DNA of 64,000 nucleotides, taken from the NCBI GenBank assembly GCA_052426225.1, contig JBNJNM010000006.1:1860001-1924000 (forward strand), read 5' to 3'. A program made the translations under genes and the position numbers. Under the pieces are notes generated by a model. That model ran no database searches, was not told where the DNA came from, and saw only the letters and a program-made list of their open reading frames with translations. Positions within the stretch are counted from its first letter, which is position 1. Each line of letters opens with the position of its first letter. Positions 1-64,000 of this stretch are shown here, piece by piece. Origin of the DNA: Zancudomyces culisetae HAW-14-8. Taxonomy: Eukaryota > Fungi > Kickxellomycota.

Positions 1-2509
1 GCCGTAAATACTGGTACATTCGCCCAAAAGATTAGTGTTAGTGCTAAAACTAGATTTTGCAGATGCTGAATAGAGCATTGCAAGTACGTGGATATTTGCA
101 GCTATTTTTCTTAACCCTCTCATGTTTATTATCGTTACTTATTCTTAAGTTACCTATTTACCTCTACGAAATTATAAAGTTAAATAATCGAGTATTGGTA
201 GTATAAGTTGATAAGTGATTAGAAAAAGTGTTGGAAACAAACTCAAATGCTAAAACACTCAAATATATATATATTTCAAATCACTAACCAGATATAATTA
301 CTGCTAAAACAGACTTAATATATTCCAAATATATAAAAATAATTGCTACTCAAACATACAAAACTCCACTAAAGTAAAATTCACTATCACAATAAAAATA
401 ATTTCCCTAAAAAAGTAGCATGCAGGCTTGTGTGTTTCTGGGAGCTAAGTAATATATCACGGTGTATGCTATTTGCAACCCTAACAGGCTTCCGGCCTAC
501 ATGAGCTCTGTAGCGCTAATATCTTTTTTACACGACCATATATATTATAGGTTCGTCAGGAGGTCTAAAAAATACGGTTCTGTGGTATGGGGGGAAATGA
601 CTTTCATAGATGACCTCGACTACTTATTTAATCGGTACTCTAATACTGCGTTAAGTATCATGTCAGTTGTTTTTCTGTGAAATCATGGCTAATTTCTTTA
701 TATTGTTTTTACTTTGCAGGTATACAAAAATTGAAAGGTATATGGATTAATAGGGCCAAAGTATAACATATCCGAATAAACTAAGGCAAAAATACATTTT
801 ATACTCACTTTCACTGAGCATAGGTTAGGAGAATGTAACATGCGCCAATATTTTTCAATGCAAGATTAAGCCTATTAATTCAGAAAACTCTGCAATCCTC
901 GGAGTACATGCTTGTTTTTGTATTTGCAACAAAATTATGAACGGTCATTGTAACTCACACAAACAAGGTTAGAGTGACTATTTAGCTAATATTTCGGCTA
1001 GCTTTTGTCATGCCTCTTTATTTATAATACAATTATCCAAGCCTGAAAAGCCTATGCTGTATCTATTGCGTAAATAACCAAAATGTCACAATGTGAAAAC
1101 AAAAATATAACCCTCATCTTCCCTTTTGATGATCTACGAGCTCTTGGGTACGAAACCCTGGAATAATCCACGAGAAAAAAAAATTAGCGCCTTTAGTGTT
1201 TTGTAGGATATATATTTCAATTTTGTTTGTAAATCTAAAAGAACATAGCTTTGTGGTCCACTTTCTAACCAGTGATGTCTAAAAACTAAAAGCTCATGAC
1301 CATATTTGTAAACCAAATCCAATCCCCAAAAACAAAACTAAGTCAAAAAAAATGAACTAATAGGTACACTCCATCTCAATAATGTCATAAAAGCATGGGA
1401 AAGCCCAAGCCGGAAAGCGTAGAGGGAAAATCCAAAAAAAAGAGTATAATAGGGTACAATTGCATGACACCAAGCAAAACAATATGTATATCTCACGAAG
1501 GGAAAAGGTGGGATTTTGTGTAAACGAGGCGCCAAGTTGAGGCTATCATTTATTGAGACTATATAAGAAGATAGGAGTGGAAATATAGCTATCTAAGAAT
1601 GAGGAGAATCAAAATGAGGTAGATGAGATATGGTAGGTAGTAAACGCAAACATTTCATTTGTGAAATAAGCCGAAAACATGTTACTTTACACGACACTCC
1701 ATTAGGATGCAATCCAATAATTGTGCTTTTGAATAGGTTTAACTATTGGAAAGAAGCTAGAAAAACTAAATATACGCTCCAACATACGCTCTAAGTTGAT
1801 AATGGTATACTGAGCCATCGTATAACAGAGTCGATTTCACTTGAGAGCCACAGGTTTGTAGTACATATCCACATGCGTTATAAATATTTGGGAAATGCTA
1901 GCTTTTTTTGGAATTCGAGCAAACAAGCCTTTCTTTTCTTTACCAAATGATGATATTGTTTTCAAAAAAACCGTATATGCTCAAAAAAAAGACTAGATAA
2001 AATAAAAACCATATCCGAGAGAGCTTGATACATGAAAACTCGTTATCTGGACGAAGTACCATCGATTTATTTCTGATTATCGACCAGGCTTGATTAATGT
2101 TGTGTTTTTTGTTTCTTCAACCCATACGTGTTTTAGTAACGCTCTGAAAATAAAACAGGCATACTATCTCACCTGCTACAACGAGGAAAGATGATGATAT
2201 ATTTTTCAAGCAATAATTAAAATAAAAAAAATCAATCAGTACAGTGGATAGTAGATACTGCATTCTCAAGTTGTGAGATATGTTGCTGGACAAAACTTTA
2301 GAGCCTAAAAACGTCTATAAAATATGTGCGGGTTTTGAATCTAGGCTAGAATCAAAAACATTGCTGATTGGCTGGGTGTGGTTGTTTCTAGTAAAATTAT
2401 TGAAAATCGAGCTTAAATACCAGAATGAAAAAAAAATATGAAGCTTAGCGATTAACTAAAAAGGAAATATAGCTAACAACCCAATTCAGATTAGTGAACT
2501 AAAGGAAAA

Positions 2510-3681
2510 ATGAGCAAACAACTGTTAAGCCGAGTAGAGAGTTATATGACGAAGTTTGCACCTCTAAAACTCGTTGCAGGGAGTTGGGATAATGTTGGCG
2601 TCCTAGTTGGTAAGTATTTCAATATAAATTTATCAGTGTGCACCAGTTGGCTCAAGAAAATAAGTGCAACTAAAAAAAGAGATAACAAACAATACATAAC
2701 CCCCCCCCCCCCCTAATCCAAATAGAGGCACCATGTACTAAGCCAACGGCAAACAAGGTTTTTTTGACAATCGATCTTACTACGGAAACATTGGACGAAG
2801 CAATAAAGGAGGAGAATGTGGGAGTAATAGTAGCATACCACCCGGCAATTTTTGAAGGCTATAGGCAATTAACCACTAGAAATCACAAACAGGGTCTTGT
2901 ATTGACAGCTATTGCAAACGGAATCAGTATATATTCACCACATACAACACTTGACAGCTGTAGATTTGGGATCAACGACTGGATATGTGATATGTTGGAG
3001 GACAAGTGCACTGACACTGGAAATAGCAATAGTAATAGAAAATTCGGAGTTCGGGAACCGATTGAACCAGCCGACTTGCAGGGATTGGGTAAGAAAACAT
3101 TAGCTTGCGGTTTACTTTTGTACTATACTGTATTGTATCACTTTTCATTATGATTGTAAAAAAATAAATAAGGATAATTCAACACTTTTGATATTAATTA
3201 AAGCAATGATACCATCTAAATAGAGAACCAGGAGGGCGCGGGGATGGGAAGAATCTTGACGCTAGCCACTCCAATTGCAATAGATGAATTGATACAGCGT
3301 GTGAAGAAGAACTTTGAGTTAAAACATCTCAGAGTGTGTAGGGCTCCTATTCATGACTCCAAGTTAGGAGGTGGTGCCAAGAAAATCCAAAAAATTGCAA
3401 TATGTGCAGGAAGCGGATCGAGTGTGCTTGTAAATGCCGGAGTTGGTAATGCAGGGAAAGAAGGAGCGGAAGAAGTCCCAGTCGACTGTTATTTTACTGG
3501 GGAGATGAGCCATCACGAAGTGCTACTAGCTAAAAGCAAGAACATTAGTGTCATACTAACTGAACACTCAAATAGCGAAAGAGGGTACTTGAAGGTTTTG
3601 CAGGGCTACATGCAAAAGGAGCTAACAGATGTAGATGTAGTAGTCAGCAAGACTGATAAAGATCCATTGCAGGTGGAATGA
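2510..3681 (+). CDS. NIF3: NIF3/YbgI-family (DUF34) protein, 3 exons: 2510-2609, 2726-3088, 3224-3681
   Basis: Motifs SWDNVGVLV, LTIDLT, VAYHPAIF, IYSPHT, IAICAGSG, TGEMSHH and EHSNSERGYL. GT-AG introns 2610-2725 (gtaagt...ctaat...tag) and 3089-3223 (gtaaga...tag) are both phase 1 and splice into one open frame (..VLV-E-APCTK.. and ..QGL-E-NQEGAGMGR..). Confidence 0.93.
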
Positions 3682-3841
3682 GCAACTTTTTTTACCCCCG
3701 TCTTATTATGTTTTCAAGTATCAATATTATTTTGGTATTTCGTGATTGATTTCATTATGAATAATAATAATAAAGAAAAGCTAACTTTTAGGCAAAGTAA
3801 AACTAGTAAAGGGTATAATAGTTCACAAAACGGAAATGTGT

Positions 3842-6800
3842 TTAATAGAACGAAGGATTAAACTTATAAAACTCAACATAATCAGAATTCAGATTTTTCA
3901 ATATGTCGATCGGGGTGGAAAGGTTAGGCGCATTAAATCTGCCAGATTGATATAGATTTCTGTTTTTAGGCTTGCCCTTAATGGTATTGCTGGTAGAGTT
4001 AATGATGGTAGCAAAGTTCGCAACCAAGGTGTCGCGATCTTCGGTTGAAAGAATATCAAGAATGGAAAACCAACAGGGTTTCAAGTTGTTGAGAACAGTG
4101 GTGGATGGTGGGTTCTTTAATGATGGTAAGGCAAAGCAGAAATGCTGGATGAGGAGAGAAAGATATTTGGAAATTACAGAGGCGCTGGTGGACGAGAGGT
4201 TGTTAAAGTTAGTAGTACGATCCTCGTCTGCTTTCTGTGATTTTTGCTGGCCACGAGTGGCAGTTTTTTGGTGGGATTTGAAGGCCAGTTGTTGGATGAA
4301 CTTGGTAAACAAGATAGAATAGTCCAAGAAATGAGTTTGGATAGTACGGTTCCTGGTCATGTCAGCATCAAAACTCTTACCACCGTTATCGTTGGCTGTG
4401 GACAAGGTTAAAAGGCGATCCAGTAGATTATACAAGATGTTAAGCAAGATGGGGAACAAACTGACCACGTTGGTTGGAAATAGTTGGTATGTAATTGACA
4501 AGATGTTTACAGACTTGGAAAAGACAGAGTTGGTGGGAACAGAACCGGTGTTAAGGGATGGTATTTGACTGGTGGGGATTCGGTTGTGGTACGATATTAT
4601 GGAGTTTACAATGTCATAAACCATAGCAAGCTTGCTAAAGTTGAAGCCTCCACTTGAGGATGAGGAGGTAGATGTGTTTCTACTATATGTGACGAATTGG
4701 TTTGGTGACTTGTTTATCAGCAAAGTGATAATATCCAGACACTCGCTAAACCCTTTAATGCGGTAAACCTCATCATGATTCTCTAAATGGCGTGTGGGTT
4801 CGGTGGCGATAGCATCGCTTTTTGTGGAGCTGAGTGGTGCAGTTGAAGCGAGTATAGCTATTGTATGCTGTAGTATAGTCAACAACTGCGTAAAATATTT
4901 GTTGAATATGTGGTCATCTCTGGATTCAATAATAGTTTTAATCAATACCAAGTATCCATAAAAGCCACGGTTGTTGTGAGTAGAGCTGAGGTGATCGTTA
5001 ATGCTTTTTATGGAACGTTGGTCGTAGTGATGTTGATATTGGTGGGTAGAGAGCAGCGGCAACCTACCAATTAATGATAAAAGCAATCTAGTACTCATAT
5101 TCTGGTACTCGTCTTTGTTTAGTATGGTTTTCAAGCAGCTAATAAAGGATTTGCAAAAAGTTTCAGCAAATTGCTTGTTGTTGGCGTCATAATTTCCTAG
5201 AAGAGACTGTGTTGGTACGAGTGGCGGCGAGGATCCCGACGGTGAATTAGACGAACAACACCCTTGGCTTAACAGCAATAATACCGAGTTAAATTCATTG
5301 ATATTGTACGAATTGTCAAGCATAGGCAGAAGCATCAAGAGCTGGTTTACCCATTCATCGAAAATAACTCCGTTTCTGCTATTACCTGGTTCGTTGTCGC
5401 AATTGGGTGGGAATAGTAAAGAGCTATGTTTTTTTTGCAAATTAAACAGAAATAGAGTTTTTACCACAAAGCTCGTGATTACAGCCGGAGTTACAACTGA
5501 TGTATCAGGTAAACAAGTGTGTAGAAGATATGAAAAGAGCTTTTCAACACTAACTATACTCTCGGAGACACTAGAACGGTTGAGTAGACTTGATAGCAAG
5601 TAATAGATCACCAAGTCGTCGCTAGAAACGGTCATCTGTTTGGTCTTTTCAGCGTTTTGTGGTGAGTCTGCTGTGATCGTAGCAATTTTAGAATTAACTA
5701 TATCGAAAATCTTGAGGAACCATGAGGATATTACCTGAATATCGTCTTTTTTGGTTTCATCTTTAAGAGAAGATAAGTTCTGTTGAACTGTGCTAAACGA
5801 AGAGGTTCTCAATAGCAAGCCTAAAAGTTCAATTACAATAGAGTTATATCCATTGCCAAACAAGAAATCTAGAATTCTTGCTGTGCGGCTATAGAACTCA
5901 GAGTCGCTATCCTTGCCGTCATAGTTCAAAATATGCCCAGGAATATAGTAGAGTCGGATGAAGGCAATCAAAACAGATAGCGACGTTGTGTGCTTGACAT
6001 TAACCATGTCGCACAAAGGCTCGAAAACCGATCGCATATAATCAGGGCTGGTAAGCAGGCGCTCAATTATTACAGGTGGGATTTCAGGACGTTTTGGACC
6101 TTGTGACTTGGTATTTTTGGTATAAACCAACCATTGCAAACAGTTATCTACAACACTTAAAAGCAAGGCTCCCAAATTAACATCAACATCGAATACTTCA
6201 GCGGAACCAATGTTCTCAGTAGCAGCCATTGATGGTTGTGCTGATAAAAGTAGATTTAGTACACCTATCACAAAGTCGATTGAGGTATTTATGGAATTCT
6301 TGTCGTTAAAATTGATCAAGTTTCTATCCCTACAATTGATCCACAGTTTTATTGCTTTGCCGATCCTGTCAAACAGTGTCATTTTAGCTTTATATTGCAG
6401 ATTCTGAATATACAGGTCCGCCGAATCGTTTGATAAAACAGTAGCGCATCCATTCTCTGAAATAGTAAATAGGTTGGGGTATAAGGAATGGATAGTTGTT
6501 ATTGATCTAGAGAGTAATGTATCAAACCCGCTGTTTTTTCCATAACCTGTTTTTTCCTGGTTCTGGTTCTTGTTCTTGTTCTTGTTTTTGTTTTTACTGT
6601 CATTAGTTGTGTTTCTTTGTTGTTGGTATTTAAAAGACAAAATATTGGAAAATTCGGGGTTGTTGTATATCTCCTCAAAGATACTGTGGTGGCTAATTAA
6701 CGGTGAAGATTTGGGATAGCTAGCATGTGACTGCAAAGCAGAATGGTCTATTTTCTGAGAATGTTTGGCTCCTCGTGCAAGAGGTGTGTCTGACGTTGCT

Positions 6801-9800
6801 GATGGGGCGAGAGTAGATAAAGAGTAGTTTATAAACATACCTTCAACCCAAGATACTATATCCAAATGATCGTAAAAGATTCCCATCCAGTCCGAAAAGA
6901 TTTTGAGAACAACAATATCCAGATTCTTTGAGTTTCTCGAGATTGAATGCAAAAACCCATCCCAGGAAGGTGTGATTTCTAGATTATCATTAACTTTGCC
7001 GATAGTTGAAGCATCAGAAACCATATCGTCCTGGCCAAAACTTTTTACAGAGTCGACATGTATTAACAGAGCATTGATTAGGTTAGTGACAATGGATCCT
7101 TCTATAGACATCACCAACCCACTTTCCGGCTCTACATCATAATCTTCATTAGATGTAACCAACGAAGTGTTCACTTTCTCACAAAGCATCATGTTTTGGA
7201 AAGATACCAGGACTAGCATGATTAATGATTGTACCTCACCCTTGTAATCAAATTTCTCGGTGTTATTATTCGTCCTTTTGTTAAAAGCAGCTATTGCACT
7301 GCCATTATCATTAATGAATTGGTAAATTTCTCTGGTTTCTGCATACAAACTTTGTTGAGTGAATTCAATTGACAAGCAAATATCAATGACAGTGTAGTGG
7401 AACAGTAGTAGAGATGGCAGCAGTTTCCATTTCATCAATCCATCTTTTTTGCTATTGGTGTAGTACTGCTGTATAAATCTATTGATAACTGATACATAAC
7501 TGCTTTTGATAGCTTCAAAATATTGAGCATTGATGCTATGTTCGCTGTTGCTGTTTGATGTTGCAAATGTAAAGAGTAGAATGCTTGATGAAGATTTTAA
7601 AAAGTGCACAAAATATAATATAAGGCCATATAACCTATTCCTATTTTGATCACTATCGTAGTCATCTGCATTGGTATTAGTGTTGATATTATTGCTGGGG
7701 TTTTTTGGTTCAAAACAGCTGCTGATCGCAGAATCAAACTTCTTGATGATATCAACAACAAAAAATATTGGCATGTTATACGAGCTAACCACAGAAATAA
7801 GTTTCTGAATATTTTGGGTATCGACCAACCCACTACCCACTACTACTGCCGTATCACTTTGAGTATGGCTCTGGAAAGTAGTGGAATTGGGATTGAAATG
7901 CGTGTTTGACACCATCAAAGCGCTGATAATATGTTCAATCAATAATTCCAAGTGGCGGTTCTGTCCGTAAAGCTCTATTATCTCAAGCATTGCGCTTTGT
8001 GTTCTTTTTGATTGTATTTTGTAATTTTCCAAAAATAAGGTGATCAACAATTTTTCCTTTGTTTCTGATTCGGACTTTTCATCCATCTCCTCACTTTCTA
8101 CAAGATTCTCACAATCATCAATATTAGAGTCAACAGGTATTTCGATACTTGCTAACTGGTCTGCCTTTACTGCAACACTGATGGCAGTTAGAAATTCCTC
8201 CAACCAAACACTATTACCCTCACAAACCCTAAATCCGCGATTATTGATGTCGCTGTCATTTTGTGATTTATTGCTGTTTTCCAAAAATATTTTGGTAAAC
8301 ATTTCTATCCATTGTCCAATAATCTCATTTTGTGCTTTGTAAGCCTTGTCGTTTATAGACCCTGTGAATTTACCACAAAAGCCAAAGTATGGTTGGTTTA
8401 TCAAATAATTCTCTACAAATTTGTTGATTCCACTATATTTGTAAAAGTGCTGTTTAAAGTCAAAAACGTTTCCATTTTCGTTCTCAGAGTTGGCTTCGCT
8501 TTCGCTTTTACTTTTGCTTTTACTTTTAGTTTTAGTTTTGGTTTCATCCATGTTTTGCGTTATTTTTTTGTCATCACCATCACCATTGTTGCAAAATAGA
8601 TCAGATACCAGCATTTTGTAAATCTTGTTGAATACCACAACGTACAAATCTCTTACCGCATCAGACCCCATAGCTGTACTAACATTTGTATAATCAACAT
8701 TCATTAGTGTATAATTTCCCTTATCAGCCAATGCGCTTGTGTTTGTGTTGGTGTTGGTGTATTGACCATTCTCAGAGTAAAGATTGGTTCCATTATCGCC
8801 ATTTAGCAACTTTGGCTTTTTATTACTACCACCATCAATATTGGAATTCCCGGTGGTATTAAATTGGTGGTATCCAAACGAGTTCATTTGAGTTTTTCTT
8901 TTGTTGCGGATCTTTTCGTTTATTTGCAAAAATCTCACCATTGAAGTTGTGTATTGCTCAAATACAAAGGGAATAAATTTCCATTTTGCCATGTTGTTGT
9001 GGATTGATTCTAGTTTTTCAAAAAGTAGGTTTTGATAAATATTTAGATTTTTCAGCTTTTGTTGTTCGTCCTGGGCATTCTCATTCTTCCCTGAAGCCTT
9101 TCTTTTCTTTGGTGGTTTGCTAGTATCTTGTGCAGTGTCATCCATTTTTTCAGCAATTTGAATGCTGGAATATAACGGCAACAACTCCATCCCAAAGAGT
9201 GAGAGTTGCAGAATGGTACCAATTTTGCCTATTAGAATACTTGTATTTAGTCCAGATTGCCCATTACTGTACTCACAGCCATAGCTAGATATTTCTTGAC
9301 TATTATTACCATTGATGCTAACGATGCTGTAATAATCTGAAAACACTGGTATCAACTTTTCGCAAACAAGTCCAAACAATTTTTTGGAGTTTAAACCGGT
9401 CCCACTACCGGCAACACTCATGCTGGTATCTTTGGTAGCATCTTTATTTGCAGCAGAGTTTCCGATGCTCATAAAAGAAGAATCCGTATATACGGGTGTT
9501 TGCAACTGAATAATCATCATGTCTATACACCTTCCAGCAATATCCTGATATATTAGTATATTTGTACCTTGGTTTGTGTCTGAGATTGAATCTACAGATT
9601 TTGCAACATTCGTTAGTTTTTCCATCCATTTCGATAACATTTCTGCCACAAGTTCAAATTGTGAAATATTCCAAGGTTGGATTTTTTTAACCCCTCGTGT
9701 CTTTTCACCACTACCATTACTACCACTACTACCATTAGCATCGCTATAAAAATGCAAAACAATTGCAAAGAGTTCAAGTATTTCTACCACCAGTCGACTA

Positions 9801-10678
9801 TCTACACCTTCAATCGCAAATGAGATAACGTGGAATGCCTCCAATAAGATAGGAAACAGTAGTGTCATTGTGTTGTTCAGTTGTTGTACCTGCTGATAAC
9901 TACTTTGTTGGTTTAGTTGAGTTTTTAGGATCCCATTCAGTAGCAAAAAAGCTCGATAGTCCCCATAAATGCTGTATTTGGGTGGAATGTTGGCACTGTC
10001 AGGTGTACTTGATGCAGTTGCACCAGTAGTTGTAGTTGTAGCTGCAGCTTGGTTTTTTTTAGCTGGATTTTTCTTTGCCCTGGTTATATTCATGTTTTTG
10101 CCTAATGTAAACAATATCCAATCCAAGAGGATCTCGTCCAAGTTAAACGATGCCATGCTGTAATTAGGATGCTTGAGAGCTGAAACCAACTCGTTTTTCG
10201 CATCAAGCTCAACGTTTTGCAAAATAACATTGATGTTACAGGGCAAAGTGAATGATTTAAACAGATCGTCAGTAGGTTCGCCTAGACTACATTTCATTCT
10301 AGATTCCAAAGTATAGGAATCATCGGATACGTCCATATCAGCGATACCATTCTCACTACTAGTAGCCAAAATAACCCTTTGCAATCGATCAGCCACTGAA
10401 TCTCCACTACTTTTTGCATTCATCCCTCCGCCACTACCTGAATCCGTGATGCCCTTATATCCTTTAGCACTACTACTACTACTACTACCACTACCAAAAG
10501 CGTCTACACTCCATAAAAGCCAGGACAACAGTAGTTTGTGCTGTATATCCAAGCTTGTGCGTTTGTATACTGCGAGTATCTGATCGAGCCGCGTCAGATC
10601 GACAACATTTGTTATTGTGTTGAGTTGCTCAGCCGTAATATATACTGTTTTTGGATTTATATTCTTTGATTGCGCCAT
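3842..10678 (-). CDS. URB2: Large low-complexity nucleolar pre-ribosomal protein, probable Urb2/Npa2 (2278 aa)
   Basis: Single long ORF. The C-terminus (KYLSLLIQHF...LKPCWFSILDILS...LKNLNSDYVEFYKF) resembles the Urb2/Npa2 C-terminal domain, and the N-terminal LVSALK...EILLDWIL resembles Urb2 N-termini. Recognised by eye, not by a search. Confidence 0.6.
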   Translation of the reverse strand: MAQSKNINPKTVYITAEQLNTITNVVDLTRLDQILAVYKRTSLDIQHKLLLSWLLWSVDAFGSGSSSSSSAKGYKGITDSGSGGGMNAKSSGDSVADRLQRVILATSSENGIADMDVSDDSYTLESRMKCSLGEPTDDLFKSFTLPCNINVILQNVELDAKNELVSALKHPNYSMASFNLDEILLDWILFTLGKNMNITRAKKNPAKKNQAAATTTTTGATASSTPDSANIPPKYSIYGDYRAFLLLNGILKTQLNQQSSYQQVQQLNNTMTLLFPILLEAFHVISFAIEGVDSRLVVEILELFAIVLHFYSDANGSSGSNGSGEKTRGVKKIQPWNISQFELVAEMLSKWMEKLTNVAKSVDSISDTNQGTNILIYQDIAGRCIDMMIIQLQTPVYTDSSFMSIGNSAANKDATKDTSMSVAGSGTGLNSKKLFGLVCEKLIPVFSDYYSIVSINGNNSQEISSYGCEYSNGQSGLNTSILIGKIGTILQLSLFGMELLPLYSSIQIAEKMDDTAQDTSKPPKKRKASGKNENAQDEQQKLKNLNIYQNLLFEKLESIHNNMAKWKFIPFVFEQYTTSMVRFLQINEKIRNKRKTQMNSFGYHQFNTTGNSNIDGGSNKKPKLLNGDNGTNLYSENGQYTNTNTNTSALADKGNYTLMNVDYTNVSTAMGSDAVRDLYVVVFNKIYKMLVSDLFCNNGDGDDKKITQNMDETKTKTKSKSKSKSESEANSENENGNVFDFKQHFYKYSGINKFVENYLINQPYFGFCGKFTGSINDKAYKAQNEIIGQWIEMFTKIFLENSNKSQNDSDINNRGFRVCEGNSVWLEEFLTAISVAVKADQLASIEIPVDSNIDDCENLVESEEMDEKSESETKEKLLITLFLENYKIQSKRTQSAMLEIIELYGQNRHLELLIEHIISALMVSNTHFNPNSTTFQSHTQSDTAVVVGSGLVDTQNIQKLISVVSSYNMPIFFVVDIIKKFDSAISSCFEPKNPSNNINTNTNADDYDSDQNRNRLYGLILYFVHFLKSSSSILLFTFATSNSNSEHSINAQYFEAIKSSYVSVINRFIQQYYTNSKKDGLMKWKLLPSLLLFHYTVIDICLSIEFTQQSLYAETREIYQFINDNGSAIAAFNKRTNNNTEKFDYKGEVQSLIMLVLVSFQNMMLCEKVNTSLVTSNEDYDVEPESGLVMSIEGSIVTNLINALLIHVDSVKSFGQDDMVSDASTIGKVNDNLEITPSWDGFLHSISRNSKNLDIVVLKIFSDWMGIFYDHLDIVSWVEGMFINYSLSTLAPSATSDTPLARGAKHSQKIDHSALQSHASYPKSSPLISHHSIFEEIYNNPEFSNILSFKYQQQRNTTNDSKNKNKNKNKNQNQEKTGYGKNSGFDTLLSRSITTIHSLYPNLFTISENGCATVLSNDSADLYIQNLQYKAKMTLFDRIGKAIKLWINCRDRNLINFNDKNSINTSIDFVIGVLNLLLSAQPSMAATENIGSAEVFDVDVNLGALLLSVVDNCLQWLVYTKNTKSQGPKRPEIPPVIIERLLTSPDYMRSVFEPLCDMVNVKHTTSLSVLIAFIRLYYIPGHILNYDGKDSDSEFYSRTARILDFLFGNGYNSIVIELLGLLLRTSSFSTVQQNLSSLKDETKKDDIQVISSWFLKIFDIVNSKIATITADSPQNAEKTKQMTVSSDDLVIYYLLSSLLNRSSVSESIVSVEKLFSYLLHTCLPDTSVVTPAVITSFVVKTLFLFNLQKKHSSLLFPPNCDNEPGNSRNGVIFDEWVNQLLMLLPMLDNSYNINEFNSVLLLLSQGCCSSNSPSGSSPPLVPTQSLLGNYDANNKQFAETFCKSFISCLKTILNKDEYQNMSTRLLLSLIGRLPLLSTHQYQHHYDQRSIKSINDHLSSTHNNRGFYGYLVLIKTIIESRDDHIFNKYFTQLLTILQHTIAILASTAPLSSTKSDAIATEPTRHLENHDEVYRIKGFSECLDIITLLINKSPNQFVTYSRNTSTSSSSSGGFNFSKLAMVYDIVNSIISYHNRIPTSQIPSLNTGSVPTNSVFSKSVNILSITYQLFPTNVVSLFPILLNILYNLLDRLLTLSTANDNGGKSFDADMTRNRTIQTHFLDYSILFTKFIQQLAFKSHQKTATRGQQKSQKADEDRTTNFNNLSSTSASVISKYLSLLIQHFCFALPSLKNPPSTTVLNNLKPCWFSILDILSTEDRDTLVANFATIINSTSNTIKGKPKNRNLYQSGRFNAPNLSTPIDILKNLNSDYVEFYKFNPSFY

Positions 10679-11327
10679 CCTTTAAATAATGTTCGATTGC
10701 AGCTAATCCCTTTAATCCTCTTGCTTTATTCTAAATTTCTTTGTTTCTTTCTTTCTTTTTTTACTTATTATTGTTGTTAGTGCTGTATTCTACTCAATGT
10801 ACTTTTACGTATTTATGATTTTAACCGTTGATTGTAAATCAAAATTCAGTGAACTTATTTATTGCCCAAAAAACTCCGTAGATATCCACTACTTCTAAAG
10901 ATAAAACTAGAAGATTAAACCGGTCGTTGTCTTGTTGATTTAAAACTAAAGGGGGGAAAAAGTATCTTTTTAATTGTCCCGTATGCTTTTCATTTACTAT
11001 TCTAGCCTTTTGTAATATCTCAATATGCTGTTTAATTCTAAGTCTACATTATTTAGCTTTTCGGATCCAAAATTTCCACTTGCATTTTTTTTTCAACTTT
11101 TTAGAGCTGATGCTGTATGTTTATTGGCTGGTTAAGTATAGTATAAAAAATTTTTTTTGCCAGTTTTTTTATATATATATTTTTTGGATATATTAGCCAG
11201 CTAGCATGTAATGTAGATAGATGCTGAAAAATATTAATAATAAATAATAATAAAAATGAAAAAATCATATACTAATGGATTTACACGATGAATATTGAGT
11301 ATTTTATAAAAGATATGAGCGTTGTAG

Positions 11328-14300
11328 CTAATAGCTGAACCACAATGCCTTCAAATCACCATTAACGTTGTCAATTGAGGCCCAAGTCGAGACCCATAGA
11401 TGGTTTTTGTTGGCATCAATACCAACATTGGCATCAGATAGCTCCTTTGGAGAAACAGCTTCTCCATCAGTCACATTTGCACCCACAGCATCATTCTCTC
11501 TAGCATTACTACTACCCTCAACATGTGTAGCATCATCAACATTGTCAACAGCTGCAGCTGTTGTGGCTGCTTGGGATGATGGTGAAGGCGGAGGTGGAGC
11601 CAGTACCTTTACGTTCTCTAACGGATTGCTGTCGGTTGTAGTGGTATTGTTGAACACACCAAACGAATCAATTACCAAAATCAGGTTTTTCAACTGTTCC
11701 TGGGCTATTTCAGCCAATCCAAAGTTGGATCTAAATCCTTGATTCTGTTTACTGGTTACTGAACCCATAGCTGGATTTGCCAACGACATTTGGTTTGCGT
11801 TTGTTTTTGTTTTCGCTGCTGATGCTGGCGGTGTCGTCGGGACAGTAGTACCGCCAGCACTGTTTTCAGACACATTGGGTCCTTTTCCAGAAAGAACAGA
11901 TTGATCAGGGGAAGATAATGGCATAGTAGCAGAGGTGCGAGGCTGGTGAAATTGAGAAACTGGGTTTTTGGTTGCCATGTATTTCACAAATACATCAACA
12001 ATCCTCAACCAAACCAAATCAAATGCCGACTGCGACTGAGAGGATTGGTGGTGGTGAGATTCAGGGACATTAATTGCGGCGCTTGGCAACACAAAGTCAT
12101 AAATAGGAGCGTTGCTACCAAAAGTATGACTGCTGCTGGAAATACTCGTGCTGCCTGGCGTATTGATTAGCGAGGATGTGGTGTCGCAGTTGATCAGTTC
12201 GTTGGAGTGGTTAAGAACAAAATAAGACAGCAGGTTTAGCGCCTTAATGTGAATGTCTTCCATCTTACTGTCAGCCATCGTGTCAGGCCGGAGCAGAGTG
12301 TACATCAAGGGAAGCAGCACGCGCTGAAGAATAGAATATACCCAACTGGAAGGAGGTGTGGGTATAACCTGCTGCGAGCCTTGTTTGTGGGCCGATGATT
12401 TCGTATCTTTATCGCTGTGATCGGATTTTTGTTGAGCAGAAACAGGAGCAGAAACTGCGAGCCATTGAGTGCGCATCAAAGATCTTTGCAAATTCAAACA
12501 TGATGCACTCCCCAAGTCTCTATTCTTAGAGGAAACAAGAGCGGTGATTGAATTAAGGGTCTTTAGCCATTGGTTGAACAGTTGAGAAGCAGTGTTGTCC
12601 AAACGGAATACATAGCTGTTGGGCTGATTCTGTGTAGAAGCTGGATTGTAGGCATGACGAATCAACTGCTGATTAGCAAATGTTTGTAAAGACACCAGCT
12701 CGGAAAGAATTCTTTGAGAAAGCGCAAGCGCACCCTTTTGCTTTGCCGAACTGACTTTTAGCTGTTGAGCTTTATGTGCTCCTCCACCAGAAACGACAGA
12801 ATACATACGATCGGGTGGGTTGAACGCCAGCAACAAATCAAGAATATCTGTAACAAACACACTGGTCGGAGGCTTAAAGAGCGAATCCTCTGGATGGGCT
12901 GTATCAAGTCGATGCTTATGCGACAAATAAACCACTACTTCAAATCCGGCTTGCATCGCCTTGCTGGGATATTGCGGCTGAGACTCGGTTGGTCTGGATA
13001 ACGACCGCAGCAACAGAGATACAACGGGCCAGTTGTTTGCTGCCACCAAAATCCGGTAGTCCAGCATCGCTATGACTCGCAGTCCAGCTGCAACTGCCTC
13101 TTCTGCGCTCTCAAGCGTGTCGCTCTTGCAGTCACTCAATAATGCTACACACCGGAAAATTCTTTCTACAACGTCTTGATGCCTTGTCACTATAGCTTTT
13201 TGGATCCTTCGGGCGTTGTCCTTGCAAGATTCGTTGTTTTCAGCAATTGCCATCAGTGAAACAATAGCAATCCGCAACAATACATTTGTCATTCTCTCAA
13301 CCAACAACAAATCCATCCTATCTGCGTTTTCAAACGCTCTTCTAAACTGACTTTCAAACACATTCCAAATCTGTGGGATCTTTTCTGGCATGCTTTCGCA
13401 TAAATACCCCACAACCTCCACAAAGAATAACTCGGATCGTCTGTATTTATTCCTACCATCACCACCAAAACCTTCTACGCCTACTCTACCTTGACTCCCA
13501 ACAGCTCCAACAACACGCCCATCCTGTCCACCACTTACTTGCTGATCCCCTTGTGCCATACCCGATGTAGCCGTATGAGTAGAAGAACTGGATATGCTGT
13601 GGCTGTCATTCCCACCTTGTAAATCTTTACTTCCTTTCCCACCAAGCTTTTCACCTATTTTTTTACTCGCTCTAGTCTCCCCTAATCTCCCGGATTCCAT
13701 TGCGCTAAAAAACGTCGATAGCCCTGTCAAAAACCGCTGGAATGACTTGTCGGGAATTTCACTGACCCCACTAAACATTTGATCCAGTTCACAACTAAGT
13801 ACGCAATCTTTGCTGCTCAACACAAGTTGTACCAGCAAATCCAGTGGTTCTCGCCATTTTGACACTGTCCGCAATCGGAATGGTTTGAGCTCCATAAATC
13901 TTGCCGAAATGTCTTTATACCCATCGTATTTCTCCTCAGGTTTTTTCCTTGCCCCCTGTTCTTCCACAATACCAGTAAGCTGCGGATTATCTCCAACTTC
14001 TTTGATGGTGCTAATTACACTTTCCCTGGTACCTTCAGCAACCCCTGAATCACCTGGCTTATCACCAACACTACTGCCACTACTCTCTTTTGCCGACTTT
14101 TCGCTCTTTTCTCCATCAAGTGATGATATATAATCCACTCCAAGTATTCTCGTCAGCCTCATCCCCTTGCTACTTCTACGCACCCCTGGAATGGTTGTAC
14201 TCCAATCTAAATATCCCAACTCGGAAAGTAACTCAGGATTGTTGGCATCCCGCCTATAGCCTGTGCCATCGCTATCCGGTGACATCGTCACTCCTCCCAA

Positions 14301-17300
14301 AAACGACGTTAGAGCTGAGAATAGTCCCTTGCCGCCAGACTGTGCCTTTTCGGTTTCTGTGTTTTTAGAATCACCCAGTGCTTCTTTATAGACCTTACGC
14401 TTCGCCATGTTGTATCGTTTCAGCGTATCTACCCTTGGGATGGTCGAAACTCCATGCACTAGATGTCTGACTCTCAAACTCTTTTGTGACACCAAATCTG
14501 AATTGACCAGATTCTGCAGAACTGCCAAAACAACTCGCCACCCATTTACACCAATAACCTCTGGCCACTGCTGCACCGTTTGAAACAAACAAAACAGCGC
14601 AATTTGCCCGCAGTAGTCTCTCCCAAGCTGCAGCGCCAAATTCGTCAAAACGAGTCCTCTGTCTCCATCAAACTCCCATTGCATCACGTTGTCGCTCTCC
14701 ATAAACCTAGCCAACCGTTGTGGTGTGCACTCTTCCATTGAACTATCTCCCAACTTAACACAGTTCTCTATCAGCAAGCTATTCAGACCCTCCAACATCC
14801 TTTCTGCAAATACATTCTGTGCTTTTATGAGCATTCCCTCGTTTATTTCTGCGAGTACTCCCACTCTTGCTTTGTTTTCCGGCTCAGCTTGCGGTTGTGA
14901 ATCGGTTTGTAATTGCACATGCATTCTTGAATTATCCGAGTCATATTCAAACTCCTCAAATTGGTACTGCGTTATTTGTGTAAACCTGCATTCCACTATC
15001 TGTGGCGATTCTACATCTTCCAACACCTGTGAATTCAGTGTTCCACTCAACTGGGCCAGATATATCAATGCCTCGTCGACACATGCAACTATATTATATT
15101 TTGCTGCTATTCCTAACACCGAATATAACCCCGAGAGTGCTGCTCGCAACGCATAATCATTGCTACAGTGCACCACAACTCTTACTATTACCTGTAGTAG
15201 CCGCGACCATATTGCACTAAACAATATACGATCACATCTGTCCAATGCCTTGCTTTCAAGCCACATTCCATTGGTTTCTCCCTCTCCTTCGTCTGTTATT
15301 TCATCTTTCCCCACCATTTCCTTCCATGCATGCTCAAACCCTGCTTCCCCCTCATGTTCTTCTGGAAATACTATCTCCTTTTTCCGTATTTCATCGTAAA
15401 TATCTCTCAACAGTTTTGTAGAGAAATCCTGTCCATCGTTAACTCCCCGCAGATTTTTGCAGAAATCTTCAAATTTCATCCGCGATTTAACCCTTGGATT
15501 ATGCTGATCTGTATTCAGCATTATTATCGCAAATGACAGCACAAAAGCTGCATCCCTTGAAGCTATTTCTTCTGGCTCGCTCGCAAAGTACGCTGTTGAA
15601 AATGCCCCCATAATTTTTTCAATCTGTTGCGACTCGCCTGGAAGTCTAAATGTTCCCAATAGCATTCTCGCTGCCTCATCCAGTCTCTTGTGTTTAAAAT
15701 CAAACTGACCAAGATATGCGTGTAGCACCTCTGAACTGGATGGCTTGGATAAATACTCTCCCACCAATTTTTTGTTTAATGCTGGCGTTGTTCGTAAAAA
15801 TCTAGCCAGCTTCATTATCATTTCAGTATTGCTGTCTGATGGCAGGTAACCCGCATTCTGAAGATACGCTATTCCTTTACTCGGTTTTTCGTTAAACTGA
15901 AGTGCTGCCCTATACATTGCTACCTTTCTCCTACGTCTCTGCAACAGATTTTTTATACTTACTCCCCCTTCCTGCTCGTCTTCTGTCCCCTCGCCTACTC
16001 CTACTCCTACTCCTCCCGTTCCAACAGCAACATCCTCGTCCTTCCCGAGTAGCTTGGCCCAACTACCTACCGGTTGCTCGACCCCCGCTCTAGATGCCAT
16101 ATTATGAATATAGTGGAGCAGAATATCCAAATATGCTGGCGATTCGATTTCGTGTCTTGTTCCTGGCCATGGAACAGCCTTCAGTGTCACAAACGATATT
16201 ACAAAGTCATATATATTACTCCGTTGCATATCACAATCATAATTCGCCCATAAACAATTCATTATGGTTCCTGTAAGTGTCAAGATTCGATGAAGCTCTT
16301 CCAAAAGAACTCTTCTGACTTCTCCTATGGCCATCGGCCCACGTACTCCCGGTCGCATGCACATCTGATTGTATAGCTCAACCTCGTGTGCATTTTTTGG
16401 TGCATCGCTATTCCTTGAAACTTCAATCGAAGAAACAAAGTTACCTTCGGACTCACCATGCTCTGAAAATCCACTTTCCTTGCCTCCCCCATTCACATCT
16501 ATATTTTTGTTTCTCGCATCTGTTCCCTCAGCCTTCTTTTCCATACCTTTATTCTCGTCACCATCCATGCCGTCTTGTTTTTGTTGTTTAGGCGAGCCAT
16601 CACCCCCTACCTCGCCCTCCCTTTCATCTGCTAGCGGAGTCATTACCCTGCCCACTATCTGACACAGAAACAACTCCAGCTGTGTTTTACTACGCTCTCC
16701 CTGTGTCAATATAATCTCGTGTAATAGTCTGAACGCTGGAAACATTAGCCCCAAATTACTTCCTGCAGTTATCACCAACAGATTATAGCAGAGATCATGC
16801 AAGACTAAACTCTGCAGTTCTGGATGATGCGATATCGTAATTCCTGACACCTGAACTATGGTTCGCAGACATTTAAGTGCCAATACTCTCATGGTATCCG
16901 TGTATTGAAGGTTTTGTATGTTTGTTAGCGTAACCAACACTTTCAAAAGCTCATGGGCTGACCCGTACCCATAAGGCTGCCATCCGAGCACCCCCTCTTC
17001 CTTCGGTTCCAGCTCTACAGGCTTTGCATTTATTTTCCCCTCGGTTTCCAATTCGTTAAATCTTTTAAAGATAGCTTCCACTAAGCTCAGCAACGTCATC
17101 TCTGAAGATTTTCTCAAAATCTCACTGAGTCTCATTTGGCACGTAATTCCCAGCACTGTTTCTATCATCCCACAAATCGCTGTATCTGTCAAAAATTCAC
17201 CGTTTTTTGACCTGACAATAAGCTTCAATACCTCAAGAATTTGTAACAGCACTACTTCATCCGCAACTAGATCTGTAGCCTCAAATCTACACTGTGTAAC

Positions 17301-17936
17301 TGTCATACTCAGCTCGTGTAGTGCCTTTAAACCTTCCGCACTTTCAAAATCTATAACCTCAAGCTTTATGAGATGCTCTATACTCTCCAGAGCTATTTTG
17401 ATTATTAAACCTGTGGTGTTTCCGCTTTTGACTATTGCAAGAAATGGCCTCAAAATTTCACATGTTCCCAGTAAATTCGGTCTCGATGCAGCTTTGACCT
17501 TTTTCTTTAAACTTAAAAAACCAAAAAGCAACCCTGCATCTGTTCCCTCTAGCCTTTCACTCTCTTCTTCACCAAACTCCTCCTCGCCGAGGGTAAATGC
17601 GGTTAGACCCAACTTTACACCTGCTTTTCCAAAAGTACGTAAGTCAAAGATAGCTTGTTGGTTTTCTTTCTCGATTCCCGCTAGCCCCCTGGACAAAAGA
17701 CCATTGTGTGTCTCAAAAGTGGAATCGCTTTTGCTTGATAATCCAGCGGTTGCTCTAGGTAATGAATCTCCTCCAACCCACAAGGAACCCAACCCCTCCT
17801 GTTCGGCTACCTCTCGCCACTTCACATTTCTCCTCATCTCCATTACCACCCGGCTTATTTCGCCATCAATAGTATCCTTCCATATGTTTAAGCTATTGAC
17901 TATACCATCGTTCCATCTTTTATTTTTTTCAGTCAT
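11328..17936 (-). CDS. GEA1: ARF guanine-nucleotide exchange factor, GBF1/Gea1/Gea2 family (DCB-HUS-Sec7-HDS), 2202 aa
   Basis: N-terminal GEISRVVMEMRRNVKW, DCB motifs LRPFLAIVKSG and CRFEATDLVADEVVL, HUS box NYDCD, and a Sec7 domain (FNEKPSKG...FRLPGESQQIEKI...IIMLNTDQHNP) with the glutamic finger. Confidence 0.93.
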   Translation of the reverse strand: MTEKNKRWNDGIVNSLNIWKDTIDGEISRVVMEMRRNVKWREVAEQEGLGSLWVGGDSLPRATAGLSSKSDSTFETHNGLLSRGLAGIEKENQQAIFDLRTFGKAGVKLGLTAFTLGEEEFGEEESERLEGTDAGLLFGFLSLKKKVKAASRPNLLGTCEILRPFLAIVKSGNTTGLIIKIALESIEHLIKLEVIDFESAEGLKALHELSMTVTQCRFEATDLVADEVVLLQILEVLKLIVRSKNGEFLTDTAICGMIETVLGITCQMRLSEILRKSSEMTLLSLVEAIFKRFNELETEGKINAKPVELEPKEEGVLGWQPYGYGSAHELLKVLVTLTNIQNLQYTDTMRVLALKCLRTIVQVSGITISHHPELQSLVLHDLCYNLLVITAGSNLGLMFPAFRLLHEIILTQGERSKTQLELFLCQIVGRVMTPLADEREGEVGGDGSPKQQKQDGMDGDENKGMEKKAEGTDARNKNIDVNGGGKESGFSEHGESEGNFVSSIEVSRNSDAPKNAHEVELYNQMCMRPGVRGPMAIGEVRRVLLEELHRILTLTGTIMNCLWANYDCDMQRSNIYDFVISFVTLKAVPWPGTRHEIESPAYLDILLHYIHNMASRAGVEQPVGSWAKLLGKDEDVAVGTGGVGVGVGEGTEDEQEGGVSIKNLLQRRRRKVAMYRAALQFNEKPSKGIAYLQNAGYLPSDSNTEMIMKLARFLRTTPALNKKLVGEYLSKPSSSEVLHAYLGQFDFKHKRLDEAARMLLGTFRLPGESQQIEKIMGAFSTAYFASEPEEIASRDAAFVLSFAIIMLNTDQHNPRVKSRMKFEDFCKNLRGVNDGQDFSTKLLRDIYDEIRKKEIVFPEEHEGEAGFEHAWKEMVGKDEITDEGEGETNGMWLESKALDRCDRILFSAIWSRLLQVIVRVVVHCSNDYALRAALSGLYSVLGIAAKYNIVACVDEALIYLAQLSGTLNSQVLEDVESPQIVECRFTQITQYQFEEFEYDSDNSRMHVQLQTDSQPQAEPENKARVGVLAEINEGMLIKAQNVFAERMLEGLNSLLIENCVKLGDSSMEECTPQRLARFMESDNVMQWEFDGDRGLVLTNLALQLGRDYCGQIALFCLFQTVQQWPEVIGVNGWRVVLAVLQNLVNSDLVSQKSLRVRHLVHGVSTIPRVDTLKRYNMAKRKVYKEALGDSKNTETEKAQSGGKGLFSALTSFLGGVTMSPDSDGTGYRRDANNPELLSELGYLDWSTTIPGVRRSSKGMRLTRILGVDYISSLDGEKSEKSAKESSGSSVGDKPGDSGVAEGTRESVISTIKEVGDNPQLTGIVEEQGARKKPEEKYDGYKDISARFMELKPFRLRTVSKWREPLDLLVQLVLSSKDCVLSCELDQMFSGVSEIPDKSFQRFLTGLSTFFSAMESGRLGETRASKKIGEKLGGKGSKDLQGGNDSHSISSSSTHTATSGMAQGDQQVSGGQDGRVVGAVGSQGRVGVEGFGGDGRNKYRRSELFFVEVVGYLCESMPEKIPQIWNVFESQFRRAFENADRMDLLLVERMTNVLLRIAIVSLMAIAENNESCKDNARRIQKAIVTRHQDVVERIFRCVALLSDCKSDTLESAEEAVAAGLRVIAMLDYRILVAANNWPVVSLLLRSLSRPTESQPQYPSKAMQAGFEVVVYLSHKHRLDTAHPEDSLFKPPTSVFVTDILDLLLAFNPPDRMYSVVSGGGAHKAQQLKVSSAKQKGALALSQRILSELVSLQTFANQQLIRHAYNPASTQNQPNSYVFRLDNTASQLFNQWLKTLNSITALVSSKNRDLGSASCLNLQRSLMRTQWLAVSAPVSAQQKSDHSDKDTKSSAHKQGSQQVIPTPPSSWVYSILQRVLLPLMYTLLRPDTMADSKMEDIHIKALNLLSYFVLNHSNELINCDTTSSLINTPGSTSISSSSHTFGSNAPIYDFVLPSAAINVPESHHHQSSQSQSAFDLVWLRIVDVFVKYMATKNPVSQFHQPRTSATMPLSSPDQSVLSGKGPNVSENSAGGTTVPTTPPASAAKTKTNANQMSLANPAMGSVTSKQNQGFRSNFGLAEIAQEQLKNLILVIDSFGVFNNTTTTDSNPLENVKVLAPPPPSPSSQAATTAAAVDNVDDATHVEGSSNARENDAVGANVTDGEAVSPKELSDANVGIDANKNHLWVSTWASIDNVNGDLKALWFSY

Positions 17937-19690
17937 TTCTATGGTTATTCGCTGTGTAGTTCTTTATAGATAGAAGCTTTCAGAATTTAAACATTCTCCC
18001 GCTACTCAAAGAACTCGTGTACCTGTATACTTGTGATTATTATGTTTTTACAAGTTTTGGGTTTTCTGGAATTAAAATAGTGTATATACATTTGCAAATA
18101 ATTAGGGTTAATCCACATTGATTGGTGGTGAAAATTAAACAATTCCTATTTACTTGGATTTGACGTTTCCAAGGCTAATTTGCCAAAGACACCACATTTA
18201 CACGAAAATTCGCTATACGAAAAAGAAAAAATATATTTTGCATGCCCCCCCCCAGCTTGGAGGCTGCTAAACAACCAAAATAGTGAAACACGGAGCGTTA
18301 CTGCGAATTTATTTCTGAGCTCTGTCTCAAGATACCCAGAGAACTGACATTTGTTTAAAGATAAATTTCTGTTCCAAAACTATGGGCTAGTGATTAACTA
18401 GAAAAAACGGTACTAATCATACAAAATGACTAACCAGTAGCATGTATTTTTGCTGGACTTACGATTATTAGCGAGATGGTGGCATAAATCACTAACCGAG
18501 CTTTCTACCACTAACAAGCAGTACACGTGATGCTAATCATGTAACTGCTTATACATAAGTACATCTCGAGTTTTGAACCTCATCCCTACTCGTAATTTGT
18601 GTAAGATGCTTTTCCAACACATAAGAGGCAGGATTGTATTTTTAGTTGTTAAATCAGGCTGTTCTTAGCTCTCTAACTCATAGATTACCAATCTATGAAT
18701 AGATTATATCCAGTAGCTTACAGGGAGGGATGGGGAGGTTTTTATACACTTTTTTTTTACAAATTCCTTTCGTTAAAAATTTTTGTGGTTACCTTAAAAT
18801 GACATTTTTAGTGGTTTTAATCTCGATTATACTCTAAGGTACTCATTCTTCAGCTGAAGCAAATAAACATGGAAAAGAATACCCTTTCCTTTAATTTTTA
18901 CCGCCTTTAGGTTCCATGTCTATGGTAAACTATACAGAATCAAATCCACGTATTGTACGCAGATGGGCTTGACGCAATTAATTAGCCCATGCCAGTACTT
19001 AGTTTGCAAAATACTCAACTCCCTTGACCCCCCCCGTCCCCCTCTCCTCTCTTCATAAAATTTGAAATAAACCCACTATCAAAAATTGTACAGGGTCGGG
19101 AACACTAATAGACACATTCAGCTTACAGAGTATAATGCTGTACAGTCACTGTTGCTTGATACACAATCGAATCAAACGAAGAATGTAGTACATTTAGAAT
19201 TTTACATTGAAATAGCTAAATAACCAGATTATACTGTTAATAAAAATGAGATCAATGGTTTTGTCAATACAAATTTGCATTGGCTTTAAATCGGAGATAC
19301 CATGACAGAAAAATATATACGTCGTATCACAACACGCTGTTGGATCTCAATAACTAGGGTCATTTGTCTGTTGGTGCAATATGTACTCATCTTATCAATG
19401 GAACTTATTTGCCATCAAAAATCAGAGGAGGTTGTTTAAGTTTTTTGTAGCAAGGAAGAAAGAAAGTACAGGGCTAGATACCCTTCTGTTGAAAAAACGA
19501 TATAGTTGAAACTGCGAACGCTTATTTAAGGTAAGTTCGACAAAAACGCTCAACAATTCCACTAATCGCTAATCACTGTGTTTTTAACTCGATTGTGGTG
19601 GAAGCGTTTGAAGATAGAGCTACTAGAATATAACTCAGGGTTTATGCATTCAATGGTGAATTGTTTCTCATGATAATAGACCGAAAAAAA

Positions 19691-19725
19691 AACTAAATAC
19701 TAAATACTAAATACTAAATACTAAA
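19691..19725. repeat. Short tandem repeat (ACTAAAT) x~5
   Basis: Seen directly. Confidence 0.8.
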
Positions 19726-20435
19726 AACGTTCCATTGCTTTATAAGATTTTTATTCTTTAAATAGACGTTTTCCTGTGTTGTTAATGCCTATTGTACTAG
19801 TTTTAGAACACCAACTTAAACCACACCACTGAATACTACAACACCATTATCAGTAGGTAGGTTGGGGGTAAATGATATTTTTTTAAAATTTTTTTCAAAG
19901 AACAATAAATTCCTTTATTAATGAAAACGTTTTGGTTATAATTGAAAGTTGATTATTTGGCCTAAATGCTTTAAAACCTTTGAAGAGCAAAAATAATGAC
20001 AAAAACGTACTCTTGCTAAGCAACATCAGGTATTATAATTTAAAATAATATTATTAAACTAATAATCAAAAACTGGAAACATAGTCTATATTAATAAAAA
20101 CTAAACCTTTAGCCTTACAGAAAAAAAAATACTCTATACTAAGAAATTTACTGAATATCCCCCCCCTTAAATAAATACTACTCCTCACAGTCTTTGATAC
20201 CATCAAGGCCTCTATCGCTACTTTATAATCTATACCTTAACCTATGAAACAGTATATATATTATTTTAATAATATTTGTCAACACCAGAAATCGGAATTA
20301 ATAGTACTAGCTTGATGTCAACACCTATATAAGTAACTGAACGAAAAAAACATTGTTACATCAAAAGCTAAAATCCAATAGTGTAAAACTCAAGAACTAG
20401 TAAAAATAAGGCAAAAATAAAATAAAAGGTTGTAA

Positions 20436-22049
20436 ATGGACCGAGCACTTAAAGATTGTGATGCTCTTTCAAATAATTCGGGAAAAGCTGCAATGGTGCG
20501 AGAAAGCGAGTTTCCATTACCACCATTAGATGTGCATACCCAATTACTACATTGCAAGAGTATCGAAGATGTTAGTAGTGGAACACTTGACCTAGACAGT
20601 TTTAATTTTCAAAGTACTTTGGGAAAAGTGTTGCTTCCTCCAGAGACAAAGTTTAGCACTCTTTTTGATGAGAACATGTACAATAACTTGATTGACAAGG
20701 GGTTATTGAATACCAAAATCAAGGCAAGAAAGCCAATGAATAGAAATTATCCAAGGTCATACACGGAGCAAAACCAAGATCATGGCTCATCGGCAAGTGA
20801 TGAGTTGGAAAGCTGGGAAAAGTTTGTAGAAGACAGTCTGAAAAAAACGGCCTCATGCACCCAAAAACTTCAACTAGATGACAGATACGTTTCTCGTGCT
20901 CCAAAACATGAACGGTCTCGCACACACAACGACATAACATATTCCAGAACACAAAATGATGAAGGATCCTCAAAATATGTTTCAGGATCTGGTGCTACAC
21001 TAGTTTCTCCAAACAAATCAGAGCTCGTGTACTCTGTTTCTGTGAGAAGCGACAATTCGACAACTTCCACGGAGAAAACGAACATCAAACTCTCACATTA
21101 CGGAACAATGGCAAACAATAGCCCTTGTATTTCAGACCTACCGCAAAGCGAAGATACCAACGACTTTCATGAGGAATGTTCAAATTTCTTGATAAATAAT
21201 CTTTATATGGGCACTGGTGTTCTGAACAAAGTACAACCAGGAGTGATGGAGCATTCAAAGCTTGTACACAACAAGTTAGGGTACTCTAGGCTTAACTCTG
21301 GCTCCTACAATCTTGAAGACAGCTTTTCAGATTATACTGGCGAAATGTGTGATACAGCTAGTGTTTATTCTGAAAATATGGCAACTGGTAACAAATACGC
21401 ATCAAGTTTAATGCTACATGCGAACCACAGCATAATTACGGATATTACTGATATTCCATCGCCACAGGTATCTTTTTGCAACATTGAACGAAGTAATTCA
21501 TGTTTAAATCCATACGTAAGAGCCAATAGTAAAACACTTATCGAAGCCAACTCCGGAATATATGGAAAAGTGGGTCTGAGGGTGGGAAATTCGATTCGAA
21601 ACAGGTTAAGCGATGTTGAGCAAAACTATGTTGATATGAGGCTAAATAAGCTAAATGAAAGAGCAGGAAGCATAGTTCACCAACGAAGTTTTTTGGATTT
21701 GTCTGATGAATGTGATGATAATAAAGGTGGATTTGAGAGCGCACTCAAAAACGGGTTTGTACAGCACCAAAAAAGCGTTACTGACTTTATGCGGAGTGCA
21801 GCCAGCTGTGTCAAAAAAACTGGCTCCTCACTATTTGCAGAGACGCGCAAAGTCGGTGACACCGACACCACGCTTGTAAAAAACAAGCCGCTATTTAGAA
21901 AAAGGAAACATTCTAAAAGCATTGATCATACTGCGCAACACTTACAAAATCTTGACTTAAACCTCAAGAGCACCAAAACCTCGTTTTTGTCAAAATGTAA
22001 AAAAAGTTTTCATAAATTAAACGAAAAAATCGGTCAGAAACAGAGCTGA
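20436..22049 (+). CDS. Hypothetical Ser/Asn-rich protein (537 aa), likely disordered, with a basic C-terminus
   Basis: 1.6-kb ATG-initiated ORF with higher GC than its flanks and an A-rich start context. No recognisable domain. Confidence 0.75.
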   Translation: MDRALKDCDALSNNSGKAAMVRESEFPLPPLDVHTQLLHCKSIEDVSSGTLDLDSFNFQSTLGKVLLPPETKFSTLFDENMYNNLIDKGLLNTKIKARKPMNRNYPRSYTEQNQDHGSSASDELESWEKFVEDSLKKTASCTQKLQLDDRYVSRAPKHERSRTHNDITYSRTQNDEGSSKYVSGSGATLVSPNKSELVYSVSVRSDNSTTSTEKTNIKLSHYGTMANNSPCISDLPQSEDTNDFHEECSNFLINNLYMGTGVLNKVQPGVMEHSKLVHNKLGYSRLNSGSYNLEDSFSDYTGEMCDTASVYSENMATGNKYASSLMLHANHSIITDITDIPSPQVSFCNIERSNSCLNPYVRANSKTLIEANSGIYGKVGLRVGNSIRNRLSDVEQNYVDMRLNKLNERAGSIVHQRSFLDLSDECDDNKGGFESALKNGFVQHQKSVTDFMRSAASCVKKTGSSLFAETRKVGDTDTTLVKNKPLFRKRKHSKSIDHTAQHLQNLDLNLKSTKTSFLSKCKKSFHKLNEKIGQKQS

Positions 22050-22460
22050 TTGTTTATGTTGTATAACCAACTACAATATATGTAGTTTTCTATATTCAGC
22101 GATAAGTTCATCCCCATTACCCTATTGATTGATAACTCCTAATATACGTTTTACCATTTTATCCTTGACTAGACAACCCTGATAGATATAAACGCCTTTC
22201 CTTTATACTTTTCGTGAATAAAAAAATGATGTAAAATTGCTTGTATAGCTCTTGTAAAAGTATATCTGTACATTATTTAGCGATCGTGACTCCAGCAAAA
22301 AGCTTGTAGAAAAATAAATTCTTAAAGTAAAAGTAGATTAATGGTATTTATGACAATACCAACATAAACTTATATTAGTAATAAACAATAAGTAATAAGT
22401 AATAAAAGGGAAAAACACATAAATATCAATTGACAAATAAATGGGAGGGGAGATGTGGTT

Positions 22461-25373
22461 TTACTCAAGACTGAAATTGGGGTGCAGTATCAGTATTGGG
22501 TTTTCTTGGCCAAACCCATCATCCAGTTCTTCATCAATATCCATTTTAGTGGTGGGAGCCTTCAGTGTAATCACTGAACCCTCAACATCCACGAGATATT
22601 TCAATACAGCTTTTACAAGGACCATTTCATGGGTAAAGTCCTCTTCGGAGGCCAGAGATTCTTCACGCTGACTCAGATACCAATCAACTAGGTCCGACAT
22701 TCTCATACCAAGATTAGCTTCTGAGTCATGAGAAGGGTCTTGTTGAGGCTGAGATTCAGATTCAGGGTCTTTTGATCTATCGCTGGCATTTGCGGCATCA
22801 ATAAACTCCTCCACTTGACGAAGTTTGAATATAACCATTGTTCTAATTCTATCGAAATCTTCGCGTTTGACTTTGATTTTGCTTTGAGGAATTTGGGCTC
22901 CAGAGGTATCTACTAGCCTCTCAGTACCAACATCGACACCCGCATTGGCGCTAGGACCAGAAATAACTTTGTTGTTATTTGATGGATCCAAATTTCCGAA
23001 GGTCGGGTGGGTGGTATTTTCAGTGCCATCTGCGACTTCAATGTCATCCATTTCGACACTGACCAGAGATTTCTTGAGTAATCTTGCAGCTTCCCTCACA
23101 TGGCGTGGAGTGATGAAATCCTCACAATAAACCCGAGCCATGGCCTCACTTAGACGAATAAGAGACTCCAATTGTCTAACAGTAATACGGTAGGATTCAG
23201 AGCCACCATTCCCACCTGCATCTTCTTGACGCAGGTTACGGTAAGTTTCCCACATTAAGGTACCAGCCTCTGGAGATATTTTTGGGCTGATAGAGCGTGC
23301 GTATCTAATGTATCTGCGCAGCTGAGCAGTTGTATATGGTGGATCAATCGCTTCATCTCGCAACTGGTGGATGGATACTATATGTCTAGCTGTGTTATAA
23401 TCGGTAGTTTCGTTGGAATCATCAAGAACTATAAAAAAGAGGTCGAACCTAGACATAATCGGTGCGCTCATTGCAATATTCTGGCGAAGTGTAAGTCGTC
23501 GATCATAGCGACCACCGACCGGGTTTGCAGCCGCAAGTATAGATGTTCTGGCATTCAACGAGGCGTATAACCCCGCTTTGGCAATTGAAATTGTTTGCTG
23601 CTCCATCGCTTCGTGGATGGCAACTTGGTCAGACAGATCCATTTTATCAAACTCGTCAATGCAGCAGATTCCGTGGTCTGCTAACATCAAAGCCCCAGCT
23701 TCAATGGTAAATTCACCGGTCTCTTCATCTTTGACCACGCTTGCAGTTAGTCCAGCTGCCGAAGATCCCTTACCCGAAGTAAAAATTGCACGTGGCATAA
23801 AAGTGGATACATATTTTAAGAACTGAGATTTAGAAGTAGAAGGGTCGCCTACAATACACACATTTATATCACCTCTGAGCTTTATTCCTTCGGCTGTACG
23901 TTTGTGTACTCCACCCATTAATTGTAGGAGAATGCCTCGCTTTACCTCCTCGTGCCCAAACACGGTTGGTGCTAATGACTGGACAAGTCTGTTGTAAATT
24001 GTGTTTTTCATTGCTGCCATTTCAAGGATCTCTTCCTTTTCTTCCCGTGTCAAATCAGCCTCATTTGAACCAATGCTCTGCCCATACCTGTTTGTCTCCC
24101 CCCCTTCTACTGCTGCATGAATTCCCAAGAATGCCATTTTGTAGCTCAACTCGCGTGCCCCAAGTGCCTTTAACCCACCAACTCCCTCGCCCGAGTCTGT
24201 CCCCCGCCGAGTTTCTACTGAGTTGGCCAACCCTAACTGTCCGACATCAGGTACTGCCACCAAAACGCCAGTAAATAATGCCGTATCACCTGGTTTCACG
24301 CTTTCCACCATTTCATAGCGTAAAATGACATCAATCGTTCTTGGAACTGCGCCCGGTGGTATCTCATTAGATTTTTCTTGAACACGGATTCGCTGCCAAT
24401 CTGCAAATACGCTCTGCTCTGCTATCAGGTTCCATATTACACGATTTTGACATTGAGGTTTGGTACAAATAGTTGGTTCTGTGTACTTGAATTGTTGTGT
24501 AAGATTGGATACTACTGCTTGACATAGCCCACAAGAAAATGTACCCAAAACCAACTCTGGTCGGACTTCACTCGTGCGTGTGACTGTTCCAACTATTGAC
24601 ACAAGTTTTCCTATTTGCTTTGTTCGAAGTTCGCGGATTCTATGAATTCCAGGCAACCCATAAATGGACACTACCAGTCCTGCACCTTCCGCTTCCACTT
24701 TTGTAAAGTTTAAAGAATCGCGTTTTTCTGTCCGAAATAATCTGTTATGGACTCTTTTTGCTGCTTCGTTGAGGTATTTTTCTAAACGATAGTAATTTTC
24801 GCTAATATATGTTCCGAGCATCTCCTCATAGTCAAAAATATCTTGGTATTTAACATGGACGGTGTTGGTCTCATTTAACCTGTTCTCAATAAGCTGCATC
24901 ATATAAGGTCGTTCCTTATACTTTTCCTTCAGAGTAGATTCAAACCCGCCATGCTCTTCGCCACCATACTCTTTCTCTCCAACACTTTCCGAGCTAGTAA
25001 AATTTTCCAAAAAAACCTCAAACGTTTCTCGAATTTTTTCTGCAGCCTCATCTTTAATTTTTGCACGATAGTCTGGTTGTCTTAGTTCGGCTTTAAGCCT
25101 CCGTAATCGGTCAGCCTGAACTTCACTTATAGTTTCCCCACTTTTTCCTGTCTGGACCTCCCCAGTACCTTCGCCGGCTTTTGACTTTCCTACATCCTCC
25201 TTTTCTGAATTGCTTTTTGGTTCATCTGTTCCAAGTAGATTTGGTGCAGATGTCAGCAACCCAGCATTTGATGTTGGTGGTGGTGACATCCCACCACTAG
25301 TTATTTGAGTTTCCCTATTCAATAAGAACTCGCTTGCCAGGCTTGAGGGAATTCCGTTTCTGTCACTATCCAT
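22461..25373 (-). CDS. MCM6: DNA replication licensing factor MCM6 (970 aa)
   Basis: GTVTRTSEVRPEL, zinc finger C-x2-C...FKYTEPTIC-x4-C, Walker A GDPSTSKSQ, Walker B IDEFDKM, arginine finger SRFD, MCM6-typical SYRITVRQLESLIRLSEA, and a C-terminal winged-helix region. Confidence 0.96.
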   Translation of the reverse strand: MDSDRNGIPSSLASEFLLNRETQITSGGMSPPPTSNAGLLTSAPNLLGTDEPKSNSEKEDVGKSKAGEGTGEVQTGKSGETISEVQADRLRRLKAELRQPDYRAKIKDEAAEKIRETFEVFLENFTSSESVGEKEYGGEEHGGFESTLKEKYKERPYMMQLIENRLNETNTVHVKYQDIFDYEEMLGTYISENYYRLEKYLNEAAKRVHNRLFRTEKRDSLNFTKVEAEGAGLVVSIYGLPGIHRIRELRTKQIGKLVSIVGTVTRTSEVRPELVLGTFSCGLCQAVVSNLTQQFKYTEPTICTKPQCQNRVIWNLIAEQSVFADWQRIRVQEKSNEIPPGAVPRTIDVILRYEMVESVKPGDTALFTGVLVAVPDVGQLGLANSVETRRGTDSGEGVGGLKALGARELSYKMAFLGIHAAVEGGETNRYGQSIGSNEADLTREEKEEILEMAAMKNTIYNRLVQSLAPTVFGHEEVKRGILLQLMGGVHKRTAEGIKLRGDINVCIVGDPSTSKSQFLKYVSTFMPRAIFTSGKGSSAAGLTASVVKDEETGEFTIEAGALMLADHGICCIDEFDKMDLSDQVAIHEAMEQQTISIAKAGLYASLNARTSILAAANPVGGRYDRRLTLRQNIAMSAPIMSRFDLFFIVLDDSNETTDYNTARHIVSIHQLRDEAIDPPYTTAQLRRYIRYARSISPKISPEAGTLMWETYRNLRQEDAGGNGGSESYRITVRQLESLIRLSEAMARVYCEDFITPRHVREAARLLKKSLVSVEMDDIEVADGTENTTHPTFGNLDPSNNNKVISGPSANAGVDVGTERLVDTSGAQIPQSKIKVKREDFDRIRTMVIFKLRQVEEFIDAANASDRSKDPESESQPQQDPSHDSEANLGMRMSDLVDWYLSQREESLASEEDFTHEMVLVKAVLKYLVDVEGSVITLKAPTTKMDIDEELDDGFGQENPILILHPNFSLE

Positions 25374-27168
25374 GCCTTATCTGATTATTATAGCCTTGTT
25401 TGGTTGTCTACTTTTATATTTATTTTTACAAATATCTAGAATATATATTTTAGTATCCTACGATCTTATTAGTATTCTAAACTTTACAAGTAGTGATATG
25501 TGGAGTAAAATGTATCAATCAAGCTGACAAAAATACAATGCAGTGAAAGAAAAAATTTAACCATTAGTTGACCTAAATAAATTTATTATTGTTTACACTA
25601 GCACAGGATGCGTTTTTATTTGCTAAAACTATTTTGCTCCATCGTTCAGTTTATCAATAAACTATTGGTTATTTTTATTTATTTTTTCTGTTTTCCTAGG
25701 CTAGTGTTTATATGTTTGCTAAAAAAAATTGACATTGGTGGGCAGCTTGAAGTAATATTTTAACCCAAGTATATAAAGCCTTAAATGAAGTACAAGGTGG
25801 AGTAAATTTCTATGAAAACAACACAAAACTAGTATTAGAATGGTCAGATAATTTATTGAATATAAATATTCACAAGACAAACCACATAAACTAGAAAACA
25901 CATGTTCACCACTATTCCCTAAATAGTTATAGCGGAATAAACCTATCTATGGTAAATAGCTAAAGAAATGGGGTTTGTTTCATTTTCAAGAGCTGTACAG
26001 AATGTTGGTAATAGCGTTTACTGACTTTAGAATATTCCTTTTTGAGAATATACATGCCTGATTATCCAAAAAGCCAGGGGAAAAAAGACTCTGTTCATAC
26101 CATTTTTAATCTACTCAAAGTTTTGTGACGTTTTTTTACGTTATTTTTTTCCATTTTAGCACTAGTCGTAGACTAAGTTTAGTATGTTAATAGACATAAT
26201 AAGAAAGGTTAAATAAAGATTAATTTATAAATATTAAACTAATAGAGTTGAGGAATAGTATTCAAGAAACAAGTGGACAGGCTTAGTGTTTTCTATGGCC
26301 AGAAAATATCATATCACAAAAAAAGATAAAACCACCGATTAATAGTTCAGTATCACTGGTATTATTTTTATAAACTACCCGTTGCTGATATATAACAAGT
26401 GAACTAATGAATACACCTTGAATTGGTGTCAAGTGGTACAGATCCTTTTCTATATTTCGGGATCCCTAACACTGGAGTATACAAGTAGAATCAGAGTGCG
26501 TTTATAGTAGAGATTACCTTTTAAGTATTAAAAATGCGCTGTTAAATGCTAGAGCAATAAAGGCATCGGCTAAAGGAATTACATGGTCAATCCAGAACGT
26601 TTCTGACAAATAATTGGTAGTATAAATATCATTAGCTAATAGTGAAAAAAGCATTCAATGCTTCATCATCAAAGATAAAACCCAGTGACAAATAAGAGTG
26701 GAACAAAAAAAGTGAATGTAACTACACGAGTAGTGCGATGCATATAGATTGGGTTTGTCATATCATATATATATGTATTTGCACGGGCTTATAGCTGATC
26801 CAATAATTTAGCTGGGGTTTATCCAGTTATGCATAAATGTGACAGCAACTTTTTCAACTCTAACTTCAAAATGCACAACCAGGGAGAATTTTAGAAGCCA
26901 GAAAAAATAATTGGGGAGGGTGGTTGATGTTGCAAATCAAATGGCTTCAAGCATGCCTGCTGATTTCGCTTTAAGTAGTCAACACATAGTTAAAACTAAA
27001 CAACAGGATTTGAAATTGAAATTAAAACTTCAAGTCTATATATGGTCCACACCTGCTCGAACCAATGTTGCCAATTTTAGCAAAAAGGTACAGCAAAAAA
27101 AAAGAAAATAAACTACTGGCTGCTGGGTTAATTAGATTTTAGATTTTCATCTCACACTGCTTAAGCAC

Positions 27169-27604
27169 CATCTTTATCATATCTATCAATTCTAATTAAT
27201 GGGGTTTTTCACTTAATGTGCTTTGTTTTGCTTTGGCTTTTTTGTTTTATTGGTTCATTTTGGTAATACTAATGATAGTGTCAGCTCAACTATCTATGTG
27301 CGTTTCGGAATGTGACAAAGCTTAAACGAATGAAACCCAAGGTTGTAGTGTGACTGCAATGAACATTTAACATCTATTTGTGATGGTTCAAGATTTGATG
27401 TTGGCGACTTGAGACACTAGGGAATTCCAGCCGTGCTACACTGGATAACTGGTTGTATGTTTGTATGTTTGTATGTTTTTTTTGTAAAATTGTAACTGGA
27501 GAGCTAAAGTATACGTCGAATTGTTAAAGCTGAAGAAATGTACCAGCGCTTATTATATTTTGTGCGAATAGTTTACTGTATAGCACCATCAATTTGATAA
27601 TCTT
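27169..27604 (+). repeat. 436-bp non-coding block, copy 1 (direct repeat of 30909-31345)
   Basis: Direct comparison by eye gives about 9 differences, including one extra T, over ~436 bp. Confidence 0.93.
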
Positions 27605-28526
27605 TGAGAATTAGAAAATACGCTTAATACAAAATTGGCGGATTCCGTTTAGATCTAATATGGTTCCATTTTAGGTATTTGAATTGAGGCGGTTGGTCGA
27701 TAAGGCTAGAAATTGCAGCAAAGACAAAGCCATGTAATCAACCTCAAGAAAAATCGATATTTTTTTATGTTAGCCTATCGCATTTGCGAGCTTTTTACTT
27801 TTGTGTCTTTTCAGACTTGTGGCTGTAGTTGGCTTTATTGCCAGTATTTAATCCAATGTTTTTATTCGCAAGCCAACTCAAACTCAAGTTAAATTAGTCA
27901 ATTACTTGATAGGGTTTGTAATTTGTTTCAGACATATTTATCAAATCATGCTCCAAAATTTCATTATTATCCTTTCTTTAGATATATACAACTGCAAATC
28001 AGCTAAGAATTATTTACCAAGGATTTATTATTTTCTTATTTGGTGCAGTTAATAGATAAAATTTTTATTAGTTGCATTGGGAAAAAAAAAACTGATCTTA
28101 CCCCTTTCTTGTACAATAACCTATAACACATAATACTGGAAGTTGATTTGCCAGGAGGCTAGTTTTTGATATTTCCAAACAATTCTAATCAAAAAAAAAA
28201 TTTTCTCATAGTTGCACTGTGTATAACCAGGACGTAATAGTGGTAACTGAACTTTTTTACGGAATGGGGTTATAGCTGATTTGAAGAAATACAAAAAACC
28301 AACGGTCGAGAAAACAATCATTGTACGGACCACAAAATTGCAATTTTGGAGTTGTCGCACGGACGTCTGCTGGTTTTTATTTTACTATTCTATTACCCAA
28401 AACAAATGAAAATGAGTTAGTAGCGAGTATTTGCGAATTAATGATGGGGATGTAAGAGAAAATCTTTTTTGGTGAGGACAACTCTGTGATAAAAAACCAT
28501 CCATTAGAAATTCTCAAAAATTGGAA

Positions 28527-28533
28527 TATAAAG
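28527..28533 (+). promoter_or_regulatory. Putative TATA box of permease 1
   Basis: aaaaattggaaTATAAAG about 166 nt before the ATG. The same context (aaaaatgggaaTATAAAG) lies about 168 nt before the paralog ATG, while the surrounding promoter is diverged. Confidence 0.55.
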
Positions 28534-28692
28534 AGAGGGGGGGGGGGGGGGGGAAGTAATCCTCTATTGTCATCGGTCTGCATTTAGAACGGTTCTTTTG
28601 TTATTATATTATTTATTTTATACATCTTGAAAAACAAAAAATTTTGTATCAGAATATAAGATTGCTTTAAACGTATCCGGACGTATACTATT

Positions 28693-30207
28693 ATGGAGCA
28701 GGAAAACTCGGGCCCAGAGAAGGGCGTAGCACAAAAGAGTGCAATGAATAGCCACCTAAATCGAGGGTTGAAGAGGAGACACATGTCTATGATTGCCCTT
28801 GGTGGTGCAATTGGTACAGGTCTTTTTATCGGCTCTGCTGGTGGTCTTGTCACAGCTGGCCCCGGAGGGCTTTTGGTAGCATATACCGTCACAGGACTTT
28901 TGATGTTTTTCACAATGTGTGGTTTAGCAGAAGTGGCAACCTATGTTCCAGTTACGGGTACGTTTATGGCATACAGTGAGCGCTTCGTTGATAGAGCTCT
29001 TGGGTTTGCTATTGGATGGACATATTGGCTCAGTCGTATTCTTGTAATTGGAACAGAGTTTGTTGCTGCTGGTGTGTTGGTGAGCTACTGGCTCCCTGGT
29101 ACACCTAAATACATCTGGGGCCTTGTAAGTGCTGTGATTGTATTTACATTTAACATCTTCCACGTCAAAGGTTTTGGTGAAGCAGAGTTCTGGTTTGCGC
29201 TTATAAAAGTCATCATGATTCTCGCATTCATCGTGATTGGTGTATGTATTGTATTTGGATGGCTCGGAGGTGTAAAATATGGAGTTTCGTTATGGCACTA
29301 CAAAGATGGACCATTTGTAGACGGGTTCAGAGGCACCATGTTTGCCTTTGTCTTTGCTGTTTATGCATATGAAGGTTCGGAAGCTATCGGGCTTACTGCT
29401 GGAGAATCAAAAAATCCAAAAAAAGACGTTCCAGCTGCTATACTTACTCTTTTTTATAGAGTTATGCTCTTCTACGTTGTATCCATTTTTCTCATGGGCC
29501 TTATTCTGCCATACGACGATCCATCGCTCAGTTCTCTTGGCCTCGCTACCGTCAAAGTTGCGCCGTTCACCCAGGTTTTTAGCAAGGCTGGTATTGCTGC
29601 CGCTCCTCACATAGTCAATGCTGTTGTGTTGTCATCCGTGCTATCTGCCTGTAACACAAACTTGTATACATCGTCAAGGCTGTTGTATTCATTACATCAC
29701 TTTGGACATGCTCCAAAGATCCTGGCAAAAACAACAAAAAACGGGGTTCCATTTATTTCCTTGATTCTTACGGAATGTTTGGGGCTTTTGTTCATTATCT
29801 TGGCTGAGTATTCAAATAACGCGTACCTATTTTTGGTGAATATGAGCAGCATCTTTGGATTGATGGGTTGGACTACCATTTCGATAGTTCACATATTTTT
29901 CAGAAGAGCATATAGACTGCAGGGCTACAAAGTGAAGGACCTCCCATACAGGTCACCATTGTATCCATTTGGACCATACTTTTGTCTCACATTTATTGCC
30001 TTTATTATTGGAAGTCAGGTTTATGCTGTTATAATTAAAAAGCAAACTGTCCTTCAGAAGGTATCCACGCTTATAGGTATTCCGATCTTCCTTGGTCTTT
30101 ATTTGAGCTACAAAATAATCAAAAGGCCAAAGTTTGTAAACCCTTATGAAGCTGATCTAATAACGGACTCTTCTAACTACATTGACTATACTGCTACCGA
30201 TGCTTAA
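28693..30207 (+). CDS. APC-superfamily amino-acid permease (YAT/LysP-like), paralog 1, 504 aa
   Basis: LKRRHMSMIALGGAIGTGLF, GEAEFWFALIKV, GSEAIGLTAGESKNP and about 12 hydrophobic segments. Intronless. Confidence 0.95.
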   Translation: MEQENSGPEKGVAQKSAMNSHLNRGLKRRHMSMIALGGAIGTGLFIGSAGGLVTAGPGGLLVAYTVTGLLMFFTMCGLAEVATYVPVTGTFMAYSERFVDRALGFAIGWTYWLSRILVIGTEFVAAGVLVSYWLPGTPKYIWGLVSAVIVFTFNIFHVKGFGEAEFWFALIKVIMILAFIVIGVCIVFGWLGGVKYGVSLWHYKDGPFVDGFRGTMFAFVFAVYAYEGSEAIGLTAGESKNPKKDVPAAILTLFYRVMLFYVVSIFLMGLILPYDDPSLSSLGLATVKVAPFTQVFSKAGIAAAPHIVNAVVLSSVLSACNTNLYTSSRLLYSLHHFGHAPKILAKTTKNGVPFISLILTECLGLLFIILAEYSNNAYLFLVNMSSIFGLMGWTTISIVHIFFRRAYRLQGYKVKDLPYRSPLYPFGPYFCLTFIAFIIGSQVYAVIIKKQTVLQKVSTLIGIPIFLGLYLSYKIIKRPKFVNPYEADLITDSSNYIDYTATDA

Positions 30208-30908
30208 ATGACTCTGTCTATTATTTTCTTTCTGGAATTAGTTAATCAATACACTTGCTCTTAATAAACATTAATTAATATTTAGATGTAATAAAAACTG
30301 GATATTTATTTACCTAAAAGTACAAACCCAAAAAGAACCGACTACATACTGGTTTCAGCTAACAAGAAATGATCTCATGTTTTTCAACTAAGATGAAGGT
30401 ACATATACCATGCCAAAGAGGATGCTGCATCAGAAGGAAATTAGCATTGCGTTGAACTACGTCCACAGTTAATACACTTTGAGCTAAAACCTATAGTTTA
30501 TATATCTTCATATTCGTTGTCAATAGCTTTCAGCAAAAAGTTGGTGAATAAATTTGAAACAACGGATGTATAAATTACGGATGTTCCATGTAAATTATAT
30601 GTTTTTAATATTGTATCAATAACTCTTATCTTTAATCTTCTTCAATCTAGCCGGAATGGTGCATCTATTTTAGATGCGATACAAACAAATAGCATAAGCC
30701 ACAGAGGAACTATCTCTATTTGCAGACCTTGATTGACTCGAAAAACAACACATAATTTTTTTGATGGTATGCGATTGTATTTCAGCCACCTGTATGGCTT
30801 TATTTATCTTGAGATACTTAGAAGTAAATGAAAATAAAAATAATAAAAATAAACTGCTAGCTGTTCACTCATTAGCTGCTGAGCCTTCAGCTCAAATCAC
30901 ATAAACAT

Positions 30909-31345
30909 CATCTTTACCATATCTATCAATTCTAATTAATGGTATTTTTCACTTGATGTGCTTTGTTTTGCTTTGGCTTTTTTGTTTTATTGGTTCATTT
31001 TGGTAATACTAATGATAGTGTCAACTCAACTATCTATGTGCGTTTCGGAATGTGACAAAGCTTAAACAAATGAAACCCAAGGTTGTAGTGTGACTGCAAT
31101 GAACATTTAACATCTATTTGTGATGGTTCAAGATTTGATGTTGGCGACTTGAGACACTAGGGAATTCCAGCCGTGCTACACTGGATAACTGGTTGTATGT
31201 TTGTATGTTTGTATGTTTTTTTTTGTAAAATTGTAACTGGAAAGCTAAAGTATACGTCGAATTGTTAAAGCTGAAGAAATGTACCAGCGCTTATTATATT
31301 TTGTGCAAATAGTTTACTGTATAGCACCATCAATTTGATAATCTT
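30909..31345 (+). repeat. 437-bp non-coding block, copy 2 (direct repeat of 27169-27604)
   Basis: Near-identical to copy 1, at an offset of 3740-3741 bp. Confidence 0.93.
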
Positions 31346-32336
31346 CGAATATTTGAAGCTGCAATATATATGAAACTTGTATTCCTCCTTGATCGCTGCA
31401 GCTGAAAATTTAGTTTTTGTTAATTTAGAGAGATGTAGATTTGCGAAGTTTAATGTCTGTGAAACGAAATAAGCACAATAAAATAAATAAGCAGTTTTAC
31501 ATTGATCTATAATAATTCACTTTAATTTCAAGTGATTGATTGATTTTTTCACATCCTTTTTATTACAGATTATCAGCACCAATTTTATTTTTCTATACAA
31601 TATAATGACAGGGGAAATTAAAGGTATAATTTCGTGTTTACAAGTTTAAAGACTATGATTAACGTCCACTAGAAATCTACGGACTTTTTCGATGGATTCT
31701 CCCCTCCCATTCCTTCGTTTAACCGGCTTTTTACGAGGCTAATATTCAAGCTTTACAGTGATAAGTAAAAAAAAATACTTTGTTTGGTTTTTGTTGAGGC
31801 GTGGTGTACATTAAAAATTTAATTTAATGAGTTTCAGGTATGAATAAACACAAACGTTAATTGATCTAGTTAAAATGGCTTATACAGTTATTACATCTCA
31901 ATAATAGCCAGTTCAATCAAATTAACTGATGCGGTACTAGTGACTATCATCCTAACTCCCTTTTTATTTGTGTTGGGTCACGTTAAAAACCCCGCTATTA
32001 TGTTTCTTTATATCCAAAAAGTCAAGTTCTGAAAATTGAAATTCCAAATTGTTAAAGTTACAAAACGTTTAAACCGAACTTTCAAAAATTTTGCAACTGG
32101 TCCATGAAACTCAGTATTTTATCCTTCAGGTGTAACACAACTATGAAACAGTATATATAGCTAATAACCAAAAAACAGTAAAAAAAACCATAGTTTTAAA
32201 TCTATGAATTTCCTACTCCCCCTTATAGCAACCCGGTGCATGAAAAGAACAAGACTGACTACAGTATCAAAATTAAAACAAATGGTCACTATACCCCTCT
32301 CTCCACCTCCCCCTCCTTCTTCCTAAAAAATGGGAA

Positions 32337-32343
32337 TATAAAG
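32337..32343 (+). promoter_or_regulatory. Putative TATA box of permease 2
   Basis: Conserved in sequence context and in spacing to the ATG with 28527-28533. Confidence 0.55.
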
Positions 32344-32504
32344 CTGCTCAAATACTCTGAGACGATTAAATCACACAGCATAAGTAGTCTTTTAAAACAA
32401 ACTAATTTTAGCAAAGCCGAGGGCTATACATTATATCATACACACTTGGTCTAGGTTAATTTTAATTTATATAACGGTTATACTTGTATTTTTGAATATA
32501 CCAA

Positions 32505-34019
32505 ATGGAGAAACCCAAATCAGGCTCAGAGAAGGGCGTAGCACAAAAGAGTGCAATGAATAGCCAGCTAAATCGAGGGTTGAAGAAGAGACATATGTCT
32601 ATGATTGCCCTTGGTGGTGCAATTGGTACAGGCCTTTTTATGGGATCTGCCGGTGGTCTTGTCACAGCTGGCCCCGGAGGGCTTTTGGTAGCCTACGCTA
32701 CCACAGGACTTTTGATGTACTTTGTTATGTGCGGATTGGCAGAACTAGCAACGTATATGCCTGTCACTGGTGCATTCGCAACATATTGCGAACGTTTTGT
32801 TGATCCGGCTCTTGGATTTGCTATCGGATGGACATACTGGTTTGGTTGGATTCAAGCAGCGGGAACAGAGTTTGTTGCAGCTGGCGTATTGGTGAGCTAC
32901 TGGCTTCCAAATACCCCGCAATACATCTGGGGTATTGTTAGTGCTGTGATTGTCTTTACATTTAACATCTTCCACGTCAAAGGTTTTGGTGAAGCAGAGT
33001 TCTGGTTTGCGCTTATAAAAGTCATCATGATTATCGCATTTCTCATAATCGGTGTCTGCGTTGTATTTGGATGGCTCGGAGGTGTAAAGTATGGAGTTTC
33101 AAATTGGAAAATCGGTGAAGCCCCATTTGTAGATGGTGCAAAGGGTACCTTATTTGCATTTATATTTTCGGTTTATTCGTATGGAGGATCAGAGACTATT
33201 GGACTAGCCGCTGGAGAATCAAAAAATCCAAAAAAAGACGTTCCAGCTGCTATATTTAATCTTGTTTACAGAATCGTACTCTTTTATGTTCTTTCAATAT
33301 TCATTATGGGTCTTGTGCTGCCGTACAACGATCCTTCACTCAGTTCTCTTGGCCTCGCTACCGTCAAAGTTGCGCCGTTCACCCAGGTTTTTAGCAAGGC
33401 TGGTATTGCTGCCGCTCCTCACATAGTCAACGCAGTTGTTTTATCATCCGTTTTATCATCCTGCAACACAAGTATGTATTCTTCTTCAAGGATGGTATAT
33501 GCATTGTACCACAATGGACAAGCTCCAAAATTTCTGGCTAGAGTATCAAAAAGTGGAGTTCCATATACCTCTCTAATCTTTGCAGTGTTTTTAGGACTTC
33601 TCTTTGTTTTACTGTCGGCACTTTTGGAGAATGCTTACGTATTTTTAGTTAATATGGGTGGTATCTTTGGAATGGTGAGTTGGGTAACTATTGTGACAGT
33701 CCATATTGCTTTTAGGAGGGCATACAAAGTACAAGGCTACGACGTTAAGAATCTTCCTTACAGGGCACCTTTGTATCCATTTGGCTCCTACTTTGCATTT
33801 TTGCTCCTGGCTGTTATAATAATCGGCCAGGTAGCGATTGTTTCTACACGAGACCAGGATGTCGTAGGAAAAATATCTACCCTTGCAGGGCTTCCTCTTT
33901 TTGCTTTCCTGTTCATAGGGTACAAAATTATAAAAAGAACAAAGTTTAAAAGGGCTAGAGAAGTAGATCTTGAAACTGATGCATCCACTTATATTTCCTA
34001 TGAAACCGAAACTGCTTAA
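32505..34019 (+). CDS. APC-superfamily amino-acid permease (YAT/LysP-like), paralog 2, 504 aa
   Basis: Colinear and equal in length with paralog 1, with the same signature motifs. Contains the NWKIGEAPF loop. Confidence 0.95.
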   Translation: MEKPKSGSEKGVAQKSAMNSQLNRGLKKRHMSMIALGGAIGTGLFMGSAGGLVTAGPGGLLVAYATTGLLMYFVMCGLAELATYMPVTGAFATYCERFVDPALGFAIGWTYWFGWIQAAGTEFVAAGVLVSYWLPNTPQYIWGIVSAVIVFTFNIFHVKGFGEAEFWFALIKVIMIIAFLIIGVCVVFGWLGGVKYGVSNWKIGEAPFVDGAKGTLFAFIFSVYSYGGSETIGLAAGESKNPKKDVPAAIFNLVYRIVLFYVLSIFIMGLVLPYNDPSLSSLGLATVKVAPFTQVFSKAGIAAAPHIVNAVVLSSVLSSCNTSMYSSSRMVYALYHNGQAPKFLARVSKSGVPYTSLIFAVFLGLLFVLLSALLENAYVFLVNMGGIFGMVSWVTIVTVHIAFRRAYKVQGYDVKNLPYRAPLYPFGSYFAFLLLAVIIIGQVAIVSTRDQDVVGKISTLAGLPLFAFLFIGYKIIKRTKFKRAREVDLETDASTYISYETETA

Positions 34020-36472
34020 CTTTTTAATAATACTTTTTTAGTTAAAAATTAGATAATTATCTACTATTAGATATCTATTGTTGTAGCTATATAGTAAAAT
34101 TAAAAATAACTAATTAGTCTAATATTGAAATCACTTTAATCTTAAAGTACTGGTTTAAATGAGGTATTTTTTAGTGAATAAAAGTGTGCTTTTTTAAAAT
34201 AACACAGATAGTTGAAAGTTGAGCTTCTCATACAATTTAATATAGTGATAAGAGGGGGAAAAGTGACATTTTGGTATTTAGAAAAAGATGCACCAGAAAG
34301 AAGAACAAGTATAAAATTACAAAGTAATTAAACATTTAACATTTGGAAATTACTAGAGCTACTCTTTATGGATTATGTACAAACTACTTTCAAGCTATTT
34401 TTAGGCTCTAATATTCAAACTCCGCTTACTTTTGTTGTTTCCTGTATTTTTTTCTCACTAGATTAATATCGTATAGTTCATAGATTGTAAATAAATCAAA
34501 CATAATAAAAAAAATATATTGATGTGAATAGGTACAGCTAGTAAAGTTAGAAAGAAGTAGCTGGTATATATTCATGGCTAGACCAAGATAACCTATAGCT
34601 ATCGGATAATTTTGCTATATTCTACTTATTAAAACTATCTGTAAAATAACTATAAAAAACCCCAATATTTAAACTACGTAGCCATTGTTCGTTAAACTTA
34701 AAGCGTTAAACTTTAGATTTCAGTCGGTAAGGTGATACTTTACAACATTTTCATTGTATTGGTAAAATTGTCTTTATATTTTCACGTTTTTTCAGCTAGT
34801 GGCTAGCTGTTGATCATAAACTTGTGCTTTTCATCTTGTACTTGCAAGTTATTTATAATTCTACAAAAATCTCATTTATTGAAATCATTTCATTCGTAAT
34901 TGTAATTGAGTTCTATAAATTATAGTCCTAATAACATTTATATGTTTTAACCTTTGAATAATTGAAGTGTTTTTAGATACATGACACTTTTTTAGCAAGG
35001 TATTTTAAAAGTTAAGTATATTGTCGATTTCTTTCAATTTTCACTAATTAACAATAGAGTTAGATACTACCGTTAAGGTCTAAAGACGAAAAAGATTACT
35101 GATTAATATAACTGTATGTTGTTAATAAATTCTATTCCGTTATTAAAATGTTGAATATCACAATAAATGCATTTATTAAACATCAATTCTATGATAAACG
35201 ATAGATTGGACATCAACCTTTCTGTTTATAAGTTTAATTCCAAATTTATTAAATAATTGGTTTCTTTAGAGTGGAAATAATTAGTGAACCATAATATTTA
35301 GTATTAAAAGGCTAGTAGTTACTCATTGAAGTTAAAATATATTTTTAAATTTAACTTTTCAGCCAGAATTTATATTGTACACTAACATAATTGATTTTTG
35401 AAAGTGTTAATTAATTATATTCGTTATCATTATTCTAAAATATTTAGCTAGTAAATTATAATTTGTAGACCTGAGTGATAATAAAATGGTGGAATAAAAA
35501 TAATTAAACTTGTACTCATCACCTATTAATTAAAACTATGATTAATGAACTAAAAAAAGCTAATTAAATTGTATCACAATCGAAATAATATTCACATGAA
35601 TGATAATTTGAACATACACTGAAAGGTTTGTAAAAGATATATGATATTAACCAAGGTATAAAATTAAGTATATACTTTCTACTAAATAGGGGTAGATTAC
35701 AATTGAAGTATAAAACACAAGATTAGGATCAAAAAGACTGCATGAATTATAGACAGGTATGAGAGTTATAGATCATCCACCTAAAGTAAATAATTAATAC
35801 TCATATTAAAATACCAGTTTAAAATCTGAAATTATATAAAAGTATATTTTGGATCAATGATATAAAGTCTCTGTGTAAAAACATTAAAGTTTTATTCAAA
35901 ATAAAATATTCAATATAATTTAATATTACATTGTAAAGCGGAGTAATACAAAAAGTGTCAAACTATTATAAAAAATAAATACATTTTTGGTGCAGGGTAA
36001 GATTAGTAGTGACTTAGCCAGTCAATACAAAAAAAAAAATTCTTCATATAGTTATAGTTTGAGTAGAATAGATTTGTAATAATTTTAAACTATTATAATG
36101 TCTGATTACATATAAAAATTAACATAAACTAAAACACTGATATCTAAAAAGATTAAAAGAAAAAAATTAAGAAGTAAAATATTGCACAAAAGCTATATAG
36201 AACGTAAATTGTGGTTTTTTGTAAGACTATTCTTATCTTCAATTAATTGGTTTATTTATTAAACTAGGATATCACATTTGTAAAAAACTAAATAATTATT
36301 ATTTGACTAAATACTATTTCTTAAATATAATCCTTGCCCGTCCACATTTTTTAATACTCTGTCCCTTTTAATCTTATTTTGAGTTTGTACTTTTTCTCAA
36401 ACATTAATAAACTAAGTTGTAGTTGAAACTTCAAGGGTAAACCCATGAGTTTCATTTTGTTTGTTATTGAAG

Positions 36473-36590
36473 TGTCAGGAAACTAATCTATTTAAGTTGG
36501 GAAATTAATGTTTTCAAGTTAGGATTCAATGGTAATTAAATATGACTAAAAATTAATGTTAAACTTATGGGTAAATAATCGTTTCTGACA
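36473..36590 (-). mobile_element. Solo mini-LTR (118 bp), diverged relative of the LTR at 39434-39552
   Basis: TGTCAG...CTGACA termini. The reverse complement aligns end to end with 39434-39552. Flanks (tgaag / cactg) do not form a TSD. Confidence 0.8.
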
Positions 36591-38118
36591 CACTGCGGCT
36601 TCGTCACCTTCTTATTCTGAAGTACTGGAAGCCTCAACTATTTCCTCTTGTAGTATTTCATTTTTAGTAATAGCTGTAATCTGTAAGACTTTCCTGTTAA
36701 GACTTGAATATTTTAAGATTAAATTATTTATTACTATTAATTATTTAGAAAAATATGGTATTCAATAGTGAATAAGATATTTTTCTCTGAAGTTCTCTTT
36801 CGATGGATTTCGAAAGGGTTTTTATACTTTTACTCCAGAGATTTTTCCATATAAAATTTTCTTAAGTAAAGTTGCTATCAAACTATAAATTTGACTATTA
36901 AACTTATGAGTAACTGATGTGATTAACTACCGTGAGTTTAGTGTGTCAATGATTGCGTCATTCATGTTATTCTGACGATTCTTTGAATTATTAGTTTCGG
37001 AATTCTTTCTAGGTTTCTTATTTCCTAAAATGGTCTGTGAATATTATTATAACAAATTTCATCGCGAAATTCATTTTTTACTTGACTTGGTTAGATTAAT
37101 TTAATAATTTGTACTTAGTTACATTTAATTAATTTGTACTTAGTTACATTATAGTAATTTGTATATGGTTACAATTTCATTTTGTAACCTACTTGATTTG
37201 GTCATGGAGAATTATAATAAACATGAATATATTTAATTTATTTTAAAACAATTCCTAACATTTCCGTTAACCCATAAATCCACAATCTGGTCCTTGTAAT
37301 ATATTTGTGTTTCAGTCTTTGACACGCATCAATACCCAATATCAACGGGACTGCGCATTCCTCGACAATAATAAATTCCAAGATCGTTTTTGCTTCCTCT
37401 GCCCATATCACTTCAGTTTAAACGTATTCTTCAGATTTCAATAGGTCTTCTCCAACCAGCTTGAAGTAAACTGATTTAGGTAGTCTCCGAAATTTTAACT
37501 AAAGAACTAATTCTAACTTTTTATTTATTAAAGAATACGAAGCTCCAGAGTCTACAAAAATTGGTGTTGCTTGAATACCAATATGTCCTATAATGTAGCT
37601 CGAGTCATCCTCTGCATTCATATCGGTGGTTGCGTACAGTAACGGTTACCTACCTCCGTCCTGTATGTATCTCCTAAACCCATTATAAAATTCCCTTTTT
37701 TCTTTGGTTTTGCTTCGAAATATATATCCAAGGTGATCGGTGCCGGGGCGGATAGTAGCCTATTTAATACCTCTGTCTCTATCGTTTTCTTCAATGACGG
37801 TCTCACCTTTTTATTCTTTTTCTTTGCAGATGGTTTCTTATGTTCTATGATTATCCTTTGACTTATTTCTTCAGGATTCAGTAGATTTGATACCGGCAGT
37901 GGTGATTGTTATGAGAGTTTTCAATTGTCTCCCGATACGGCGGGTCCAATGAATGCGCTGGTGCCGCAGCGGCTACTGCAAACACCTGTGTGGGATTCTC
38001 TTGGTTTCCCTCTTTAGTCATAGTACATATCTGTGTATTTCCGTTCTATTTTACTCTGTTGAATCTGGGCGGTGCCCTTTTTTTCCATAGTTAAAACAGG
38101 CAACTTCCGTCCAATTTG
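36591..38118 (-). pseudogene. Decayed Ty3/Gypsy gag-protease remnant, related to 45567-48716 and interrupted by solo LTR 36695-37260
   Basis: The minus strand reads IIGHIGIQATPIFVDSGASYSLI (aspartic protease, ~37530-37600) and ACFNYGKKGH (decayed CCHC, ~38075-38105). The reading ..WVNG|KSYRLQLL continues across the solo LTR. Confidence 0.75.
36695..37260 (-). mobile_element. Solo LTR (566 bp), distantly related to the LTRs of the intact element at 51262
   Basis: TGTTA...TAACA termini and a 5-bp TSD TTTCC (36690-36694 and 37261-37265). On the minus strand it starts TGTTAGGAAT like the 51262 LTR and shares its TATA-region architecture. Confidence 0.88.
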
Positions 38119-39433
38119 TGTTGAATACCAATATTATACACAATAATGATGGTATTAACTATTTAACACACAGTTAATTTATAAAAGTTATTATAAATTA
38201 TTGTAGTTTAAAACACACAGTAATAATATAATATTATTTAATAATATCTTTATATTGTTAAACTAGATTGACAAACTTAATTGTTCATGAAAAGGATTTG
38301 TATCACCTTTTATACAATTAAGTTATTTATAAATATTATTATAAAACTTAAACTAGTATAAAACTAATAATAATAAATTATTAAGCCTACATCATTAATA
38401 TACACAATATTAATGAAGATACATTTAATATTGATCAAGTGTATCAATATAAATGTTTTAAACTAATTATTAAATAATAATTAAATAATATAAACTAAAA
38501 ATTAATTAATATTGTATTTAATATACAATATTGTTATGATACACGTGTATTCATAACACTACCCCCCACTTAAGGGTACTTACCGATGTTTTTTATTCAG
38601 ATTCGCGTTCGTTTTCGATCTTGCTGAGCCAAAATTCTTGTATTTTTTCATGAGCGTTAACATCCTGTTCATGCTCCCAACTTCGCTCTTCAGGTCCATA
38701 TCCTTCGTAATCAATGTAATAATATGTTATACCATCAATTTCTTTTGTATCCAAATTTTTATTTACCACATATTCTATTTTATTATTGATGATTACTGGT
38801 GATGGTGGTCTGATGTCTGGTCGTATCACTAATTCTGATGCGTGATATTTTTCTAATAATGATACATGAAATACTGGATGTATCTTCATGTTTGGTGGAA
38901 TTGTAGCTTAAATGTGACGTCGTTTATTATTCCTATAACCTTGTATGCACCTATCTTTTTGTTGTCCAACTTATTTGTAGGCCTTGTAGTTTGTATATTT
39001 TTTCGTATTAACCATACCTTATCACCTATTTTGAACTTTGGATGTCGTTTTCGGTTTCTGTCAGCAAACTTTTTATCAGTTTTAATTGCATTTTGTAACA
39101 CTTTTTTGATGTCATGATGATGTTTTTCCAGTTCATTTACACGGTTTTCAGCACTTGGAATTAACTCAATAGTTGGTATTTGTGGTGAAAATGTAGTATC
39201 AAAACCATATAAAGCTTTAAATGGTGACATCTTAATTGCACTGTGATAAGCATTATTGTATGAATATTCAGCTAATGGCAGTAGTTTGCACCAGTTATCT
39301 TGCATGTAGTCGCTATAACACCTTAAATATTGCTCCAATGTTTGATTAGTACGCTCAGTTTGACCATTAGTTTCAGGGTGATAAGCACTTGAAAGTTTTA
39401 TTTTTACGTTTAATAGTTCGTAAAAACGCTTCC
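38119..39433 (-). mobile_element. 3' fragment of a chromovirus (integrase C-terminus, chromodomain, PPT, 3' LTR 38119-38558), same family as 62992-64000
   Basis: SSAYHPETNGQTERTNQTLEQYLR, KIHPVFHVSLL and a chromodomain EYVVNK..YYIDYEGY..SWE. It has a 1-bp frameshift near 38890 relative to the copy at 63.8 kb. The PPT is at 38559-38572. Confidence 0.88.
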
Positions 39434-39586
39434 TGTCAATATCGCATTATTTACCCATAGTTTTACAATTTATTTTTAAACTATTTAATTACATTTGAAT
39501 CCTAACTTGGGAACATTAAGTTTCCCAACTTAAATAAATTAGTTTCCTGACATTTTGGGAAACTTCTAATTATTGGTTAAGAGTTA

Positions 39587-40540
39587 ATGATGGTCCACCA
39601 ATTAGATATGATCGCAAAATTAGTTATGCAACAAGCCTTGCAAGAAAGTCAAGCTCAAGCCCAGGCGCAAGCCCAGACACCCGCTCAAGTCCCCAGTCAG
39701 TTGCAGAATTTGCCTGCAGCAAATCCGCAGCCAAGGATTGATGGTATCAGAATACCAGAAATCCAGAAATACTCAGGAGAATCAGGAAGGTTCCGAGCCT
39801 TCACCGCCGAGATCAAGCGCCAGTTCTGGGCCAGACCAGACGTGTTCCAGAGTGACCATAACAAGATATGGTTCATCAGTTCTCACCTTGCCGGTCATGC
39901 TGCCCTGTGGTTCGATAACCTTATCGATACCCAATCACCGTTGCTCTCAGATTTCAAAGGGTTTGAGAATGAATTTCAAAAGAGATTCTCAGATCCTGGC
40001 CACCAAGCCCGAGCTATCACCCAGCTTCATAGTTGCCGCCAGTCCCAGCGTTCCGTCCTGGAATTTGCAACCGAGTTCAGAAACCTCGCCTCTCTCAGTG
40101 GATTCAACGAGCCAGCCAAAATTCACCTGTTTTACATCGGATTGGATACTAGCCTTGTCCAGCGCCTTGCCACTGAACCGCTACCAAACACCTTGGACCA
40201 GCTCATTGATCAGGTGATTGAGCTTGAGAACAGAATCAATGCCCGCAGTGCCTACCTGCCCAAGAGAAGCGTCCCATTCCGCAACTGGAGTACTCCGGCT
40301 CCACCGGTCTTCCCCCGTCCAGCCATGCCTGTCCCAGATTACCAGGCTCCTGAACCAATGGACGTTGATGCCGTCACCTCCCGTCCAAGAGCACCGCTAG
40401 ATACAGCCGAACGTCAGAGAAGATTAGCCAATAATCTTTGTCTATACTGTGGTCAGCCGAACCACATTCTCCGTAACTGTCCGCTCCGCAGGCCAAGACC
40501 CCCTATACCTGGGGTGCCAAAAGACAGTGCTCAGATGTAG
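39587..40540 (+). CDS. gag: Gag (Ty3-like capsid plus CCHC zinc knuckle)
   Basis: PEIQKYSG, HLAGHAALW, Q-x-x-RSVLEFATEF, PEPMDVD and CLYCGQPNHILRNC. Confidence 0.9.
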   Translation: MMVHQLDMIAKLVMQQALQESQAQAQAQAQTPAQVPSQLQNLPAANPQPRIDGIRIPEIQKYSGESGRFRAFTAEIKRQFWARPDVFQSDHNKIWFISSHLAGHAALWFDNLIDTQSPLLSDFKGFENEFQKRFSDPGHQARAITQLHSCRQSQRSVLEFATEFRNLASLSGFNEPAKIHLFYIGLDTSLVQRLATEPLPNTLDQLIDQVIELENRINARSAYLPKRSVPFRNWSTPAPPVFPRPAMPVPDYQAPEPMDVDAVTSRPRAPLDTAERQRRLANNLCLYCGQPNHILRNCPLRRPRPPIPGVPKDSAQM

Positions 40541-40641
40541 TCCGGGAGTTACTCCTGAGCGTAGCAAATAATTCTAATATTTCTAGTAATAAATTTCATA
40601 TTAAAATTGTTTTAAATAATCTATACGAACTTGTTGCATTA

Positions 40642-42991
40642 GTGGACTCCGGTGCTTCAGCCAACTTTATTCGTCAAGATTTATTAGAAAAACTAAACCT
40701 CCCAACCGTTGAAGCAGAAAAAACCATTGTCCTAGAAAGTGTTGATGGTCACCAGATATACCCAGGAGGCATAAAGGTCAAGGTTGATAATGCCCATATC
40801 AAGTCCGGTCATAACCACTCTGAACACCTAGACCTTATCCCGATTCCAACCAATCACGCTGACATTATTTTGGATTACCCTGGTTACGCAAACACAATCC
40901 TAGTATAACTTGGCCATACCTCCAGATCCACTTCGACTCTGACTTTTGCAGTACAAATTGTGTTGATACCCACTCCATCCAGGCCGTGTTCAAGTCACCT
41001 GATGAACCAGATCCAGATCCAGTAGAACAAAATATTAGCCAGAATACGTCCACAAACTCAACTATCCTCCAAAGGGTGTTGAATAGATTATCAACTACCC
41101 TGCTTCCACACAGTGCCAAGTTGCTCGAATCGGTCAAGTTGGACGATTCAAACACTGAAAATCAATTATTTTCACCGCCTCCGTCTCCTGATCTCCCCAG
41201 CCCAGCTCCGCCAAATCCATACGCCAGAATTGAAGAGATTCTTCCTGTACCTGTTCCTGCACCAGTCCAATCAGTCACTCCAGAACCTGAAACCCAAAGT
41301 TTGCCCAAACCCGCAGCTATTGAGAATCCAGTAGATAACCATGTTGTCAAGCGAATTCCTGAGCCCCGTCGTCCAGTAACCCCTGTTTCAAAAGTACCAC
41401 TCAGACCTGAACTTCCCAAAGCAATCCTGAAGAAAATTGAGCCAAGAGAACCAGTCGTCAGATCCCGGCCATTTCATAAAAATACCCCAGTCACCACCCC
41501 CGAGCCAGAACATTCCTTGGATCCAGATCCTGTAACTTTTGCCGTTTCTGAGTCCCCACTAGAGTACTTGGAAGAATTTCCGCAACTACCAGTAATATAC
41601 TCTGAATTCAAAGAAGTGTTCAATCCCAAGTCTGCCGTTTCACTTCCTCCTCACCGCCGTTATGACTGTCCTGTCAACACCAAAGAGGGTTACACCCCAT
41701 ACTGGGGGCCAATATACCCGCTATCTGAAGTAGAGTTAGAGTCTCTAAGAGGCTAGATCCGTGAAAACCTCAGCAATGGCTTCATCAGACGCTCTGTTTC
41801 CTCTGCCGGTGCACCAATCATGTTTGTAAAGAAGAAGTCTGGTGACTTGCGCCTTTGTGTTGACTACCGCCGATTGAACGAAGCTACCATCAAGAATAGG
41901 TACCCATTACCTAGGATTGATGAGGCGTTCGATCGGCTGCGTACAGCCAAGGTCTTTACAAAATTGGATCTCAAAGGTGCCTACAACTTGGTGCGGATCA
42001 AGGAAGGTGACGAGTGGAAAACTGCATTTAGGTGCAGATATGGCCACTTTGAGTACCAGGTCATGCCATTTGGCTTGACAAATGCTCCTGCCACCTTTCA
42101 GCACTTTATCAATGATGTGTTACGAGATGTATTGGATCTCTATGCAATTGCATACCTTGACGACATCTTGATATTTTCCAATGACACTGACACTCACATC
42201 TCTCACGTGAAATCTGTTCTGAAAAAGCTGCTTGAAAATGATCTGTACTGTAACGCCGAAAAATGTCACTTTCATATCAGGGAAGTTGAATTTCTAGGCC
42301 ATGTTGTGTCTTCAGATGGAATAGCCACCGACCCTGCTAAAGTCAAGTGTGTAAAAGAATGGCTACCATCCACCAATGTCAAGGAGGTCCAGAAGTTTCT
42401 TGGTTTTGCCAATTACTACCGAAAGTTTATCCCATACTTCTCGCTGAAAGCCCTGCCAATCACAAGACTTCTGAAAAAGGATACACCGTTCGTGTGGAGT
42501 AAGGAGGCAGGTGAAGCCTTTTATACTCTTATCCAGGATCTCACCACTTCCCCCGTCCTCAGATACCCTGACCCAGGAAAACAATTTATTCTGGAAACTG
42601 ACGCCTCAGACTACGCCATTGGGGCTGCTCTGTCCCAAGAAGATGAAAACGGTGATCTCCGTCCTTGTGCCTACTACTCTTACAAACTCAACACTGCCGA
42701 ATCCAACTATAATATCTATGACAAGGAACTTTTGGCAATCATCAAGGCTCTCAAAGAATGGCGACATCATCTGGAAGGCTCCTCCATCCCGTTCAAGATT
42801 CTTACTGACCATAAGAATCTGGAGACCTTTAAAAATCTGAAGTCACTCAACAGAAGACACGCAAGGTGGTCTCTTGATCTCAGTAGATTCAGCTTCACCA
42901 TAACCTACAGGCCTGGATCTCAAAGAGGCAAACCTGACGCTCTTTCTCGTTTGCCCAATCACACACCTGATAAGGTCGCCTACAACAACAT
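40642..42991 (+). pseudogene. pol: Disabled pol (PR, Pro-rich spacer, RT, RNase H)
   Basis: ORF pieces 40642-40908, 40986-41756 and 41820-43028 are separated by a frameshift and a stop. The RT/RNase H motifs are otherwise intact. Confidence 0.88.
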
Positions 42992-43290
42992 TGTTATAAC
43001 ACACGTACACCATATAACATTAATTTAACTATTTTAATTAAAAACTAATGTACTTAATATATTCACATTTGATTAATTATTACCATGATGTTAATTAAAA
43101 CCGTGAGTTTCAAAAATGTCTCAGAATATTGAAATTAATTTTCAAAGAGTAATATCTCGCTCAATAATATCCAGATATTATATAAGATTTATATTATTTT
43201 ATGCACAATCGATATAATAAAATTATAATTTTGTAATTTAATTGGCTAAAAATTCATTAAGAAATTGATATTGATATAATTTTAAAAATG

Positions 43291-43614
43291 TGTCAGGGTC
43301 TGGACTTGGATAAAATATATTTATTAATAAACTAGACTATTAGTGAATAAACTAAACGAAACTACACTCGTTGTAAAACTTATCGTTCCATCATGATAAT
43401 CGTATATCTTATATACTTTTCATGATGGGACGATAATGTTAAAAATATACTAATTTAAAACATAACTAAAACATAACTAAAACATAACTAAAACATAACT
43501 AAAACATTTAAATTAATAATGTGGAGGTCGGTAAATGTTATGGTTATAATTGATAAATTATATGAAACATTGTCCTGTGGAGACAAAGGTTTCATATAAT
43601 TTAAAACCATAACA
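43291..43614 (-). mobile_element. Solo LTR (324 bp) inserted upstream of the Tc1 transposase
   Basis: TGTCA...TAACA termini with a 5-bp TSD AAATG (43286-43290 and 43615-43619). Contains an 11-bp tandem repeat (TAAAACATAAC x4, 43456-43499) and a minus-strand TATA at ~43408-43416. Confidence 0.85.
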
Positions 43615-43757
43615 AAATGAGACAATTTTTGGAATTTTACAAAAGCAAAATTTAAACTATCATAACATTATGAATTCCAATCTTAAATTATTAAAACAAT
43701 TACATATAATAGTATTATAATTATTTTAATAATTATAAAATTAATCGTTAACAAAAA

Positions 43758-44768
43758 ATGATATCTGAACAACGTAAACTGGATATTAAAAACGCGTTAC
43801 TTGAAGGCAGAAGCATTGACCAAATCATTATAGAAAATGGAGTTAGTAAAGCAAAAATATACAGAATTAAAGCAGCTATGAATATAAATTTACCGGCTAA
43901 TAAACGCGGTCGACCAGCGAAGCTTTCACCCCAAAGCAAGCGAATATGTACTAGGATGATATTATCTGGAGAGTATCGATCTGCTACTTCGATACAAAAG
44001 AAGTTAGAAATGGATAATATTGTTAGTGCTAGTAAGTCTACAATATATAGGGCTTTTAATGATCTTAAAGCCGTTGCAAAAAAGTTGGCATCCAAACCGA
44101 AACTGAGCCTTAAAAATATTGCAAAAAGGTTGAGATTCGCAAAATCTCATCGCCACTGGACTACTGATGAATGGAGGCGAGTAATTTGGTCCGACAAAAC
44201 TAAAATCAACCGATTTGGATCTGATGGAAATGAATGGACTTGGGTTCGTGATGGTGTGAGTCTACAGCCGCACAATATTAACCAGACCGTAAAACACGGT
44301 GGAGGATCATTAATGATTTGGGGATGCATCACAGCATTTGGAACTGGCTACATGTGCCGAATAGAAGGAATGTTAAACAAGAAAGGTTATTTAAACATTT
44401 TAAAAAACGAGCTTAGCAATACAATAAAGTACTACAAGTTGGATCCCAAGTCAATAATATTTCAACATGACAATGATCCTAAACATACCGCAAAGTTAGT
44501 TACCAGCTGGCTTGAAAACCAGGAATATAATACATTGGACTGGCCGCCACAATCTCCAGACTTAAACCCAATCGAAACTATATGGGCAATCATCAAAAGA
44601 CGCCTAAATAGATACTGTAAACCACCATCCGGGATGATCGAATTATGGGAGCGAATTGAATCGGAATGGAAAACAATTACAGAGGAAACAATACTTGGTC
44701 TTATAGATATTAATTTCAAAATCGTTAAGTCAGTTATCAAGTCTGAAGGAATGTTGAAAATAATATAA
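43758..44768 (+). mobile_element. Tc1-family DD34E transposase (336 aa); TIRs not identified
   Basis: N-terminal HTH and GRP motif, VIWSD, KHGGGSLMIWGC, FQHDNDPKH and WPPQSPDLNPIE, with 34 residues between the second D and the E. The usual SDE reads SDK and the C-terminus is diverged. Confidence 0.92.
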
Positions 44769-45566
44769 AGTTTTCAATTGAAAATTTCTAAAATACTATT
44801 TAATTTTATATCTGTAGAGATTATTATAAAAATTTTTTGATATATTTTTTCTTACTAAATTAAGTAAATTTTTTTTGTCTCCCTTCTATTCGACTTTTTT
44901 TTAGGGGTTTAAATCCTTGAAGAGACATGTAAAAAATTAAGACGTAAAATTTCATGTGCAAAAAGTTTAGCAACATTGTGTGATGTTTCAGGAGGACACT
45001 CACACTTAGGCATTTAGATGATGTTAACATAATTAATAATGTTAGCATAATTCACTAATTTTGCTATTTTAACGTTGCGTGTTAACGTTATAATTAAATT
45101 AATAATACAGGTTAATATTTATACAATATTAAAGCAAAAATATCTTTATATCTAATACCTATTAATTTGTATTATATTTTTACTAGTAATAATCAAAAAT
45201 TAGTATACCAATTTTATATTAAAATATTTTTTAGTATTAACGACATAATATTATGATTTGATTTATAATACTAAGTAAATTATAAGATTAATTATGATTA
45301 TCATTAAATATCTAACTTACATTGAAACAGATTTGGGAGTTTATATTTATATATTAATATTATACTGTTATTTAAAAAATCTAATTTCTATTTAATATGT
45401 TCGAGAATTAACCTATATAAAATTATAGTAAGAATTATAAATACGGTTATAATCTCTAGAGATAAAACATTATTTCACAATCTAATAATAAATTTAAGAT
45501 ATTTTGTGTCACTGTATGTAATAAATTTTAAATTAGTATAATTAATTATAAACATATTCGATAACA

Positions 45567-48500
45567 GGACAGAAAGGATCCACACCGGATGCTATCTATA
45601 GCAGAAATATTCCAGGATGACAACATCTCGACGGTGATGACAAAGGTGTCAAAGCCGCAAAACACCTCAACGAGTACGGCACGTTTACGCTGGGAGCTCC
45701 CAGCGAGAACAGACGGAGAAGTTGCAACGAAAGGCTATGAAGAACTTTGCTCACGAAACCCAAAAGCAGCTGGAAAGAGCCGCCTCACCGCTGAGACTAG
45801 ATACCGGCATTGATGCGTTAACCGGGGAAGTAAAACATCTTGCATTAGCAATGCAAAAGATAAAGGATAGGAGAAGGGAACCTCTCACCTGTTTACTTAT
45901 GATGAGAAAGGACACACGTCCAGAACGTGTAGAAAGAAACCAAACCGGGAAGCGGGAAGTTCCGAGCCCAATAACTCAGTTCTAGCTCAAGAGCTCCAGA
46001 AAGCACTGAGTTAGCTCATAAGAGACCGCGATGACCATAGGGAACATTCTGAACCCGCAGCGAGTAATAGCGCATCCAAGAAAAGATTCGGTCATGTACA
46101 CGAAATTACGACAGCAAGGACAGATATAAAGGAAACCACAAAGGAAACAACCGCCGTCTGAATTGGCTGAACAAGTGTTGTCACAAACAGCTCCGATAAC
46201 CATTAGCGAGTTAATTCAGACAAGACCCCGGCTAGCCAACGATATGATACGAAAACTCAAAGCGATACCAACCCAGGGAAATAAACCCCTGATGTTTTCA
46301 AATTCCAAGGGTCAAAACCGCTAACCAGCGAAGACCTATCATAGATAATGGGATATATTGGCGAACAAAGCGCACCCATGTTTATTGATACCGGAGCAGG
46401 TTACTCGTTGGTCCGCCACTCGTTGACCCTTAAGCTAGGCCTCTCGATAGAGAAGTTAAGTAGCCCCATATTTTTCCAGCAGATGGGAGGAGAGGCACTA
46501 AAATCTACTGAATCCACGAAACTCCATGTCACTTTTGAAGATGGGGAAAAAGTATTTATTAAGTAAATTTTAGTTCGTATTTGCATAGTTCCGTTCAACC
46601 TTATGATAGACATATTACAGGAATTGGAAGCTGTTATAAATTTAAAGAACAATTATTAACGTTGAAAACAGGAAAAATTAAAACAAATTACAGTTACTAA
46701 ACCAAAAATTCATAGTGTCATTAGATGAGGAGGAACATTCAGCTCAAGCGATGAAAACGATAACCAAAGTGTGAGTGGGTCAGCAGAGATCGAAGACAAG
46801 GAATAATATATTACGGTCCCATTTTATTATAGTAGTATAAATGCAGAGCTATCAGACGAGGGATGACCTGAGTGCATAGAATATAGTTTAGGAAGCCAAG
46901 TGAAGTCGATAGATAGTTTCGAGAAAATATCTCCACTTTTAACGGGATACGTAAAAATATTTAAAAAAGAAATAGGAACAAAATTTATTAGAAATGCGAA
47001 GTTCAAAATAAAAGTAGTACCGGAAGCAGAGCCGTTACCGCAAAGTTGCGCAGGTATCCACCGGAAAAATGGAAAGAAATTCTGACCCATGTACATGATA
47101 TGGAAAGCAGTGAAATAACAAGTGTTGTGAATAGAACGTAGTTCTATAATTTATTTTTAATTAATTTTATTTCTATTTTAGTTATATTAAATTACTAAGT
47201 TGTATTTACTTTATAGTAAAGTTATATAACTTGATTTAGGTAATCATGTAATAATTTATTACCAATTCGATTTTTAGTAACTGTTATTATTTTACATTAC
47301 CAAAACAACACAATGTTGAACTAAACCCCAACATTGAAAATCATGAAACTAATCAAGGGTCAAACTCCTTGAATGTTTATCGAAGAAAAAATATTTTCTT
47401 AATTCGATTTACAAGGTCTTGCGACCTTGGTTTTTTTCATGAAATTTTCGCTGACGAAAAAGTATATAAACCCAACGAAATTCGTTGTGGAAATCGTCAG
47501 TAAAAAATATTCTCTTTAGTTTAATAAAGTTAATATTTTTCCAATCCAAGTTATACTAAATAAAATATATTAAACCAAGTTATAACAGTTTCCTCATCCC
47601 CAGACTAGACGACTGCATATTATCACTAGCTGGTGCAGCAATTATCTCCACCCTGGATTGTGCTAGTGGATCTTGGCAGTCACCGGTAGAGGAAAACTAA
47701 AAAAATTTCAACGCTTTCATTTCACGCAAAGGTTTTACGAATTTAACGTTTTACCATTTGGGCTCTCAAATTTTCCGGCTCATTTCTCGAGATTAATGGA
47801 ACGAATACTAACTCCTTATATGTATGAATATGCCGTTATTTATTAGGATGACGTGGCTAATTTCCACTAAGACGAAAACTCACATCTAATCCATCTAAAA
47901 AATATTTTACGTTTTGAAATTAAATATTGTATCATTAAATTTCGATAAGTGTCAATTTATGAAAATCAAATTTAATAATATGGAACATAGTGGGTCAAGA
48001 TAGACTATTAAACCTAATGCAAATAGCATGGAGGGACTGAAACTAAAACCTCAACCCAAGTATGTGAGGAGGTATGATCCATACTAGGAGTTGAAAACTA
48101 TTTTCGTAAATTTTTACCATTGTACGCTGAAAATTCAGCCCCCATATAAAAGTTTTTAAATTTCAACACAAGGTTTAACTGGGATAAAGGGTATATAGAC
48201 AGTTGGAACGCAAAAATACAATTCGAGCTTACAAGCTTTTCTAACGCAACCAAACCGGAATCAAAATTGTTTATTATTTACAGACGCCTCGGCCGTGGCA
48301 GTAGGCACAGTGTTAGATCAGAGAAACGGAGATTCCCTAATTCCAGTAAATACTATTCACATAAACTTAGCGACACGGTGACGTGATATTCGGCATACGA
48401 ACGATCGTGTCTGGCTATAGTGTTAGCCATCAAATATTTGCGTTCGTATTTAGCTTACAGCGATTTTACAGTCTATACCGACAATTCGGCTGCTAAATAT

Positions 48501-48716
48501 CTAATGACACGGCCAGATTTCACACTCCGTGTAGCCAAATGTATTGCAAAGTTAGCCGAGTTAGACTTCAACCTTAATCACCGCAAGGGAAAGGATAATC
48601 CCGTAGCAGTTTTCCTGAGTCGACCTATGTTTATCCCACTGCAAAACTATAAACACCCTGAACGCCAGGATCAACCAAGTACATCAGGCTTTCAAATTAA
48701 CATAATCGGTAAATAA
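45567..48716 (+). pseudogene. Heavily decayed Ty3/Gypsy gag-pol (CCHC, PR, RT, RNase H), interrupted by LTR 47123-47587
   Basis: Remnants TYDEKGHTSRTC, FIDTGAGYSL, IPRLDDCI, LDCASG, LPFGLSN, TDASAVAVG and HRKGKDNPVAVFLSR, with many stops and frameshifts. Confidence 0.82.
47123..47587 (+). mobile_element. Solo, probably chimeric, LTR (465 bp)
   Basis: TGTTGT...ATAACA termini and a TATA region homologous to the 51262 LTR. The flanks differ (acaag / gtttc), and the host RT lacks its SP..RLCVDYR segment across the insertion. Confidence 0.72.
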
Positions 48717-50040
48717 GTACAAATCCAGGTAATATATTATAATATTAAGGTTATTGACATTATATACTCATGATATTTTATTATATTTTTAAACACTTTT
48801 AATTATCAAAATTTTATAATATAATAATATTATTCACATATCTAAATCCATAAATTTGGAATTATAGAGAATGTTCTAATTTTACTATTTAACTTATAGT
48901 AAATATAATTAATATAAACTGTGGTGTCAACATGATTTTATACATTATTTATAAGTATAAAGTTTCAAATTAAACTTTTGTAGGTTTTTCAAGTATTTAT
49001 TAAACTTGAAACGTTAAAGTAAAAAAATTTACGCTTCGGAAATATGAATAATAATATGATACTTATAAATCCATAGTAATAATATAAATATACCATAATC
49101 AAGTTTTAATTATAGTACTGAGATCAAGTCGTGACAAAAAGTTATAATAAAGTATTTAATGTCGGACGTGACCGGGTAGTGCAATTCATTGGTCGGTTTC
49201 TAATAGTTATAAATCCTGTTAACTATCTCCCCTAACTCATGGAAAGGATTCCGTGACAGTTCAGGTTCTATATTCATATTGAATACTCCTCAACGGTCAC
49301 TGTCAAAAGAATAGCGTTATTATCCTTTTACTGTTGAATGATTGTCAGGGCCTGACAACTAGGTATATTTCTATTATTTATATTTAATTATTACTAGTAG
49401 TAAATATCTTGAGAATTATTAAATTGCTGAAGATTCACTTTCAATATAATCTATAGCTATACATAATTTTCCAAAACTACTTAAACTAAATAAAACGGTG
49501 TAATAACTAACTAGAGTATTTTAGAATGTTAGAATACAAGAATGATTACTAATCAATAGATTAATAATGTAAATCATGTATATTGCGCTACAAAATGTCG
49601 TAATTTTAACACGATACGTAATTACCTAATCTACTGCGCAATCAACAAAATCATATTTCCCTAAATGATATTTGAGAATATAGCGCATTAATTTAGTAAT
49701 TAATTACAAAAAATGTATTTAAATACAGATGGAACAATAAATCATGACAATATAACTGAATGGAGTTGCTATATGACCTTCATATAGATTTAATTATTTT
49801 TTAATGGATGTAATCTTCGCATATATGTCTAAACATTAATATAAGGAATAATTAATAAACCTTTTTATACGATCTTTTATTGTTCAAATGATTCTATATT
49901 ATACTTTCTTTTACTTGTATCTTTAAAACCAATAAAAAGTTAAGGATTCCTCATTGAGTGTATAAATGTGAAAATTTTACCCTTTCGCCAATGAACCACT
50001 AGTATTATTAGGTATCAACTAATATGAATAATCAACTATT

Positions 50041-50481
50041 TGTTAAATACCGATATTATACACAAATTTATGGTATTAACTAACTATCACACAGATAGTT
50101 TTTGAAAGAACTAAAAAAATATTTTTAACACACAGTAATTATTTAGAATTTCTAATAAACTTAATAAGTAATAAATGAGATTGTTAAACTTAGTTGTTCA
50201 TAAAGGGAAATGTATACCCTTTTATCAACTATGTTTGTAATACAACTAATTATAAATCTAAATCTAATTATATCATAAATATTTATATCTAATAAACTTA
50301 TTTAATTAATATAATGCATAATAATGATGATGCAATATTATTAATCATGATTATAAATAATTATGTTTTAAACTTTATTTAAATATTAATTAAATATTAT
50401 AAAATTTAAATTAATATATCAAAGACTCACATGTAATATCATTAATATTAGACAATAAATATTGTATTTAATATACAATAT
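50041..50481 (-). mobile_element. Diverged LTR of the 38119/62992 family, missing its U3 terminal palindrome
   Basis: Aligns by eye with 38119-38558 and 62992-63478 (tgtt..atacc.atattatacac; aaactta.ttgttcat; attgtatttaatatacaatattgtt). Confidence 0.78.
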
Positions 50482-51261
50482 TGTTGTGAATCAATTAAAT
50501 AATATTAGGTATTAGATAAAGCTATACAAGTGTGATAGAATTCGGCGTTAGGTACTAAGCCCCTAAAAAGGGACATATTTAAATAATATTATGTTAAGTA
50601 TTATACTCATAGCTAGCTTACGATTGAATTTCATTAATATTTTAACATTTATATTTTAATTTTATAATTGGAGAAAATGACAAAATAATTCAAAAAAATT
50701 GCCATAAACTTAGTAAAAATATTAATAAGAATAATTTAAGGGGATATAAATGATTTTTATAATCTTCTATATAGATGAATTAAGTTTGTTTTATCCTTTA
50801 GTTCTATAGAAAATAAAGTAGTATAAAGATAAAAAATATAATATATACGGTACTTTAGTGAAACAACAGGTAGAACTTAGTCACTAAGTAACGGAAAATT
50901 AAGTAGAGCTTTTAAATTTGTTATTATATTACAGTAATGTTATAAAGTGTCTTGTACTACAACTAGACATTATATAATATCATCGCACCAATAACTATTT
51001 TATTTATTATTAATATTTAGGTTTATCAATTAATTATATTTAATATTATAGGATATTTAGTAATTATGTGTTGCCTAGTTTGTTTTATCCTTCTGGATTT
51101 TTTTTTATAAACATTCTGGTTTGTTATAATATTCAGTTTATATTATAAGTTTTAAATAATATTTGATATAAAGTAAATATGAGTAATTTAATTAAGTTTA
51201 ATTATGGCTAGGCGTTCTAGCTATAAAAATCATTTTCGAATAAATTTAAAACAAAAGGTTT

Positions 51262-52011
51262 TGTTAGGAATGGCAATATATTCCAAAAAATGGATCTTTG
51301 TTGGAATCGATCCTAAAATGTTAGGAATGGCAAATTTCCGGAACATAAATTTTAGTTTACATTTTTGTTCTATAAAAAATTAAACTATTTTATTATTTCA
51401 CTTACGACATTCAAATAAGCCATTCCGACATTGGAATCATGTATGCAAAATTCACCATGAAATCACAGTATTTATTATTGGGAAAATTGACAAAGAAAAT
51501 TAAAGAAAATTTTCAATAATTAAATTTATAAAATTCATGTTAAAATCGATATACAAAATCATAGGCAAAATCGATATACAATATCGTAGGCAAAATAGAT
51601 AACCAAAAACCATGATAAAATTGGATAACCAAAAACCATGATAAAATTCGATAAACAAAATACATGTTAAAATCGATAAACAAAATACATGTTAAAATCG
51701 ATAAAGTAATCTCATGAATAAATCAAACAAGAAGTTTGATAAACTCAATTTTGATAGTTACTTTAAATTAGTTCATTTTTACATAGTAAAATTTTAAAAC
51801 TAAAAAATTATTATCACTAAGTTTTTTCATAGCAAATTTCTCTGATGAAAAAATATATAAACCCTTCGAAATTCCGTTGGGATACATCAGAGAAAAATAT
51901 ATCATTAACTCATCTAATAATATATTTTTCTAAATAACTACTTCTTCCTAATAAATAATAATACTGAATATTAATCACAGCATAGTTATAAGCAGCTCAT
52001 TGTTTATAACA
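51262..52011 (+). repeat. 5' LTR
   Basis: Direct repeat of 56556-57305. Confidence 0.97.
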
Positions 52012-52013
52012 TA

Positions 52014-52025
52014 ATATTTTTCTCT
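52014..52025 (+). promoter_or_regulatory. Self-priming primer-binding site
   Basis: ATATTTTTCTCT is the exact reverse complement of AGAGAAAAATAT in the LTR (51889-51900). No TGG-initiated tRNA-type PBS is present. Confidence 0.82.
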
Positions 52026-52180
52026 CTGCCGTCTCCAAAGATCCAGGCCAGACTTCACCAGTAAAATCAAGCTTTCACATAGCTGTCTTTCTGTATTCCG
52101 CTGTATAATCCAGTATCCGTCAAAGTGTCCTGTTTCAGCGTACACCGCCTCCCTTAAGTATTGCTACCATCTAGTACACC

Positions 52181-53173
52181 ATGTCTGATCAAGAGCAAGT
52201 GCCAAACCCGAATGAGGTTATTCAAACCTTAATGGGTCAGATATCAAGACTGTCCGATGAAGTAGACACGCTTCGCCAGTCGGCAAGCTTCCAAAGGGCC
52301 TTCATTCCAGAGCCAAAGGTACCGACGCCAGAAAAGTTTGGTGGAGGAAGAAAGGACAATATAAAAAACTTTCTCTCCACAGTTAAAACAGTATTCAAGT
52401 TACAGCCAAGCCGTTTCCCAACTGATCACGTTAAGGTCCTGTACATCGGGACGCTCCTCACCGACGGGGCACAAACATGGTTTAGAACGTTGCAGGAAGC
52501 ACGTCATACCATTCTCTTTCAGTATAGAGACTTTATCAATTTGTTAGAAAGAACTTATGGCGAACCCAATTCTGTATGGGTTGCGCAAAATAAATTAAAA
52601 AACCTGCAGCAGGGTCGTTCGCGCTGTCTCGCTTACACTACACATTTCAAAAGTGTAGCGCTTGAGACAGAGTATAACGAACCCGCGCTCGTCAAGGCCT
52701 TCTACGAAGGATTAAATGACGAAATCAAAGACGCTCTCTCAACTCTGGATCACGTACCCACTACGTTTGAAGAGTTCACTTCTCTCTGTATCAGAATTGA
52801 TAACAGAATCTTTCAGAGAAGAGCAGAAAGGAACAAGGTTAAACCCTGGATTCCTCCCATGCATTATACATCTTCGGAGATTACCAGAATGGATGTAGAT
52901 GTAATGGGCACCCGTAGACTAACCGAACCAGAAAGAGATCACAGAAAACATAATAATCTCTGTTTTTATTGTGGTGGTTCAAACCACACTGTCCAGAATT
53001 GCCACAGGAAGAAAAAACACCAAGAATCTTTTATGAATCCGAACTCCGTAAATCTGAAGAAGACCCGTTCCCCAAGCAGAGACTCAGGGAAATCCATTAT
53101 TTCCAAGATCAAGAATCAAACTATTATTCAAGCAAAAAACCAGAGAACTCCTCAGAAATCAGAGGGTATCTGA
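52181..53173 (+). CDS. gag: Gag (capsid plus CCHC)
   Basis: PEKFGG, LLTDGAQTW, FYEGLNDEIKD, MDVD and CFYCGGSNHTVQNC. Confidence 0.93.
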   Translation: MSDQEQVPNPNEVIQTLMGQISRLSDEVDTLRQSASFQRAFIPEPKVPTPEKFGGGRKDNIKNFLSTVKTVFKLQPSRFPTDHVKVLYIGTLLTDGAQTWFRTLQEARHTILFQYRDFINLLERTYGEPNSVWVAQNKLKNLQQGRSRCLAYTTHFKSVALETEYNEPALVKAFYEGLNDEIKDALSTLDHVPTTFEEFTSLCIRIDNRIFQRRAERNKVKPWIPPMHYTSSEITRMDVDVMGTRRLTEPERDHRKHNNLCFYCGGSNHTVQNCHRKKKHQESFMNPNSVNLKKTRSPSRDSGKSIISKIKNQTIIQAKNQRTPQKSEGI

Positions 53174-56100
53174 AGGATTTTCATGAACCCTCACCGTCCA
53201 TGGAGTTTTATACTCATTATTTAAATAATACCAAGTTTTCTAATAATTTTTTAATTAATATCAAGATCAAGTATAAAAATAAAAAGATACATACCAAGGC
53301 TCTGGTAGATACCGGAGCATCAGGAAATTTTATAAGCAAAAGACTTATAAATAATCATAGAATCATGATCCAAACATTGGATAAACCCATAGAAATAATT
53401 CTAGCAAACAATAAACCTGCTAGCCATGGATTCATAACTCAGGCCACAGTTCCTCTAGAAATCATGATCAATAAACACATTAGCACGACTACATTCAATG
53501 TCGTACCGTCTCTCAGTTATCCCGTTATACTAGGATTGCCATGGTTAAAACAACAACAACCAATCATTGATTGGGTAAAACTGAAGTTGAACTTCAACCT
53601 GCCCGAATCTACTACAGATAATTTAACTCTTAGCCAAATTACCTTGTCTGAGAAATCATTTGATCCATACGATGATTCAGAAGATGAGGACTCATTTGAA
53701 AACCACTCCAAAAAACTACCCATGAAATATCAAGATTACTCAGATGTATTCTCAAAAAAGAAAGCAGACACATTGCCAGAACTTAGACCCTATGATTGTG
53801 AAATCCCGCTCAAAGACCCAGAAGCCAAGATTCCGTTCAAGCCGTTATACAACCTGTCAGGTCCAGAACTCAAGACTCTAGATGAGTATATCAAAGAAAA
53901 TCTCAAGAAAGGATTTATTAGGAGAAGTCATTTCACAGCAGGTGCTCCGATATTTTTCATAAAGAAAAAGGACGGAGGTTTAAGACCTTGTATCGATTAC
54001 AGGGACTTAAACGAGCTAACTGTGAAAGATCGGTATCCACTACCACTGATTTCTGAACTATTAGATCATCTCAATGATGCTAGAATATTTACCAAAATAG
54101 ATCTGAGAGGTGCATATAATTTAGTTCGTATGAAGCCAGGTGAAGAGTGGAAAACCGCCTTTCGTTCCCGATATGGACACTTTGAATACCTAGTAATGCC
54201 ATTCGGATTAACCAATGCTCCAGCTGTGTTTCAAGCAATGGTGAATGACATTTTCAGAGACATGTTAGACATTTCTGTAATAGTATATCTTGATGATATA
54301 CTAATATTCTCAGAAAATCAGGAATCACACAACATTCATGTAAAAGAAGTCTTAGAAAGACTAAGAACTCACGGTCTCTACGCAAAATTAGAGAAATGTC
54401 AGTTTGACCAAACAAGTGTAGAATTCTTGGGCTACATAATTTCAGATACAGGTATCTCTATGAGCCCAGAAAAAGTTCAAACTATTCTTAGCTGGCAAAC
54501 ACCAACCCATGTTAAGGGTGTAATGAGTTTCTTAGGATTTGCTAACTTTTACAGAAAATTTATCAAGGACTATTCAAAGATAGTCAGACCACTCACAAAC
54601 CTCACCAAGAAGGATATTCCATTTGATTGGACTCCGGAATGCCAGGATGCATTCGAATTCCTCAAGAAAACCGTTACTTCAGCACCAATTCTCGCACATC
54701 CAGATCCCAGTTTACCCTTTCACCTTGAAACTGATGCTTCAGATTATGCCATAGGTGCCGTGTTAAATCAACCAGTGTCCAAGACAGATTCCACTCTCCA
54801 TCCAGTTGCTTTCTATTCTCGCAAACTACTAGACGCCGAAATTAATTATGACATTCATGACAAAGAATTATTGGCTATAGTAAACGCGCTTAAACACTGG
54901 AGACACTACCTATGTGGAGCAATCCATCCAATCAATGTATTCTCTGACCACAGAAACTTAACATTCTTTAGAACAAAGAGAATATTGAAGCAAAGACACG
55001 CCAGATGGGCAAATACCTTGTCAGAATTTGACTTCAAGTTGTGTTACAAACCAGGTGCACTTAATCCAGTTGCAGATGCATTGAGTCGAAGGACCGACTT
55101 ATTACCTGAAACGGGGGGTGAATACACCAACCCACAAAAATATGAAGCCACAATCCTCCCAGCTTCCAAATGGATTAATGCTGCTAAAACTCAAACCCCT
55201 CAGGTTAAACTAATTACATCTGATAAAGAAAAATTTGAAATAATTCAGTCACGCCACGATGCCCTAACCGCCGGACATTTAGGTCAACAGAAAACTTTTG
55301 CTTTAATCGCCAAGGATTACTATTGGAAAGGAATGAGACAATACATTAATAATTATATCAAAGGATGTGATATTTGTCAAAGAAATAAAATCCACAGACA
55401 TAAGCCATATGGATTGTTAAACCCACTTGAAATCCCAGAAAAGCCGTGGTCCAAAATCTCTATGGACTTCATAGTAAAACTACCATCCTCAAATGGCTAC
55501 GATTCTATTCTTGTCATAGTGTGTCGCTTTACAAAGCAAGCACATTTTATACCTTGTAATGAAACCATTGATGCAGCAGGAACTGCAAAGTTATTCATAA
55601 ATAATATATTCAAGTTACATGGCCTGCCAATTGATATAACATCAGATAGAGGATCTCAGTTTAGATCAAAATTTTGGAAAGAAATCATGAATTTATTAAA
55701 AGTAAAAGTTAATCTATCTTCGGCTTATCACCCACAGTCAAATGGACAAACAGAAAGAGTCAACCAAACTCTTGAACAATACCTCAGAAATTACTCGAAC
55801 TACAATCAAGATAACTGGAGTACCTTACTACCATTCGCAGAGTTCGCTTACAACAACGCAGTAAGCTCAAGTACCAAGATGTCACCGTTTTATGCAAACT
55901 ATGGATACAACCCCAAGGCTGATTTTCTAAATACTAAAGAAAATATATCAAGTAATCCTGCAGTAACCTCGTATCTCAAAGTCATTCAAGAATCATGTGA
56001 AGAAATTAAGTCAACACTTAATCAATCTCAAGACAACTCAGTAAAACAATCAAATCGTAAAAGGATAAATATCAAGTATAAAGTAAACGATCTAGTATGG

Positions 56101-56505
56101 TTAGATCGTAAAAACATCAAGACTATGAGACCATCTAATAAATTGGATAATCAAAGAATAGGTCCGTTTCAAATCACGGAACAAATAAACAAAGTGGCTT
56201 ACAGATTAAAACTATCAGATGACATGAGAATCCATGATGTATTCCATGTATCACTCCTTGAGCCATATCATGCACCAATAATCAATGGACAAATAAAGCC
56301 AAGACCTGAACCCATCATCTTAGATAATACTGAAGAATGGGACGTAGAAAAAATTCTAGATGCCAAGAAAGCAAATAACAGAGCTTACTATCTCGTCAAA
56401 TGGAAAGGATTCTCAGACTGCGAAAACACTTGGGAACCAACAGAAAATCTTGAAAACTGTCAAAGACTAATAAAACAGTTTAATCAGAAATCCAAGAAAC
56501 CCTAA
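52969..56505 (+). CDS. pol: Pol (PR-RT-RNase H-integrase-chromodomain), in the -1 frame and overlapping gag
   Basis: LVDTGAS, YLDD, TDASD, H-x6-H...C-x2-C, SMDF/SDRG/ERVN (DDE), IGPF and a chromodomain EWDVEKIL..YLVKWKGF..NTWEP. Confidence 0.95.
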   Translation: MWWFKPHCPELPQEEKTPRIFYESELRKSEEDPFPKQRLREIHYFQDQESNYYSSKKPENSSEIRGYLKDFHEPSPSMEFYTHYLNNTKFSNNFLINIKIKYKNKKIHTKALVDTGASGNFISKRLINNHRIMIQTLDKPIEIILANNKPASHGFITQATVPLEIMINKHISTTTFNVVPSLSYPVILGLPWLKQQQPIIDWVKLKLNFNLPESTTDNLTLSQITLSEKSFDPYDDSEDEDSFENHSKKLPMKYQDYSDVFSKKKADTLPELRPYDCEIPLKDPEAKIPFKPLYNLSGPELKTLDEYIKENLKKGFIRRSHFTAGAPIFFIKKKDGGLRPCIDYRDLNELTVKDRYPLPLISELLDHLNDARIFTKIDLRGAYNLVRMKPGEEWKTAFRSRYGHFEYLVMPFGLTNAPAVFQAMVNDIFRDMLDISVIVYLDDILIFSENQESHNIHVKEVLERLRTHGLYAKLEKCQFDQTSVEFLGYIISDTGISMSPEKVQTILSWQTPTHVKGVMSFLGFANFYRKFIKDYSKIVRPLTNLTKKDIPFDWTPECQDAFEFLKKTVTSAPILAHPDPSLPFHLETDASDYAIGAVLNQPVSKTDSTLHPVAFYSRKLLDAEINYDIHDKELLAIVNALKHWRHYLCGAIHPINVFSDHRNLTFFRTKRILKQRHARWANTLSEFDFKLCYKPGALNPVADALSRRTDLLPETGGEYTNPQKYEATILPASKWINAAKTQTPQVKLITSDKEKFEIIQSRHDALTAGHLGQQKTFALIAKDYYWKGMRQYINNYIKGCDICQRNKIHRHKPYGLLNPLEIPEKPWSKISMDFIVKLPSSNGYDSILVIVCRFTKQAHFIPCNETIDAAGTAKLFINNIFKLHGLPIDITSDRGSQFRSKFWKEIMNLLKVKVNLSSAYHPQSNGQTERVNQTLEQYLRNYSNYNQDNWSTLLPFAEFAYNNAVSSSTKMSPFYANYGYNPKADFLNTKENISSNPAVTSYLKVIQESCEEIKSTLNQSQDNSVKQSNRKRINIKYKVNDLVWLDRKNIKTMRPSNKLDNQRIGPFQITEQINKVAYRLKLSDDMRIHDVFHVSLLEPYHAPIINGQIKPRPEPIILDNTEEWDVEKILDAKKANNRAYYLVKWKGFSDCENTWEPTENLENCQRLIKQFNQKSKKP

Positions 56506-56555
56506 ACATGATAAGCTATCGATCTCGCGGAGCTTGATCATAAAGATGGGGGTGA

Positions 56556-57305
56556 TGTTAGGAATGGCAATATATTCCAAAAAATGGATCTTTGTTGGAA
56601 TCGATCCTAAAATGTTAGGAATGGCAAATTTCCGGAACATAAATTTTAGTTTACATTTTTGTTCTATAAAAAATTAAACTATTTTATTATTTCACTTACG
56701 ACATTCAAATAAGCCATTCCGACATTGGAATCATGTATGCAAAATTCACCATGAAATCACAGTATTTATTATTGGGAAAATTGACAAAGAAAATTAAAGA
56801 AAATTTTCAATAATTAAATTTATAAAATTCATGTTAAAATCGATATACAAAATCATAGGCAAAATCGATATACAATATCGTAGGCAAAATAGATAACCAA
56901 AAACCATGATAAAATTGGATAACCAAAAACCATGATAAAATTCGATAAACAAAATACATGTTAAAATCGATAAACAAAATACATGTTAAAATCGATAAAG
57001 TAATCTCATGAATAAATCAAACAAGAAGTTTGATAAACTCAATTTTGATAGTTACTTTAAATTAGTTCATTTTTACATAGTAAAATTTTAAAACTAAAAA
57101 ATTATTATCACTAAGTTTTTTCATAGCAAATTTCTCTGATGAAAAAATATATAAACCCTTCGAAATTCCGTTGGGATACATCAGAGAAAAATATATCATT
57201 AACTCATCTAATAATATATTTTTCTAAATAACTACTTCTTCCTAATAAATAATAATACTGAATATTAATCACAGCATAGTTATAAGCAGCTCATTGTTTA
57301 TAACA
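56556..57305 (+). repeat. 3' LTR
   Basis: Direct repeat of 51262-52011. Confidence 0.97.
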
Positions 57306-58260
57306 GGTTTGGTCTATATTCAATAGTGTATAACTTTATTTTGTATCTAAAAGAATAGCACATAAATTAGTTATTATAAATAGAATAATTTACAAAAGTA
57401 TTACGAAAATAGTGAATCTGTATTTTCGTCAACAAACTGTCGCATCAAAGATCGACATATGGGCGTCTCACTCGGGTTATCGAGAGTGAGATGTGATGAT
57501 TTACCTAGTGCTTTACACCTATGAGGTTTTGCACTATGCGTATATCATCATTTCCCAAATAATAATTAATTTCGGATAGTTTTTATATTTTTTATAGTAT
57601 TTTAATATTTTAGCATATACGAGAAAAATGCATTTATGCTCTGCTTTTTCTCTTATACGATTATCGCATCATATTTTCTGATAAGTGTTTAATATACACT
57701 TTATTAAAACAAAACAATATTAACAAAATAACTAAGGTCCTACCGCATATTGGTAGTAAATAAACCATTTCAAAATACTAGAGAAAGCTGTAAAGTCGGA
57801 TAAGACCGACAAATGGAATATAAATTCAGACAAAACACATGTGTTTCATTATTAACAATTTGTATAAGAGTAGCCGGATGTGCCTGAAAATGGTACACTC
57901 AGTACGAAAATGCAATTTCATTTTTGTTTAATTTTTTTATAAATAAATTCAAATAATTTTGAGTTCAGTATCGAATCAATTTTTCATACTGAGCTAGTTC
58001 AATAATGATGAATGTAAAATGTAAAATGATCCCAGGCATTTTACATTTATCATTAATTACAAACAAATTATTAATAATATTATAACAATAGTCATATTTT
58101 AGTATATAGTTTATATATAGTGGTTTAAAATTTGAATAATATATTTAAGGAGACGTATGGATGACACATGAAAACCTCATCCATGTCTCGATACGGAATA
58201 AAGAAAATATAATTAAATAAATTTATATTATAAAAACCAAAATTAACTCTTTAAATTACA

Positions 58261-58659
58261 ATGTTTAACAACAACTGGATTGGAACTGGGGATGACTCCA
58301 GGAGGGAGTCATACACTTCTACCAGCATGAGCAGGGGCAGCAGCATGGATCAGGATGCAGGGGTATTAAGTCCCCGCACCCTTGGTGAGTTGACAGAAAG
58401 TGTCCGTCAACTCCAGATCCGTAGGAGCCCGGAAGAAATGTCGGTGAGTACAATTTCACCGACACTGTACAGGGGTATTAGCTCACCCGAGCACCCCTCG
58501 ATGCACATTGCATTACGCAATAGAAGTGCATCAACCATCAGTGATCGTACCAGAACCGGTATAACACGTGATGGTAGCGCTAATGGAAGTAGTGATACTT
58601 CACATTATGCGACACAACACATGTCATATAGTGGGCAGGAGAGCATGATGACTAATTAA
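58261..58659 (+). CDS. GC-rich Ser/Thr/Arg-rich ORF (132 aa), possibly a truncated retroelement gag N-terminus
   Basis: A GC-rich island with an ATG in AT-rich TE debris. It ends inside a 30-bp perfect palindrome. No domain recognised. Confidence 0.4.
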   Translation: MFNNNWIGTGDDSRRESYTSTSMSRGSSMDQDAGVLSPRTLGELTESVRQLQIRRSPEEMSVSTISPTLYRGISSPEHPSMHIALRNRSASTISDRTRTGITRDGSANGSSDTSHYATQHMSYSGQESMMTN

Positions 58660-59049
58660 TTAGTCATCATGCAAACGAACAAATTATTAGTTTGCGATAA
58701 CTAATGAGGATCAGTTTTTTTCACTATCGATCAAAATAACGTCAACTAGTTTTTTCTGATGACTCATAGTGTCGCAATACAAACGTTTGTTTAGTCATAT
58801 AATTTTTAATAGTAATTTATTGTTTTAGTATTAAAGAAGTTTAGTTTCAGTATCTTAGTTTAAATTAATTTTTACTAAGAAAGAAAAAAAGTATAAAAAA
58901 GGGAAATATTTGACAAAATAAAGAAAAATATACAGAAAATAATCAGTTAAAAATATAATTACCTTGTTATAGTTAATAACAATAACTTAAAGAAATATTA
59001 TAGAACAATTATAGTAAATACATATATTTTAGAAATAAAATATAACACA

Positions 59050-59414
59050 TGTCGTATAGTGCCAAATACGACTTTATTCAAACATTTTTAGTTATTTTAA
59101 TACTTAGTTTTATTGGTTAATTGAAATAATATTTTTTAGGAATTTTATTGGTTTAATTACGTAACCGTAAATAAGTGAAATTATTTCGGTTTGATTCAAA
59201 ATATATTTAGTATTTATTTTAGAGGAAGGAGAAAAGAGAGAGATATCAGATTCGAGATATAACAATAAAAATAGGTTTTGGAAATTCAACGTATATATTG
59301 ATTACGCGATTCAACGACTATATATTATTTAAAATATTACGATAATACTAGTTATTGAACAATTATATATATATATTAAACAAATAAAGTATAAATAAAT
59401 TCATTTATACGACA
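59050..59414. mobile_element. Solo LTR (365 bp) with a 4-bp TSD
   Basis: TGTCGTATA...TATACGACA 9-bp inverted termini, flanked by CACA on both sides (59046-59049 and 59415-59418). Confidence 0.8.
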
Positions 59415-59418
59415 CACA

Positions 59419-62400
59419 TGTTGTAAATATTTTTATGTTTATATTTATTTTATATTTTTATTTATAAGTTATTTATATTAAAGATAGATTTAAAGATTAA
59501 TAAAGTTGTTAATAAAATTAATGTTGTTGTTATCATGATGTCTTTCACTTTTGTCAAAAATCTAGGGTTTATATAGTTTTATTTCTCCTTGATTCACATT
59601 CTCGTTTGTATCAGGTTTTGGAGTTTTTCTGACAAGTTTCACTAAATATTGTGTTTCTTATCTTCTTCCCCTTGTTTTATCTTGTTTTAACTACTCCTGA
59701 TTAACATCTCATATCTTTTCCCCGTTTTTCACTAACGAGGTACATTGTAATTTATCATTAAGATAAATTACATTGATTTATTCTGAAACATAAAAGTGCG
59801 ATGATAATAATAGACGGTAATAATACTAATAAAATAATCAAATGTATGGGGAAAAACCCAGTGGGAAAAAATGTCCATACCTATACTATAAAAACTATTA
59901 CGACAGACCCCCTCCTAAACTTCGATCGTCCCGATTCGAATATGGGTGGTCCTTAAATCTTCTTAACACAGGCCTTATTGTGCTTGGTGCTACATCTGGA
60001 ATCATACCTTCTGATTCCCTATACGGTTTAAGTCTGTCTCCGTTTACTTGATCTAGGTTGTTCTCTTTGTCTCTGATAATGTAAGTTCCTCTCTCTAATA
60101 CTCTGACAACTGTGTACGGTCCTTCCCAAGATGCTGAAAACTTTGATGTCGGCATTTCTACTCTTTTTAGAACTTTATCCAGTAACTTGAACTTGAATAC
60201 GATAACTTTCTTATTGTACCTCTGTATTTCGTACTTTTTATTCTTAATCACCTTTTGAGAGGCTAGGTCCCTTATAACTGGTAGAGTGACTTCAACAAAT
60301 TTAAGTCTTTCTCTTAAAGCCTCCTCTTCATTTTCATTTGTGACTTCCGAATTCCATGTAACTGGAGTTCTCATATCACTTCCATATAGCATTTTGGATG
60401 GGGAGACACCTAAAACTCGGTGCTTCATTGTGCGAGCAATTAACATTGCTCTCCATAAATATCTGTACCAATTATCTCTATCTTTCCAACACAACTTGGA
60501 TAATACATTTTTCAAAGTTTGGTTAAATCTTTCGATTTGACCATTTGATTGTGGACGATAAGACGTTGTAGGATGGTGTTCTATACCAATAAACTTATAG
60601 GACTCATCAGAAATTTCACTTATAAAACCAGATCCTCTATCTGAGATTAGCTTTTTTGGAACGCCATGGTTCATAATCACATCATAAACCAAGAATTGGA
60701 CAATAGTTTCAGTTTGAATGTTTTCTACCGCCTTTGAAATAGGCCATTTCGTGTAGTAATCCATAGCGGTTAAGATATATCTGTTTCCATCCCTTGAAAC
60801 TGGGGAAATTGGACCTACAGCATCAATACCTAAGATTTCGAAAGGTTCGGAAGCTGTAATTGGAACCATTTCGTTTCTTCTTTTAGGTCCTCCCTTATAT
60901 CTTTGACATATCTCGCAAAAATTAACGACTTTTTTGACTAACTCAAATATATGTGGACCGGTATAAATCACTTTAACTTTCTCCCATGTATTGGAGATAC
61001 CAGTATGCTCATGATCATGTACCAACTTGATCTTTTGAAAAGCATTTTGTTCTGTGAGTACTTCTCTACGACCGAATTTCTTACTATATGAGTATAGAGT
61101 ACCATTATTTAATGTATATCTTGTGGACTGCAACCTTATCTTTTTCTTTGCTTCCTCGTCTGCCACTTCTGGGTAAGTCTTATTACTTAAGTATTGCATA
61201 ATGGCTCTATGTTTTTCCATCTCCATACTGAACAGTGTGATGCATTCTTTGTCTTCCTCATCTTCCGATTTAACTGGTATATCACTAGTACTTGCTGGTG
61301 TAGCCCTTGAGAGGTAGTCAGCAGGGTTTTTTGATCCTTTTCTGTGGCTAATCTCATAGTCATACTCTTTAAGGATGAGCGCCCACCGTGCTATTCTTCC
61401 TGTGGCTTGTTTAGAATGAAACAGATTTATCAGTGCAGAGTGATCTGTTATAATTCTGAATTTCCTGCCCCATACATAGTTCCTAAAATGGTTTACCGCC
61501 CAAATAACTCCTAGTCCTTCTAAATGAGTGGCGGAGTAATTTCTTTCGGCCTTGGTAAGTGTTCTGCTTGCGTATGCTACTGGGTGGTCTTTCCCGTTCT
61601 CCATTTGACTTAGAATTGCTCCTAATCCATTGGCTGATGCGTCAGTTGAGATTGTAAACATTATATCCCATGATGGATGTTTTAAAATTGGTGCTTCTTT
61701 TAACTTTATTTTTAAGGTGTCTACAGCGATAGCACAATCAGTGTTCCAGTTCCAAGGTACATCTTTTCTCAGTAAGAATGTGAGGGGACGTGCAATTGCT
61801 GCATAATTCTCAATAAACTTTCTGTAATATCCTGTCATTCCTAAGAAGCTTTGTACCTCTTTAATTGACTTTGGATAGCTTAAGTTTGCTACTGCCGCGG
61901 TTTTGTTAGGGTTGGTTTCAATCCCCTTTCCACTTATTACGTGGCCTAAATACTCAATGCGTTCCCAGGCGAAAACGCATTTAGTATAATTAAGTTTTAT
62001 TTTAGCCGCTCTTAAAAGGTCAAAAACGACTTTTAAATCTTTTAAGTGAGTTTCTATACTATCCGAAAAAACTACTATGTCATCGATAAAAACTACAACT
62101 GATTTCCACAAGACGGATCCTAGTACCTTTTCCATAAGCCTCTGAAAAGTTGCGGGACTATTAGATAATCCGAAGGGCATCACGTTGTAGCAAAATAATC
62201 CCTCACCTGGAAAAGAGAATGCAGTTTTATGTTTATCGGCTTCCTTGATACGGACTTGCCAGAATCCTGACAATGCATCTAATACGCTGTAGATAGTGGA
62301 TCCTGCTAGAGCTTCAAAAATGTCTTCTATTACCGGTAGTGGGTAATGGTCCTTTTGGGTCACAGCGTTCAATCTTCTGTAGTCTGAACAGATTCTGATA

Positions 62401-62991
62401 CCTCCGTTCTTTTTCCAAACGGTCACAACTGGTGCACACCAGTCTGACTTGCATGCCTCAATGACTCCGGCCGTTTCCATGCGTGATAACTCTTCCCTGA
62501 CTAGCTGCTTCATTGCTTGCGGTACACGATAGGGTCTCAACTTGATCGGAGCGTTGTTTCCTGTTTCGATCTCATGTTCAATTACATCAGTAAATTCCAA
62601 TTCTGTTAGGTCATTCGCCAATATATCCTTATTGTCTTCAAGTAGTTCTGAAATCCTAGAATCTGTTACGAGATCTGCACCAGCGTTCTCTACTCTGCAT
62701 ACCTCCTTGGCTATACTTATCATAACTTCATTCCTCAGCTTATCCTTATCTTTACTTAGTTCGAGTGGGACAACGAGGGAATCCTCGTGGACTGGCAGTA
62801 TAAGCTCCAAGGTGTTCAAGTCAATTACTGCCGCATGCGTTTTAAGCCAATCTGTACCTAATACCAGTGACTCATTTTTCCCTTCCATTTGTAGTAAGTT
62901 TGCGTCAAATCTTATCCCTTTAACTTCCACGGGTACATCTGAGATTTTGTTGGATACATAATGGTGTTTGCCATCAGCTGTTAGTATTACC
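59419..62991 (-). mobile_element. Ty3/Gypsy element without a chromodomain: 3' LTR ~59419-59905 plus pol, interrupted in the protease by the element at 62992
   Basis: The PPT (AGGAGGGGGTC on the minus strand) abuts TGTCGTAA at 59905. The putative LTR end is ...TTACAACA at 59419. Confidence 0.85.
59898..62991 (-). CDS. pol: Pol (partial PR, RT, RNase H, integrase with GPY/F; no chromodomain), open up to the insertion point
   Basis: VLGTDWL, FIDD, TDASANG, HDHEH...CEIC, GIDAVGP/SDRG/IERFN and WEGPY. The stop codon lies inside the 3' LTR. Confidence 0.92.
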
Positions 62992-64000
62992 TGTTAGATA
63001 CCAATATTATACACTATAATATTGATATTAACTAATTAACACACAGTTAATTTATAAAAGTTATTATTAATTATACTAGTTTAAAACACACAGTAATAAT
63101 ATAATATTAGTTAATAATATCTTTATTATTGTTAAACGAGATTGACAAACTTAATTGTTCATGAAAGGGATTAGTATTACCTTTTATACAATTAAGTTTG
63201 TACTAAAACTTTAATGTAAACTAAAACTATTAATATAACTAACATTAATAAACAAATAAACTAATATCATTAATATACACAATATTAATGATGATACATT
63301 ATATATTGATCATGTGTATCAATATTAATGTTTTAAACTAATTATTAAGTAATAATTAAATAATATAAACTAATAATTAATTAATATTAATGATACACAT
63401 TTAATATCATTAATATTAATTAATACCATATTGTATTTTAATATACAATATTGTTATGATACATGTGTATTCATAACACTACCCCCCCTCTTAAGGTTAC
63501 TTACTAAGTGTGTATTAATCTGACTCGCGTTCGTTTTCGATCTTACTGAGCCAAAATTCTTGTATTTTTTCGTGAGCGTTAACATCCTGTTCACGCTCCC
63601 AACTTCTTTCTTCTGGTCCATATCCTTCGTAATCAATGTAATAATATGTGGTACCATCAATTTCTTTTGTATCCAAAATTTTGTTCACAACATACTCAAT
63701 TTCATTATTGATGATTACTGGTGATGGTGGTCTGATGTTTGGTCGTATCACTAATTCTGATGTGTGATATTTTTCTAGTAATGATACATGAAATACTGGA
63801 TGTATCTTCATGTTTGGTGGTAATTGTAATTTGAATGTAGCATCATTAATCTTGCTTATAATTTTGTATGGACCAATCTTTTTGTTATCCAATTTGTTGG
63901 AGGGTCTGACAGTTTGTATATTTTTTCGTATTAGCCATACTTTATCACCTATTTTGAACTTTGGATGTTGTTTTCGCTTCCTATCAGCAAACTTTTTTCC
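62992..64000 (-). mobile_element. 3' end of a chromovirus (LTR 62992-63478, PPT, integrase C-terminus with chromodomain 63515-64000), continuing beyond the window
   Basis: KIGPYKI, KIHPVFHVSLL and chromodomain EYVVNKILD..YYIDYEGY..SWE. The PPT is AAGAGGGGGGGTAG and the LTR is homologous to 38119-38558. Confidence 0.9.

Follow-up and report, generated by a model that had tools for sequence, protein, structure and literature searches.

A compensated U3 hairpin over the self-primer of chromovirus LTRs in Zancudomyces culisetae, and its possible role in masking the 3' primer copy

The DNA analyzed here (the window) is a stretch of 64,000 nucleotides from contig JBNJNM010000006.1 of Zancudomyces culisetae HAW-14-8, a fungus of the Kickxellomycota whose genome comprises 27 Mb in 25 contigs. 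It includes an intact LTR retrotransposon, designated family A1, whose two LTRs (51262-52011 and 56556-57305) are 100% identical. The ORFs of this element encode a Ty3-type Gag and Pol, with an 1178-aa ORF carrying RVP, RVT_1, RNase H, Integrase_H2C2, rve, SH3_Tf2-1, and Chromo domains, so that the Ty3/gypsy order of Pol and a C-terminal integrase chromodomain are both present. The nearest named relatives of its Pol are found in Mucoromycota (Absidia and Cunninghamella, 46-52% identity), and proteins from soil metagenomes reach 62%. The features of the A1 element used below are as follows.

51257-51261 and 57306-57310: 5-bp target-site duplication GGTTT, flanking the intact A1 element
51262..52011, forward strand: 5' LTR of the intact family A1 chromovirus, 750 bp, TG..CA
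51837..51847, forward strand: upstream (U3) hairpin arm, with TTTCTCT in common with the primer binding site (PBS)
51854..51861, forward strand: TATA box TATATAAA within the enclosed region, its TATAAA core 33 nt before the primer
51862..51882, forward strand: small inner hairpin between the TATA box and the downstream arm
51885..51895, forward strand: downstream hairpin arm, made up of 4 nt of presumed U3 and primer nucleotides 1-7
51889..51900, forward strand: predicted self-primer, the first 12 nt of R and exact reverse complement of the PBS
52014..52025, forward strand: PBS, 12 nt, starting 2 nt past the end of the 5' LTR
56556..57305, forward strand: 3' LTR, with a polypurine tract immediately before it
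57131..57189, forward strand: 3' LTR counterpart of the hairpin, expected to be transcribed whole

Elsewhere in the window, a Tc1/mariner-like transposase of 336 aa with DDE_3 and Tc3-type HTH domains is nested among the LTR elements (43758-44768, forward strand). Two tandem 504-aa ORFs (28693-30207 and 32505-34019, forward strand) share about 80% DNA identity, and the first of them matches an amino-acid permease family in Pfam; a 444-bp repeat, its copies 97.5% identical (27162-27604 and 30902-31345), flanks the ORFs.

A first-pass annotation of this DNA had pointed to a hairpin that spans the TATA box of the A1 LTR and reaches into the predicted primer. The stem between 51837-51847 and 51885-51895 is indeed made of 11 perfect base pairs enclosing 37 nt and is found in both LTRs, and the surrounding 76-nt stretch, folded as RNA, reaches -18.4 kcal/mol in RNAfold (z -4.88, with none of 200 shuffles as good). 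As had been described, the TATA box lies inside the loop and the stem covers the start of the predicted primer; the downstream arm contains 7 of the 12 primer nucleotides. The inner hairpin is stronger in two related subfamilies, A2 and A3, where its stem bases have changed and the pairing has been kept.

These subfamilies emerged from a search of the whole genome. A 313-nt LTR query retrieves 25 copies at 99-100% identity and about 15 at 81-84%, and a search with a short motif across the TATA box yields 91 sites belonging to three subfamilies (A1, A2, and A3), whose hairpin regions were compared copy by copy after retrieval of the flanks. Both hairpin arms are unchanged in the 82%-identical A1 subfamily, in which the flanks have diverged. 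The other two subfamilies are represented in the window by solo LTRs.

47445..47506, forward strand: hairpin of an A2 solo LTR; the common form of the subfamily has 12 bp including one G-U
36784..36841, reverse strand: hairpin of an A3 solo LTR, 10 bp including one G-U, z -4.5

The claim that these homologous LTRs retain the pairing with different bases holds for both, the core of the A2 stem (47451-47457/47494-47500) having a z-score of -4.3; the A2 copy in the window carries a G-to-A change in its 3' arm relative to the usual form of the subfamily. Between the A subfamilies, whose arms differ in sequence and still pair, three stem pairs have changed on both sides with pairing retained. One pair is T-A in A1, C-G in A2, and A-T in A3, another has gone from T-A in A1 to G-U in A2 with both sides changed, a loop-proximal pair is A-T in A2, T-A in A3, and unpaired in A1, and one further pair is either A-T or G-U. 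Covariation had been proposed as the check on such compensatory changes, and over 58 distinct family A copies it amounts to 0.235 against a shuffle mean of 0.106, a value that none of 500 shuffles reached, with the qualification that few evolutionary events from three lineages underlie it, so that cell counts overstate the evidence. Sliding the partner arm lowers the covariation to at most 0.066, and the change events sit precisely at paired positions; one pair occurs as UA in 22, AU in 17, and CG in 12 of the 58 copies. Individual dead copies often have one broken pair, as is expected after insertion. Two LTRs on contig 11 (L015 at 7.7 kb and L020 at 13.1 kb), which are both LTRs of one young A1 element, both carry an identical C-to-G substitution in the 3' arm, directly ahead of the primer, and a copy with a one-mismatch stem was thus produced by, or arose in, a transposition cycle.

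Stems at the corresponding place are also found in LTRs of the window that cannot be aligned with family A, namely those of families B, C, and D.

43380..43436, reverse strand: family B hairpin, 17 bp with one C-A mismatch, around TATATAAG, z -6.2
63145..63201, reverse strand: family C hairpin, 14 bp around TATAAAAGG, z -4.8
38274..38324, reverse strand: second family C copy, 11-bp stem, degenerate, z about -3
50186..50236, reverse strand: copy of a family C sublineage, G-C in place of an A-T pair, degenerate, z about -3
39507-39513/39522-39528, forward strand: stem TTGGGAA/TTCCCAA of a mini-LTR (family D), 7 bp, its 3' arm being primer nucleotides 5-11

In family B, whose LTR extends over about 43290-43666 on the reverse strand and whose PBS is TTGTAAAACTT, the 17-bp arms with one mismatch around a minus-strand TATA box are present as first described, and the final 2 nt of the 3' arm are the first of the primer, 34 nt past the TATA box. 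In the major, young lineage of this family, and only there, a one-base bulge is followed by 7 more base pairs (one of them G-U) over primer nucleotides 2-8. A double change from C-G to A-T occurs in a single family B copy, and a related copy has the one-sided intermediate. The family C LTR (62992-63478, reverse strand) has the PBS TTGACAAACTT, identified by pattern search, and the last 8 nt of its 3' arm are primer nucleotides 1-8. The layout that had been reported for this family at 63147-63199, around 38273-38324, and at 50186-50236 was recovered in all three places, together with the change on both arms. Among 30 genomic copies, drawn from the window, from other loci in which copies were met, and from pattern-search matches, two variable pairs read A-T/T-A in 12, G-C/T-A in 5, and A-T/A-T (the second pair swapped) in 2, the remaining copies having one mismatch or wobble each; the family has thus undergone two independent double changes. 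The mini-LTR of family D (39435-39552, 118 bp; primer 39518-39528, PBS 39555-39565), of which the genome has about 21 full-length junctions, fits the earlier description in part: its 7-bp stem is present, but it is weak and not significant alone (z -1.95) and sits between a TATA-like motif and the predicted transcription start site (TSS), with no TATA box in the loop. A TATA-spanning hairpin, first claimed for at least four families, is therefore a property of three (A, B, and C).

The LTRs of families B and C have further structural peculiarities. In each, the 5' end of U3 folds into a second, very stable structure (about 43535-43645, reverse strand, z -7.0, in B, and 63400-63460, reverse strand, z -5.7, in C), which in sliding windows is as strong as the promoter hairpin. 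In the family C copy, the flank on the U5 side (62980-62991, minus strand GGTAATACTAAC) repeats the hairpin loop at 63172-63183 in direct orientation at 11 of 12 nt; this flank is not a PBS. The unalignable families B, C, and D share a primer pattern, AAGTTT-NN-CAA, and the PBS pattern TTG-NN-AAACTT, and one C-type LTR junction is joined to a B-type PBS, which hints at recombination or at common descent of the priming module.

Several controls bear on the likelihood of such stems arising by chance. TATAWAA occurs 96 times in the window, counting both strands, and when these sites are ranked by the stem that encloses them, the LTR promoter stems come first; of the 88 sites away from them, only 3 score at least 11, and two of these three belong to other parts of the family C LTR. 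A 76-nt window slid along each LTR places the stem among its two most structured spots, and the folding z-scores of the main A, B, and C stems run from -4.3 to -6.2. The family C LTR is rich in hairpins, a second TATATAA within it being enclosed by an equally long stem, and for this family it is the covariation rather than the stem alone that carries the argument. The view that the stems are selected base-paired structures is well supported, both by covariation in families A and C and by the recurrence of one architecture in LTRs that cannot be aligned.

In the scheme established for Tf1, reverse transcription is primed by the first 11-12 nt of the RNA itself, which are cut off after annealing to the PBS (PMC10085805, PMC4600332). 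The elements of this genome resemble Tf1 in that the predicted first 11-12 nt of the transcript exactly complement a PBS located 2 nt past the 5' LTR, which applies to A1, A2, A3, B, C, and D, and they share with Tf1 and Tf2 the character of Ty3/gypsy chromoviruses with Tf2-type SH3 and chromo domains. In the families of this genome the PBS matches the R region of the element itself and not the end of a tRNA. Self-priming, which the first-pass annotation had assumed, is further borne out by the joint change of primer and PBS in A2 and in one family C sublineage. The PBS of each A subfamily was read from full-length copies; it is identical in A1 and A3, and in A2 it has gone from CTCT to CACT, matching a change of the primer from AGAG to AGTG. 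The U3 arm of A2 has gone from T to G where it faces the altered primer base, keeping a G-U pair, and the A2 PBS has an A at this place, which indicates that the arm was compensated on its own and did not copy the PBS. An origin of the U3 arm as a gene-converted copy of the PBS was rejected on this account.

In every family of this genome the LTR sequence complementary to the PBS begins 31-38 nt past the TATA box, and the same spacing holds for 10 of the 12 elements, relatives included, whose TATA box is canonical. If transcription starts at the first primer nucleotide, as this constant spacing would suggest, the upstream arm lies in U3. The downstream arm overlaps the primer by 7 of 12 nt in family A, 8 of 11 in C, and 7 of 11 in D, and by less in B.

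The degree to which the primer may be occupied was estimated as the ensemble free-energy cost of forcing it to be unpaired in a segment consisting of 80 nt of U3, the primer, and 6 further nt, compared with 200 shuffles of U3. This cost is 5-10 kcal/mol in A1, A2, A3, C, and D and exceeds that of shuffled U3 (P ≤ 0.015), whereas in family B, despite the strongest stem of all, it is 2.8 kcal/mol (P = 0.3), and family B is accordingly modelled as masking its primer only weakly. In a model of the RNA 5' end, running from the primer to past the PBS, the minimum free energy (MFE) structure pairs the primer with the PBS in B (10 of 11 nt) and D (11 of 11), and in A1-A3 a local hairpin within R wins over this pairing. 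In the 3' context of A1 the R hairpin takes up about 80% of the modelled ensemble and the U3 stem about 5%, and in A2 and A3 the U3 stem is included in the MFE structure. There are thus three possible partners for the primer in family A, which renders the specific contribution of the U3 arm uncertain.

The R hairpin of family A goes back to a second PBS-like motif, ATATTTTTCT, located in R about 22 nt past the primer (51922-51931 and 57216-57225 in the A1 element) and conserved at the same place in all three A subfamilies; with primer nucleotides 3-12 it forms a hairpin of 10-12 bp.

Comparison was extended to other organisms through 9 elements obtained by exact protein look-up and 80 loci from a metagenome scan. 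A PBS was accepted within 3 nt of an ACA if complementary to sequence no more than 450 nt upstream, and a looser rule required in addition a TATA box 27-42 nt ahead of the primer sequence. A primer/PBS pair was obtained for 13 of the 80 metagenomic loci, the matches of 9-10 nt among these being uncertain. In L124, L125, L128, L175, and L196 the primer itself forms the 3' arm of a strong hairpin whose 5' arm is located immediately upstream of the predicted TSS, and weaker hairpins of this kind occur in L127 and L129; L137 and L198 have the TATA-spanning layout, with PBS matches of just 9 nt, and in L130 the hairpin abuts the TSS. The unpairing calculation likewise predicts masking in L124, L125, L128, L129, L175, L196, L137, L138, and L198. 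Folding and unpairing tests revealed nothing of the kind in L120 (Cunninghamella), L122 (Microbotryum), L131, L133, and L160, and by the unpaired-primer test six better-defined foreign elements, L120 and L122 among them, lack masking. The L120 record, from Cunninghamella blakesleeana, has a perfect 12-bp hairpin with a 4-nt loop in U3, about 60 nt upstream of the TATA box and unrelated to the primer, and its TATA-to-primer distance is 58 nt instead of about 33.

Altogether, pairing between U3 and primer is seen in about half of the self-priming relatives tested from elsewhere. With the families of this genome included, the real primers give P ≤ 0.05 in 12 of 20 elements, as against 13 of 80 mock 12-mers taken from the same LTRs at four offsets from the primer, two upstream (70 and 100 nt) and two downstream (30 and 50 nt) (Fisher P = 1.8e-4, or 1.1e-3 if A1-A3 are counted once); the 16% of tests that mock targets pass indicates that the LTRs are structured in general. 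U3-primer pairing is thus a frequent, specific, and non-obligatory property of self-priming elements. Enclosure of the TATA box, considered as an essential feature, was rejected in view of family D and most foreign elements, which put the arm between the TATA box and the TSS, and it is one of two layouts.

The wobble pairs give some indication of the molecule that folds. G-U pairs on the sense strand occur in the lineage consensus stems of A2, A3, the family B extension, L127, and L128, and A-C combinations, which would be wobbles on the antisense strand only, are seen in the single mismatch of family B and in three family C copies. This pattern is suggestive of a mild preference for sense RNA or plus-strand DNA. 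With DNA parameters the stems fold on either strand, with z-scores of -3.9 to -5.5 on the sense strand, and such folds do not tell the two strands apart.

The best reading of these data, favored over its rivals and given a probability of about 0.45, is that the U3 arm masks the 3' copy of the primer. The U3 of each LTR would contribute a short segment that resembles the PBS and can pair with the U3/R junction and the beginning of the self-primer. In a sense-strand molecule with contiguous U3 and R, chiefly the 3' end of the genomic RNA, this segment would form a stable hairpin tying up the primer, and the RNA 5' end, which would start at the primer and lack U3, would leave its primer free to fold onto the true PBS and start reverse transcription, in the manner of Tf1. 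The hairpin would in this way distinguish two otherwise identical R copies of the primer, and because the U3 partner adjoins the 3' copy only, it could silence that copy alone. The 3' copy would thereby be prevented from pairing with a PBS and protected from cleavage by RNase H, a cut that would remove the acceptor for minus-strand transfer from the 3' R. Transcription start at the primer, formation of the stem in RNA, and the masking itself are what we infer here. Masking of this kind had been put forward in the first-pass annotation, and the stems, their covariation, the complementarity of primer and PBS, and the enrichment of the pairing in relatives speak for it; the weak masking in family B, the competing R motif in A1, the foreign elements that lack masking, the A-C combinations of antisense type, and the 16% pass rate of mock targets count against it.

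Another RNA function of the U3/R hairpin is an improbable alternative, though it has several observations to its credit. The hairpin would serve as a docking or pausing site in minus-strand transfer, in 3'-end formation, or in RNA stability, and its overlap with the primer would be incidental to the neighborhood of the acceptor site. In HTLV-1, 3'-end processing is reportedly controlled by U3-R structures. The 3' arm ends within R nucleotides 2-16 in every positive case, a region that minus-strand strong-stop DNA leaves uncovered, and the stems of family B and L130 are strong, abut the TSS, and barely mask the primer. U3 segments also participate in the priming of Ty3 (PMC5371799). What such a function does not account for is that in A, C, and D a part of the PBS recurs in the upstream arm, which in A2 also followed the primer change; this is expected of primer masking and not of a generic structural element.

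Masking by the U3 arm might also act in DNA, and this is somewhat less probable again. Plus-strand strong-stop DNA consists of U3, R, and U5 followed by a terminal copy of the PBS, so that its 3' end can pair with the beginning of R on the same strand. With the beginning of R engaged by the U3 arm, fold-back priming from this 3' end, which would yield a dead-end hairpin, would be blocked. Such a fold-back problem is specific to self-primed elements, in which the feature is enriched; sense-strand folds computed with DNA parameters are also stable and significant, and plus-strand DNA could accommodate the G-T wobbles of this strand. G-T is nevertheless weak in DNA, yet it is the favored substitution in A2 and A3. 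The proposal derives purely from the known scheme of reverse transcription, and no sequence feature separates it from the RNA reading, with which it shares the same exceptions (family B, L120, and L122).

A promoter element acting at the level of DNA, in which an inverted repeat around the TATA box or the TSS would bind a dimeric factor or extrude as a cruciform, is very unlikely. It would account for a position tightly tied to the TATA box and TSS, for the ability of either DNA strand to fold, and for the near-perfect palindromes with 4-5-nt loops at the TSS of L125 and L175. The arms, however, are wholly different between families and compensatory within them, so that pairing and not a recognition sequence is preserved, and on the opposite strand the G-T wobbles in the A2 and A3 consensus stems become C-A mismatches. 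A role in duplex DNA appears unlikely since the arm sequence is not conserved, the pairing is kept by compensation, and the spacers in families A, B, and C are long (37, 23, and 31 nt). Spacers of 23-37 bp disfavor cruciform extrusion, and families A-C have neither the short spacer nor the equal pairing on both strands of a cruciform palindrome; a cruciform is unlikely for the length of these spacers, and the sense-strand wobbles also speak against it. That the stems have no function, being either inverted repeats that arose by chance in AT-rich LTRs full of hairpins or remnants of a duplicated PBS, is scarcely credible, as the many other stems and the equally enclosed second TATATAA of LTR C, the insignificance of the mini-LTR stem alone, and the 16% background pass rate are set against about seven independent both-side changes that keep pairing, arms invariant amid the diverging flanks of the 82%-identical A1 subfamily, a clear enrichment over mock targets, and the A2 arm, which has a G where the PBS has an A and hence is no copied PBS.

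Pairing of U3 sequences with the priming apparatus has precedents, from which the predicted masking of the 3' primer differs in definable ways. In HIV-1 and HTLV-1, the poly(A) hairpin and the U3-R structure, respectively, allow duplicated R signals to be used in a position-dependent manner and thereby regulate polyadenylation. As in these viruses, the two R copies would behave differently since U3 sequence adjoins the 3' copy only, whereas the feature described here concerns priming and not polyadenylation. The CYC5-CYC3 cyclization of Ty1 and the complementarity of HIV-1 U3 to tRNALys3 are cases in which U3 pairing controls reverse transcription. These contacts are long-range, between the 5' and 3' ends or between primer and U3, and promote strand transfer; the present hairpin is local and predicted to be inhibitory.

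In Ty3, a member of the same retroelement superfamily, the PBS is bipartite, its 5' PBS and 3' U3 segments binding separate arms of the tRNAiMet primer (PMC5371799). The elements described here resemble Ty3 in having U3 sequence at the 3' end of the genome that is complementary to the primer of reverse transcription (PMC5371799). The U3 segments of Ty3 contribute to assembly of the initiation complex and connect the two ends of the genome (PMC5371799), whereas the U3 segment found here would compete with the PBS for the same primer bases and pair in cis with the neighboring R copy. With a primer derived from the element's own R and with U3 arm and PBS directed at the same bases, the arrangement is not a bipartite PBS of the Ty3 type. 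It is also distinct from the pretzel structure of Tf1, which is formed by R, U5, and PBS-adjacent sequence at the RNA 5' end, in that the stem uses a U3 partner absent from that end. No U3 partner of a self-primer was found in the literature on the 5' UTR pretzel and on the Ty3 bipartite PBS, the original Tf1 reports being outside the scope of this search.

Self-priming has been studied almost solely at the 5' end of Tf1 RNA, and the question of how an element avoids the identical primer copy in its 3' R has apparently not been raised in the literature found. A partner encoded in U3 would be a simple answer to the duplicate primer, and it would add a third co-evolving partner to primer and PBS. 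The wider proposition, that self-priming LTR retroelements generally lock the 3' primer copy through a partial PBS copy in U3, that this lock is needed for efficient retrotransposition, and that it co-evolves with primer and PBS as a three-part module, is tentative and on balance doubtful. In fungal chromoviruses without RNA data, the U3 partner could help to annotate the TSS and the U3/R borders.
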